A stretch of 64,000 nt of DNA from Guillardia theta CCMP2712 (taxonomy: Eukaryota > Protista > Cryptophyta): NCBI RefSeq assembly GCF_000315625.1, contig NW_005434670.1, forward strand, positions 480,127 to 544,126, read 5' to 3'. The notes under the pieces were generated by a model. That model searched no databases and was not told the DNA's origin. It was given only the letters and a program-made list of their open reading frames with translations. Below, piece after piece: positions 1-64,000 of the stretch. The stretch's first letter is position 1; each line of letters begins with the position of its first letter. Position numbers and translations under genes: made by a program.

Positions 1-105
1 AGCCTCCTGGGAACCCAGATTTGTTTTGTGTAAAAGCATTTCTTTTTCTTGTTGTCCCTCGCTGGTCGCATCAAGAGCAGCTGATAAGAGGAGGGAGGTC
101 GAGGA

Positions 106-320
106 CGAGAGGGAGAGAGAGGGAGAGAGAGGGAGAGAGAGGGAGAGAGAGGGAGAGAGAGGGAGAGAGAGGGAGAGAGAGGGAGAGAGAGGGAGAGAGA
201 GGGAGAGAGAGGGAGAGAGAGGGAGAGACAGACAGACAGACAGACAGACAGAGAAAGAGAAAGAGAGACAGAGACAGACAGAGAGAAAGAGAGACAGAGA
301 CAGACAGACAGAGAGACAGA
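106..320. repeat. GA-rich simple repeat, (GAGGGAGAGA)n then (GACA/GAGA)n
   Basis: Direct tandem 10-mer followed by GACA/GA arrays. ORFs 21..398 and 26..379 are artefacts of it. Confidence 0.95.
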
Positions 321-503
321 AGGAGGATATCAAGCGAAGAGCGTGGCGGAGGGGAGGAATACGGAGGATATTTGCATAGGATGAAGAAGACGAGATGAGC
401 TCTGATTCGAATATGAGAGAGAAGGGAATGAAGTAAAACAGCAAAAGAGCACTGAAAGCAGCAGTCTGGAGCCCCAGCGCGGTGGGAAGACGGCGGGGCA
501 AAG

Positions 504-3500
504 ATGCGCTACGAAACGTCATGGGAGAAAACCAAGCAAGGCGGCAGAGCAACCAGCAATGGAGAACGGCAACCGTCAAGATCCGGTCTCTCCTATGCCG
601 CGACATCTGCCTGGGCTCTGGTCTTGCTGCTATCGCCTGCTTTCTTGCACGAGATTACAGCGATGAAGCCGATCGGCGTCAGGTTCAAGGTGCTGTGACA
701 TGCGCTGTGATGAGAGGGAGTGAAGGAGCTTCAGGGTGGCGAAAGGAAGGCAGGAGTCCTTCAGTCGCTCATTCACGTGATCTCACAGCGAAATTTCAAG
801 AGGAGGATACGCAGCCATGGGCCGCATCTGCTGCCCGAGAGACTTCGACTTCGGGGGTCGGGGGATGATGACGGTGAATGTTTGAGAGGGAGTAGCTCCT
901 CTTACGATACCGCAGTCGATCTCTTCGAGGGACTGATGGAGTCACAAGGCAGTCACGAGTTCCTCGGGGAAGCTTTTCGAAATGGCACGGAGAGCATTAA
1001 GGAGCAGGCTGTGGGGTATATGTCTATCATGATGCAGGAGTATCGCTTCTTTGGTCGATTCACCGCAAAGAAGCTGCTGTCAAGTATTTCAATGACGTGA
1101 ACTCCCAAAGATTGTTGCTCATCATACCCCGCAGCCGCGAACATGTTCCCAGTATTGTTTGAAGCGAGCATTGAGTAACGCAGCGGGCGATTGTTTTATT
1201 CCTGCTCACTGATTTTTTGCGATGCAGCAAAATGCTGGAAGACAAGAAGCAGTTCTCTGAATCTTTTCTAGCGGTAAAAGTTTTCAACACCTCACTGTTG
1301 AACTTCTGCTCATCCTTACCTCAGGTCCTAGAAGACCTGCCCAACACCATCAGCGACTGGATCAGCCAGTACCTGGTCGCTGGACCATGGTTCAAGACTG
1401 CAACGAGATCTGTGCGACCATGTTTGAGGCCACCCGGCGCTTTTTTGACTTGCCTCGGCAGGAGTACAACACTCAGTTCATTCATGAGGCGGTGTTCAAG
1501 TTGTTTGGGCCCGAGCAGCTGCGCAGGTGAAGCTCCTCCTCCTCCAGCTTGCAGAGGTGACGAGAGGTCCCCAGGCACCTGCTGGGATCAAACTTGTGGA
1601 GCAGCAGAGATCTGACAGACACGCTGCTGGGATCTTTCATCAGGTCTGAGAGCTTCCTATTGCTTCTTCGTGGTGACCTATCTTATTCTCAGATTCTCCG
1701 TGACGGATGCGGTCGCCAATAACGAGGATTATAGGAAACGCCTGTTTGGTCAGAGCGACCTGACTGTATCAGAGCAACTGCACTGCATTGGCTATCGTAA
1801 CACTCGTTCTTGACCTAGGTACTGGAAACCATGGTGCTTTCAGAGTCGAACAACGTGTCGACAAATTGTGAGGAAATTTTGGTAGTTGACAATTCATTTG
1901 ATTGCGATGCACCTCTGAGATATTCTCGCAGAAAGAAAATGCGGCGTTGTTTCAGTCTTTCTTGCAATACTTACCAAATGTACACTTGCCTTCATTTGGA
2001 TAAGATGTCACTTGACGCAATTCGTTGAAGGAAACTGATCAATGGATTACTTCCTTCTTGACAGAGGCGCAGAAGAGAACAACAGAAGCAGCCAAAATGT
2101 GACAGGGATGAACCCTCTGCTTTATTGGTTGACATTCCGAATTTATCAGGTTGATGTTGGATACTCCTGTGGTGACGGTCAGATCAAGTCCGCGAGGATT
2201 TCATCCTACTTATCGTCTTCTTTCTGCCACAGGATGCAGCAGCGTTGAATTTCCTCGACCTGATGCTGAGAAGCCACGAGATTATCAAGAACAAGAGGAA
2301 ATTCGGGTACTTATCTCTCCAACAGGCTTGCAACAAAAACGTTGACTGGACCCGCAGAGATCTTCGCTTGAGAGACACAACAGAAACATTCAGTGAGCGA
2401 GGACTTGCACAGCCATGGCGGCTTGCCAATGTGAGAAACTTTTGCAGACGATCAGGAGGAAGAGATAAAGGGCGTGATTGATTGGTCGTACTGCTATGAT
2501 AAGGTGAAGAGCAGAATTTCTTCAAGAGCCTTCGCTCCTTAATCACAATTGCAGAACCACAATTTGTTCTCAAAATCCAATCCTCTCTTTCACTCGGTAT
2601 GCTTCTGATAGGCCACGCCCGCCTGTCTGAATGTTTGACAGGATTCAACTGACGAACAAGAGAATATGACGTCCAGCAGTCAAGCTAAAAATGTTTCGCA
2701 AGGTCACGAAAGCTTCACGTCCACCCGATCTCACGTTTGTTGCTGGTGCTCAGAAACGCTCTTCTTCTTCAGAAGCCTTGCTGCCCTCGAATCAGCAGAC
2801 ATCCTGTTAGTGCTGTCGTCATGTGTCGGCCAGTCCTGAATGTTATGATTCAAGGCAATCAGAGTCCTTCGCCAGATATCAGAGCTTGCGAGGGGTTTTG
2901 ACAAAGATCTTTCGATCATGGCATTCAGGGGTTGTAGTGCCTCTATCGGAGTTGTTGTTTTGATGACACGGGAGTCGTGCAGAACAGCTCAGCGATCGAG
3001 TCCTTCTCGGAGAAGAAGCAGTTGATGTTCGAACAAGTCTGTTCTACTCCCCTCTTCTTCCAAGTTCTGATCGAAGTTGTGCAGACTGGCTATCAATCCA
3101 TGCATAAAAACGTCTATTTCTCCTTCCGGCATGTTCCTCCCTCTCCCTTCATTGTCTCTCTCTCTTCTCTTTGTGCATTGATGGCCAGGACGCTTCCTTT
3201 GCTCTTGTGTTCATTCTCTGCACCCTCTTCCGCTCCCCAGCCTTTTTTCGATAGTTGTGTTTACAAGCCTTGAGCAGACTGTTGAAGTTTTGTCAATATG
3301 CCATGAGGATTGCGTTGTTACAGGTATTTCTTTTGCTTGACATCTTTCTTTTTCCCGCTGTCTTCCATGTGGAAGTCTGACTTACTTGCAGAGTGATGAG
3401 GACTTGAGCAAGACACCCGAAAACATCGTAAGTGCCACCAGACATCCAGCTGAACTCTCTCAAGTCACTCGTGACTTCTCGAAGCCATTTTCCTCTTCTT

Positions 3501-6500
3501 GCAAGCGCAATCATCTGACGCGGAGCTCTAGATCTATGCTCTCTGCGACGGCACTCGCCTCTGTGGGCTGATGTTTCCCAAGCTGAATATCCTTGTGATG
3601 CACCTGCAATTCCTGGTCCTTCCTGATCGTTTCGCAGATCCATCAAGAAGGGCTGGATACCATCTTCTCCTTTCTCTCCCGCTTGGCCTTCAACCCGAAG
3701 CTCGTGAGCTCTGCTGCTGCTATCCGCGACCTGACGAGCCACGAGGTGTCCAACATCTACAACCGCGCCGCTATCGTTCGCGTCCTCTATGGTTTCATCC
3801 CCGTGAAGATGGCCGTTGACATCGGGGGACCGGCCGTGACCTTATTGGATGGAGTGACCATGGTGAGTAAGGGCGAGGAGGGCGGAGAAGAGCCAAGAGG
3901 AGTAGAGGAGAATTGAAGAAGGATCGGGACGAGAGGAGGAGCAAGGGGAGGGAGGGAAGCGAGGGCACTTGTTCACTTGCTCTCTCCAGGGCCGGGCGAA
4001 GTTGATGCCGATGCTGATGCGCCACTTTGTGGACTTGGAGGCGCTGGGATCAGACGACATGTGAACTTGACTCGTTGCTGAGACGAAGTGACTCCCCCGC
4101 AGCAACAGCAACAGGAAGTTCGGCTACCGCACGCACGTGCTCGTCCTCATGGACTATCTGTGAGGCCACGGGGAGGAGCGAGGGCTGGCTGACGAGGCTC
4201 AGGTGGGAGAACGAAGGGAAGTTCCATCAGGACATGTTTGCTGCGCATGTGCAAGAGAACCCGATGGACTTCGTTCGCTTCTATAACTCTCTCCTCAACG
4301 ACCTGAGCTTCTGCTTCGATCACGCTTTCGAGGGCATCGAGTCGATCCATCAAATGGAGACTGCCGTGCCGGATCCCAACGAGCAACCCATCGAAACCTT
4401 CCTCCGCAGGACAGAAGAGTTCTCGAGGTGAGGGGAGCCGAAGACCCTAATGTAGGAGGAGCAGAAGGAGGAGCAGGAGAGGGAGAGGGTCAGGGAGGAG
4501 TTGAGGCGGGGGCAGGAATAGAGGAGGGCGACTCTTTCTCATGTGCTCTTAGACGAGAATATTGGCAATCTCGTTGCTCGGCTCTCATGGTTTACGGGGC
4601 TGACATGCTGATGATCACGTGAGTCCTCTTGTGTCAGCCATGCGATCTCCCCCTCCTCTCTCTCTGTCTCTGTCTCTGTCTCTGCCTCTGCCTCTGTCTC
4701 TGTCTCTCTCTGTCTCTGTCTCTGTCTCTCTTTCTCTCTCTCTGCCTTTCACTCCCTCCTCTTCTCCCTTCTCTCTCCCTCCTCTTCTCATGGTCATCTT
4801 CTCCGTGCCAACTCTTTTTGCTAGTGATCTGAACGACTTTTCAGCAAGAGATTCATTGACAGGAAGAGTGACGCGTTTCTATCTGAGCACTTGGTGGAAA
4901 GAATTGCATGTAACAAGCTTAATTTTCCTCCTCCAACCTCCTTTCTATTCTATTCCCTTTTTCTTCTGTCCTCCTCCTATTACATTTCTTCCAACACGAA
5001 GCTTTTTCCCACCTTCTCCTGACAACTCTCCGGTCCTCTTACTTTCCTCCTCTTCCCCCCCCNNNNNNNNNNNNNNNNNNNNNNNNNNNNNNNNNNNNNN
5101 NNNNNNNNNNNNNNNNNNNNNNNNNNNNNNNNNNNNNNNNNNNNNNNNNNNNNNNNNNNNNNTAAAACCAGAAACTTTCTACCATTTTTCCAAAGAACAC
5201 TCCAGGTTCTTTTCTTAACTTTTTACACCCCCCCCCCCACCCCCCCCCCTCTCTTCCTCCTTTCTTCCTCCCCCTCTCCATGTCTTTTCCTCCCTTTCAC
5301 CTCCCTCTCTGACGTCTACTCAGCCTTCATGGTGAGAATGGTCGACCGGCTTGTCGGTCAGTCCTGCAGCAAGTTGAAGATCAAGGACCCGAAGGCCTTC
5401 TGCTTTGAGCCTCGTCACATCCTGACCCTCTCGTTGAGGTGCATAACCTGTTTGTGCACCATGCGTGTCTCAACGCAGGCAGGTCCCTGCTGGCCATGAG
5501 CGCACACGAGAAGTTTCTTGCCGTCTTTGTGAAGGACCCGCAGCTGCTCAACGAGAAGCTCTTCTTCAAGACTTGTACGTCCCTTCCCCTCCCCCTCGCC
5601 TTCCCTTCCTCTCTCCCTCTCTCTTCTTCAAGACTTGTACGTCCCTTCCCCTCCCCCTCTCCTCTGCTTTCCTCTTCTCCAAGACTCATCTATCCCTTCC
5701 CATCTTGCCGCTTCTTTCCTTCTCCTTGTTCTTCCTTCCCTCTTCTCACTCAGTTCACTTCGCCTTCCCCTCGTCGCACATGCGCCTCTTTCCCATGTGA
5801 GTCGCAGCTGAAAAGCCTCTCAGGCGATCTCTTGTCCAAGAAGAGCGTGCTGAGTGAGGAGGAGAGGAGGAAATTCCAGGAGATCTGGGGGAAGATCGCA
5901 AGTCTCTCAGAGGAGCAGGTAGACCTCCTGACAGGGGAGGAGGTGGAGGAGACGCAAGGGAACGGGACTGAAGTCTCCTGTGGCAGATGGACGAGGACGT
6001 GCTGATCGATGGGGCGGATGAAGAGTTTTTGGATCCCCTGATGCAGGCAGAGGGTGGGAGAGGTCAAGAGCTGAGAGACTGATGCGAGTGGTAGACCCTC
6101 ATGGTCGACCCCGTCCGTCTGCCTTCCTCGGGAATCATCGCTGACCGCGTCGTCATCACCCGGCACCTCCTCACGGATCCCCACGACCCCTTCAACCGCG
6201 CTCCTCTGACCGGTACCTCATGCTGCGCATGCGTGCTGCTGGAGCAGTTGAGAGCAAGCGCAGAGGAGCAGCTCGTCCCGCAAGAGGCTCTGAAACAGAA
6301 GATCGGAGAGTACAGGTGCGTTGACGGCAAGGAGACAAAGCACAGGAGGAGGCAGGCAGGCAGGCAGGAAGGCAGGAGGCTGGCAGGCAGGAAGGCAGGA
6401 GGCTGGCAGGCAGGAAGGCAGGGCGGGGAGGGGGAAACGGAAAAGAGCGGGGAGGCAGGAAGGGGAAGGCAAGAACGGGAGGGAGATGATCCCACATCAA

Positions 6501-7606
6501 ATTTCAGGGCTCGGAGGATCGCGGAGTGGAGAGAGCTGCGGAAGGAGCAGTCCGCGGTGAGTCACTTTGAAGGAGCACGTTGACTGGTGGTCATTCGCGT
6601 CAACAGGACGGCAAAGGCTCAAACTCTTCATCCCCCGCCGGTCGCTCGTGTGCTGGATTTGACTGGCACGCCTGACGAGTCCCCAGGAGCTGATGGCGAG
6701 CGGGAGAGCAACAAGACGACGAGCGAAGCAGTGGACCTCAACGGAACGAGGGGGAGCATGGAGAGCGACTTCGAGCTCATGACAGAATGCTCTGAAGAGC
6801 ACCGAAGACTCCGACCTATCGAAGGACAAAGGTCCGTCTCGCTCCCCCTTTTCCCTCCTCCTCCCCCCTTCCACCTCTTCCTCTCCCTTTCCTTTGCCAG
6901 TCTCATTTCTCGACTCCCGCGCTCCCATCTCTCCTTGCTCCATGTTGCTGACCTTCCACTACAGTAGGTTCGTGGAGGATGTGGATATGGACGGGATAGA
7001 AAGGGCAGAGGTTGTGGATGAGATGGAAGAAGACGAGGAAGACGAGGACGAGGAAGACGAGGACGAGGAAGACGAGGAGGACGAAGACGAGGAGGGAGAA
7101 TATGAAGTAAGAATTCAAACCTGATCTCTTTTCATCGCTTCTGATCAACGTCATCAAAAGGAATACCCAAGAGAATCAGCTGATTCAAGAAATGTAACAT
7201 TCAGAGGTAATGCAGTCAAAGTCTCATCCCTTGCTGCTCCTGCCTCCCTCCCGCTATTCCCTCCATGAGTCTCTCCCTTTTCAGTGGGACCTACTGGCAG
7301 CACAGTCAATTTCTCAGGTGACTGTCTCCTCCTCCTTCCCTCCTCACCCACGACAGATTTCCGGATGGTCTTCTTGCACAGCGACGGGTCAAAGGTCCAG
7401 CTGCCCTCCAGTTAAGGCTGACACCTTGCAGGTCGTTCAGCAACGAGACGCTGCCCTTGTTTGACTTCGCTTCCATGGGCAACATGTCTCAGATAGAGGT
7501 GAGTGGTTGAGAAAAGCGAGGGGAAGGAGGGGGCAGAGGAGATGGAAGGGTAGGGCAAGACTATGTTGAGTCTGAGAGCGAGCAGGTGGACCAGGAAGGC
7601 CATTGA
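504..7606 (+). CDS. UFD2: Ubiquitin conjugation factor E4 (Ufd2P core + U-box), multi-exon, with N-terminal presequence and acidic C-terminal extension
   Basis: Ufd2 core peptides [30 protein letters not shown] (about 4270-4360) and [25 protein letters not shown] (about 5350-5425). Spliced U-box EEFLDPLMQ|[39 protein letters not shown]|[14 protein letters not shown] (about 6020-6305). Phase-consistent exons continue to TGA at 7604-7606. Start and some middle exons are uncertain, and the gene spans the gap at 5063-5162. Confidence 0.9.
4655..4745. repeat. (TCTCTG/TC)n intronic microsatellite
   Basis: Direct reading; lies inside a long UFD2 intron. Confidence 0.9.
5063..5162. other. Assembly gap (100 N)
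   Basis: N run. Confidence 1.
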
Positions 7607-7976
7607 GGCGACTCGACGGACTAGCGCGTGGAGGTTAACAGGGAGGGGCAGGGGGAAGGAGCTCACAATGGTCCGTAGGCAGGCGTAGACTTCACGATGG
7701 GTGGGTGAAGTGCCAAGCATAACTTCTTAAGGAAGAGAGCATGTGACCATCGGACATACTCATCGATACCCCATTGCTCCTTCCTGCTTACTCCCTTGCT
7801 CCTTTCACCCTTCTCCTGCCTCTGCCTCCTCCTTTTCTTTCCTCTTCCTCTCTTCTCTTCGGCCTCCTCCGCGTCCTTTGCATCCATCATATTTTACACA
7901 ACCTGATTCTCGCAGCCCTCATATTCACATCCCCATCCCGTCGCTTCCCGTGCAGCTGACGCTTCCGCTCCCTCCG

Positions 7977-8790
7977 TCAGCGTCGCGCGGCCTGCCCCCC
8001 AGCCGGCTCTCGTACCACAGCCACGTTAACCGTCATGACGGCAGGGCCCTGAACTCGCTTGAACGCGAGCTCTACGATGGTCCCGGCAGGGCCAAGGATC
8101 TTGGGAGCGATCTTGCTCGCAGCTTGTCCTCGCACGAACTTTCCGTCCACACGATTCAGCTGATCGCCGACCTTGAGCTTCCCCGATCGCTCTGCGGGTC
8201 CTCCTGCGCTCAAGAGGGTGAGAGGCGGAAGGGATGGCGCGAGCTCCTGACCGCTTATGAAGTCCTCGATCACCATGTCCCCTGCTTCTGATATCCTGAA
8301 GACTATCCCCACACCACAGCTCTCCAAGCTGGTATGCATGCCCATCGTCTCGTCGCCCTCCTCCTTCTCTTCCACTTGCCTGTATCAGCACTCAACACCT
8401 CTCCCTTCCTCTCAAGATCACAGCCAGACCTCGAGCTGTACAGTGGCTTCACCGACCGATGCACCTTGTCCTTGTCGCTCCCTCCCTGACAGAATAGCGA
8501 TATGAGCATGGACAGGGGCAAGTAACCCTAAGCGACTTTCCTCCTCCATGAGCCCTTTCTTCGAATGTGATTGTTCGTTCTCTTGCCCTTCCTCCTCAAA
8601 TTGGCTCCCTGATGCCCTTCATTGATCGACTCCTCCCCTCCCCAACTTCCCCGATTCCCCTCCTGCTCCTTCTCCTTCTCCTTCTCCTCCTTCTCCTCCT
8701 TCTCCTTCTCCTTCTCCTCCTCTTCCTCCTCCTTCACCTTCGAACTTTCTCCGCCTCTCGCTTGGCAGCACATTCCCATGTGCATGGCAG
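7977..8790 (-). CDS. Small PDZ-domain protein (multi-exon; start uncertain)
   Basis: GVGIVFRISEAGDMVIEDFISG..GPAERSGKLKVGDQLNRVDGKFVRGQAASKIAPKILGPAGTIVELAFKR fits the PDZ pattern (G-phi-G-phi loop, GPA..SG.L..GD.I..V.G). Stop at 7977. Confidence 0.8.
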
Positions 8791-9156
8791 CGACAATTTG
8801 ACTACAGGTATGCATATAGAAAATCTTGACTACAAACCTTACGTGCACCCCGGAGTCCAGTTGACTGGGCCGGCGGCCCGCCCCGGCTCCCAATGTCGTT
8901 ACAGTTCGTTACATCACTAGCTGTGGAACCCACTACCCCTGCATGTGTTTGGTAACCCCTGACTGAGCATGATGTACCCTTTAAAATACAGGTAAGTACC
9001 CCACCATTTGATACATAATCTCAAACCCCTAGGTCTGGCTTCACAACTTGATGACCCCCTACCCAACTTGTACCAACACATCCTGGCACCCCCTCAAGTC
9101 ACAGCACCCTACCCCCTTTCTTCTATTTCCGGAGGTCGCGCCATATCGAAGGGAGC

Positions 9157-10044
9157 ATGACGCAGCCATGTCGCGGCATGGCGTCGCCGACGTCCCCCGA
9201 CCGCCAGCGATGGTTGAGGATCGCTCTCTCCACGTTCAGTGCTGCCTGCTCGGTTGCACTGATGTGTCTGTACGCTTTTGGGGGAAATTCTAACAAGCCG
9301 CAAGTAGACAGCATGTATCACATGTGGTTGGGATCAAACGGGCTGCCGTTGAGTCCGAGGAAGCAGCGAGGGCTTCTCTTCCAGTTCTGCACGACCAACT
9401 TTGTCACAGAAGCAGAGATGAGGTATTGCTATGCTCGTCTCCTCTCTGTCGGCAATCCTAGTGGGCCTGTCAAGTACTCGGGGCAACCACAGTATGATTC
9501 AGAGCAGGTCGTTTCGCCTCTGTTTACTTTCGCTGCTCCGCCGATGGCAGAAGCTGGGGAGAGCAGCGGTGAAAGTTCAGGAGGAGCGCAGGAGAAGAGC
9601 AGCAGCAGCCAGCAACTCTTCCAAGCTCCTAAGGCTCACCCGAGCGCCGCTCCCAAGCACCGACTTTCTCAGTTATCGGCGACGGACAAGGCGCTTGCAA
9701 GAGCATACGAGCAGGGGTTTGAAGCTGCACTGCATGCTAGAGAGGCAAACTCGCGAAAAGTCGGGGCGGAGAAAGTGACGCCGAAGCAGAAGCAGATGGT
9801 TGTGCGTCCTGTGAGCTTGGGGGCAGCGGCTGAGACCAGCCCTGCGAACGAATGGTCAGCGTTTGAGTCGTTGGAGAACCGGTACAAGAAGATGCAGCTG
9901 CATGCGGCTGCGATGAACAAGAAGCAGCAGCAGATGGCCGTCAAGAATGTGCGGTTGGAGAAGAGCCGCGCACAGAAGGCAGCCATGAAGGCGGAGCTCC
10001 ACCAGGGCCCATGGTTTTCCCGATCCAAGGATCTGGCGATCTGA
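9157..10044 (+). CDS. Intronless 295-aa protein with N-terminal transmembrane anchor (type II-like), unknown function
   Basis: Long ORF; hydrophobic segment IALSTFSAACSVALMCLYAF, a Cys pair, then an Ala/Lys/Gln-rich helical tail. Confidence 0.65.
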   Translation: MTQPCRGMASPTSPDRQRWLRIALSTFSAACSVALMCLYAFGGNSNKPQVDSMYHMWLGSNGLPLSPRKQRGLLFQFCTTNFVTEAEMRYCYARLLSVGNPSGPVKYSGQPQYDSEQVVSPLFTFAAPPMAEAGESSGESSGGAQEKSSSSQQLFQAPKAHPSAAPKHRLSQLSATDKALARAYEQGFEAALHAREANSRKVGAEKVTPKQKQMVVRPVSLGAAAETSPANEWSAFESLENRYKKMQLHAAAMNKKQQQMAVKNVRLEKSRAQKAAMKAELHQGPWFSRSKDLAI

Positions 10045-10341
10045 AGCCCGGACGCTGCACTCAAGTTTTTACAAGACTGACGGGAACTCAGACTGCCCTC
10101 GAAGTCTTTCAACGGCAAAACATGACCTCGGCTCCCTAGTCTCGCAATACATGATCGGGCCCTACGACTGTGCATCGTTCAGACATTGGAGCCTAGTCAC
10201 TCGAATACTTTGTTACAAAATTAAATGAACATTACATGGAAACATCGATGTAAACACGAACATTGTGGAGAAGATTCCAAATTCTCCTGATTCTGCAGCG
10301 TTGCAACCCATGTTCATGGCTACGATCAATATGTTGGAATT

Positions 10342-11640
10342 TCAAGGACTACTGCATCCTGTCTGAAAAACTGTCACATTAGGCAAGTCCAAGCAGTTGA
10401 CCATGTAGTTGTAAGAAATCTCCAGCGTCTGTAGCTGACCCAGGTTTTGGAACTGACTGGACGAAATTTCTTCCAGATTATTTGATTCCAAGTAGATGGT
10501 TTTCAGATTATCAAGTCCGGAGAATACATCAGGCTCGAGGACGATGAGACTGTTTTGATCCTGAAAGGAACAAGAAGTCATGACAATCTTCTCCGCAATC
10601 AGAACTGATCTCACCAAGTAGACGCCTTCGAGGCTTGTGAGGTTGTTGAAGAGGCCCGGGGGGAGGTACCGCATCTTGTTGCCCTGTGCGGGTGTCAGCA
10701 TCAGCGGGGAGGTGGCAGAGGACACCTGGAGATAGAGCTGCTTCAGGTACGGGAGGTTGCTGAAAGCCGTAGCTGAAATGCTGGCCAGGTAGTTGCCGAA
10801 CAGATCCAAACGCTCCAAGAATCTCATCTTGCTGAAGACCGAGGGGCCGAGTTTTGCGAGGTACCTGTTGGAGAGATCGAGGTATGTGCAGTAGCAGAAT
10901 TTCTCCCCACCCAGCGTCTCCTGGTAATCGGCTGCACCCACATCGACGTGAAGCCCGCTGTCGTTGTATTGGAAGTACAGGGAGCAGTTGCCGCAGACCC
11001 CGATCTTCTCCCTCGTTGACACGATCTTCGCGCAGTTGTCTGGGGCGAGGCATCGGAAACATTCCCCACTGATCTTGGTGTATCCGGTGATGCAACTGCA
11101 GTTGTTGGGCGAGATGCTCGCTTTCTCAGAGTCTGAGAATAGTGGACAGTCTCTACACCTGGCCGTCCCGACCTCAGACTTGTAGGTTCCCTTGGGACAT
11201 GGCAAGCAGGCAGCTGCATCTCCGTAATTGCCCTGATCGCACAAGCACGTACTTCCATTCACTCCATTCACTAAGACAGCCCCGAACCGACACTGCGAGC
11301 TGCTACGGCGAACCCTGCCAGCACAAGAACATGATCAGCGTTGTGAGCTGGGTGAGAGCTCAAGCTCCAATCGACGAGGGAAAGAAACAACACAAGAGGG
11401 TGAGGAGATGGTCACTGAGATGAAAGCCGAGTGAAGGAGGGAGAGGGAGAGGGAGAGGGAGAGTGCGAGGACTGCCAGGACTCTTCAAAATCTTCGGATG
11501 AGGATGGGCAACCCGGCGAAGAGGAAGAGAAAGAGGAGGACTGAGGAGGAGAGGACGAGCAGGAGTGGAAGAGGAGCGTGCTTCTCTCACTCACAAGCAT
11601 AGGATCATCAACAGCTGCATGGCGACCGATGCGAACCATC
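10342..11640 (-). CDS. Extracellular protein with Cys-rich (GCC2/GCC3, ephrin-receptor-like) module and leucine-rich repeats
   Basis: CLPCPKGTYKSEVGTARCRDCP..CSCITGY motif. LRRs YLDLSNRYL, LERLDLFGNYLASISATAFSNLPYLKQLYLQ|GN, LKTIYLESNNLEEI. Introns 10684-10725 and 10561-10614. 5-prime exons uncertain. Confidence 0.85.
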
Positions 11641-11810
11641 GCAGGCCTGCCATGACGGCTGTCCAGTGAGCCCCGAGAGTTTGACAATAGATGCGTGCTA
11701 TTTGACAATAAAGGAACAATTATTGACTACAACACTTCAATGTAGCGTTCGCCCTCATAAAGGATTTCATCACCATTACGATCCTCCCCTGCCTTCTCTT
11801 CTTCCTCTAC

Positions 11811-12993
11811 ATGAGCGCCGGCTGCTCGAGCTTAGCGGAAGGTTCGCTTCTGTTGCTGGAGCATGTGAACTTGAATGTTGCGAGCTCCTCCCACGCGAGG
11901 TCTTTCTACATAAGGGGACTCGGATGCTGCGAGGACCCGTTCCGTGCTGCCAAATGCAAATCTCTGCATTGCAATGTCGGCGCTCATTGTCAGTTTCACA
12001 CGGCTGGGCCTGAGCATGAGAGTTACATCGCCGAGGAGGGGTCGCAGATATGGCGGGGACACCTTGTTCTTGTCTACAAGACGAACAAAGAGGTTATTCA
12101 AGCTGCAAACCGGTTGAGAGATCTAGCGTCCACGGACTTGAAGGGAACAGCCATGACCGTCGAAGATGAAGATGGCGTCCTGCGCGTTACGTGTCCCTTT
12201 GGAAACAAATTTATTCTCAGAGAAGCGACAAGACATGTAGGTGAACACGATCCTGGAGCCGGAGGTTGACTGTTACCCTCCCTTCTAGGAGGCCGAGGGC
12301 TTGGACGAGAAGAACGGGAGGAGGAAAGGTTCGGAGGGATCGGAGCCTCTTGGGATCGCATCAGTCGTGCTCCCCTGTCCTGATGGAGCGGCAAAGGTGG
12401 AGGAGTGGAGTCGGTTGCTGTCGCCCTGACTTGCTATGACAGGAGGTTGCGGACTTCTACAAGTCCTACCTCAACATGAAGACAAGAGTGGAAGGACGGA
12501 AAGCCATCATCGAAGGAGGACTTGCAGGTTGCCAGGTGAGTACGTGCATGAACTTGTGGCTGCAGCTTCTCAGCGGGTGGGGGTTGACCTGCTTTGATGT
12601 CAGACCATGGAGTATCATGAAACGCAGGAGATGCCGGCGTACACAGGAGATCACATGTGTATGTACATCTCAGACTTCGAGAGGTGAGGATGGTTGGGAG
12701 ATGCAGGCGTTTGACCAATGAAAGTTAGCGTGTTCAACAAGTGTCTTGATGCTGGACTCGTGTGGGTGAACCCAAGGTTCGTGCACCTGGACGAGACGCG
12801 ATCATGGGAGGACGCGGTAGGTCGACCTCAGTAAAGATTCTGGCTGATTATGAGGACGCAGCTCAAGTACAAGCAATTCCGCTTCAAAAGTATCCTCGGG
12901 CAGGATGGGAGAGTGATCATGGAGCAGGAGCATGAGGTTCGCATGGTAGAGCATCCAAGTTTTCCGCTTGGCACATGTGCGGAGAAGCCTTGA
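11811..12993 (+). CDS. VOC/glyoxalase-like fold protein (multi-exon)
   Basis: LLEHVNLNV....ARSFYIRGLG, CQFH and VTCPFGNKFIL motifs; C-terminal exon KQFRFKSIL...EQEHEVRMVEHPSFPL, TGA 12991-12993. Confidence 0.7.
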
Positions 12994-13299
12994 AGCTATC
13001 AGCATATGGCGCGAACATGACTGCCAAAGCTGAGTTTGATCGAAATGACAATATGAGTGATAGATGTTGCCAATGGATGTCGATCAATTTTCAAAAATAT
13101 TATGCGAATGTTTGCCCGTACTTTCTGATGACACACACTTGCTACTACATGTTCGCTCGACGCTTCAACTTCACTTCGCTTGAGAGCATCCTAGACGTAA
13201 TCCGGGTCTCATCGTAGTCACCTTGACCGTCAGCAGCTGAACGAGGGATGCCGAAAGGAACAGGGGCGCGAGCGAGGGAGTTGTAGCAAGGTCTTTCCT

Positions 13300-14666
13300 T
13301 CACCTTACAGCTTTGAGGACCCAAATGTTAAAGAGCAGCGTAGAGTTTGGAGGGACCTGCCAGCCTTTCAGCCAAGTCGGTCGGCCAGCCACAATTTCTC
13401 GAACCTCTCTGATGAAACCTCGTCGTTTCGGCGATCCCTGTTCGCCGTAGCCGAGCTCCGGAGGGACGATAAAGCTTTTGCGCTCTCCGATCTTTGAATA
13501 TGAGAGTCATCCAGCAGAGCTCTCCCATCCTATCTTACCCGCATGCCCTTGAGACCTTCCCTGAGTCCTGCAGTTGAGGCCGTCAACCTTGATGGGCATC
13601 TCAGCAGATAGTTCACCAGGGATGAGTGTCGACTTGTCCACGTTCACCAAGACAGAATCAAGCTGACATGCCGAGAGCGTCACCATTCTCGCAAGAGAGA
13701 GCTCTGCCCAGACCTGAAACAATCGCGGGTCTCTGTTGCTGACGTCATAGTACTTGCTGGACTTGCTTTGCGGATCAAGGTAATCTTTGATCTGCTGCTC
13801 GGTCGCTGCTCCTAGGATGTAGCTGCAATCGTTCAATAGGGAGCACTCGAGCTGCCCGTTTATCTCACCCAGCACAGATGATCTGGATGTTGCTAGTCCC
13901 CTGAGCTTCGGTGGGGAAAGGAGCCTGAGTAACTACCTCCTTCATCTCTGACGCATCCACAACAGGCTTCTCAGCTTGTCAGCAGGTCGAGGGCAAGCGC
14001 AGACCTTCAAGGGGTGGGAGAGGCTTCACTTTGAGGCCTGACGGAGTCGACGTATACCCATCGACAGTCGGAGGGAAGTCGTACCTGAGAGCACGGGCGT
14101 TAGACCAGTGACGACCCTTGAAACCCATCTGACTCTGGCTCACCACTTGTCCGTAGTCTGCTGCATGCAGGGCTCTGGTGGGAAGCAACTCAGCCTGGGG
14201 AGCCACACGTCGCCTGCCTGAGGTGAAGCATGTCTGTCAGACAGAGTCCCCTCGACCTACCGCTACCTTGATCCTTGCTAGAGTGTCCTTCCTCTTCGAC
14301 GTCCCAGTCACTATCTCAGTGATTCCAGCGTGCGCGACCTGAGGGAAACCTTCAGGACCTTTGGAGACACGATGCGATGATGTGAGGATACATCTGGAGA
14401 TAGAGAGTAGATTATGCTCGCTCCAAGCAGCGTGCTGAGAGCTCGCCGGGACATCCGATCGCTCTTATCTCCCTCCATCTGCATATTCCACTTTCGCACA
14501 TGGGCCTGTATGCAGATTTCACTAGACACGTGGGAAGATCGCATGACCAGAGCAGTACCGTCCTGACTCCTGATGAGAAAGAAGGACGAGACAAGAGCTG
14601 CGCAAAGCCTGTGGCGCCCGGGGCTCTCGCCACCAGCACCAGCGCCAGCAGCAAGACGGCCTTCAT
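13300..14666 (-). CDS. FKBP-type peptidyl-prolyl isomerase, plastid thylakoid-lumen targeted
   Basis: Spliced TSTPSGLK ... LIP|GLREGLKGMR|IGERKSFIVPPELGYGE ... VPPNSTLLFNIWVL. N-terminus MKAVLLLALVLVARAPGATG-F (signal peptide, +1 Phe), then SRRALSTLLGASII (twin-Arg). Confidence 0.88.
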
Positions 14667-15089
14667 GCTCCAACCTGCGCATCCAGCGTGACTCAAACTC
14701 AACGTTCCATTGAGCCCTTGGGACCTCTACCTCCTACCGCGTGTGACACGTACGCCCTCAACTCTGACACGTGCACTTGTCTACTTTTCCTCTGCGGCTT
14801 GTAAAAATTGACAGCAAAACATCCTGATCCTCCACGCGATGGTCCCACGATCTTCGCTTCATCCGTGGACATCTTCTCTGCTCCTGCCCCTGCTGATACA
14901 CCTCATCCTGCTCCTGCTCCTTCTCTGATGCAACTGCTCCTGCTCCTAAAAGTGCCTTCTGCTCCTGTTGCTTGCCCTGCCCCTGTCCCTGTCCCTGTCC
15001 CTGTCGTTCATCGATATATCCTACTTGCATTTTCAGTCGGCGGCCACTGTTTGTGGTTGGGTGGGTGGGGGGATGAGGGAGGACATGGA

Positions 15090-15560
15090 AGCGGTGGCCG
15101 GGCCCCGGGCCGGGCCCCCGCCTCAGCCTGCTGCCGCCGATTATAACCTATCGGGCCGGGGCACTAGTACGAAGAGTACGGTAGGCTATCAGGAAGTGAC
15201 CGTCGGACGGCGGCCGGCCCGCCGAGCGGCTCACCCCGCGCCCCCCCCGGCGGGGCCCGGCGGCCGGTCACCGGATGATGATGATGATCAGGACCGGCCG
15301 CGGATCATGTCTATGTTAGGGGGCCACAGTCTGAGTGGCACTGCGGCAAGCCTGGCAGTGGCAACATCCAGAAGCTTCTACGTTGTCGCCACGCAACAAC
15401 TTGGCAAATCCACCATCAACTTCGGCGGCTCCGAGGTGCGGCAGTGGCAGCCTGGGTTCTGAGTCCAAGTGCCGCTGAGGGCTGAATCCAGGCAGCCTGA
15501 TGGCCACCAACGGGGGCACCGCGGCGGTTGGCCAACAGTCGGACCGCCTCTGAGAACCCA
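15090..15560. repeat. GC-rich palindromic intergenic block (class A)
   Basis: Dense CCGG/GGCC/GGGCCC palindromes. Similar blocks at about 16940-17200, 18740-19450, 20890-21220, 31540-31790, 39290-39570, 42040-42320, 52960-53400 and 53800-54070. Confidence 0.6.
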
Positions 15561-15735
15561 GCGCAGTGGATCGATTTCCGTGTCTTGTATTCGTGTTTCT
15601 ACTGCCTTTAGTCTACTCTAACCAAGTTTGTTCTTCTCCGTCTTTCTTGAGAGACGTGAGCCGTTGCATAGATCCAGCTGTTGACGGGAGAGTCTTGAAG
15701 TTCCTCGTGGAGCAGACCAATCAGACCTCTTCTAT

Positions 15736-16527
15736 TCAGATGGTCCAGACAACAGTCCCACCGAATATGCCTCCAGGGCTGTACGACAGTGCCTTGACAA
15801 AATCGCTCCAGATCGCAGAGTTCTGCCCAGCCTCCATGTGAGCTGCGCAACCCGCATCACCGCGATATATCTCGACCAGGGAGTAGACCTTGCTCCCGGT
15901 CTTGCCCTCCTCCGGATTGACAGGATTCACCAGCTCCTCTGTCTTGCTCCATGCGAAGTAAAGGAGACGAGGTTCTGTATCACCAGTGATGTGATGGGTC
16001 TCGTTCATGAAGTTCGTGTGCTCGACTATGAACTTGTCCAGGAAGGTCTCCTCCTCATCGTTCGTCGCCCGGAAGTAGCCATGAAAGCCCATTGTGCCCT
16101 TGGTGATCGAACTGTTAATGTTCTGAATGGCAACCTCCATAGTTCCGATAACGCCTCCGAACATCAGCGCAACCTTGCAATACGCACTGATCATCTCGAC
16201 GAGCTCCTTGAACAAGTCTCCGGTCTTCTGTCCGAGCTCCATGTGCTTGGCACACCCTTCCATACTACGATAAGCTTCCACCATCGAGTACATGGTGAAT
16301 CCCGTAGTCCCCTGGCTCGGATCCAAATTGTTCACCAACTCAGGTGATCGCATCACATGGTACGAGATCACAACTGGCTCTTCAGTGCCAGAGGTTGGGT
16401 GAGTTTTTCGCATGAAAGCCTGGTGACCATCAAAGAATTTGTCTACCTTATCAGTCGCCGCATTGGGCACTCTGAACAGAACACAGAATCCCTTGCAACC
16501 AGGTTTCAGCTCCGGTACACTTTCCAT
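15736..16527 (-). CDS. 263-aa intronless protein with two tandem copies of an about 125-aa domain; probable dimeric alpha-beta barrel (ABM-like) fold with conserved His/Glu
   Basis: Both halves share G..GF...FR, DKF...H..FM..TH...G..EP, ELVN...P..G.TG...YS.VE.YR...GCA.HME.GQ. ATG at 16527 follows a polypyrimidine-AG acceptor. Fold call is inference. Confidence 0.8.
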   Translation of the reverse strand: MESVPELKPGCKGFCVLFRVPNAATDKVDKFFDGHQAFMRKTHPTSGTEEPVVISYHVMRSPELVNNLDPSQGTTGFTMYSMVEAYRSMEGCAKHMELGQKTGDLFKELVEMISAYCKVALMFGGVIGTMEVAIQNINSSITKGTMGFHGYFRATNDEEETFLDKFIVEHTNFMNETHHITGDTEPRLLYFAWSKTEELVNPVNPEEGKTGSKVYSLVEIYRGDAGCAAHMEAGQNSAIWSDFVKALSYSPGGIFGGTVVWTI

Positions 16528-16649
16528 ATCTAAGAGGAGAGGGACTTGATGTCTCAACAACAAACACGGTGGGCTGACCAGCAAGCAAAGAAGATGCTTG
16601 ATGAAGCCTGTGCTGCCTCTCACGGTGGGGACTTGCGCTGCAAGTCTTC

Positions 16650-16657
16650 CTTTTATA
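16650..16657 (-). promoter_or_regulatory. Candidate TATA box (TATAAAAG) of the tandem-domain gene
   Basis: Canonical TATAAAAG about 125 nt upstream of the ATG, with a likely 49-nt 5-prime UTR intron (GT 16578 to AG 16530) in between. Confidence 0.5.
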
Positions 16658-17304
16658 GTAGCCCATCACGACCCCTCGGATCCTCCGAAACTGGTCACTT
16701 TGAACCCCTCCGAGCTACTAGGCTAGTCACTTCAAGTTGCGACCCTCGGGGTCCGCCGAAATAGCTAAAATGAACTTTGGAAACAAAAGGGGTGCAGTAA
16801 GTTGGACTATGACAGTAACAAACATTATCCGTAAGAGTCGGAAAGACTTCTTTTCAACTGAGTGTCGGTTGCAAGCTTTCTCCTTGCATCGCTTTACTAT
16901 CAAAAATCGCGCCTCTTCACTTTCTGTTGGCTTGAGCCCGACTAGGCTGCAGTAGTACTACTGAGCGCCGCTAGGAGTAGGGGGCCGACACCGAGGGCCG
17001 CATCGTCCGTACCTGTCACCGTCCATATTTCCAGTCCGAAGGTCACGTAGTACCGCAGTACCGTAGTAGTGACTACCGTACGGTATCACTGAGTCATCGA
17101 CTCTCAGGCTCGCCAGTCACGGCGCGGCGTACTCCGACCGTACGGATGGCGGTCACTGGGTATAACTTCCTAGTTAGGCTATCTTTATTCGGAGGCCGGG
17201 AAAAAGGAAAAATTAAAAATCTGAGGTTGTCGAAGTTGCACTTTATTCGAGCATTTCAAATTTTCGAAAATTAAAAGGTTCCCGCGCACCAGGGAAGTGG
17301 CTCC

Positions 17305-17650
17305 ATGCAGGCACCAGCGGGACCAGGCAGCATGAAACCCTCACAAGCCAAGCCTTACGGGAGGCTTATTGCATGTCTTACGTTCCTTGATGTGTCAGAT
17401 GGAGGACTACGGAAAATTACAGAGTTGCATGTCTTACTTGAAGAAGCATATCCTAAGCATGTTCGTGATTTCCTCCAGCAGCATGGCAGTGAAATACCAG
17501 GTTTGACAGAGGAGTTGTTGTTGTACAAATCAAGAAATCAGCCATGGCCAGGATCCAGTATCATGGAGTTTTACCATGATACTAAAGATTTGATAAACAA
17601 CCGATACAATCCCGAATTCCTTGTGAATTGCAATCATGTGAATTGCAATA
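17305..17650 (+). pseudogene. Truncated second ORF of the Harbinger element (convergent with the transposase)
   Basis: About 110 protein-like codons (KPYGRLIACLTFLD...EFYHDTKDLINNRYNPEF) joined abruptly to the antisense of the transposase tail. Harbingers usually carry a second ORF. Confidence 0.4.
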
Positions 17651-17663
17651 CCATCATATTCCT

Positions 17664-17755
17664 CATCCTCTCTGTTTTCAACTTCAACCTGAACATCGGC
17701 GGCTTCTGCATCCTCTCTGTTTTCAACTTCAACCTGAACATCGGCGGCTTCTGCA
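17664..17755. repeat. Perfect 45-bp tandem duplication
   Basis: CATCCTCTCTGTTTTCAACTTCAACCTGAACATCGGCGGCTTCTG occurs twice. Confidence 0.95.
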
Positions 17756-20080
17756 CCATCCGACGTCTGTGCATCATGCGCAAGTATGATGTTTTGAAGA
17801 ATACAACATGTCACGAACATGTTGTCCACTTCATCCTTGTACCAAAAGTTGCACGGTATCTTCACACACCTGAAACGCATCTTCAATCTTCCAAAAAAGC
17901 ATTCCACATCCTTCCGACATGATTCCAATGCTCGAGACCACTGTCGTCTATCAATATCGACTATGTAAGGTAAAGGACATTGTAACACCCTCCAACGGTG
18001 ATAGCCTTGATCGACCATGATCCACAATCCTTTGTGAGTTTGTACACGACCTTCACCAACATACAAGACAAACTCTTCTTGCGCATAACGACCTCCCTGA
18101 TGCACGGATTGCAAGAATGAATCGTAGCGTGCAATTGTCTTGTCATGGGAATATGTACACAGTCACATGACGCGATACACCCTGGAAAACCTTTCTTGCG
18201 GTACATTTCCCTGGTTTTGAAGATTTCATCTGGCGTGGTCGGGGGGTATACATACTTGGGATACTGCTTTGCCATGTTTCGACAGAACTTGTGGAAAAAG
18301 TTACGATTGGATGCCTCACATGCCCCATTCCCTTCACGGATCATTAATTGTTGAAACTGTACCCTCCTCCTAACACACGCAGAACACCAAGAATCATGAG
18401 TTCAAGGGGCGGCATGGGCTGCCCACACACGGTGGTGGTCTGATCATCATACTCATTTCTCTTCACGAGCCAGTTTGACAATGTCAAGAAAAACAGGATA
18501 TGGCAAACGAAAGCTCAGTACGTCTGAATTCTTTGGCAGCACGTGACGATGGATCAGCAAGTGAAGGATCTTGCAGGAGCACAGCCCACCTGGATTCTGC
18601 ATAATTCCTTGGGAGCCGAGGCTGCTCCTCCACCTTTCGCTTCTTTCGAGCTCGTCACAGTGGAAGAGGTTCAGAGTCATGCAGTGCTCGAGCTTGATGA
18701 GCGGAGCCTTAGGTAAACCATCTCAGTTCTTTACGGTCTCTCCTTCCCCGGCCCGTCTGAGTCATCGAGTCAGCTGAGCGCCGGGTACCGTTCACCGGGC
18801 CTGGGGTATATGACACTGTCACAGTGATAGGCCCTCCCTCCCCGGTGAGGTACTCAGCACGCTACTGAGGCGGTCCGAACGGCGGCCGTCGATCGGATCG
18901 CTGGACCGCCGATCGGCGCCGCCGGATGATGAGGGCCCGAGGCCGCCGAACTTGCCTTAGTTTCGGTGGCAGGTGACCGTTCCGAACGGTATGGAGTCCG
19001 CCGGAACTTCGGATGCCCTCGGAGCCTTCAAGCCGGTTGCCACTGAGTTCCGTCCCCCGAGCGACCGCGGCGAACCGCCGTTCGACACTGAGGCAGGCTG
19101 CGGCAAATTAGGCTTGGCGGCAAGTTCCTGGCCTTGAGTTTCGAGTTCAGATAGGCGCACCCGGGCCGCCCGGCCGACGGCGATGCCGGATCGGACGGTG
19201 CCACTCCCCGGGCCCCGGGCCGGGCCCGCCACGGTGGTGGCGGTGACCGGCGGCCGCCGCGGGCGGCCGGGGCGTGATGGCCGGGCCCGCCGCCGGGCCC
19301 TATCTGATCGCCCGGCCCCTACTAGCCTGATCTGGGCCCTACTAGGCTGTAGATATTTTACTCAAAGCTAGTAGGCTCATGATCCGGGCTGCCAGTCACT
19401 GAGCACTGATCGGACCTCACCGGGTGGGTGTTGGTCTGCCAAACCGTGGCATTGAACTTCGGAACCCCCCCGTCTAGCTAGGATTCGCCTTACATTGACC
19501 CTACCCTGCTGACCCTACCCACCCCTGGCACCCTGGTAGCTCCCCGGAGTCCCCCAGGCGGAAAGTTCATGACCCCCTTGTTTCTTCTGGCTCAGTGTCT
19601 ACCTTGCTCCCTCGCGCAACTCATCGCGACACGCGCGTCTACTCCACCTTGCAAGCAAGAGTGCTACTGACTCACTTCGTCTCCCTCTTCTCCTCTCCTC
19701 GCTTTTTCTCATGAGAGCCTTTTCCGAGTTCGTGAAGTTATGACAAGAATATGGCATTTCAACCGATGGCAGGCGTATCAAATTCTTTTCCTCAAGCATC
19801 AAAAGCAGCTTCTCTTTACCCTCTCCATTGAATCATGAATACTCTCCTATCAAATCATGAGAAATCAGACTGAATGTGATCAGAATGCATGCTTCAATCT
19901 GAACAATAAGAGATGAATTTTAAGTGGAAGCTCGTGCGTTATGTTGTCATTTTGAATGCGACCTGTTCCATGTTTTGACATTGCTGCTGACATCTCCCTT
20001 GAAAAATCATCGATTCAATATGGCATGTCAAAACTGTGAACAATCTTGTCATTGACCTGCTTGCTTTCAGAGCCTTCAAA

Positions 20081-20634
20081 ATGTCTAAAGGAGGAACTGC
20101 ATTGCAGGTCCTGGATGAAACGTGAGTGCGAGGGAGCGCATTCCTGGTTGCCTTGCTCTGAAGCAGAGTGTACTTGTATCCAGGTGCTTCATCTGCTACT
20201 GTTGCTGCCAAGGATGCGGGTGTGCAAAATGTAGCGAGCCCAACCTCTGCACCTCAGAATCAAAGCTCCTGTGCTACAAGGCTCACTCCACGTGCGATTG
20301 CGTTGGCCCCTGTGGTCCGGAGGGATGCTACTTGTCGAGCGTCAAGTACTGCTGCTGCTACAGCCACTGCCAGTTTCCGCCCAGCCCTTGCTTCGTGGAG
20401 CTGTGCGGACTGACGTTGTGCGGCGCGAAGAAGGGAGAGAGGTTCGCTCTGTCAGGAGCCGGGAAAGTGCACACGACGGCAGGCAACTTTGGGACGGACA
20501 CGAGCATGGAGGAGATGCGGCGAGAGGCGGTTGAGGCGATACAGAGCGGCAACTACTCGAAAGCCAAGGAGCTGTCGCTTCTCTTGGAGGCAGAGGAAGC
20601 TTCGTTGAGCGCGCCCAACAGCATGTCAGCGTGA
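20081..20634 (+). CDS. 163-aa Cys-rich protein with C-terminal UVR-like helix (copy 1)
   Basis: Exon 20081-20121, intron 20122-20183 (GT-AG), exon 20184-20634. MSKGGTALQVLDETCFICYCCCQGCGC... has 21 Cys in about 80 aa, then EAIQSGNYSKAKEL. Confidence 0.8.
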
Positions 20635-21248
20635 TGCCTCCCTCTCAGGATCGCGAAGGTGTGCCGCCTGGTCTTGCCAGGGTTGGCGATCGATGGTTGC
20701 AGTTGTGACCCCCCGGAGCTTTACAGGTTGCACAGACGTCTTCAGCGGGTCATCGGTGACTCCACTGGCATCTTCCCTCTCGGCGACACTCAGTGACACA
20801 CGGCGAGGGTCACCCGTTATAATGCAATGTTCTACTTTAAGTTTCCGTTAGCGATGCCATGATGCTAAAATAAGCTGAGCGTGCAATACCGTACCGTGCC
20901 GGCGTGAACCGTTGATCGGACACTACACGTGACACTGAAGCCGCTGACTGAGCACTGAGAGGCTTGAACTCAGTTGCCACTCGCCCCACTGCCGGCTCCG
21001 AGTCGGACGGTCCCTGAACTTAGCCGGGTGATTTGATCATCCTTACATGATAGCCTCCTGTTACCCAGTGACTGACTCCGTCCGGCGGCGCCGGGCGGCC
21101 CGCCGGGCCGGGGCCGGCCGCGCCGTTCACGGTGGCAAGTTGAACCCAAGTTCGCCGTTTGATACTTTCCGCGGAGGTCGAAAGTTTAAAACTTCGAACG
21201 TGCAAAACTTCGAAAGTTCGCTGTCTGTGTCGGGACAAGGCGAGCAGA

Positions 21249-23226
21249 ATGGGGAGGGCATGGAAGGCGCTGCTTGCTGCGATGCTGGCAGGTCTGGGCA
21301 GTTGGGCGCGTGAGGAAGAGCAGAAGATCGGAGTCAAAGTGTTGGCTCCTCCCGACCTGTCGATCGTTCCAGGAAGCTTTCAGGTTGTCATCGAGGTGCT
21401 TCCCTGAGACTCTCATGACGAGGTGGAGTGATCGATGTGATGGGGGGCAGGTGGCAGGAGGAGATCAGCTAGAGCAAGGATGTTTTGCTACTGTCCTCCT
21501 CAACAACCAAGAGGCGGCTAACTTTACCTTGGCCAACACACCAGTACAGCAGTTCAAGCTGGACATCACCAAGATCAGGCAGATGGTATATGACTGCGTT
21601 GTCGTCGTGATCGGTACGTCGATCGCCTTGAGAGGAGGCATGACAACTGCTGCGCAAAGGCCCTGGCTCGAACTACCTCGGCGTGTTCGACGTTGTCACT
21701 ATAGGAGGTCTCAAGGCTCCTCGACAGCTTTCAGATGGATGACTTGAATGCAGTTCTCCAAGACCTTGACGAAGATCCTGCTTCCAACGACAATGGGCGG
21801 CAGTGGACAGAAGAGGAGATCAAGGAGAGCATGCGGAGGGGGAGGGTGGTTAAACAAGGCAGGAGCGAGCATGCAGATGAGATCTTGGGGTCGATGGTAG
21901 AGGACGACGCTCTTGATGAGGAGGAGATGGAGTGCGGAGTGAGGTCGCAGGACTCGCATTTGAGGTGAAGAGAGCCCGACGGTGAGTTGAAAGCTGGGGA
22001 TGAATGATACCTGACGGCAGGGCCTTTGGTGGTCTTTTGAGACTTTGGCAAGGCCGACGCGTTCAAGCAGGTTGCGTCTCTTCACCAGTCGATGCTGTGC
22101 TGGCAGGGAAGGATGACAACCGGGCCGGGTTCACCGAGAAGATGGTTTCCTTGGCACAAGCAGAGTCTGTGAGTGCTAATTCATCCGTCCTTGTCCTCTT
22201 GCGTATCTTAGAACCTGATCTCGACTTGCCGCCTTCCTCCTCGCAGGACCGGAAAAGACTGGAACAAGTCGAACAGATGCATCGCGAGCTGTATCAGGCA
22301 ATGAGAGCAGCCTCGCCTGATGATCCTGCGATGGGTGCGTGCCCTCCTCCTACGCTCTCGGGGTGATGACGATGGATCCATCAGGGATGGAAGGAACGAG
22401 CGGACAACTCTATGAGCAGACTCTGCTTTACCACCTCTTGTCCCTCTCCCAAGAGATCCGCACTGTTTGCGAGACGGTTCAGAGTTCTTGCCTCCCTCGC
22501 CAAGCGCTGAGCATGGTGCCCAGGGCTTCGGAGCGGGTCATAGCGCTGTCACATGGCTGTCTGGGCATGGAGACCTTCGCGTCGTCTCGTTCGATCTGGC
22601 CAAACTCAAGTGAGGCCTATTGTCTCGCTTGACTCGCAGCCTGAGAGGTGTGGCCGCAGGGGGCAGGAGGTTGGAGAGCGCTTCCTCGGGTCAAGGTTCC
22701 CTGGGAGACTGGAAGTGGTCCACGGGGACTCGTCGTGGACGGTCCCGGAGTTTGTCTCTACCCATCCCGACCTAAAGGTCCTGCCCACCCCTTGGATCGC
22801 CTGGCCTGACCGGCACCCCCAGTGCGACCTGATCCACGTGGACGGCGGACACTTCGACTTCGTGCCTTGGAATGACATGGTGGAGTTCGGAAGGTGAGGA
22901 CCTGATCACTGTCGGCGTGCTGCCTGTTTGTGCACTTTGAGCTGAGAGTGTGAGGCCAGGGCAAGCCATCAGTCTACGATTGTTGTCGTGGACGATGCCC
23001 CGTCACTTGGCGATGTGGCCCGTGCTGTGAAGGTGCACGACGGAACTGGACGTGCATCATGTTATTGACGGGAGAGCAGGTGGCGCAAGAGCGCAAAATC
23101 ATACAAGAGATTGGTTGCTGGAATGCAGTGGGATTTGACAACAACACAAAAAACCGTCACCTTCGTGGGTTTTGTGCCTACCATTATAACGTGAGAGCAG
23201 TTTTGGCGTTCAGAAGAATGGAATAG
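21249..23226 (+). CDS. Signal-peptide-bearing class I SAM methyltransferase (Methyltransf_24-like), multi-exon
   Basis: MGRAWKALLAAMLAGLGSWA signal. Spliced motifs VCET|GFGAGHSA (motif I), VVSFDL, LEVVHGDS, CDLIHVDGGH, IVVVDD. Stop TAG 23224-23226. Confidence 0.85.
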
Positions 23227-23262
23227 AAATGAATGATTCAATTGTTTAATGACACACTATAT

Positions 23263-24321
23263 TTACACTGGAAGCTTGATTGTATCAAGTTTTAACAATT
23301 TCGCGACGAAGTCCCATGGCATCTCGGGTTCCGTCTGTTGACATTTGACAACTTCAGCTATCGGCTCCAAGTTGGACTGCTGAGGCTGAACTGTTTCGAC
23401 AGATTTTTTCTTTGACATCACCTCATCTTCAAACCGCACCGAACATCGCTTCTTGACATCGTCAGGCTGCCAGGCCCAATCCTCGTTCTTGGACGCAACA
23501 GTTCCAGTCGACAGAGGCGTTGATGCGTCTGCAGGCTTGGTCGAAGCGCCGGAGGCGATGCTCTGGCTGTCCTGCTGGAGGAGAATACGTGGGCTGGGAT
23601 ACGATGCCGGTTTATAGCAGATAGAAACTTCGATGAATCCTCGCACTGCTGTGTTGAAATACTGGCTTTGCGTCAACTTGAATTTGTCGCGGATTGGAGA
23701 ACGAGAGGGAGTGAGCATATGGATGTTCAAGATGACTTCGCCTGCGGAAACCTCAGCACACCTGTGGATCATCGACAATCAGTTGCAAACCTAGGAAACG
23801 ATCCGCGGGATTTGCCGCATTGATGTCCGATACGCTTAGAATCAACTGTGAATCAGTCAAGGGTTGAACTATGTAGCAAGCCAACAAATGTACCTGAGAG
23901 TTTTGAGGATTACGAACGCGGAGCTCAAACTGCTGACTTTCCCACCTAGAAGCTAATGAGTGAAGAAGGTATTCGATCATGACGACGTACCAAGGGTTAC
24001 TTGAAGGAGGGCAGGGCTGTGTCCACAAGGATGTTCCGTAGGAAGGCTGTTGAAGGCGTAAGGGGAAGTGCAAAACGAAACATGCTCAGCTACCTTCTGA
24101 TCGGAGCCAACTTCACGAATGCATGCTTGAGCAGCAAGCTGAACAGAAAGCAGGAAGTCAGATCAGGTCGCCAGACTTGGGGCAAAAGCACTCACAGCGC
24201 TGTCTTTGCTGGAGGGTAACAGGAGCCCCTCAGCTCGATGAATTCTGTTGAAAGCGAGTGAATGCAGGAAGAGGCAATAATGCTCGACTTACTTGACTGT
24301 GACTACGCTGGATTCCATCAT
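23263..24321 (-). CDS. C2-domain protein (multi-exon)
   Basis: Spliced MMESSVVTVKIHRAEGL ... SSNPW|WESQQFELRVRNPQNSQ|LILSVSD...DRFLG ... RGFIEVSICY follows the C2 beta-strand pattern. Confidence 0.8.
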
Positions 24322-24619
24322 TGTATTTCCAGTTTTTTTTTTTTAACACTGGAGAGCAAATATCAGTGAAGAAAACAAAGGCCGGGGGAGACGTATTCGA
24401 TAGAGTCAGAAAGGTAGAGTTGAGGGTGGGCGAGGCATTTCTACTCTTATCGAGCTGAGAGTTCTTGCTCATCGCTCTCTTTCTTATCCTAACGCTGACT
24501 GCGCATTTCCTATCACATCTCCCATCAAATGTCGCTCTTTCTCTCATTCTCCTGCTCGCTCTTATTTTCACTCGTTCACGATGTCGAGCAGCCAGCACCC
24601 TGTTTTTGAACCATATCCT

Positions 24620-26700
24620 TTCATTCCCCCCCCCCTCCCTACTACCCACCCTACCCTGTTTCCTACAGGTACCCACCCCTTGTCCAATGCAACCGACTTT
24701 GACCCCACCCAGCGGTTTGACTCTTGGACGAGTTAACCCCACCGACAGCAAGGCAGGACTAAAAGACCCCTTCAATTCCCCCAGTTCCTCCTTCATACCC
24801 CTACTTCTCTCGCAAAATCACCCCCATTGCAACCAGTCGCAAACCTGCCGTATCACCTCCACCCCACTCGAACTAGAAATTTCGGCCATTAACCCCCCCG
24901 AACGACCAGCGTCATGCACCCCTCATCGTACAATCCTCGCCGAGCCACCCACCCTTGAGATTCTTTACCACAGTGACTCCTTGTACACTACCGGTCCTCA
25001 CTGTTCTAAACCACCCCACCATCAGTCCAAACCTGGTTGATCTGTGACCCCACCCGGCCACCGTACCGTATCAGCGCACTGCTCCCAAAGAAAAACTCTT
25101 TAAAATAATTTAATTGATACACACCTATTTCGTACGGAGCCTAGGACCCCTTAGGCAGTGACTGTAGGAATTCAGTCCTAGTGGTTCATTATATCTATAG
25201 CTCGCTAGGACTCCAGTAGCACTCTCGTACAGTTCCTTGATTCCGAGCCTCATTGAAGGAGATATCGCGTCGATCCGGAGGTTAATCGTCAATCTAGGGG
25301 GTGGGTACCATGTGCACTAGATATCACTGATGGGGGGAGCGTAACTTCGTCAGGGGGGTCTCACAATGAAGTTGTAGTACCCCACCATACATTACCCCTT
25401 GGGTCATGAAGGGGTACTGCCACACGGTGTGGCAACTGGCAGGTGCAGTCCGACGTACTACCCCTCGTGCATCAGCAGCCTGATCCCCCGAATATCTCCG
25501 AAGTACCCTACCGTCAAATGTAAAGCAGCCTATGATCAGGGGGTCCATATAAAGCTGCTTGTAAATTGGGACGGTAAAGTGAACTCCGAGCTTAGGGGTA
25601 CGGGACGACGGTACTACTGTAGGTTCTGCGTGCCAAGTTGGGGGTGGAGAGGTACCCCGCGCGCAAAAACGACTCCTACAGTTGGGTGGTTCATAGGGAC
25701 TGGAAATGGGGTGTGGTAGACCACCCCCGGAATTTGGGAGAGGAACGCCACAGTAGCGATGATGGGTATGGATGGGTGACTGGGTGATTAATCTAATGTC
25801 CCAATTGAAAGATCTGCCCTCTATGCCCCCCCTGTAACAATTCTTCAGATGGTGGTCCACTGGCCAAGGGGCAAGGGTACAGATTGTGTCAGGGAGGGGG
25901 GGTATTGTGGAAGTGCACAAACACCGTGGGGTGGGTCCTGTTTGACTTGTGACGTCAATACCGTCAGGGTCTGGAGAGGAATCACCAAGAGATGAGGGGG
26001 ACATGAACGGGGAATCAGACGGGGGATGAGGCGGGTCTGCTGACCGCCAGTGTACTCTGTTGAAGATATACGGTCTGACGGGGGGTGGGTGATTTTGACC
26101 GGTCACCACCCCCGATGTTCCGAGGTGATCGATGAAGGGGAGCTTGAAGGTAGGGTGGGTGGAAGTCACGACGGCAGTGTGACCCCGGCTCGGGGTTGAT
26201 TACTCCGACAGACGGAGGGGGAGTGATAAGAGCTGGGGAGGGGGATGCGGGGGAATGCTTGTACGGTAGTGGGGTGGTTGGAAGAGGGGTTGGAAGAGGG
26301 GTTGGAAGAGGGGTTCTTCAGGCCAAGGGTAATAGTGGGGATGAGGCTCCTTCAACGGAGATGAGGCCAGAGATGACGCCAAGCCACACAGTCAATGCTA
26401 GCTGACAGGCACGGCTGTGGACACCTGGGCAATTGTAACACCTGGGATTTACACCTGCAAGGCTCCGAGGACCTGATATCGGCTGATTTCCTCCCGCGTC
26501 CGTAGCGGATGACCGATGCGCTTTGACGCGCAAGCCCAACGAGTCGTTTGGGGGGCAAGTGGTACTAAGGTACCTGAGATACCGGCGCGCGTGCTCCGGC
26601 AACATTCTGACTCAGTGAGTCTGTGACATGTTGGTTTGTTTTACCGACTGTTCAGCTGTCTCACATTTGCATGCCACGTTTGTTGCTGTACTGTGAACAT
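24620..26700 (-). mobile_element. Heavily decayed retroelement-like remnant (gag knuckle-like and RT-like fragments)
   Basis: No intron structure, G/C-tract rich. Degenerate knuckle RCYNCPGVHSRAC (about 26405-26445). GYYNFIVRP..RSY (about 25340-25383) resembles an RT motif. Broken frames; no termini found. Confidence 0.35.
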
Positions 26701-27614
26701 GTTTGCCAGAGTGGTAACCGGTAACAAGGGCATGCATCGACGAACTCCCATAGAATCACTGATGATGTCATGCGCATCTGATACCTGGGTCTAGCGCACA
26801 GTACTTTGAGGATTACTGTCGACCAGGGGAATGAGAATGATGCTACAATCTATTGTAAGAAATAGTTAGAAAATAGACCACACACTTGTAATGAGAGCAG
26901 ATCTTAATTTGCTACAAGTGGGATGATTCCAAGGTATCCAAGCTCTTGGATTTTTGGAGGTCCGATGTCATGCCACTCCGTCTCTGGTGGGTGACGACGA
27001 CGATGTTTTTGCTTTAGCGCCTAGGCATCTGAACTAGAATCTTCGAAAGAGAAACTGGAATACCCGAGAGGACGTCGATTTGTCAGACGTTGAGGATAGC
27101 ACGGCTCCTCACAATTCTTTGGTAGCTTAGCTAAGCTATTTCTCCATCTCTCACCTATCCTGTTCATGTACTCAATAACTATGATGCCCTATTTCACTAT
27201 CCACCATTTCTGCGTCTATTCTCCTGGATGCTTGCATCCGGCCTATCCTAATCTCAAACTGTTGCTCCCCATGCTTCTCATGAAGCAACATTTAGCCACA
27301 TGAGCGTCTACACCACACAAGTCTGGACCTCCTCCACCGTGCAGTTGCACTAATCGCTGCCCGTAACCATCTCCAGCTCCTGCTGTGCTAGAAAGTTTCA
27401 ATTTATTTCACTAATTCTAGCTCAAACACAATGAACAGCCTGATACCACACGGTTGGGAGACGATGAAGGCCCTCACACTCAGCTGATGTGCATCTGAGC
27501 AGTTATCTGGCCAGAGAGGAAAGGACATGCCCAAGGTTCTGATAGTGTGACTCTGACTCGCCCATCAGAATCATCTATCACGCACAGCGACCTCCTTACA
27601 ATTCCAGCTCCGCA

Positions 27615-28168
27615 TCACGCGGACATGCTGTTGGGCGCGCTCAACGAAGCTTCCTCTGCCTCCAGGAGAAGCGACAGCTCCTTGGCTTTCGAGTAGTTGC
27701 CGCTCTGTATCGCCTCAACCGCCTCTCGCCGCATCTCCTCCATGCTCGTGTCCGTCCCAAAGTTGCCTGCCGTCGTGTGCACTTTCCCGGCTCCTGACAG
27801 AGCGAACCTCTCTCCCTTCTTCGCGCCGCACAACGTCAGTCCGCACAGCTCCACGAAGCAAGGGCTGGGCGGAAACTGGCAAATGCTATAGCAGCAGCAG
27901 TACTTGACGCTCGACAAGCAGCATCCCTCCGGACCACAGGGGCCAACGCAATCGCACGTGGAGTGAGCCTTGTAGCACAGGAGCTTTGATTCTGAGGTGC
28001 AGAGGTTGGGCTCGCTACATTTTGCACACCCGCATCCTTGGCAGCAACAGTAGCAGATGAAGCACCTGGATGCAAGTACACTCTGCTTCAGAGCAAGGCA
28101 ACCAGGAATGCGCTCCCTCGCACTCACGTTTCATCCAGGACCTGCAATGCAGTTCCTCCTTTAGACAT
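27615..28168 (-). CDS. 163-aa Cys-rich protein with UVR-like tail (copy 2, inverted)
   Basis: Reverse complement of 20081-20634 with about 8 substitutions; intron 28066-28127. Confidence 0.8.
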
Positions 28169-28439
28169 TTTGAAGGCTCTGAAAAAAGGCAGGTCTCATC
28201 AAGATTGAGAATCGTCCACAATCGTCTTTCAGGAAATCATCGCTAATGAGTTTGGAAGACAACAAGGGAGTCATTCAAGGTCTGTGCCTCTTCGCAAGCA
28301 ACTTCAAGTACCGAGTATCAATCTACCGGGACAGGGGGAAGGGCGAGGACAAGGCGATGAAAGATGAGACAGAGGACAAGAGCGGTCGACAGTTAAAAAC
28401 GCTGCATGCCAAACTTAACGGAGGATGGACTTGAGGGGT

Positions 28440-28890
28440 TCAGGAGGGAGGGGCGGAACTTTCGAATGTGAGGGGTGGGGTTACCAATCACACTTTGGGC
28501 AGACCTACAGAACCCTCTGCACCCACTGATTCCCCCTGAAACAGTCTATATCTGAAGGGTGGGGTGGGGTTGCGATCCATGCGCACACTAGCCATGGTCT
28601 CGAAGTTTCAGAGGGGTGGGGTGGGGTGGAGGGACCACGAAGTGGGTAGTCTGACTGAGTTCTAGTAGAAATAATAAAGGTTTCCGTTACTTTCTTCCAA
28701 CGGCCGCGTCAAGAAGTTGGTTACTACGGTTACACTGCCGTCGGTTTCAAAACTCCTCATGGTCGTTACAATCCTCACTCTTGTGATAACGGTCAGTACT
28801 ACTCGAGACCCTGAACACCCGGGCGCACCCACCCCCTACCCCCTTATTTCATTGGCAAGAATAGAGACAGGGTAGGGTACCCCGTACCTG
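28440..28890. repeat. GGGT/ACCC-tract-rich intergenic block (class B)
   Basis: Many GGGGTGGG/TACCC runs. Similar blocks at about 8920-9120, 19440-19580, 24620-25060, 46880-47470, 55870-56250 and 61630-61950. Confidence 0.55.
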
Positions 28891-28969
28891 AGCAAGAAGT
28901 GGTGCGTTTAACGTTCGCAATGCGAGCATGAAGGAGCCAGAGAGAGGGCGAGAGAAGCTGATAAGACGA

Positions 28970-29221
28970 GGTTGTGGATGCAACTGATGTGGTTGTGGAT
29001 GCAACTGATGAGGTTGTGGATGAAACTGATGTGGTTGTGGATGCAACTGATGAGGTTGTGGATGAAACTGATGTGGTTGTGGATGCAACTGATGTGGTTG
29101 TGGATGCAACTGATGTGGTTGTGGATGCAACTGATGAGGTTGTGGATGAAACTGATGTGGTTGTGGATGCAACTGATGTGGTTGTGGATGCAACTGATGA
29201 GGTTGTGGATGCAACTGATGA
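28970..29221. repeat. 21-bp minisatellite, 12 units: GGTTGTGGATG(C/A)AACTGATG(T/A)
   Basis: Direct reading; no spacers; only two variable positions. Confidence 0.95.
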
Positions 29222-29551
29222 GCTCTGGGGTTTTCAGAAAGATCAGGACGTGGAAGGAGATGAGTAGCTTGACAAGTCAATATTAGCATGAGACAGATGG
29301 AGAACGATTTTGCATACCTGCGATAGGCTAAATCTCAACATCCATGTGTGAGCGAGCTATTGATAAGATTGTCAACCATACTTGTTGCTTTCCAATGTGT
29401 AAAGGTGACCAATCTGTTGACAGGGTGAAAATTGGTGTATGATCGGTTGGTAAAGAGGTTGGTTCTGCTGCACCTGACCATGCACTGGAGAATGCAGTTG
29501 CTCAATAGAGCAGTTTGTCAACGGCCAGTTATTCTCGAGTCTAAATCGCTC

Positions 29552-31484
29552 ATGGAAACGAAGTCATCCAAGATATCCGAGGGCGAAGTGGACGACCCTA
29601 GTCAAAGGTTGATGGTTCATGGAGACCACTTCAACAAGCATCATGGTCTGTACTTGAGCTCTAAGTCCGAGACCTCTGAGGACAACAGAAGGGGAGAGCA
29701 TGCCGATGATTTCCAGGGCAACCCACGCGGATACTCTCCTAGCACAGCTGATGTCGATCATCGAAATCGATCTTTGACGCTCAAAGCTTCTCGCATTCAT
29801 GTCTCTTTGCCCTCGTCGAGAGATCCTGGTGTTACAATCGAACAAATGTTGAAGCCCACAAGTGATCCAAATCTCGCTCACTCATATGCTGGAGAAGCCG
29901 AAAACTCAGAGGATAAAGCTTGGGCTGTTCGAGAGCACAAGTATGCTCAATGATGTCTCCTTTCCTGCATGCTTCTCTCACAACGCAACAGGTCTGGCGA
30001 TACAGCTATGATGAAAGAAGAGGATGGGGTTCAGTACAAGTTTCTCATGGCCAAGCCGATTGAAATTCCTGCAAAAGACAGAACAAGAGAAATCAAACGT
30101 GCAAACGCTCAAAAACACGACAAGGACAAGATGAACTCCCCGGTTGCAACTGAAAACTGGTGGGAGACTCGATTCCTTGAGAGCAGCACAGGAAGAGACT
30201 TCAAACCAGTGTATGAACTTAGGTCGACAAAATGTTAGTACCTTCGCTCCTCCCATTTCTGCTGCCTTTGACTTGACATGTTGTGGAAGTGGAAGGGGAC
30301 GGCATCAGAACAAGACCGAGACAAAACGTCATGAGAGTTCAGAGCGCGAGAACCCACAATGAGAAACATTTCCCTGTACAAGATGCAGGCCCAGCAAGGC
30401 GCAAGAATTTGATGTACGTCAAGTTTACTTCCCAAATATTCTTTGTGACACAGGCCTGAGTTCAGATGGACAACAAACCACGATCAAACAAAATGTGGTG
30501 TGTTGTTAAGACTGATGCCTCGTTGTTCAAGACTGAGTGTTTGTTGATCGACGACAGGATGGGAAGCATCAATGAAGAACGACAGATCTGTTGCCCCTCA
30601 GACCCACCACAAAGCCGCAACACATGTTCCCCGCAGACCCCATGAGCCTGTTGCTAATGCTGAAGAGAGCAAAGATGTGGCATGTAAGAAAGTGAATGTC
30701 AAGCCGTTTGACTCGAGTCTCGGAGTAACCAAGACAGCTAGAAAAGCCTTGAGTGCGCCAGAGAAGAAAGGTAGGATCAGTTCAGGGCTGGAAGCCCTTC
30801 CTGTCCGCGCCAATGTTTTGCTGACTGATGTGTTCCCTGTCTCAGAGGGAACAGGAAGATCCAAACCTTCGACTCCTAAAGGTACGCAGAGACCTGGAAG
30901 CTGTCTGCCTGTTCACTCTTGTTTCATCAAGCTTTTATGGCCCTCGCTCCGAACGCTCATGCAACATCAGAGAAGGCTCCATTGCCTATCGCAAGGCGAC
31001 TTCTCCTCGAGGCTCAAGATATCTTGCAGGAGCCCATCCTCGCAGGCATTCTGCTTCGCCTTCTCGTGTCAAACCTCCTGACGAGGATGGTCAGAGCTGT
31101 GGCTCGAGCGCTTGAGGAGGGAGCCTCCCCCAGAGCCCACCAGGGATACAAGTAGTCGCCCAAAGTCTGCTGCACAGCAACAATCGCCTATCGTTCGCAA
31201 GGTATCTCTGCTAGCTCTCAGGTTCCGTCTCTTTCTCAAGGATATTACAGATTGGTCGTCCTCGCACGGCATGGCGGTGGGGAGAGAGCAGCAGCAGGCA
31301 GGGAGAAGAGAGGACCTTCGAAACCATGAAGTGCATGGGGAGCCCTCTCAAGAGAAGGGTGAGAAAGGAAGCGAAAGATCCTGTGCTGACAACGCTGGAG
31401 CAACTCGAAGACCTGATGGCCAATTTGAAGCCGTCGGAGGCTATCAGTATGGCCCCAGGGACGCTGACGTCCCTGAACGAGTAG
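29552..31484 (+). CDS. Multi-exon hydrophilic protein of unknown function
   Basis: Chain of exon-like ORFs (29432, 29969, 30572, 31112) separated by short GT-AG introns. No recognisable domain; both ends uncertain. Confidence 0.45.
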
Positions 31485-32139
31485 CATGAAAGCTGCTCAC
31501 TCTTGACTCGATCGATTGTAATAAATATGTTTACTGTTCACGGTTGCCGGCGACAACCCGGTGAAAGTTGAACAGTGTTCAACCGTCTCGAGGGGCAGCA
31601 ACCATTGGGCAGCGGCCTTGCAGATTGCTCGGAGACTGCTGAGGACTCGGAAGCCTTCCGGGCCGGCGGCTTCACAGTAAGTTCCGCATCGCAGACCCGG
31701 ACCGGCGGGCCGACTCAGTGATGACTACAGTACTGTTCCGGATCGACGGTTGCAGACCTGAAACACGGTTTCCGTTACATCAAGTTACGTCATCTAACGG
31801 TCAAGGGTGAGGCTCAACAAACGACAATGAGAGGGCAGGGAAGACGCGGGTAAGTCGCGAAGGAGGGAGGGGAGGAGGGGAGGAGGGCGCGGGAAGATGG
31901 CAGGATGTAGCACGATGAGCACGAGGGTGGGCAGGTGCAAGAGATGAAGAGAGGGAGAGGGCGGGTGAGGTGGAGGTGAAGCGGCGACCAGGGAGATTTC
32001 GATGTAGCCAGATCCGATTATTTCTCTTCACTTGGCAGTAGTAGGAGTATCATACATCTCCATTTTTCATTCTTATTGAGACCTGTCTGATGTATCCAAC
32101 AGGAACAAGCCCTAGCTCGTTTGTCTGCCTCCCTGCAAC

Positions 32140-35100
32140 ATGCGCTCGTTGCCTGCATTTCTCCTTACGTTCTCTGTGCTCATTTTTTGTTCGCATGCTC
32201 AAGTTTACCACGATCCTAACGAGCCCATCGCCGATCCTCTGACGGGGAAGATCCTCACCTCGCGACCGACGGCCTTCGGGAAGTACCTGAACAGCAAGTT
32301 CTTGAATGTTGCTGCGAAGCACAACGGAGGGACGGCGAAGGCAGCGTACAACCAGGATTTCTACCCCATCGACAGGGCGATCGATGGCGTGACCACGGGG
32401 CATGAGGGATGGGCATGGCACGGGAGGATCGACAAGGCACTTGCCATGTTCGAGTTCAAGCAGGACTATCGGGTCTCCAGGATCCGCTTGCTGTCTGGGG
32501 TTGGGAGGTTCAACGATCACCACGTGACCTCCTTCCAGGTCTGGTACACCAACGCGACAGGCTACATGCTCCCTCCTGCTGTCCACTGGTTCCCGCACTA
32601 CCACTGGCAGCCGATAGTTGACATGCAGCCAACCACCCTGGACACCGTAGTTGTGGGGAATCGCGTCTACACCAACGGGGAGGAGGAGGTAGTGATCAGG
32701 TTCAGCCCCGTTCGAGCTCGAGCCTTCCTCCTCAAGGTCGACGCGGCTGACTCGGACGCAAACAATGCGGTGGTGACAGAGTTCGAAGTCTTCACGGCAG
32801 ATGCGGACGAGCCGAACGCGCCGATCCCTCTCGGGATCCCTGAGTATGTCGACCACAGCTGGGTCGCTCCTCCCCCAAAGGGCATATCGTGGAAGAGCGT
32901 CGAGATCGCCGGGGCCCTTCCGGGTGCTCCGACGACTCTGTTGCTTCCTGCACCCGACACCGAGCGAGGAGGACTTGACGTCGTGCCTTACAGGCTGTGG
33001 AACGAGAGGATCTCGACGGCGGGGAACAAGTCGAGGGTTCAGTTTGCCTTGACGTACTTGCAAGCCTGCAAGGACCTCGGGTTCGATGCAGCGGGGGAGA
33101 TGCGAAGGCTGTCCAACGGGCGATGGTTCACCCCCCTGCATGCTAAGGTTCCCTACCAGCAGTTCCACCTGAAGCCCTCCAAGGCCGCGAGCTACTGCGA
33201 GAAGCTCTGCGATCAGACGCCAATAGCCGTTGAAGGGCAGGGGGTCCACGTGAGCCCCAACTCAACCTGCAAGGCCCTGGAGGGCTCAGAATTTCTCTTC
33301 GTGGGAGACAGCCGCATGCGGCACCACTTCCTCGCCACCATCGCTTACCTGCGTGACGTGAACCTTCGAGGGTATGTGAACCCCTCCCACCCCCACTTCT
33401 ACGGCCAGCAGAACCACGAGCACTGGCACCCCCCCGGTCGAGCTGAGTCCTGCAGCTCCGGCATGCCGCATGGGTTCGAGCTTGAGTGCGCGGGAGTGAC
33501 GGGGGGTCAGGTGGGATTGTGCTGGAGTCATCCTGGCTTGACTCATGGCAGGCGACCCTGTGCGACGGGCGGGTGATCTTGAGGCTGGAGGAGACCGATG
33601 ATCGACAACGAGCGTTGAAGAGGCTGGAGGACTGGATGGAGGTGCGACGAACGTGCGAGGCAGCAGGCACCTGCCCCTCCAAGTACTTGTTCGTCATCAT
33701 GAGCATCGCAATCCCGGGGGTGAGTCGGCTTGTGCCTTGCTGAAGCATCCTCTGCCTCGTCCTGTTCCTTGCTGTTATTGTCCTTCCGTGCCTTGTTGTC
33801 ACCACCACATCCACTCCGCTCACTCAGTCACTCCCTCCCTCTCCTCCCCGGCTCTCCTTCTCCCTCACCCTCCTTCCTCATGTTCTTTCCTTCACCGTTC
33901 GGCCTCAATCGCCTAACAATAGCGGCAGATCCGCAAATTTTCCTCTGCCGAGCCGATCCGCCCCCTCATTCCCCTCCTAGATGTCCCGCAGTACCTCCAA
34001 GAGTCGGTAGGGATCGTCGATCGGGCCTGGCAGGCAGCGAGCGAGAGGAGCGGCTGGTTCTACACAGGAGGAGGAAGGGCAGCGTCTGCAAAGATCTCCC
34101 TGATCTGGTCTCTCATCGAGCCCTTCGCCTTCTCCCAACCCTTGCATGCCGCTCACAACAGGAACATCACGCAGGTCAGCGAGGATGCGAGCAGCTGCCC
34201 CCTCTTTCCTTCTCACCCTCTTTCCCTCCAGCTGAACGCAGAGACGAGGCAACAGCTCGACGTGTCGGGGATACCGGTCATCGATGGGTTTCGTATCGCA
34301 ATCGACCGTACAGACTGCCATCCTGACAATCTGGTGAACCCCCCGCCTCTTCTGCCTCGTCCTCCTCTTGCTGCCGGCTTTCCCTCTTCCTCCGACCCCT
34401 GTCCTCCATGTTACAGGAACCTGATTCTCCTCTCTCCCCACAGCACTGGTGTTCAGTGGTGCAGAACGCTAAAGTCGGGATACTCTTAACATTTGCCAGA
34501 CAAATGGTAGAAAAGATCAACGAAGAAGAGCTTCTTGTTCGAACCAGGTGCGCTGTTATCTTTTCTCTTGGGAACCAGCCGACCCCCCCCCCCCCCCCCC
34601 CTCATCCTCCTCCTACTCATCCTCCTCCTCCTCTTGTGCATTCACCTCCTCACCCTCTCGTCCTTGCCTTCCTCTGTCATCCTCCCCTGCTGTCTCAGTC
34701 TTGCGCCCACTCTCTGTGCAGGGAGGAGATGGAGCAGCAGTCTGCGCGCGCACAGCAAGTAGCTCAGGTGAGGCGCTGCTAGCGGCTGCGATTGCGTGAC
34801 GAGGACATCAGGAAATCCTGAGAGTGGAAGCTGTGGAGGAGCAGCGGGCGCAGGACGCTGAGAAGAAGAGGAAGAAGGTGGGTCTTTCCTTGTACACTCC
34901 CGCAGTGAAGTCACCCTGCCAGGCTGCTGAGGAGGCTCGGGCGAGGAAGAAGGCCGAAGAAGAGGCGAGACGGTCGGGCGGGACCATGTTGAGGAGACTG
35001 ACGGTGCAGGCGAGCAGGAGGAGAGGAGGAGGAAGAAGGAGAAGGTCGCAGAGAAGTTTGCCAAGTTCCAGAAGAAAGCAGCCAAGAGGACGAGCAAGTC

Positions 35101-35372
35101 ACAGGCTGAGACTCCCGAGGAGGAGCAGTGCAGGTCCGATGTCGTCTCTGCCTCCTGTACTACCTAACAGAAGTTCCCATAGTGCCCAGAGCCCAGGGGA
35201 GTGCAAGGGAGGAGGAGACACAGGCAAGTCCTCAATTTTCAGGGCAGTCAGGAGCACTGACGAGCCCTCAGCAGGCACATGCAGCAACGGGAGCTGCCGT
35301 CCCACTTTCGAGGTCAGCGGGAGCGAATCGTTCAAGGGGAGAGACTCGCTCCCTCCCGAGGCTGTCGTTTGA
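32140..35372 (+). CDS. Secreted protein: discoidin/F5-8C-like galactose-binding domain + SGNH/PC-esterase (TBL-like) domain + charged coiled-coil tail
   Basis: Signal MRSLPAFLLTFSVLIFCSHA. RAIDG...W ... V.RIRL ... VRARAFLLKV...VVTEFEVF (discoidin-like). FLFVGDSRMR (GDS motif) and DCHPDNL|HWC (DxxHWC-like). 3-prime end uncertain. Confidence 0.75.
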
Positions 35373-35521
35373 GGCTCGGCAGACAACCAGCAATCTCGCG
35401 CATTCACGTCTTGGTTTCAGAATGTTCTTGTTGCTTGCAGCTTATCAACAGAATCTTACAAGCTCAAAATCACAGCAGATTGTAAGGATCAACTACATCC
35501 AGTCTTATCCTGCTTAACGGC

Positions 35522-36157
35522 TCAGAATCCTTTGGACGCCAACCATTCCCGCATCTCTCTTGTCCGCTTGCCCTTGGCACGTGTACGTCAGATCACGCGG
35601 TAGTCGGAGCATCTCACCTTCACTTCCACTCGCCCAACCCTCACCGCCACATCGTTCACGCTGTTCACAGAAGGTGAGACGACGGGCCGTCGAGGATAAG
35701 CCAGGAAGGTCCCTACCTGACATCAAACTCCCTCAAGATGCTCTCCCGAAGCTTCTCCGGGTCTCCAAGGATCTGCGACAGCAGCAGGTGTCAACACGCA
35801 CTAGCAGCAAGCACTTCCACTACTTTTCGGATGATTGTCAGCTTGCGAGAGTTGTAGTTTCCTGCAACAAGCGTCAGCTCCCCCTCCCGGTCTGTCCCCC
35901 GCAGCAGCTCACTTATGTCAAAGTAGACAGGAAGGTTGCCGTTGGCTGAGCGCACAACCCCCCTGATCACAACTTAAGAGGCGGGGTGAGAACCGGTGGT
36001 CAGCTCACCATCCCAATTTGCTCTCCACTTGGACGTCGTTCTCGTAGAGTTTTGGCGATTTCTGGGCGTGGGGAGGAAGGGTTGAAGCTGCGGATGAAGA
36101 GAGGAATCTTGAGACGTTCTGTTGCAGGCTCACGCCTATGAGTCTACTCCTCAACAT
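35522..36157 (-). CDS. MRPL49: Mitochondrial ribosomal protein mL49 (Img2)
   Basis: Six exons splice to MLRSRLIGVSLQQNVSRFLSSS...WGVVRSANGNLPVYFDIRNYNSRKLTIIRKILGDPEKLR...VGRVEVKGKRTREMREWLASKGF*. RS..GNLPVY, TIIRKI.GD and WL...GF are Img2 signatures; N-terminus resembles a mitochondrial presequence. Confidence 0.9.
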
Positions 36158-36515
36158 CCCTGAGCAGCCAACAAAACAAAATCAGCAACGAGTTTCGCCG
36201 CGTCACTAGTGTCAGCAAGTAAGCGTGAGTTTGTTGAGCGTGAATGTGGTGGTGAATCAGGACATATCATGTTGAGAGGTTTCATGACTGATGAAGGGGA
36301 GTCTTGAGTGCTCGTCAAGGGTTTGAGCTACGTGCTGCAGCTGTTCACTCTCCTGGAACCCCAAACAGACATCACAGGCATGCAGATCATCGCTACTAAT
36401 TTCTCTGTTCCCTTGCCAATACGTCTCTATTCCCCAACTCCTATCTGATGTTCCTTCATCCAGCTTCCTTCTTCTCAGCCTCCTTGTTCTTCCTCTCCAT
36501 CCTCCTTCAAACTCT

Positions 36516-36551
<36 letters not shown>

Positions 36552-36781
36552 TCTCCTGCTCCTTCTCGTCCTCTCCCTTCCACTGTCAGCTGCATTTCCG
36601 CGTGCCCACCGTTACAATTCCAAACATCGTAACGGTCTTTAGGCGCAACCGGGCAAGGCCGGGCCTGTCGATAGCAACGTTACTGATCAGTTACAATGGC
36701 GGTTTCCCTTGTAACGATCTGACAGCGCGAGAGGATGCCGGAGGAAAAAAGATGGAACGCAACGAGGAGGAAGTTGAATAG

Positions 36782-36829
<48 letters not shown>

Positions 36830-36849
36830 GGAGGAGGAGGAGGAGGAGG
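36782..36849. repeat. (GAT)n(GAG)n microsatellite
   Basis: Direct reading. Confidence 0.95.
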
Positions 36850-37587
36850 ATAAGGAAGCAGGGAAGCAGAGAAGGGAAATGTAGAGGGAGGGAGGGAGGG
36901 AGCCATGACGTAGGGCAGGAAGGGGTTGTGGGAGGAGTGGCGGGGGGAGGAGTCGAAAGAGAGTTGGAAATAGAAGATTGGGGAAGGATCAGGAGGTGAA
37001 AGAGAGGGAGTTAAATCTTGATATGTTTCAGTGATGTTATAGAGAGGAAGATGCAGGAGCTGGAATGAAATAGTTCAATGTTTGCAATGGAGGGAAGGCC
37101 GGTACTTTGCCCCCCCTTGCACCACAAGGAGCGAGTGAGACAATGAGCTGAATGAAATGAAAGGGTGATGGAAGACATTTGGAGAAGGATGGAACCAGGG
37201 GAAGGAGAGAAGAGAATCTCACCAACGTGGATGGGTCAGTGCTAGGCGATTTCGTCATGAACAAGGGCATTCGTTTTGGGTTGACTTGCGTGGTGACACA
37301 GGGAGTACGGGGTGCCAAGATTGTAACCGGTGTAGCTACCACTCTGAAGCGGAGTTTGCCCGTAGCTGCATCAACGAGCCTTCTCCTCTTCACAGGTGAG
37401 CATCATAAGGGAGGGTTGCAGAAGCAGGGGGGGGGGCTGAATTGCTGGGAGGGGGGTGCAAGATTTCTTACTTGTTGCACCAGTCCAACTTTGCTGCGCT
37501 ATCAGCTCCCTTGCTCTTGAACAGGTAGGCCTGATGAAACATGTTGACATGCAATGATGTGAGCGCAAGGAATCGAACAACTGTACG

Positions 37588-39174
37588 ATGGCTTCACAAG
37601 AGTGGAATTACCTGGAGCTGGGAAATATCCGCTCGACTTTGATCAGACAGGTGCGTTGACGGGGGCGAGTGCCCGGCTGCTAGGAGGCAGTGCACAGAGC
37701 TCTTGACGTGTGACGTGTGCCGTGTGCTACAGGAAGACACGATCCTCTTTCAGCTGATCGAGAGAGCTCAATTCAAGCGGAATCTCGCCATCTACCAGGA
37801 CGATGCCGAATTCCTCAAGGTCCACGAGTTGTGAGATGTGAGATCGACGCCCCAGCTCACCTCGTCGTCTTGCAGGGCACGGGCATCAGTGGGAGTTATG
37901 TGAGGAACCTGCTGCAAGAAACTGAGAATATCCATGCAAAAGCTAGGAGGTCTATACCGTCTCGTCTCCTCCGGCTCAACTCACTGACCCCCCGTCCAGA
38001 TACACTTCTCCCGATGAGAAGCCCTTCACTTCTCGCAGTCAGGCAAGCGCTTGGCTGACTGTGAATTTCCCATCGTAACGATCTATGTTGATTCAGCTCC
38101 CTGATCCTGTTTTGCCTCCTTTGGTTGTGCCCGAGGAGATGAAGTACCTAAAGGTGCTTGTGTAAGCAGCTGTCCCGGTCTTACTCAAACGATTTTGCTC
38201 GTCATAACAGTCGATCGATGTAAATTTGAACAGCAAGATCTACGAGTTGTACATATCGACAATCCTGCCGTGGGTAACGAAGGTAGGATATCCTTACTAA
38301 TAGTTTTTGTACACTGTTCTTCTATCCTTTCCGCCTCATTCTTGATCATTGTTTCCCTCCCTCACTCTGTTTCCTCAACGCTCTTCCAGATCTCCCTTTC
38401 GGTGGCTGCGATTGTGCCTGTACTGACATCTCTTGCAGGAAGGCGACGATGGTCAATATGGCTCTTCGTCCGTGTGCGACATCCAAGCGCTCCAGGTGAA
38501 CTTCCTCGTCAGTCTCCGCAAGACGATCCTGACAGGTTTGCTGTTCAGGCTTTGTCGAAGAGGATTCATTACGGCACCTTCGTGGCTGAATCGAAGGTCA
38601 GAGCACAGGTCAGGAACACCATGGTGAACTCCAACAATCCTTTGCAGTTCCGAAGCCAACCCGAGGAATACACGAAACTCATCAAAGCTGGAGACCGGCA
38701 GGTCTGAGGAGTAAGACTGAAAGCAAGCCCTCTCATGATCATGCAGGGTATCATGGATCTGTTGACGAACAAAGAGGTGGAGGAGAAGGTGAAGGAGGAG
38801 GCGGAGCCGAACCTGTGATCGGACCACAGGACTAGCTCCTTATCACCTCGCAGGTTATCAAGAGGGTGCAGAACAAGGCCACTGCGTATGGCCAGGAAAT
38901 AACGGACGAGACTTCATATGTACACGGGCCAGCGATCCCCGAGGACAGGCTGAAGCTTTTCAAGGTTGTTTGCTCCTCCCCCTTGGGCCTGGACAGCCGC
39001 AAGGGAAGCCAAGAGGTGACCAGCTGCTGCAGGTAAACCCAGAGACTATGGGAAAGATCTACCGGGAGATCATCATTCCCCTCACTAAGGTGGTTCCGTC
39101 TAGTGGTGGATGATGTTTCTCCATTCACTGGCGCGCAGGAGGTCGAGGTCGACTACCTTCTTCAAAGGGCATGA
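37588..39174 (+). CDS. ARO7: Chorismate mutase, eukaryotic AroQ-beta type
   Basis: LELGNIRSTLIRQ|EDTILFQLIERAQF, RYTSPDEKPF, GDDGQYGSSSVCDIQALQ|ALSKRIHYGTFVAESK|F, IIPLTK|EVEVDYLLQRA*. Confidence 0.95.
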
Positions 39175-39597
39175 GGCGCGAGGAGACGGAACTTCGGAAC
39201 CTCATCGTCGAGCTGCGTTTTCTCGACTTGATCCTCGAAATTTTGCTGCCAATTTGATTTAAATAGAAGAAGAGCCTCACGAGCTTGGCACCCCTGAACC
39301 GTTGAACCCGGCGTGAACTCGGATGCAAACTTTCCGGGTTCAAGTCCAACTGACTGAGTACTGGTCGGGCCGTCACGGTCGGGCGCCGCCCGGGGCCCCC
39401 AGTGACTCTGTGAGGCCGGGGAGCCTCGGAGCGAGTCACAGGGCCGGGCCCGGCGCCGGGCCGGGCCGCGCATCATCGAGTGAGGCCCGGAGTCCGATAT
39501 ACAAGTGAAGTTCTTGGAGGTTTTGGACGTCAACGTTTTAAGTGGATGTCAAAGTTTTAAAGTTCAAAAGTTTCGCCTTGTGGGTCTGCGTGCAACC

Positions 39598-40842
39598 ATG
39601 ACGAGCTTGAGGGCAATGAACATCAACGATCTCTTCAGCGTCGCCAACGTGAACCTTGATCACCTCACAGAGACTGTATGCTCCTGCTCCTGCTCCTGCT
39701 CCTGCTTGTCTTTGCCGTTGCCCTGCTCTGCCTCCTCCTCCTCGCTTCCTCCTCCTAGTCATCTTCATTCTCGTCATCTTCTCATCATCCTCACTCTGGG
39801 CCTTCCTGCTCCTTCTTCAGCTCCTCCTTCTCCTGATCCTTCTGCTGCTTTTTGCTCTTGATCTTGCTCCTCCTTTTGACTTACTACCGATCTTCATCCA
39901 CCCCGGTCCGTGTTCAGTCCTTGGATGTTTGACTTGTTGATTTTTAACTCCTCACTCCCTCACTCCCTCACTCCCTCCTCCCTCCCTCCCTCCCTCTCTC
40001 CCTCTCCTCATCTAGAGCTCCTCATTTCGAGCTGAGCGCTGACTTGAGACGTGCAGTACAACCTTCCTTTCTACATGCAGTACCTCGTCAAGTGGCCTGA
40101 GTACTTCCAGGTTGCCGAGAATCCTTCGGGCCGGTGACAAACTGCTTTGCAAGCTCGATCGAGTCAGCGCATTGAGACTAGTTCAGGTTTATGGGATACA
40201 TCATGGGAAAGGCGGAGGGCCTCGGCGAGAACTGGCACGGACACGTTACAGCCCTCACAGTAGCTCCTGAGTTCCGAAGAATCGGATTAGGTCAGTCCGA
40301 ACCCCATCCTCCTCGTCACCCCGACGCCTCCAGCATGTCCCTTCCTCGAGAAAGCATGATTCTACTTTGCAGCCCATCACCTCATGAATGAGTTGGAGGA
40401 AATCTCCGAGAAGAAGCACGATGGATACTTTGTGGACTTGTTCGTTCGCGTCAGCAACACCCTGGCCATCAACATGTACCAGAAGTTTGGATACTCGATA
40501 TATCGGTCAGTGCTCTCCCTTCAGCCCTGTCACGATCCTTGCATCATTTCCTTCCCTCAAGCTTTTTTTCATGCAGGACTGTCATCGGATACTACTCGGG
40601 AGAAGAGGATGCGTATGATATGAGAAAGGTAATCCAGCCATCCTCTCCCGACCCTGCCTTCCTCCCGCTCTTCCTGTCAATCTTCTCTCTCTGTCTTCTC
40701 TCTCTGTCTTCTCTCCCCTCCCTTCCCCTGTCTATCATTCTGATCCTCTTTCATCGCCAAGGCATTACCGCGAGACGTCGACAAGAAATCTATCATACCT
40801 CTGAAAGATCCTGTTTACCCGGAAGACCTAGAAAGCCCATGA
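39598..40842 (+). CDS. NAA20: N-alpha-acetyltransferase 20 (NatB catalytic subunit)
   Basis: MTSLR..DLF...NVNLDHLTET|YNLPFYMQYL.KWPEY, MGYIMGKAEG.GENWHGHVTALTVAPEFRRIGL, YFVDLFVRVSN, YYSGEEDAYDMRK|ALPRDVDKKS. Confidence 0.97.
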
Positions 40843-41029
40843 GCCATGGCATGACGGCGGAGAAACGGGCAGGACGATGGCACTTGCTCTTCGGCCTAGC
40901 GCTATCACCGTCTCTGCCAAGGTTGCGAGCAGGAGATAGAGTGATCATGTTGGTAGGACTTACTAGGGGAATCAGGGGGGTTGTCTTAAAGTATTGATTG
41001 CTTCCGTGCAATGTAGAAGAGGCTTGTAT

Positions 41030-41299
41030 TCATTGATCACGCAAATGTTTTGATAGCCCTACCAGCGTCTCCCGCGTCTCCTCTTTAGGATACACGATGT
41101 AGTGGGTGGTTGTCACGACATTGTTCAGGACTTCGGGCCTCTGCGAACGTGTCAGTTCACCATTGCCATCGCCAAATCCCGTAGAGCAAGAGAAATTTCA
41201 TACCCGGAAAACTAGGACAGCGACACCTGGGATGGATAGGCAGAGACAGAACTTGAAGAACTCCAAGCCAAACCGTGCCGCCCTCAGGTGTGCAACCAT
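41030..41299 (-). CDS. PET100: Cytochrome c oxidase assembly factor PET100-like small protein
   Basis: Exon 41299-41204, 63-nt GT-AG intron, exon 41140-41030: MVAHLRAARFGLEFFKFCLCLSIPGVAVLVFR|RPEVLNNVVTTTHYIVYPKEE. LExxKF+TM and YxVYP motifs as in plant-type PET100. Confidence 0.7.
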
Positions 41300-41634
41300 G
41301 TCTGAAGGAGACATCAATGACGGGCGGTGAAAGAAAAGGTTCGCAGTCAATCCAATGTCTAGTCTCATTTCAAGTTTGGAGAAGACAACAGCATCCTGCC
41401 AAAATATCCCTTTCATGTCCCCAATACTCCAACATGGTCGAAAAGTCTCAATTAACACAGGTCTGAATCAAGTGGGAACAGGCAGGCGCATATTGAACAT
41501 GTTCAAAAAACAAACTGACGCGAGACGATCGTATTGTCCCAACATTGCTAGACAAGGAGCATGACAAAGAGATTGAACAGATGAGAAACATAACAGACGA
41601 AACCCAAGATGTGAGATGAAAGATGCAAGTTTCA

Positions 41635-42102
<468 letters not shown>

Positions 42103-42492
42103 CTAGGCCGGGCTGACTCGATGAAGTCCCGGCTCGCGCCACACGGGCCACCCGGGCCGGCCGGCGCCGGGCGGGCCCGGTGGCGCGGGGCCGCTCTGCA
42201 CTCTGTGGTTCAGACTTCCGAAGTTTTCATAATCGCGGCCTCCAAACTGGCATGATGATCCGTGAACCGTTGAACTGGCAGAGAAGAAGAAGAGATTTCC
42301 GAAGTTCAGACACATAATTTACTGATTCGATCGGTGAGGCTGACAGACTGCAAGCCGCCGCGGGCAAAAGGAGCGGCAAAAAACTCAAGGTAGCACTAGG
42401 ATGATTAGTTGACGGCATGACTATCACCATGACGCGCATGGCGATCAGAAGCCACGGAAGCTGCCGAGCAGGGTCACTGGAAAGTTTGACAC

Positions 42493-45400
42493 TCATGTGC
42501 AAGAAGCAGCACCAGGCGTGTGGCTCCTGCCTCGCACGCTCTCCTCCTCCATGTCGTGGACGTCAGTGAGGTCTGCAACCTGCAGGTGCATGCGTCAGGG
42601 CGAGGGGCTCGAGGTTGAGGGAGGAACTACCTCACTCAACTCGGCGCCATCGGATGGATACTGCGGGACAGGAGGGGGGAGGTGTGCAGGGCTGGGGGCC
42701 GCCTGCAGAAAAGTCACACAGAGTCCTCTCAGATCCCGCCAGCAGCGCTCACTTGCTGGCTGGTTGTGCTGATCTGTGAGTACGTCGACAAGAAGGTCGC
42801 CGCCTGGAGCAAGACGTCACAACCCACCACTTCGCCGTCGCTCCTCGCATTACCGTTGCCGTGGTAGCGAAACTCGCAGTGGACGCGGCCGTAGCAGCAG
42901 TTGCAGCTGTCGATGCTTCACGCGCGTCAGTCCAAGAGCTGTGCAGCAACGGAGAGCAACCTGTTGCGGCCGTTGACCGCGATGCCTCGCTCGCGGTCTC
43001 GTCGTCCTCTCCGCTGGCGCTGAAAACGTTCCCTACATCCCCGACATATCCCACGTCACTCGGAGCTCTGCCACCATGCCCTCCAGGGTCGCTGGTCCCA
43101 CTCACGGACCCGGCCGTGTAGTGGACACTGACCACCTGCCGTTGACATGAGAGAGACACCGATCACATCAACCTGTTAAGGTACCGATTGAGTCTCCTCC
43201 ACCAAGCTCTGGGCATCCCCGGGGGTGTTCACTTGCCCACCGTCCCCCTCGTCATCTCCCCACGAGCCGGCACCGAAGGATCCTAATGAGAAGGGCATCA
43301 GAGACACGTGTGATGAGGGACGGTGGATTTCGGTATAAAGAGAATTGGAGGACAAGAGGGTGTCTACTCACTCTCTGATCCTTGTCGGTGCATAGGAGAA
43401 ACTGCTTCTGGACTAGGAGCACCCAGTGAGCCAGTCTCTGCCTCGGAGACATCGTCCTTTGGGACTGTTGACTTTCCTTTGCTCTCTGACCTCCTCCCAT
43501 CATTCCGCCATGATCCTTGGACTTCTTCAACATCGTGGTTTCCGTTGCCTGGAACACCTTCCCCTGGGTCTGGGTCTCCTCCACGGAGGAGGAGATAGCC
43601 CTGCTCTCCATCGTTGACTTTTCTTCGCTTGTTGCCACCCCTTCCTTGGGAGCTACTCGAGTCGGCCGCCTTGTCACTCTTGGCATTTTCCTTGGGTTCA
43701 TTTGATTCAGACTGATGAGCATCACCTTTGAGAATTGATTTCAGCTTCTCCTCATTAACATGAGAGCTCGATCCAGCTCTCGTCTTGGCAGTGCTCCCCT
43801 CATTCCTTCCTCTCTCCTTTCCCCCAGAGTCCACGGATGTTGCGCCGGGCCCGTCCTGCTTATCTGAGTCCGATGCTCTCTTGCCTTGAGACCTGCCCTT
43901 GTCTCCACCTTTTGATTCTCTCGAGTTTCCATCTTGCTTGTGCTTTTTTGAAGATTTGGTTTCGACAACAGCAGCGTTGTCATTTTCAATGTGATTACGT
44001 TTCCCAGATTTATCTTCCTCCTCCTCATAGCTTTCATCCATAGCATCGGTCAACTGCTCGTGATCACAAAACATATCGTCATCGTCGTCATCGTCTTTGA
44101 CATGCTGTTGCTTGCGAGAAAGAGTGGATGTCCTCCCCTCGTGATACCTCTTGATCAAATTTCCTGAGACCAAAATAGATTCGAAACGATGCTTCCCCAA
44201 GTGCAATGACACTGCACCAACGGTTTTGAACAGGAATTCTGCTATCTCGAGATAGTATCTTTCACTGACAGGCATCCAAAGATTCCAGTCAAATTCGTTG
44301 CCACTGACTCCAACGTAGGATGTGCGGAGAAAGCGACTGTTGCCCAGAACCTTGACTCCATCTATCTTCATTTTCTCGATATCACTGCCCTTATTACTAT
44401 GCTTTGCAGCATCCTTGCCTGCTTGTGTACCCCATTTAAAGACGATTCCAGGCACATCGGCCATGTAAGGATGTAAAATTTCTCCCTTGGGAAAAATTCT
44501 ATTTAGAAAGTCGCAAAGCAGGGCACGGAATTCTGTACATTGTGGTACCCCCGACAGCCATCGTAGGTGCGACCGGGGTGGTAAAATTATCTTGGTGTTG
44601 TGAATCAAGCGAGAGTTGGCTTGCAGTCCAACATAATGACTGTTGAGCTCCAGAACCTTGGCTAAATTCACACCATAGCGTTTTGCAATGTCCCTGACTC
44701 GCTCTCCATCAGTTGCAGTGTATATTCCACCCGGAGGAAGCTCGATCGACTTGGGATTCTTCTCCTCCTCCTCCCCAAGATGCACCAAATACTCCAATCT
44801 TGCGAGTGACCCATCAGTCTTGATGCCGAGTATACCCTTCACTTTCATCCATGACAAGACATCGTCGTCACCAAAATCCTTCATTTCCTTCAGAGTCAGC
44901 TCCTCAGCAAGGTGTGCTGCTTCAAGCTGCGAACCAGCTTTGACCTTCGATCGCTCTTCCTCACTCAATCGAGCGTGCTCTGTGTTCCAAGGAACCTTGA
45001 TTTCTTCTCCGCTCTGAAGTTTTACAGAGAGCAACAGTTCATTGTCATTCCCTGCCCCATCGGTGATGGAGATCACTTCACCTGGGACCCACTTCCTTTT
45101 CGTGTTGCCATGCTTGTTCCTGACTTCAACCATCTCGCCTTTTCTGCCTGACGGTATTTCTCTTTGAAGCCTGATATACTGAGACGCACAAGGAACATGT
45201 TCTTCTGTAACTTTGATATCTTGTGACTCGTCCATAGAAAGCACGTAAATCCCATTTTCGAACTTTTTGACCTTCGCTCGAAACCAAGAGCTATCGAGCT
45301 CTACTTCAACAGGAGTATTCGCACGAAGCGGGTTGATTGCGGAGACCTTGCAACTCACAACATCTTCATGTAGTTCCATCCTCACTTTCACTTGAGAAAA

Positions 45401-46626
45401 GTCCCTGCCGATGGGCACCTCGGCAATGCGACCGATTCCCCATGCATTATCATGTTCATCTCGTAATTCAACCAGTGCATTCTCCTGAATAATTCCTGGA
45501 CAATCGTCTCGAGTAAACAGTTTTAGTCGTGGAGTCGTCGGCGTCGAGGCTTCCTTGGCAGCGGGAGGCTTCATTCTTGGATACGGGGAGTTGTCGTTAG
45601 GCAGTGCACTAGGTTGATTCGGTCCAATCCACGGCGTCGTGTAAGAAATCTTTGAGACAGGTTTCCGGGGAGGAGGGTCTATCACTTTGCACAAATACTG
45701 CCACTCCCGTACTTCGATCACATCACAGGTGATGTACTTGCTTCTGAGCAAGTCCATGAATTCCTTGACCACTTGGGTCTCAGTCTCAATCTCCCCTTTG
45801 CCGCTGCGGATCTTCTTGTCGACAGCCGTCCATGTCGATTTGATCATACTCCGCAGGTTGCTGTGTATCGTTTCGTTCATCTCACGTTTGTGAGCATACT
45901 CGTCAACGGTTGTCTCTGCATTCTTCTTGATCCGGGTCAGGGAGTCGATCAGGTCGGATTGCGGTATGTTCAACTTCACATCCGGATCAGGCAACTTGAA
46001 ATGCTGCCTCTCACCATCGTCAAAGTCGATGGTGAACTGCTCTTCAACCCTGCCGGTCTCCGTGGGCATGACCTTGAACTCTGCGATGGTCCCGGGGTAC
46101 CAGATCCCATCATCGAACAGCACCCGGACTGGGTTCCCGATCTGCAACAAAGAGTCATCAACCCATCTCGCTGAACCTCTCGACTCAATGGCCCGCCCCA
46201 CCTGAAAGAATCGATTCCCTGCCGGCTTTGCTGGCGGTCTGATCCTGTCCCCGTCGATGTCCAGCCATTCGTCATCCTCATCCGTCGCGCCCACATAGCG
46301 AACAAGAACCTGACAATTGGACACACTCAGCCGGTAGCACGCCCGAGGGCTGTGGATCCATCAAATTCGTGTACAAGGCTCACCTTACTGTTCTCACACC
46401 TCCTGACGTTGACCTCCCACCACTCGTTGTCAGCGCATGCCTCGCACGAGATCCCTTCTCTGAAGTCGAAATTTTCCCACCAGTTTGGTGGATAGCTTGG
46501 TTGCACCTGCAGTACGACAGGCCCCGTTACATTCGACGCTCCTTCACAGCAAGCCCAGTCTTGTGATACCTGGGGTGTCTCCGACATTTCGGACGTGGGT
46601 CCACTTACACTCACAGATTCCGCCAT
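42493..46626 (-). CDS. Large putative chromatin protein: several Tudor/Agenet-like domains, chromo-like segment with LysM, low-complexity tail
   Basis: Tudor-like units: EACADNEWWEVNV..VLVRYVG...DDEWL, IGNPVRVLFDDGIWYPGTI...FTIDFDDGE, VEVELDSSWFRAKV, GEMVEVR...WVPGEV. LysM YTATDGERVRDIAKRYGVNLAKVLELN...TKIILP. One exon of about 2.9 kb plus short spliced exons. Confidence 0.8.
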
Positions 46627-48254
46627 TTCCAATCAGGGGATCAAATCTTGGAGTCTCGTTTCCACCGAGCGGCTCAAACTCTCCTTCGCGCGTCGTGTTC
46701 GTGCTTCTGTCTCCTCCTAGCTCCTCAACCAAAGCGCATGTGCTTCCTGGTGTATCTCAAGAAGAAACTGCATCATCAGCTCCTTTCCAGCTTCTTCACT
46801 TTAACTCCTCCCCCTTCTTCTACTCTCTCTGCTCTCCTCCTCTTCTACCCTTCGCTTACTCGCGTCTCCATTCCCGCCCACCATCGACGGATTACCACCC
46901 CAATCCAGCCTCACCCTACCCCCTTCACCATTACAATGCCAACCCTACCCCTGCCTTCATCATTCATGAGTTTTTGTACCCCTCATTTTCCTGTCTTCAA
47001 AGTACTATTTGACCCGTGATGTATCACCTCTACCCCTCAATATTCGATTGCTACCCATCCTAAAAGAACTGACAACCCCTACCTTCAAAGGAGTACACCC
47101 CACCTATGGTTTACGCCTTATCAAACAGCATATCGCCCAGGGTAGGCACAAATCTTCCTAGAAAAATTTAAATTCACTCTTCATAATTTGAACAATTATA
47201 GTATAATTTAGATTAATCATTACACTCACACCTCAATTTCGATGATTCCATCTGTCTGCTGGTACCCTACCCCATACAGGTTTCACTCCACATCCAATCA
47301 ACCCAAGACTACCCTCACCCCCACATTATACATAAACTACCCCTCTTATTCCCAAGTGATTCCAACACCCCACCTCACCATTGTCAACATCTACCCACCA
47401 ACTCTAAATTCAATACCTTTCACAACAAGGCTACCCACCCACTTACCCTCATCACCCCCACCCCCTTCAAACAGGCCGATTGCCCCAACCACGTGAGTCG
47501 CCTATGGCCTCCCGCAACCTTCGTGTCCCTGTGCTCATATCCTCCAACATCACCTCCACCACCACCTCCTCCTCCTCCGTGCTCTCCTTACATGACACAC
47601 GGTCCTTTTGTCCTCTCTCCTGGCCCTCCTCCTGATTGTTAGGCTGCTCATGCCGCCTGCTTTCCTTCCACATCATCCCATCTCCTTGTGGCTGGTTTAG
47701 GCAGCGAAGTGCAAAAGTTGGAGCGCAGGAGTGTAGCTTTGTCCTCGCCATGCCATGCCATGCCCGTCATCTTATCTCCTCTGGCTTCCTTTTCGATACT
47801 TCTATCATGTTCGTGTCTCTCTCTGTCAACTACTGCTTCCACTTGCATACGATGTTCAGTCAGCTCTACTTGCAGCGCGCAGTCGTGGATCACCTTTCCT
47901 TTGCTGGCTGTTTGTAAGCTATAGGGTCTGTTGACGTGATTGATTCTGCTTGGCTGTTGGTTCAGCATGCTTTCTGATGCAGCATCAGTGGTCTGGTGGC
48001 GTTGTTCGATGTTGGTGTTGGTTGACCCTTGACGAAAGAAGCACACCAGTATACAAGAGACGAGTGATGAGGCATGTACCAGCCCCGATCTCAGCTTTGT
48101 TTCTTGTTTCTAGATAGTTATGTCCCATCTATACTCTTTGATTCGTACCTCAAAAGTTTTTAGGGGACCCAAGGCATGAAACTTTGTGATTAGGGCATGC
48201 CACGCTTGGTGCGCTGCAACTGATTTGTCCTTCATTCTAGAATCTGATCGAAAC

Positions 48255-50575
<2,321 letters not shown>

Positions 50576-50748
50576 GGTGAAAGGCCTCCGTTCCCTCTAA
50601 GGAAGGAAGCTGCAACTTAGATAAGACACACGCATGAAGGCAAGGAGCCATTCTTGCCCCCTCTCCGGCGAAGGATTCTGCAGATCAATTTCTTTTCGCT
50701 GCTTTTCGACTGTAAATTTAGCTGATTCGTGACCTCCACCCCTTGCTT

Positions 50749-52111
50749 TCAGTCCGAGTCGTCCGATTCGTCCGAGTCGTCTCGCATCTCCTCCGGCAGT
50801 TTTGCGCCTTGACGGAACAGCGTCAGGTCGGATAGGATGGAGAGAACGAATGTCACCGGGGGGGGCTGGCGAGTCCGGGTCCCTCTCGATCATTTCCGGG
50901 TCTACTCCCTCCTGGGACTGAAACCAAGTGAGGGGCGAGTAGGAGGGCAGCAACCGCCGCTTTCACCATCTTCATCTTCACAGCAGGCTTCGGGACTCCC
51001 ATCTTGAGCATCTTGAAGTACTTGGAGTACCGAGCGTCGTCCTTGAGGAGAATGACGGGCTCTGAGGACCAGACGTGAGCAAGAAAGGAGGTGGGGAGGA
51101 AGGGAGAGGGAAGGACGAAGGGCGGGAAAGGGAGGGAGGGAGGGCAGGTCGGACAGGGAGGGGTTGGACGGAAGGACGTAGTCACGGAGAGGAACGAATT
51201 GGGGGACGGCGGGGTGGGAGGGGGGGNNNNNNNNNNNNNNNNNNNNNNNNNNNNNNNNNNNNNNNNNNNNNNNNNNNNNNNNNNNNNNNNNNNNNNNNNN
51301 NNNNNNNNNNNNNNNNNNNNNNNNNNNNNNNNNNNNNNNNNNNNNNNNNNNNNNNNNNNNNNNNNNNNNNNNNNNNNNNNNNNNNNNNNNNNNNNNNNNN
51401 NNNNNNNNNNNNNNNNNNNNNNNNNNNNNNNNNNNNNNNNNNNNNNNNNNNNNNNNNNNNNNNNNNNNNNNNNNNNNNNNNNNNNNNNNNNNNNNNNNNN
51501 NNNNNNNNNNNNNNNNNNNNNNNNNNNNNNNNNNNNNNNNNNNNNNNNNNNNNNNNNNNNNNNNNNNNNNNNNNNNNNNNNNNNNNNNNNNNNNNNNNNN
51601 NNNNNNNNNNNNNNNNNNNNNNNNNNNNNNNNNNNNNNNNNNNNNNNNNNNNNNNNNNNNNNNNNNNNNNNNNNNNNNNNNNNNNNNNNNNNNNNNNNNN
51701 NNNNNNNNNNNNNNNNNNNNNNNNNNNNNNNNNNNNNNNNNNNNNNNNNNNNNNNNNNNNNNNNNNNNNNNNNNNNNNNNNNNNNNNNNNNNNNNNNNNN
51801 NNNNNNNNNNNNNNNNNNNNNNNNNNNNNNNNNNNNNNNNNNNNNNNNNNNNNNNNNNNNNNNNNNNNNNNNNNNNNNNNNNNNNNNNNNNNNNNNNNNN
51901 NNNNNNNNNNNNNNNNNNNNCCGTCAAGGCTGTCGAACATGTTCACACCTTGTGGCTGAGCTGGTGCTGGAGGAGCAGCCGGAGGTTCAGCGCTGACGTT
52001 GGTCACTTGCGCTTCTGGACCTGTATGAATCTGCGCGGCTGTGGTTGAGCCACTGGGAGCGCTGGAAGTAGAGGAGGAGGGAGCCTCGTTGGGGGGCGCG
52101 TTTGTCGCTGC

Positions 52112-52203
<92 letters not shown>

Positions 52204-52473
52204 TGACAAGGAGGCTCCGGGGGATGCTCTCTAGCTTGGCCTCGAGGATGATGAGGGTCGTCGATATCCTTCCCAAGTCGTACTCCACTTGCTTCAGCTT
52301 CTTGTCGCATCGCGACGCAAATCGGTTGAGGAACTGAGTGGTGGACACGACGAACTGCCAGAGGATCGCTGAGAGGGCGCGAGGAGGAGGTAGGGGCTCA
52401 CCTGGTTGACCAGACTCGCTGTGACCTTGTAGTTGACTGCACGGACGTGCGACAGGTTGATCTTGCTCTCCAT
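50749..52473 (-). CDS. WASHC3: WASH complex subunit 3 (CCDC53)
   Basis: VNYKVTASLVNQ|FVVSTTQFLNRFASRCDKKL...IILEAKLESIP and KDDARYSKYFKMLKMGVPKPAVKMKM..EGVDP, with acidic end DDSDESDDSD*. Spans a gap. Confidence 0.92.
51227..51920. other. Assembly gap (694 N)
   Basis: N run. Confidence 1.
52115..52201 (-). repeat. (CAG)29 tract in WASHC3
   Basis: Pure CTG array on the + strand, in frame as poly-Gln. Confidence 0.95.
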
Positions 52474-54234
52474 CTTGACTCCTCCTCCTTCTCTCTATGA
52501 CTCCATCTTATTCCCGGCCAAAGCGCATGAGACTTCAGAAGAACTCCTGCCACATGTCTGAGGAACTATCAGCACAACAGCTCGAGAGAAATTGATGAGG
52601 AATCTTTCATTCGACACGGGATGTGTGCTCCCAACTCTTGCAAGCACATGCTGCACATAAAAACAGCTCCAGGCTCTGCTTCCCGTGTTTGTGGATTTCC
52701 AGCTAACCCACGTCGCACCGTCGCACTTCGGCGCAGACTCAGCAATTCCTACCTTGACGTCGCTATGCCCTACATGCTGTTTCGCTCGCTCCTCTCTCTG
52801 CCTGCCCTCTGTCTCTGATACACTCTCTTGCTTCTTCTTCCTCCTCGCTTCCTCCCCCTTCCTCCCTCCATCCTCGCATCCCTCCCTTCCCTCCCCCTTC
52901 TTCCTGCTTCGTCACATGGCGCGCCATCGTGCCCGCCTCACTGATCATTCTGTTCCCTAGCAGGTTCCCTAGCCAGGCCCGGCCTGAGTCCGAGTGACAG
53001 ACGGTGCCCGGTCGTACCCGGGCCGGGCCGGTGCCACGGTGAGTCCGACGGTCGCCCGGGGCCCCTGCAGCCCGGGCCCGGACCCGGCCGCCGCGGGGCC
53101 GGCGGCGGATCGGCGCCGAACCGTATTAACTCAGTCAACGGGACGAGGGCCGCGCCTGACACTCTTTTTTTTTTTGGTCACTGTCGCACAGGCCGCACGG
53201 CGAGAAGAGAAAAGACAGCGAGAACCAAACCTAATCCTGCCAACTGCTGTCCCCCAAACTTAACTGATACCTTCACTTAACTGCGCGCACTGGGACATTT
53301 CCCGGCCCGGCTGCGCTATGCCAGCGCTCGGACCGTCGTGACTCCCGGGTCGGACTATCCGCGGCCCAGGTACGCATACCGGAAAGGCTTCCGAATGCAC
53401 CCGCGATGATTTGACGGAATACAAGTTTGTTAGACTTGTACTAGTCCAAAGTCACGCAGACATCACATCGACCTTAGTTGTAACAAGACAGTTTTTGCTC
53501 AAGACCGAGTTTAATGCACACAAAACCAGAATTGAGGAGCACATGAGAGATAGACTGTATGCTAGGATGTGAAACCCAAGCATCCAGACATGAGAGGACC
53601 TTAGCAAGACGGCTAGGAAAGCCCCCTCTTCGTCCCACACGCTACATTGGCCGCCTCGAAACACGTAAGTCGTCTTGGTTTACAGGAGAGTTTTTGTTAA
53701 CTCGGCGCTATCTGACTGGCACGGCTGGCATACGTTCCATCAGATGGCAGCGAAGGACAGGGAGGCCTTGAGCTGACGAAAGATCCTGGACCAGATGCAG
53801 TGACCGGCGTGCAGGCTCCGAGTCGCCGAGTCGCCGGACTGAGTACCGGCGGTAGCACTGCTTGCAGTCAAATTGAGCTTGGAATCATCGCAATGACGAG
53901 CGAGCTCAGAGTTCCGAGCGGCAGCGATGATCGGACTCGATCGGTTTCAGGCGGCCCGGCAGAAGTTGTAATGGTTCAAGTAATGATGATGGCACAGGGC
54001 CCCAGACGGTCACGGTGGCACTCACAGACGGTTGCATATTGAGTTCACTGTTCATGCCACGCCGGATTGACGCGCTGCGAGTCTACTTTCAGCCCCCGCA
54101 AAACAGTCAGCCAGGTTGAACGACCGCGAGTTGTGGTGCACACTGTAAGAACTTGTCGGAGTCTCCGTGTGCCTCTTTCACATGCAACTTTACAATAAAT
54201 TACGATTTCAGATCCAAAAAAGTGATGCGACGGG

Positions 54235-55298
54235 TTAAATCTTGACGAAAACCCTCTGACGAGAATACAACTTGATAGCCTTGTCCACCTCGTTCAATTT
54301 GGTCTGCGCAGAATTCAGGAAAAGTCATGAAGGATGGCACGATGAAACGAGTCACCTCGAGCGAAGTTTTCTGCCTGTCGAGGGAGGGCGTGTCGATAAT
54401 GCAGGGGAGATCTGCTAAAGCGCGCAGCAGCTTCAGTTTGTGCTCATCGAGCTGCGCAAGAACAGCCTTCCTGTCCTCGTCCTGCATTCTGTTTAGTCGT
54501 TCTTGTCTTGAAAAGATCTCACCCTCACTTTCATTAGCCGCATGCCTGGCGGACAATCGTCTGGGAATTCGTGCATGTGTTTGATAGTCTCCTCCCTTTT
54601 TCTCAGCATCTCTTCTTTGCGCTTGATGATGTAGCTCGGAACCTTACCATAGCTCTCATGCCTGTTGAAGGCAGCGACGTCATAAAGTGGTCAATAGGAA
54701 GAGGAAAGGTCATACTTGTCGGACGGGCTCTGGTTGAGGTTCTGCTGCTTGAGGGGAGTCTGGCTGCTGGCTCGAATGACTTCGAGAGCGTTTCGTTTGA
54801 CGTAGTCGACATCCTTCCTCGCGCTATTTGCTTCCACGGACTTGAAGGTCTCACGAGTAGGAACAGGAGGCTTCATCTTCAGCCTCGTTCGCTCTGCCTC
54901 GTAATCCTGAGAGCGGCGATCGCAAACTCTCTGAACGCCCTCCCCCTTCCGGATGAAAGCATGCCCGGCTGTCGTCGGCCTCTCCAACTCGCTGCGATTC
55001 AGGTTCTCTTTCACTTGACTCGTGGCGTTCTTGAACCGAGCGAGCTTGAAGGGCTCTGGGGCCGTTCTTGGCCTGGCCATCTCCGACTCGGATCGAGCTT
55101 GTTGCATCTCCTGTATCCTCCTCACATTCTCACGCGCATGATCCTTGGGCTTGATGCCCTGCCGCTTGAGTGCTTCCCGTTCATTCGCAACTGCCGCTCA
55201 GTCAGATGTCACCCGGCATCAAGGGATCTCTCACTTGGATATAGTATCGCGCGCATGACGCAGCCATCCGACTGCCTCGCTATCCCACCACGGGGCAT
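54235..55298 (-). CDS. Enkurin-domain protein (ENKD1/enkurin-like, flagellar)
   Basis: KDHARENVRRIQEMQ, PFKLARFKN, KPPVP, DYVKRNA, YGKVPSYIIKRK, CPPGMRLM, LE.KLNEVDKAIKLYSRQRVFVKI*. Confidence 0.88.
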
Positions 55299-55507
55299 CT
55301 TGATGCTACAGCACTTGCGACCCCCTGCAGAGAGCCATAAGAATTCCTGGAGTAGCAGAACCTTTTGCGAAAGAATGTACAACATGGCAGCCAATAGCTT
55401 GCCCGCTGACGGTCTCCTCCTCCCCCTCCCCCTCCTCCTCCTTCTCCATATCTACTGACTGGCCCCCACGTCTTCCCTGTCCCCCCCCTCCTCCCTTCCT
55501 TCAATTC

Positions 55508-55747
55508 TCCCTCGCTCCCTCGCTCCCTCGCTCCCTCGCTCCCTCGCTCCCCCGCTCCCCCGCTCCCTCGCTCCCCCGCTCCCCCGCTCCCTCGCTCCCT
55601 CGCTCCCCCGCTCCCACGCTCCCCCGCTCCCTCGCTCCCTCGCTCCCTCGCTCCCACGCTCCCCCGCTCCCTCGCTCCCTCGCTCCCTCGCTCCCTCGCT
55701 CCCTCGCTCCCTCGCTCCCTCGCTCCCTCGCTCCCTCGCTCCCTCGC
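55508..55747. repeat. 8-bp tandem repeat (CGCTCCCT/C/A)n
   Basis: Direct reading; about 30 units next to a gap. Confidence 0.95.
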
Positions 55748-55764
55748 TGACTCTCGTCAGAGGC

Positions 55765-55864
55765 NNNNNNNNNNNNNNNNNNNNNNNNNNNNNNNNNNNN
55801 NNNNNNNNNNNNNNNNNNNNNNNNNNNNNNNNNNNNNNNNNNNNNNNNNNNNNNNNNNNNNNNN
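55765..55864. other. Assembly gap (100 N)
   Basis: N run. Confidence 1.
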
Positions 55865-56326
55865 AAAAAAAAACCCCCAGGGTTGGGCAGACTATACGTC
55901 GATCCATGCCGCATCGGAAAACAGAAGGGCAGTGCGCGGGAGAATCTCATCTCCCTCACACACTTTATTTCAGACGTATCCTTGAGGATATCATTGTAGG
56001 GCAATTAATATATTTAGCTAATAATAAGTATTTTAGACAAAAGATACGGACATAGGCTCACCCCCCAGTAAATGGATAGTAGGCCAGGTGGGGTACCTGA
56101 CTACCTCAGCGGGTACCCACCCTACCCGGATGTACTGTAATGGGGGATAGGAGGAGGTGGGGTGGGAGCCCCAGCAATCCTTGAGAGAAGGGCAAGCTGG
56201 GGTGGTAGTTTCAGGGGAAAAGGAGGGGTGCATTTGTTTACCTCTGATCTGTGGGGGATCATGGCGGGACCGTAATCCAGAAGGAGGGCAGAGGAGGAGG
56301 AGGAGGAGCGAGGAGGATAGGATATC

Positions 56327-59300
56327 ATGATGAAGGACATGATGGCCATGTTGTCCAAGAGGTCCTCGCGCATCCGCTTGAGTGGAGACCTGAAGAAGAT
56401 GCTCTTCCACCGCTTCAGGAGGGGCTCCATCGTGATATGTGCGATTGGACTTGTGGGAATGGCGAGCATTGTGGTGCAGCATTACGGGATCATTCCGCTC
56501 ATCAAGACCATAGATTCAAAGAAAGGAATGCTCTCCCTGAAAGAAAACGCATCGGCTCAAAATGCAGCCAACGCTCTGAAAAACCATACGTGTGCGGGGT
56601 TTGCCCTTAAGCGTGACACGGATATAGCAGGAGGCGATCTGACGAACACGAAAACTGAGAGCATGGAGGAGTGCTGTTCCATCTGTTCCAATCATACAAG
56701 CTGCACGGCATGGTCATTCGTTCATTCGGATTCCCAATGCTGGGTCAAGTCATCAGTGTTCACACCCTCGTCCAAGGTGAACGTGACATCGGGGTTGAAG
56801 ACGCAGTCCTCTGGTATTGGCGGCCCTGAAGACTTCGACAGTGAGATTCATCGCCTCAAGGAAGAGAGCAAGGAAGCGAACGCGGTACTTCCCCTTGCCC
56901 ATGTGTCATCCCACGTTCCTGACGAGTCTTCAGGTGGACTGTTGCAAAGATGTACGAAATCGCTTCCATCTGATAGACTTCTCTGACCTCTGACGATTTC
57001 CTCTCAAGCTGTTTCGTTATGGATCCCCGACGGCAACGGGAGACAATGAAAGGCCCATCCTTTGGATGGACACTCCTTCGGGAGATTTCTCATCAGGTGC
57101 AATTGTAGGTCTTTCAAATCGGAGTTGATGTTTTCTTGCTGTAGCATTCCCGATCGGAAATGGAAGGCTGGGTGCCTTGCTGCACTTTGACCCCTGGAAG
57201 GATCGCATGGAGCTGAGTTTTGATGCTGTATCGCTTACTAGCATAGGATCGTCTGCTGAACAATGACGTAGGTTTGGACTGGAAGCCCTTACCACGGAGA
57301 GGGTTGCCCAGACAACCTAAAGATGAAACCTGTAAGAATCGCCAGCTTCAACGTCGTCTGCTCAATCTGATCTTCTCCACGCAGAGCGAACTTGTGCCTC
57401 AGGCGACACCAACCATGAAATGGACAGGACCTCACCAGGACAAGTTCATCCCAGGGCAGGTGTCCAACCAGAAGTACACGAGCCTTGACGAAGCCAAGAA
57501 AGCTTGCATAGAGATGGCAACTTGCGGTGGCTTGACTTCAGAGGGAGCAGCAGGCACCTCGTGGTTCCTGCGCGGGCCTGGGAGTCAGCTGAATGACTCT
57601 CCTAGCAAGGAGATCTCATGGCTGCTTGAAGGGAGGACCGTGAAAAAAGAAGACGATTTTTTTACATTTCAAAACGCCAGAAAGACCGCTTTTCAAGGGA
57701 ACTTTGGGGAAACAGAAAAACTGATGGATCGACTGACGGCAGGAGCGAAACTAAGCTCGTACGAATACCTCGCGCAGCTGGACATGGATTTTCGGCGCCT
57801 TCCATTCTCGGACCTCAAGGCTTACAGTCGTAGGCTGCAGCTAGATAATGCCGTGGCTACATCGAGCTTCGAGATTGAGCGCAAGCCTTCTGCGAGCGAT
57901 AACAACGAATCCACTGCAAGAGACTCTCATTCCATTCAGAGCAAGCATTCAAGGACTGCGTTTGCCAGTAAGCCAGACGAAGTCCTCTGGGTTCGACAAG
58001 AATGCGTGGAGAAACAGCAGGGATGCATGGCAGTTGACTACATGCTCACCCGGACCAATCAAAATCTCTTCAATGCCTCTCTTCATTCGTTGGTTATTGA
58101 CAATAAGGACGAGGAATACGGCTTTCTCAAGCTTCACCCTTTGGACTTGTACGCTAACGGGTACGGAAATGTTGGTTATTTCGCCTGTGCAGCGATTTTG
58201 CCCGAGAAGAATCAAGCTGGATTCATGAAGGCTCTCCCAAACAGAATAAGTGTGGAAGGCTATCAAAGGGTGGACGTTGTGATTGCAGCAGAGACTCGCT
58301 ATTCGAGAGATGGGGATGCTACCCTTGTTGACCCTCAGACGCTGGAGGGCTCCTGCAGGGCCAAGCTCACTCGTGCTCTTTCCAAGGGATTCTCGAAAGT
58401 TCTAGAGTCCCACAAAGAAGACTATTCCAAGCTCTTTGGCAGGACTCAGCTGAATCTCGCGACGGCCATGAACGGAAGTATTTCCTCGAGAAGTTGCGAT
58501 GGGAGCTTGACTACTCCTGAGCGAGTGGCTCGTTACGACAGATACTGCAAGAAACCCTCCAACTCTCGCAGTACGAAGAAAGAGAGGGTCAGAATGGTCG
58601 ACACAGGTCTGCAACAACTCTTCTTCGACTTCGGCAAATATCTCCTCATCTCCTCGTCGCGCGAAGGGGTAAGCTTACCCGACCCCCTTTCTCCTACTGT
58701 GCTCTGACTTACCAGCATTCTGAGACGTTGATGGACAGGGCCAACCTGCCAACCTAGTGGGGATATGGGCGGAGGGAGAGAGATCGCCTTGGAACGGCGA
58801 CTATCACTTGAACATCAACATGCAAATGATGTACTGGGCTGCCGACATCCTAAACCTCCCCGAGACTGTGGAGCCCCTCTTCCCCTTCATGGCCAAACTT
58901 GCTCAGAACGGAAAGATCGCGGCGGAGTGCATGTACGGCTCCCCTGGCTGGGTGGCGCACGGCTTCACAGACATCTGGATGAACGCTCGGCCACTCGGAG
59001 CGCCCGAGTGGTCGATGTGCCCTGTGTGCGGCGCATGGATGGCATTACACCTGTACGACTCGTATCGGTTCAACAGGGACAAGTCGCAACTGGTCGAGCA
59101 GACGCTCCCATTGCTCTCAGGAGCTGTGGAGTTCTTCCTGCAGTACCTGATCCCTGCTCCCGACGACAGCTGTCTGCTCAGTGGTCCTTCTCACTCCCCA
59201 GAGAACAGCTTCAAGATCGACGCGAGTGTAAGACGCTCAAGCTGTTGTCACGAATCCTGTTGCTGACCCTCGTTTCTTGTTGGCAGTTCTACCAAATCAC

Positions 59301-61212
59301 CATGTCGCCCGCAATTGACACTGCTGTGATCTTCGAGCTCTTCTCGGCATACCTGGACGGCTGCCTGTCGTTGGGATGCCATGAAGCCTCTCAGGACGAC
59401 TGTCAAAGAGCGAAGTGCCACTTAATGAGCAAGGCAAACATGACCAGGTCGAGGCTGCCCAACAAGGGCTTCCCCACCGTCGATGCCGAGGGGGTTCTAC
59501 AAGAGTACTACCGCTGGTCCAAGATGCGGTCTCATTCCGTTGCAGACCAGGGCCACAGGCACTTCTCTCCTCTCTTCAGTTTGTTCCCGGGCGAGCAGAT
59601 CAACCGGCATGAGTCGCCGGAGCTGACGGCTGCTGCAAGGAAACTCCTCGATGTCAAGATGTCTAGCGGCAGTGGACACACTGGGTGGTCGTCCGCCTGG
59701 GCAGGGTCCCTTCACGCCAGGCTCGGGGATGGGAATGGGGTACAGAAGATGGTGGATCGCATGCTCGGTCGGTTTGTGATGGGCAACTTGCTGTCGACTC
59801 ATCCTCCCCTGACGTCGAGCGTGGCCAACTGCAAGACATGCTTCAAGGAGGCTACCATGCCCATCAACGAGATCTACTGGGGGATGACGGGGGGGACGGC
59901 AAGGAACTTCATTGCCCGAGACGAATCGAAGTTTCAGCTGGACGGCAACCTGGGGTATCTGTCCCTGGTGGCAGAGTCGCTGATCCAGAGCAGGGATCGA
60001 AGATGCTACTGCAGCCCCAAGGTACTGCCTCTCTCCTACTTGCGCTGCCCGTTGACCCCGACTTGTAGGCGGCAAGCAGTTCGGCGAACGTGACGTCAGC
60101 AGGGGCGCGCCGGGTGCGCAGGCTGCGGAACCTCCTCAATGACCGCAGGCGGCATCGCACCCGCGCCCTCCTGAATGCGTCCGCGCAAGATGGAGGCAAC
60201 AGCTCCGACCTTCCGAGCTCAGTCAACGTCTCAACTGGTCTCCCGATCGTGAGCCCTCCGAGTGATGTACGAAGGCTGCTGTTTAATCTCCTGCTCTCAA
60301 TTTCGTCCCCTCTCAGGTCCCTGTGATCAATGCCCCCTTCAGCCTTAACTCGACAGCCGAATCGCCGTCGGCGGACAAGACGGCGAAGCAGGCTGGGCTG
60401 CACAGCGGCCTCCTCCCCATGTGCGTCAGAGAGGTCGAGGTTGCGCGGGAGTGACGGTTGGCAGGTTGCTCCTGCCTCCCTGGTCCTTCACCAAGGAGCA
60501 GTCCAAGGACCAGTCACAAGTGGAGCAGCCGAGCTGCAGGTAGTCGCTCTCAGTCGCTCTACCCCCGGGACCACAAGCAAGTGACCTCCTGCGCCAGGTG
60601 CTCCCATCCCTCGGAGAGCGTCTGCGAGATCGACTTGCTCCCAGCAGTTCCGTCGGACTGGAGCGACGGGTCGGTCAGGGGGCTCCGCACCCGCTGCGGC
60701 ATCTCGGTCCTCAGCGATGGCGCTGGCGCAGCAGCAGCTGCTGACGTAAGAGCAGGTGGACATGGAATGGAAGCACTACAAGCTGGTCAGCGCCACTGTG
60801 AGTGCTCGTTGCTCTCTGCATGCTCGGGTTGTCTTGTTGACTGTGCGCGGACCAGATCCGCCGCTACGACAAGTCCTCCTCCCCTGTCAAGATCCGATCA
60901 CGCAACGGACAGCTCGTCCAAGATACGGTGATTCTTCGCTCCCCTCCGCTCCCCTACCCCTCACTCTCGCTTCATCCCCCGCACCTTCCTCCTCCCCTCC
61001 TCGCTCCTCCCTCCTGTTGCTCCACCAGCGCTGAATCTCCCGGGTGGCAGCACAAAGGATCTTCTCTAGCCAAGGCATTCTCCTGGGGTTGGCGTCAGAA
61101 GTCCAACATCCGCATCGTCGGCGACGAACAGGACCCGACCGTCACGACCATCCTGGACCTGGGGCAGGAGGCAGGGGACTTGACCCTGATCCCCTCGTTC
61201 AAGGCCTCGTAG
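56327..61212 (+). CDS. GH95 alpha-L-fucosidase with N-terminal membrane anchor and PAN/apple domain
   Basis: FPIGNGRLGA, FDFGKYLLISSSR, PANL.GIW, WNGDYHLNINMQMMYW, GWVAHGFTDIW, PSHSPENSF, HRHFSPLF.LFPGEQI, TGWSSAW, NLLSTHPP, FQLDGNLG, LLPAVPSDWSDGSVRGLR. PAN: DIAGGDL...EECCSICSNHTSCTAWSF...CWVK. Confidence 0.95.
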
Positions 61213-61451
61213 GGCCCCTTGTGCTATTTCTTTATTCATTCATCCTGTGCATTAAAAACCTCCGACTAACCCTCCTCCCTCGCACCATCAGCTGCCTCCG
61301 CCGCAGCCTGCTCCGTCACTCCCGCTCTCTCCTTCTCTACCCATTCCTTCCAACTCCGCATCCCCCCGGGGGATCGAATTTCTCCCCTTCCTCCTGGTCC
61401 CCCCCTCCCCTTCTCCCTTCCCCTTCGTCCTCGTCCTCTTCCTCTTCCTCT

Positions 61452-61484
<33 letters not shown>

Positions 61485-62969
61485 CCTCACTTCCCCTCCA
61501 TGGATCGCCCGGACTGTATCTCATCTGGGAACCCTCCAACACAAAGAACGCGAAAAGAAACAAAAAATTAAAAAAAACAGAAAGAAAAAGAAAAATGATT
61601 TTCTTTTTTCTGTTAAAAGTATTGTAGGTGGTACTCTACCCTGGCACCGACCCAGAGCAGGACCCCCTTGTTTTCTAGCCCTTCCCATATTCTCTGTCCC
61701 TCCCTATCCCCTTTCTAGGACCTCCCTACGGCATCGTCAAAAAATTTCAGGACCCTATCCCCTGGTCGAAGATGACCCCCCACCTCCGAGATTTCTACTA
61801 CCCCTACGCCCGAGGAAACTTTAGAGGATATAGTACCCCCCCTCATGATCTCCCCTTGTGCTTCTACCAAATCCTAATCTTAGTACCCTACCCCATCTCT
61901 AGGACCACCCCATGTATTGTGGATTTGTACCCCCCACCCCCACCCTCCCTTGCAGTGAAGCATGCGAGGAAGCGGCGGCGGCGGGATGCAGGAGGGGGAG
62001 GAGGGGAGGGAAGCGAAGGAGGAGGAGGAGGTAGCGATGGCTCGAAACAAGAGGAAGAGTAGGACGAGGAGACTGGGCTGGATGGTCTGAGAAAGCGCTG
62101 GATGCGGTTGTCCTTGGGAAGGCGTAAGAGAGTTCAAATGCACGCAGCAAGCGCAGGAAAGTTAGATCAGGGTGAAAAGGCGACATGGTGGCTTTGTTTG
62201 CAGTGAGGGAGGCAGTTCAAGAAGCGTATCCGCACAAAATTAACTGTGAGAAGTGGCAAAGTAGAAATGAGGACGCCTATAAAAGGCTGCGCGCTCTCAG
62301 ACTGCAGAAAAGGACGGTTTCGCTTAGTTGGCATGGTCTCCGACATGGGCACTAAGTTTTAGTACCATGCTGTGTACTTTTCTCAGTCAGATTGGCATAA
62401 TGTTTTCACGCTGGAGAGTGAAGGCTGGATCTCGGTGGCATGTTGTCACGTTATGAGGACAATGGCTCAGTTGCTTGTAGCTGCTACCGAGTACTCGTGA
62501 TAGTTTCTAGACAGCAGAGGACATTTTGTTACGATGCCCTTTAATTCAGATACGTGGATGTTTCAACAACGTTGAACTTTAGGCGGAGTAGATTCTTTGA
62601 GTCCCAGTCGTATGTCTGCAAACAGTGGGGTTAGATGGTGCTTGCATGAAAGATCTGAACTTCTCTTTTTCTCCCTCAAATCAAATTTCTGTTGGTCTGC
62701 TTTCTTTTAGATAGTAGTATCCTACAAGGTGTGAGACTCCGATCCGTTCCATAATGGAGGAGTAATTCGTTAGATCCTTGCGCCTTTTTCATTACTTCGC
62801 TCCCTCGTTCCTGGATCGATTGCTGACAGAAGGTTTTGTGACAGTTGTCTGGGAAGGGAGGGAAGAACATGGCGAGGTGTGTATTTCCTTCTATGAAGGT
62901 AGACGCGTGTTGACACTGCTGTGTGGCAGGTTGTGAGCAGCCAACAAACCCTGTAACCACATTCACAGA

Positions 62970-64000
62970 ATGTCAAACAACAAGGAGGGGGAGTCTAGCA
63001 CCACCAGCAATTATTTCAAACAGATCAGACGGGTCAAGCTGTACGTCCTCGGAGGAGATGGGCAGTGGGATGACCGGGGGACTGGCTATGTCTCCTACCA
63101 GTTCGTCCAAGGGAACGGGGCTGTTGAGGGGCTGCGGGTCACCTCGGAGGCAGACGACAGCAAGGATCTTTTGATGACCAAGATCTTCGAGGAGGATGTG
63201 TTTCAACGACAGGGTGATACCATTGTGACGTGGACGAACCCCGAGACGAGGGAGGATGTGGCATTGAGCTTCCAAGAGGCCGATGGAGCCAAGGAGATCT
63301 GGAATATTATTTGTCAGGTGCAGAGCAGGTTGCGGAAGAATTCCAGCGAAGAGTGCGACACGGAGAATAACTCGGGCAACAACAGCAGCGGAGTGTTGCA
63401 CAACTCAGACGACTTCTATGAGATGAGCCTCCCGCAACCCGAGATGGAGAACCTGGAGAAGCTGCAAGAGATCGTCTCGAGCGCAACCAGTGTGACTCGT
63501 GACCGCATAGTGGACGGGGTGATGCAGGATGGGTACCTAGCCAAGATCTATCAGATCTTCAGGACTTGTGAGGACCTTGAGATGGAGCAGTCTTTGCACA
63601 CGTTGTTCAAGATCTTTAAGGGTCTCATAATGCTGAACGAGCCCTCTCTCATAGAGCTGTGCCTCTCCGACCAGAACGTGCTCGACACGATGGGGATTCT
63701 GGAGTACGACCCGGAGTATTCCAATCACACGGTCAAGCACCGCGAGTACCTCAAGAATCCCAACCTGTTCAAAGAGGCTGTTCCCATCAAGAGTCCAGCC
63801 ATCCTCTTTAAGATTCATCTCAATTTCCGGCTCACATACCTGAAGGATGTGGTGATGGCAAGGTATATAGACGATGTGTCTTTCAGCACTATACGAGAAT
63901 TGATCTTGCTCAACAATGTCGAAATCATCGCTCAGATTCAATCCGATTCCGCGATGCTGGAGGAGCTCTTCGAGCTCTGCCGCTCGCCTTCAACCCCCAA
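62970..64000 (+). CDS. PPP4R3: Protein phosphatase 4 regulatory subunit 3 (SMEK/Psy2), 3-prime truncated by window
   Basis: Open frame from ATG 62970: RRVKLYVL...QWDDRGTGYV, FQRQGDTIVTW, DVALSFQEADG...IW..IC.VQ, MGILEYDPEY, KIHLNFRLTYLKDVV. Confidence 0.95.
   Translation, partial: MSNNKEGESSTTSNYFKQIRRVKLYVLGGDGQWDDRGTGYVSYQFVQGNGAVEGLRVTSEADDSKDLLMTKIFEEDVFQRQGDTIVTWTNPETREDVALSFQEADGAKEIWNIICQVQSRLRKNSSEECDTENNSGNNSSGVLHNSDDFYEMSLPQPEMENLEKLQEIVSSATSVTRDRIVDGVMQDGYLAKIYQIFRTCEDLEMEQSLHTLFKIFKGLIMLNEPSLIELCLSDQNVLDTMGILEYDPEYSNHTVKHREYLKNPNLFKEAVPIKSPAILFKIHLNFRLTYLKDVVMARYIDDVSFSTIRELILLNNVEIIAQIQSDSAMLEELFELCRSPSTP

What the first reader, a model, noticed from the sequence alone, without database searches (positions are those of the whole stretch)
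504..870. UFD2/E4 ubiquitin ligase with a bipartite-like presequence ending in a ubiquitin-tail mimic (LRLRGSG): candidate periplastid-compartment E4
Seen: exons 504-689 and 735 onward splice in phase to a hydrophobic stretch ([19 protein letters not shown]), an Arg/Lys-rich segment (MKPIGVRFK|GGERKAG...[11 protein letters not shown]), then ERLRLRGSG, then an abrupt switch to acidic sequence (DDD). Established: Ufd2 is normally cytosolic or nuclear with no signal peptide. Complex-plastid algae import proteins to the periplastid compartment (PPC) via signal+transit peptides and run a symbiont-derived ERAD-like machinery (SELMA) there. LRLRGG is the C-terminus of ubiquitin that deubiquitinases cleave. 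Inference: a host-encoded Cdc48-partner E4 for the PPC ubiquitin system, whose presequence may be clipped at a ubiquitin-like site. I do not recall Ufd2 among described SELMA factors, but cannot check. Caveats: long n-region, GS instead of GG, and an alternative cleavage SPA|F that would predict stroma.
Basis: partly seen in the sequence, partly recalled or inferred. Interest (0 to 1): 0.72.

Follow-up and report, generated by a model that had tools for sequence, protein, structure and literature searches.

The report
Ufd2 E4 ligase with periplastid-type leader
A cryptophyte alga (Guillardia theta) has a second, very divergent copy of the ubiquitin chain-extending enzyme Ufd2 that begins with an import leader ending in a conserved near-copy of ubiquitin's tail (RLRLRGSG), so it is probably sent into the remnant cytoplasm around the plastid, where no such enzyme has been described.

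Summary
Spliced RNA contigs from three studies join 345-689 to 735-873 and on to the Ufd2 core.

The gene (504-6583, about 997 aa) has a Ufd2 core and an E4-type U-box. The genome also holds a canonical Ufd2.

In the related cryptophyte Hanusia phi the leader is only 29% identical, yet RLRLRGSG is 8 of 8 identical and lies where the 89%-identical body begins.

My own test: 14 of 20 sampled LRLRGG sites in this genome end a leader of Met, hydrophobic stretch and spacer. Their cargo includes eEF1A and alpha-glucan phosphorylase. The scan reported this leader class before on other DNA of this genome.

The Ufd2 leader is atypical for that class: a 32-aa part before the hydrophobic stretch, a spacer of about 50 aa, and GSG instead of GG.

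Best reading: a periplastid-targeted E4 (about 0.55). Cleavage at the motif is less sure. I ran no trained signal-peptide predictor or phylogeny, and there is no localisation data.

The parts
345..503 (+). 5' UTR as far as it was laid. The transcript contigs run about 100-120 nt further upstream into the GA/GACA repeat. It contains short uORFs at 381-398 and 395-436.
   Evidence: window 345 corresponds to position 120 of the X2 contig. Sequence.
504..689 (+). Coding exon 1 (aa 1-62). It holds a hydrophilic part before the hydrophobic stretch (aa 1-32, 504-599), the hydrophobic stretch (aa 33-48, 600-647) and the start of the basic spacer.
690..734 (+). Intron 1, 45 nt, GT..AG.
   Evidence: joint 687/733 in runs X1, X2 and X9.
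735..873 (+). Coding exon 2 (aa 63-109). It holds the Lys/Arg-rich spacer, then RLRLRGSG, then DDD.
840..863 (+). RLRLRGSG (aa 98-105), the ubiquitin-tail-like motif at the border between leader and body.
   Evidence: Identical in Hanusia phi fragment P0007. RNA contigs show no differing letters here.
874..915 (+). Intron 2, 42 nt, in frame and without a stop.
   Evidence: joint 872/915. It is unalignable with H. phi (1/15 identical).
916..1083 (+). Coding exon 3, the start of the conserved body ([34 protein letters not shown]...).
   Evidence: It is 50/56 identical to H. phi.
1084..6583 (+). Rest of the gene. Many short exons hold the Ufd2 core (for example 4203-4427 and 5324-5438) and the U-box (5987-6046, 6095-6212, 6264-6315). 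The stop is TGA at 6581-6583. The model gives 997 aa. Exon borders within 2930-3594 are unresolved, and borders after 4552 are inferred without listed RNA joints.

Best explanation
This is a nucleus-encoded, highly divergent paralogue of the U-box E4 ubiquitin ligase Ufd2 in the cryptophyte Guillardia theta. It carries an N-terminal leader of about 105 residues of the kind that sends proteins into the periplastid compartment (PPC), the remnant cytoplasm of the red-algal endosymbiont.

Proposed route (all steps inferred):
1. The recessed hydrophobic stretch (aa 33-48) takes the nascent chain into the ER lumen.
2. The Lys/Arg-rich spacer (aa 49-97) serves as the transit-peptide-like part that the SELMA translocon carries across the periplastid membrane.
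3. The conserved RLRLRGSG marks the end of the leader, where it is removed or recognised.
4. The mature protein of about 890 aa, with an acidic N-terminus, acts in the PPC with the nucleomorph-encoded Cdc48/Ufd1 and the PPC proteasome to lengthen ubiquitin chains.

Shown here: the transcript structure, the Ufd2 core and U-box, the existence of a second canonical Ufd2, conservation of the motif, and the reality and PPC-type cargo of the LRLRGG leader class.

Inferred: signal-peptide function, PPC location, cleavage, E4 activity and partners.
For: 1. Spliced RNA contigs from three studies join the leader exons to the Ufd2 core in one transcript of about 3.5 kb.
2. Pfam finds Ufd2P_core (1.6e-9 and 2.3e-5) and U-box (8.5e-15) on separate exons. 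The U-box is closest to solved UBE4A, UBE4B and Ufd2 structures, and the core exon aligns to yeast Ufd2 residues 666-704.
3. The genome has a separate canonical Ufd2 with a U-box on C36 (356 bits to the core model). The third core hit, on C14, is fused to an E2 domain and is not a U-box E4.
4. In Hanusia phi fragment P0007, the leader is 10/35 identical, RLRLRGSG is 8/8, and the following exon is 50/56.
5. My own sample covered the first 20 genomic sites that truly encode LRLRGG. In 14 of them, Met, a hydrophobic stretch, a spacer of 8-83 aa and the motif lie in one open frame.
6. The genes behind these leaders include eEF1A, where the motif abuts the normal GKEK N-terminus, and alpha-glucan phosphorylase, fitting the periplastid site of cryptophyte starch (my recall of Deschamps et al. 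2006; paper not opened). An H2A-like histone is also among them, but only by eye: Pfam gave no hit on it.
7. The spacer has four lysines and net charge about +8, with few acidic residues.
8. The core exon found only 5 relatives at E<=0.001 among 1.8 billion representatives. The protein is therefore a long-diverged paralogue, not a recent copy.
Against: - The hydrophobic stretch starts 32 residues from the Met. In the 14 comparable leaders the Met nearest the hydrophobic window lies 17 residues or fewer upstream of it. Its hydrophobicity (best 9-residue window 2.40) is at the low end of the class, which ranges 1.93-3.71.
- The motif is GSG, not GG. LRLRGxG is not enriched genome-wide (63 hits against 59 for the control), and only one other LRLRGSG site looks leader-like.
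- A plausible signal-peptidase site, SPA|F, would place Phe at +1, which is the stromal mark.
- Four upstream ATGs precede ATG504.
- The leader's first exon found no counterpart in H. phi. That search was blank, and it only sees short proteins.
- I ran no SignalP or ASAFind, no phylogeny, and there is no localisation.
Confidence: 0.55

Rival explanations
1. Cytosolic or nuclear divergent Ufd2. Translation effectively starts at Met54 (ATG 663) or the hydrophobic stretch has no function. The conserved basic segment (KRR-x11-RLRLR in G. theta, KKRTR-x12-KRLRLR in H. phi) is then a bipartite nuclear localisation signal or a binding motif, not the end of a leader.
For: The part before the hydrophobic stretch is long and atypical, and four uATGs precede ATG504. 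The basic residues K84, R86, R88 and RLRLR are among those conserved with H. phi. Ufd2 and UBE4B are normally cytosolic or nuclear (established knowledge). GSG is not a deubiquitinase site.
Against: A generic nuclear signal would not hold G-S-G and each L/R fixed while the neighbouring residues drift. The motif is one residue away from the LRLRGG that ends about 70% of sampled leader-bearing sites in this genome, and it sits exactly at the start of the conserved body. ATG504 has a purine at -3, and the open frame runs through the hydrophobic stretch.
Confidence: 0.17
2. Membrane-tethered E4 facing the host cytosol. The hydrophobic stretch acts as an uncleaved reverse signal-anchor in the ER or outermost plastid membrane, leaving the positively charged spacer and the ligase body on the cytosolic side, for example for host ERAD.
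For: The positions are recessed. More positive charge lies after the stretch than before it: about +2 against +1 within 15 residues, and +8 over the whole spacer.
Against: The hydrophobic core is only about 14 residues ([13 protein letters not shown]) and contains Ser and Pro. That is the length of a signal peptide, not of a membrane helix. This reading gives no role to the conserved ubiquitin-tail-like motif at the border of the body.
Confidence: 0.13
3. Plastid stroma targeting. Signal peptidase cuts at SPA|F, leaving Phe at +1, the mark that carries cryptophyte and diatom preproteins on across the two inner membranes.
For: The SPA|F arrangement resembles the ASAFAP-type motif described for complex red plastids (PMC12136025).
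Against: No ubiquitin system is known in the stroma. [quoted passage not shown] The alternative site ITA|M is equally possible. The leader ends like the PPC-type class.
Confidence: 0.05

Closest known systems
Ufd2 / UBE4A / UBE4B (U-box E4 ubiquitin chain-elongation factors)
   Same: It has the Ufd2P_core domain and a C-terminal U-box whose closest solved relatives are UBE4A, UBE4B and yeast Ufd2. The overall length (997 aa) is similar to yeast Ufd2 (961 aa).
   Different: It is extremely divergent: the core exon finds only 5 relatives at E<=0.001 in 1.8 billion representatives. It has an N-terminal hydrophobic and basic leader of about 105 aa that canonical Ufd2 lacks. It coexists with a canonical paralogue.
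SELMA / periplastid ubiquitin machinery (sCdc48, sUfd1, sNpl4, sUba1, sUbc, ptE3P, ptDUP, sPUB)
   Same: It would be a nucleus-encoded ubiquitin-system protein imported into the PPC by a bipartite leader, and a known partner type of Cdc48.
   Different: The SELMA component lists I could read contain no E4. Ufd2 is given as host-only in Phaeodactylum (PMC6610115 Table 2) and is absent from the 16 components analysed in PMC12412216. I did not test its function in import as opposed to degradation.
LRLRGG-ended periplastid leaders of Guillardia theta
   Same: Same layout: hydrophobic stretch, then a spacer poor in acidic residues, then a ubiquitin-tail-like motif exactly at the start of the conserved body.
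   Different: The motif is GSG instead of GG. The part before the hydrophobic stretch is 32 aa instead of 17 or fewer. The spacer is about 50 aa (the class is mostly 8-35) and its charge is about +8 (the class ranges -3 to +5).

Membership tests
Ufd2/E4 U-box ligases | Ufd2P_core domain | tested here: met
   PF10408 on exons 4218-4386 (1.6e-9, 37 bits) and 5338-5442 (2.3e-5), both above the 20.4-bit cut-off. The exon also aligns to yeast Ufd2 666-704, but weakly (E 0.08).
Ufd2/E4 U-box ligases | C-terminal U-box of the E4 type | tested here: met
   PF04564 at 8.5e-15. The best solved matches are UBE4A (7e-11), UBE4B and Ufd2. The motif [10 protein letters not shown]|[13 protein letters not shown]...DPFNR is intact across a GC-AG intron.
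Ufd2/E4 U-box ligases | Chain-elongating activity and Cdc48 binding | not testable with these tools
   This needs biochemistry. I sent no complex prediction because the spliced protein has no reference.
Periplastid-targeted proteins (bipartite signal) | Cleavable N-terminal signal peptide | tested here: inconclusive
   The hydrophobic core of about 14 aa is typical of the class in length. It is recessed by 32 aa, and its best 9-residue hydropathy window of 2.40 is at the low end. No trained predictor was available.
Periplastid-targeted proteins (bipartite signal) | Transit-peptide-like part without an aromatic residue at +1 | tested here: inconclusive
   There are two candidate cleavage sites. 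SPA|F would put Phe at +1 (stromal type), and ITA|M would put Met at +1 (PPC type).
Periplastid-targeted proteins (bipartite signal) | Localisation in the PPC | not testable with these tools
   This needs a GFP fusion or fractionation.
LRLRGG-ended leaders of G. theta | Motif LRLRGG (or xLRGG) at the border between leader and body | tested here: not met
   The sequence is RLRLRGSG, with Ser between the glycines. RNA contigs agree with the genome, and the same holds in H. phi. The position at the border is met.
LRLRGG-ended leaders of G. theta | Signal-like hydrophobic stretch near the N-terminus, followed by a short spacer | tested here: inconclusive
   It is present but atypical: 32 aa precede it against 17 or fewer in the class, and the spacer is about 50 aa against mostly 8-35, with one of 83.

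The most novel reading that the evidence does not exclude
Cryptophytes may keep a complete Cdc48-Ufd2-proteasome degradation branch inside the periplastid compartment. Its E4 would enter on a distinct subclass of ubiquitin-tail leaders: a long part before the hydrophobic stretch plus a conserved RLRLRGSG. The interrupted Gly-Gly would make that leader resistant to, or differently handled by, the protease that trims ordinary LRLRGG leaders. The E4 could then keep its leader, or be retained at the periplastid membrane next to SELMA. A second possible case is a TPR protein at G000:C38 with 'LRIRGSG...LRLRGSG' and about 34 aa before its hydrophobic stretch.
Probability: 0.12. Interest if true: 0.8.

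Novelty: new member of a known kind. Interest (0 to 1): 0.55.

Why it matters
SELMA, the import machine of complex red plastids, is an ERAD system re-used for import. Whether the periplastid compartment still couples ubiquitination to degradation is an open point; Stork et al. 2012 predicted 'uncoupling' in lineages without a nucleomorph.

An E4 dedicated to this compartment would be the missing link between periplastid Cdc48 and the nucleomorph-encoded proteasome in cryptophytes. It gives a concrete gene to localise and knock down.

The conserved GSG variant also gives a natural test case for the idea that ubiquitin-tail motifs at the ends of periplastid leaders are protease sites. If leaders are cut by a deubiquitinase-type enzyme, this one should be cut poorly or elsewhere.

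The leader class itself was already reported by this scan on other DNA of this genome, so that part is not new here.

Tried and rejected
- Raw RNA reads (X15): none were laid, only about 6% of the run was read, so this is no test.
- Full exon chain: the borders within 2930-3594 stayed ambiguous. Thousands of GT-AG chains fit the 244 exonic nt, introns can exceed 200 nt, and at least one inferred GC-AG intron (no RNA joint listed for it), so I left this stretch unresolved.
- Big HMMER search with the best core exon: it gave only 5 hits, all fragments. It did not return the gene's own full-length protein, so no reference for the whole protein was obtained.
- Word searches: exon 1 was blank. A profile of the five core fragments added only two more fragments and no taxon names. 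These searches see only proteins of similar length, so the blanks say nothing about full-length orthologues.
- The look-up of encoding contigs for the Hanusia fragment: not on record.
- Positive control with SELMA Npl4: only one NPL4 locus was found. It is the leaderless host type, so it was uninformative.
- LRLRGSG as a common variant: rejected. LRLRGxG gave 63 hits against 59 for the control, there are 7 true LRLRGSG sites, and only one other looks leader-like.
- N-terminus of the canonical C36 Ufd2: not resolved, because an assembly gap lies upstream.
- Stork 2012 and Curtis 2012 are not held in the paper library.
Joined models were built only inside scripts, for frame checks and composition.
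Full report
**What the window is.** The window is G000:C4:480127-544126 of an 87.1-Mb genome in 669 contigs. It has very short GT..AG introns. The closest relative of the gene is a EukProt protein of the cryptophyte Hanusia phi. Earlier notes of this scan name the genome as Guillardia theta.

**Check of the observation.** ATG504 is the first in-frame ATG after a stop at 453-455. I laid Logan contigs of three runs from three studies on 345-4600. Each run has a contig that covers 345-687, skips 45 nt (GT..AG, intron 690-734), covers 733-872, skips 42 nt (intron 874-915) and covers 915-1083. In the two runs (X1, X2) with full-length contigs of about 3.5 kb, the same record continues through many more joints to 4203-4425. 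No letters differ.

The contigs lack the introns, so they come from spliced RNA. Transcripts therefore do not start downstream of 700, and the leader exons do join the Ufd2 core.

There is one correction. The protein reads [32 protein letters not shown] / [16 protein letters not shown] / [49 protein letters not shown] / RLRLRGSG / [24 protein letters not shown]....

The 5' UTR is at least 278 nt long and holds four upstream ATGs. They form two short uORFs, at 381-398 and 395-436.

**The gene.**
- I used the listed joints and the contig coordinates as length constraints to derive the remaining introns up to 2929. The solution was unique, or clearly the best by splice-site score.
- The stretch 2930-3594 holds 244 exonic nt and could not be resolved.
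- The 3' part was modelled by open frame, splice score and homology.
- The frames close. The CDS runs 504..6583 and gives 997 aa. About 249 nt of 3' UTR are left in the contig length.
- Pfam finds Ufd2P_core on two exons and a U-box on a third.
- The U-box exon is closest to solved UBE4A, UBE4B and yeast Ufd2 structures. The core exon aligns to yeast Ufd2 residues 666-704.
- The U-box is split by an inferred GC-AG intron (6047-6094, no RNA joint listed). Its hallmark residues are intact.

**Paralogues.** The genome has three places that match the Ufd2 core.
- C36 is a canonical Ufd2. It scores 356 bits, has a 386-aa exon and carries its own U-box. Its N-terminus could not be resolved because an assembly gap lies upstream.
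- C14 has a core-like region followed by a UBC E2 domain. It is not a U-box E4, and other notes of the scan saw it too.
- The third is the present gene, which is much more divergent. Its best-conserved exon found only five proteins at E<=0.001 among 1.8 billion representatives. These are a Hanusia phi fragment (74% identical), three metagenome fragments that share the motif [13 protein letters not shown], and one unrelated repeat protein (P0003).

**Conservation of the motif.** A word search with 714-1097 returned one protein, Hanusia phi P0007. This ORF reads through the same two introns. Segment by segment:

| Segment | Identity to H. phi |
|---|---|
| Leader part of exon 2 | 10/35 |
| RLRLRGSG | 8/8 |
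| Acidic triplet | DDD against EDD |
| Intron 2 read-through | 1/15 |
| Exon 3 | 50/56 |

At the leader's background identity, an 8/8 block has a probability of about 4e-5 per window, or about 1.6e-3 over the leader. The motif, including its serine, is therefore under selection, and it sits exactly where the conserved body begins. I could not find the Hanusia counterpart of exon 1. That search cannot see long proteins, so the blank means little.

**Is a ubiquitin-tail leader a real thing in this genome?** Earlier notes of this scan say so. I tested it myself.
- The degenerate pattern for LRLRGG occurs 353 times, against 255 for the reversed control.
- I took the first 20 hits whose codons truly spell L-R-L-R-G-G. 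In 14 of them, Met, a hydrophobic stretch, a spacer of 8-83 aa and the motif lie in one open frame. None is a ubiquitin gene.
- Downstream of these leaders lie eEF1A, where the motif is followed directly by GKEKHH..VVIGHVDSGKSTT, the normal N-terminus of eEF1A.
- They also include alpha-glucan phosphorylase, a zinc-knuckle protein, a methyltransferase, an alpha/beta hydrolase and a TPR protein. By eye there is also an H2A-type histone ([34 protein letters not shown]), but Pfam gave no hit on that ORF at E<=0.001.
- An elongation factor (and a histone, if the H2A reading holds) behind a signal peptide make sense only for the periplastid compartment and nucleomorph. By my recall (Deschamps et al. 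2006, not opened here), cryptophyte starch lies there too, which fits the phosphorylase.
- Scaling the sample gives roughly 200 such leaders genome-wide, in line with the earlier notes.

**How the Ufd2 leader compares with that class.** It has the same order of parts, but it is an outlier.

| Feature | Ufd2 leader | LRLRGG class |
|---|---|---|
| Residues from the Met to the best 9-residue hydrophobic window (the stretch itself starts at aa 33, after 32 residues) | 39 | 17 or fewer |
| Best 9-residue hydropathy | 2.40 | 1.93-3.71 |
| Spacer length | about 50 aa | mostly 8-35, one of 83 |
| Net charge of spacer | about +8 | -3 to +5 |
| Motif | GSG | GG |

LRLRGxG is not enriched in the genome (63 hits against 59). 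Of the seven true LRLRGSG sites, only one other looks like a leader. That one is a TPR protein on C38, and it too has about 34 aa before its hydrophobic stretch.

**Literature.**
- No paper in the library holds 'periplastid' together with 'LRGG', or Guillardia together with periplastid and U-box.
- Ufd2 appears with 'periplastid' only in a table taken from Stork et al. 2012. There it is host-only in Phaeodactylum and has no symbiont name.
- The 2025 phylogeny of 16 SELMA components has no E4. It notes that cryptophytes lack ptDUP and often replaced SELMA ubiquitination genes by duplicates of host ERAD genes.
- The diatom PPC survey lists no Ufd2.
- I could not open Stork 2012 or Curtis 2012. 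A mention of a Guillardia periplastid Ufd2 in their tables or supplements cannot be excluded.

**Reading.** The best-supported explanation is a periplastid-targeted E4 (about 0.55). The arguments are:
- the class-like architecture of the leader;
- the conserved ubiquitin-tail-like block at the border of the body;
- a separate canonical Ufd2 for the host cytosol;
- the presence in the cryptophyte periplastid compartment of Cdc48, Ufd1 and proteasome genes (established knowledge; PMC12412216 for Cdc48 and Ufd1).

Cleavage by a deubiquitinase-type enzyme at the motif is less likely for this protein than for GG leaders, at about one in three. The serine occupies the place of ubiquitin's Gly76.

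The rivals are a cytosolic or nuclear isoform in which the basic block is a bipartite nuclear signal (0.17), a membrane-anchored E4 facing the host cytosol (0.13), and stromal targeting through SPA|F (0.05).

Searches were done exon by exon, by reference. Joined models existed only inside scripts, for frame checks and composition.

**Verdict.** The leader class was already found by this scan on other DNA. What is new here is the E4 cargo and the conserved GSG variant.

Noticed in passing
window 100-330: There is a long (GAGAGAGGGA)n then (GACA)n microsatellite directly upstream of the gene. The transcript contigs extend into it, so it is part of the 5' UTR or promoter.
   Followed up: no
window 381-436: Two overlapping short uORFs (381-398 and 395-436) precede the main start at 504. 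They may throttle translation or favour downstream starts.
   Followed up: no
window 6047-6094: A GC-AG intron of 48 nt splits the U-box between [10 protein letters not shown] and TLMVDPV. It is the only way to keep the frame.
   Followed up: partly
window 5561-5597 and 5622-5658: A direct duplication of about 37 nt includes the end of an exon and its donor site (cttcttcaagacttgtacgtccc...). This gives two possible donors.
   Followed up: no
G000:C38 about 390041-391160 (L027, L049): A TPR-repeat protein has a leader with about 34 aa before its hydrophobic stretch (FLLLVFLLPPLV) and 'MLRIRGSG...LRLRGSG'. This is a second possible GSG-type leader with the same long start.
   Followed up: partly
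G000:C14:106346-109783 (L003): A Ufd2-core-like region is followed in the same ORF by a UBC (E2) domain instead of a U-box. Other first-stage notes also recorded it.
   Followed up: partly
G000:C3:1062600-1065350 (L039), G000:C1:1197400-1200100 (L033), G000:C4:101280-103980 (L041): eEF1A and alpha-glucan phosphorylase each carry a signal-like stretch, a spacer and LRLRGG directly before the normal start of the protein. An H2A-like histone appears to do the same, identified by eye only (no Pfam hit).
   Followed up: partly
window about 43594, minus strand: '...GEQGYLLLRGG|DPDPGEG' follows a long hydrophilic stretch. No signal-like part was seen in the same frame, so it may be chance or an upstream exon was missed.
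   Followed up: no
window 6970-7100: A strongly acidic ORF (…[26 protein letters not shown]…) lies just downstream of the gene's 3' end. I did not determine what gene it belongs to.
   Followed up: no
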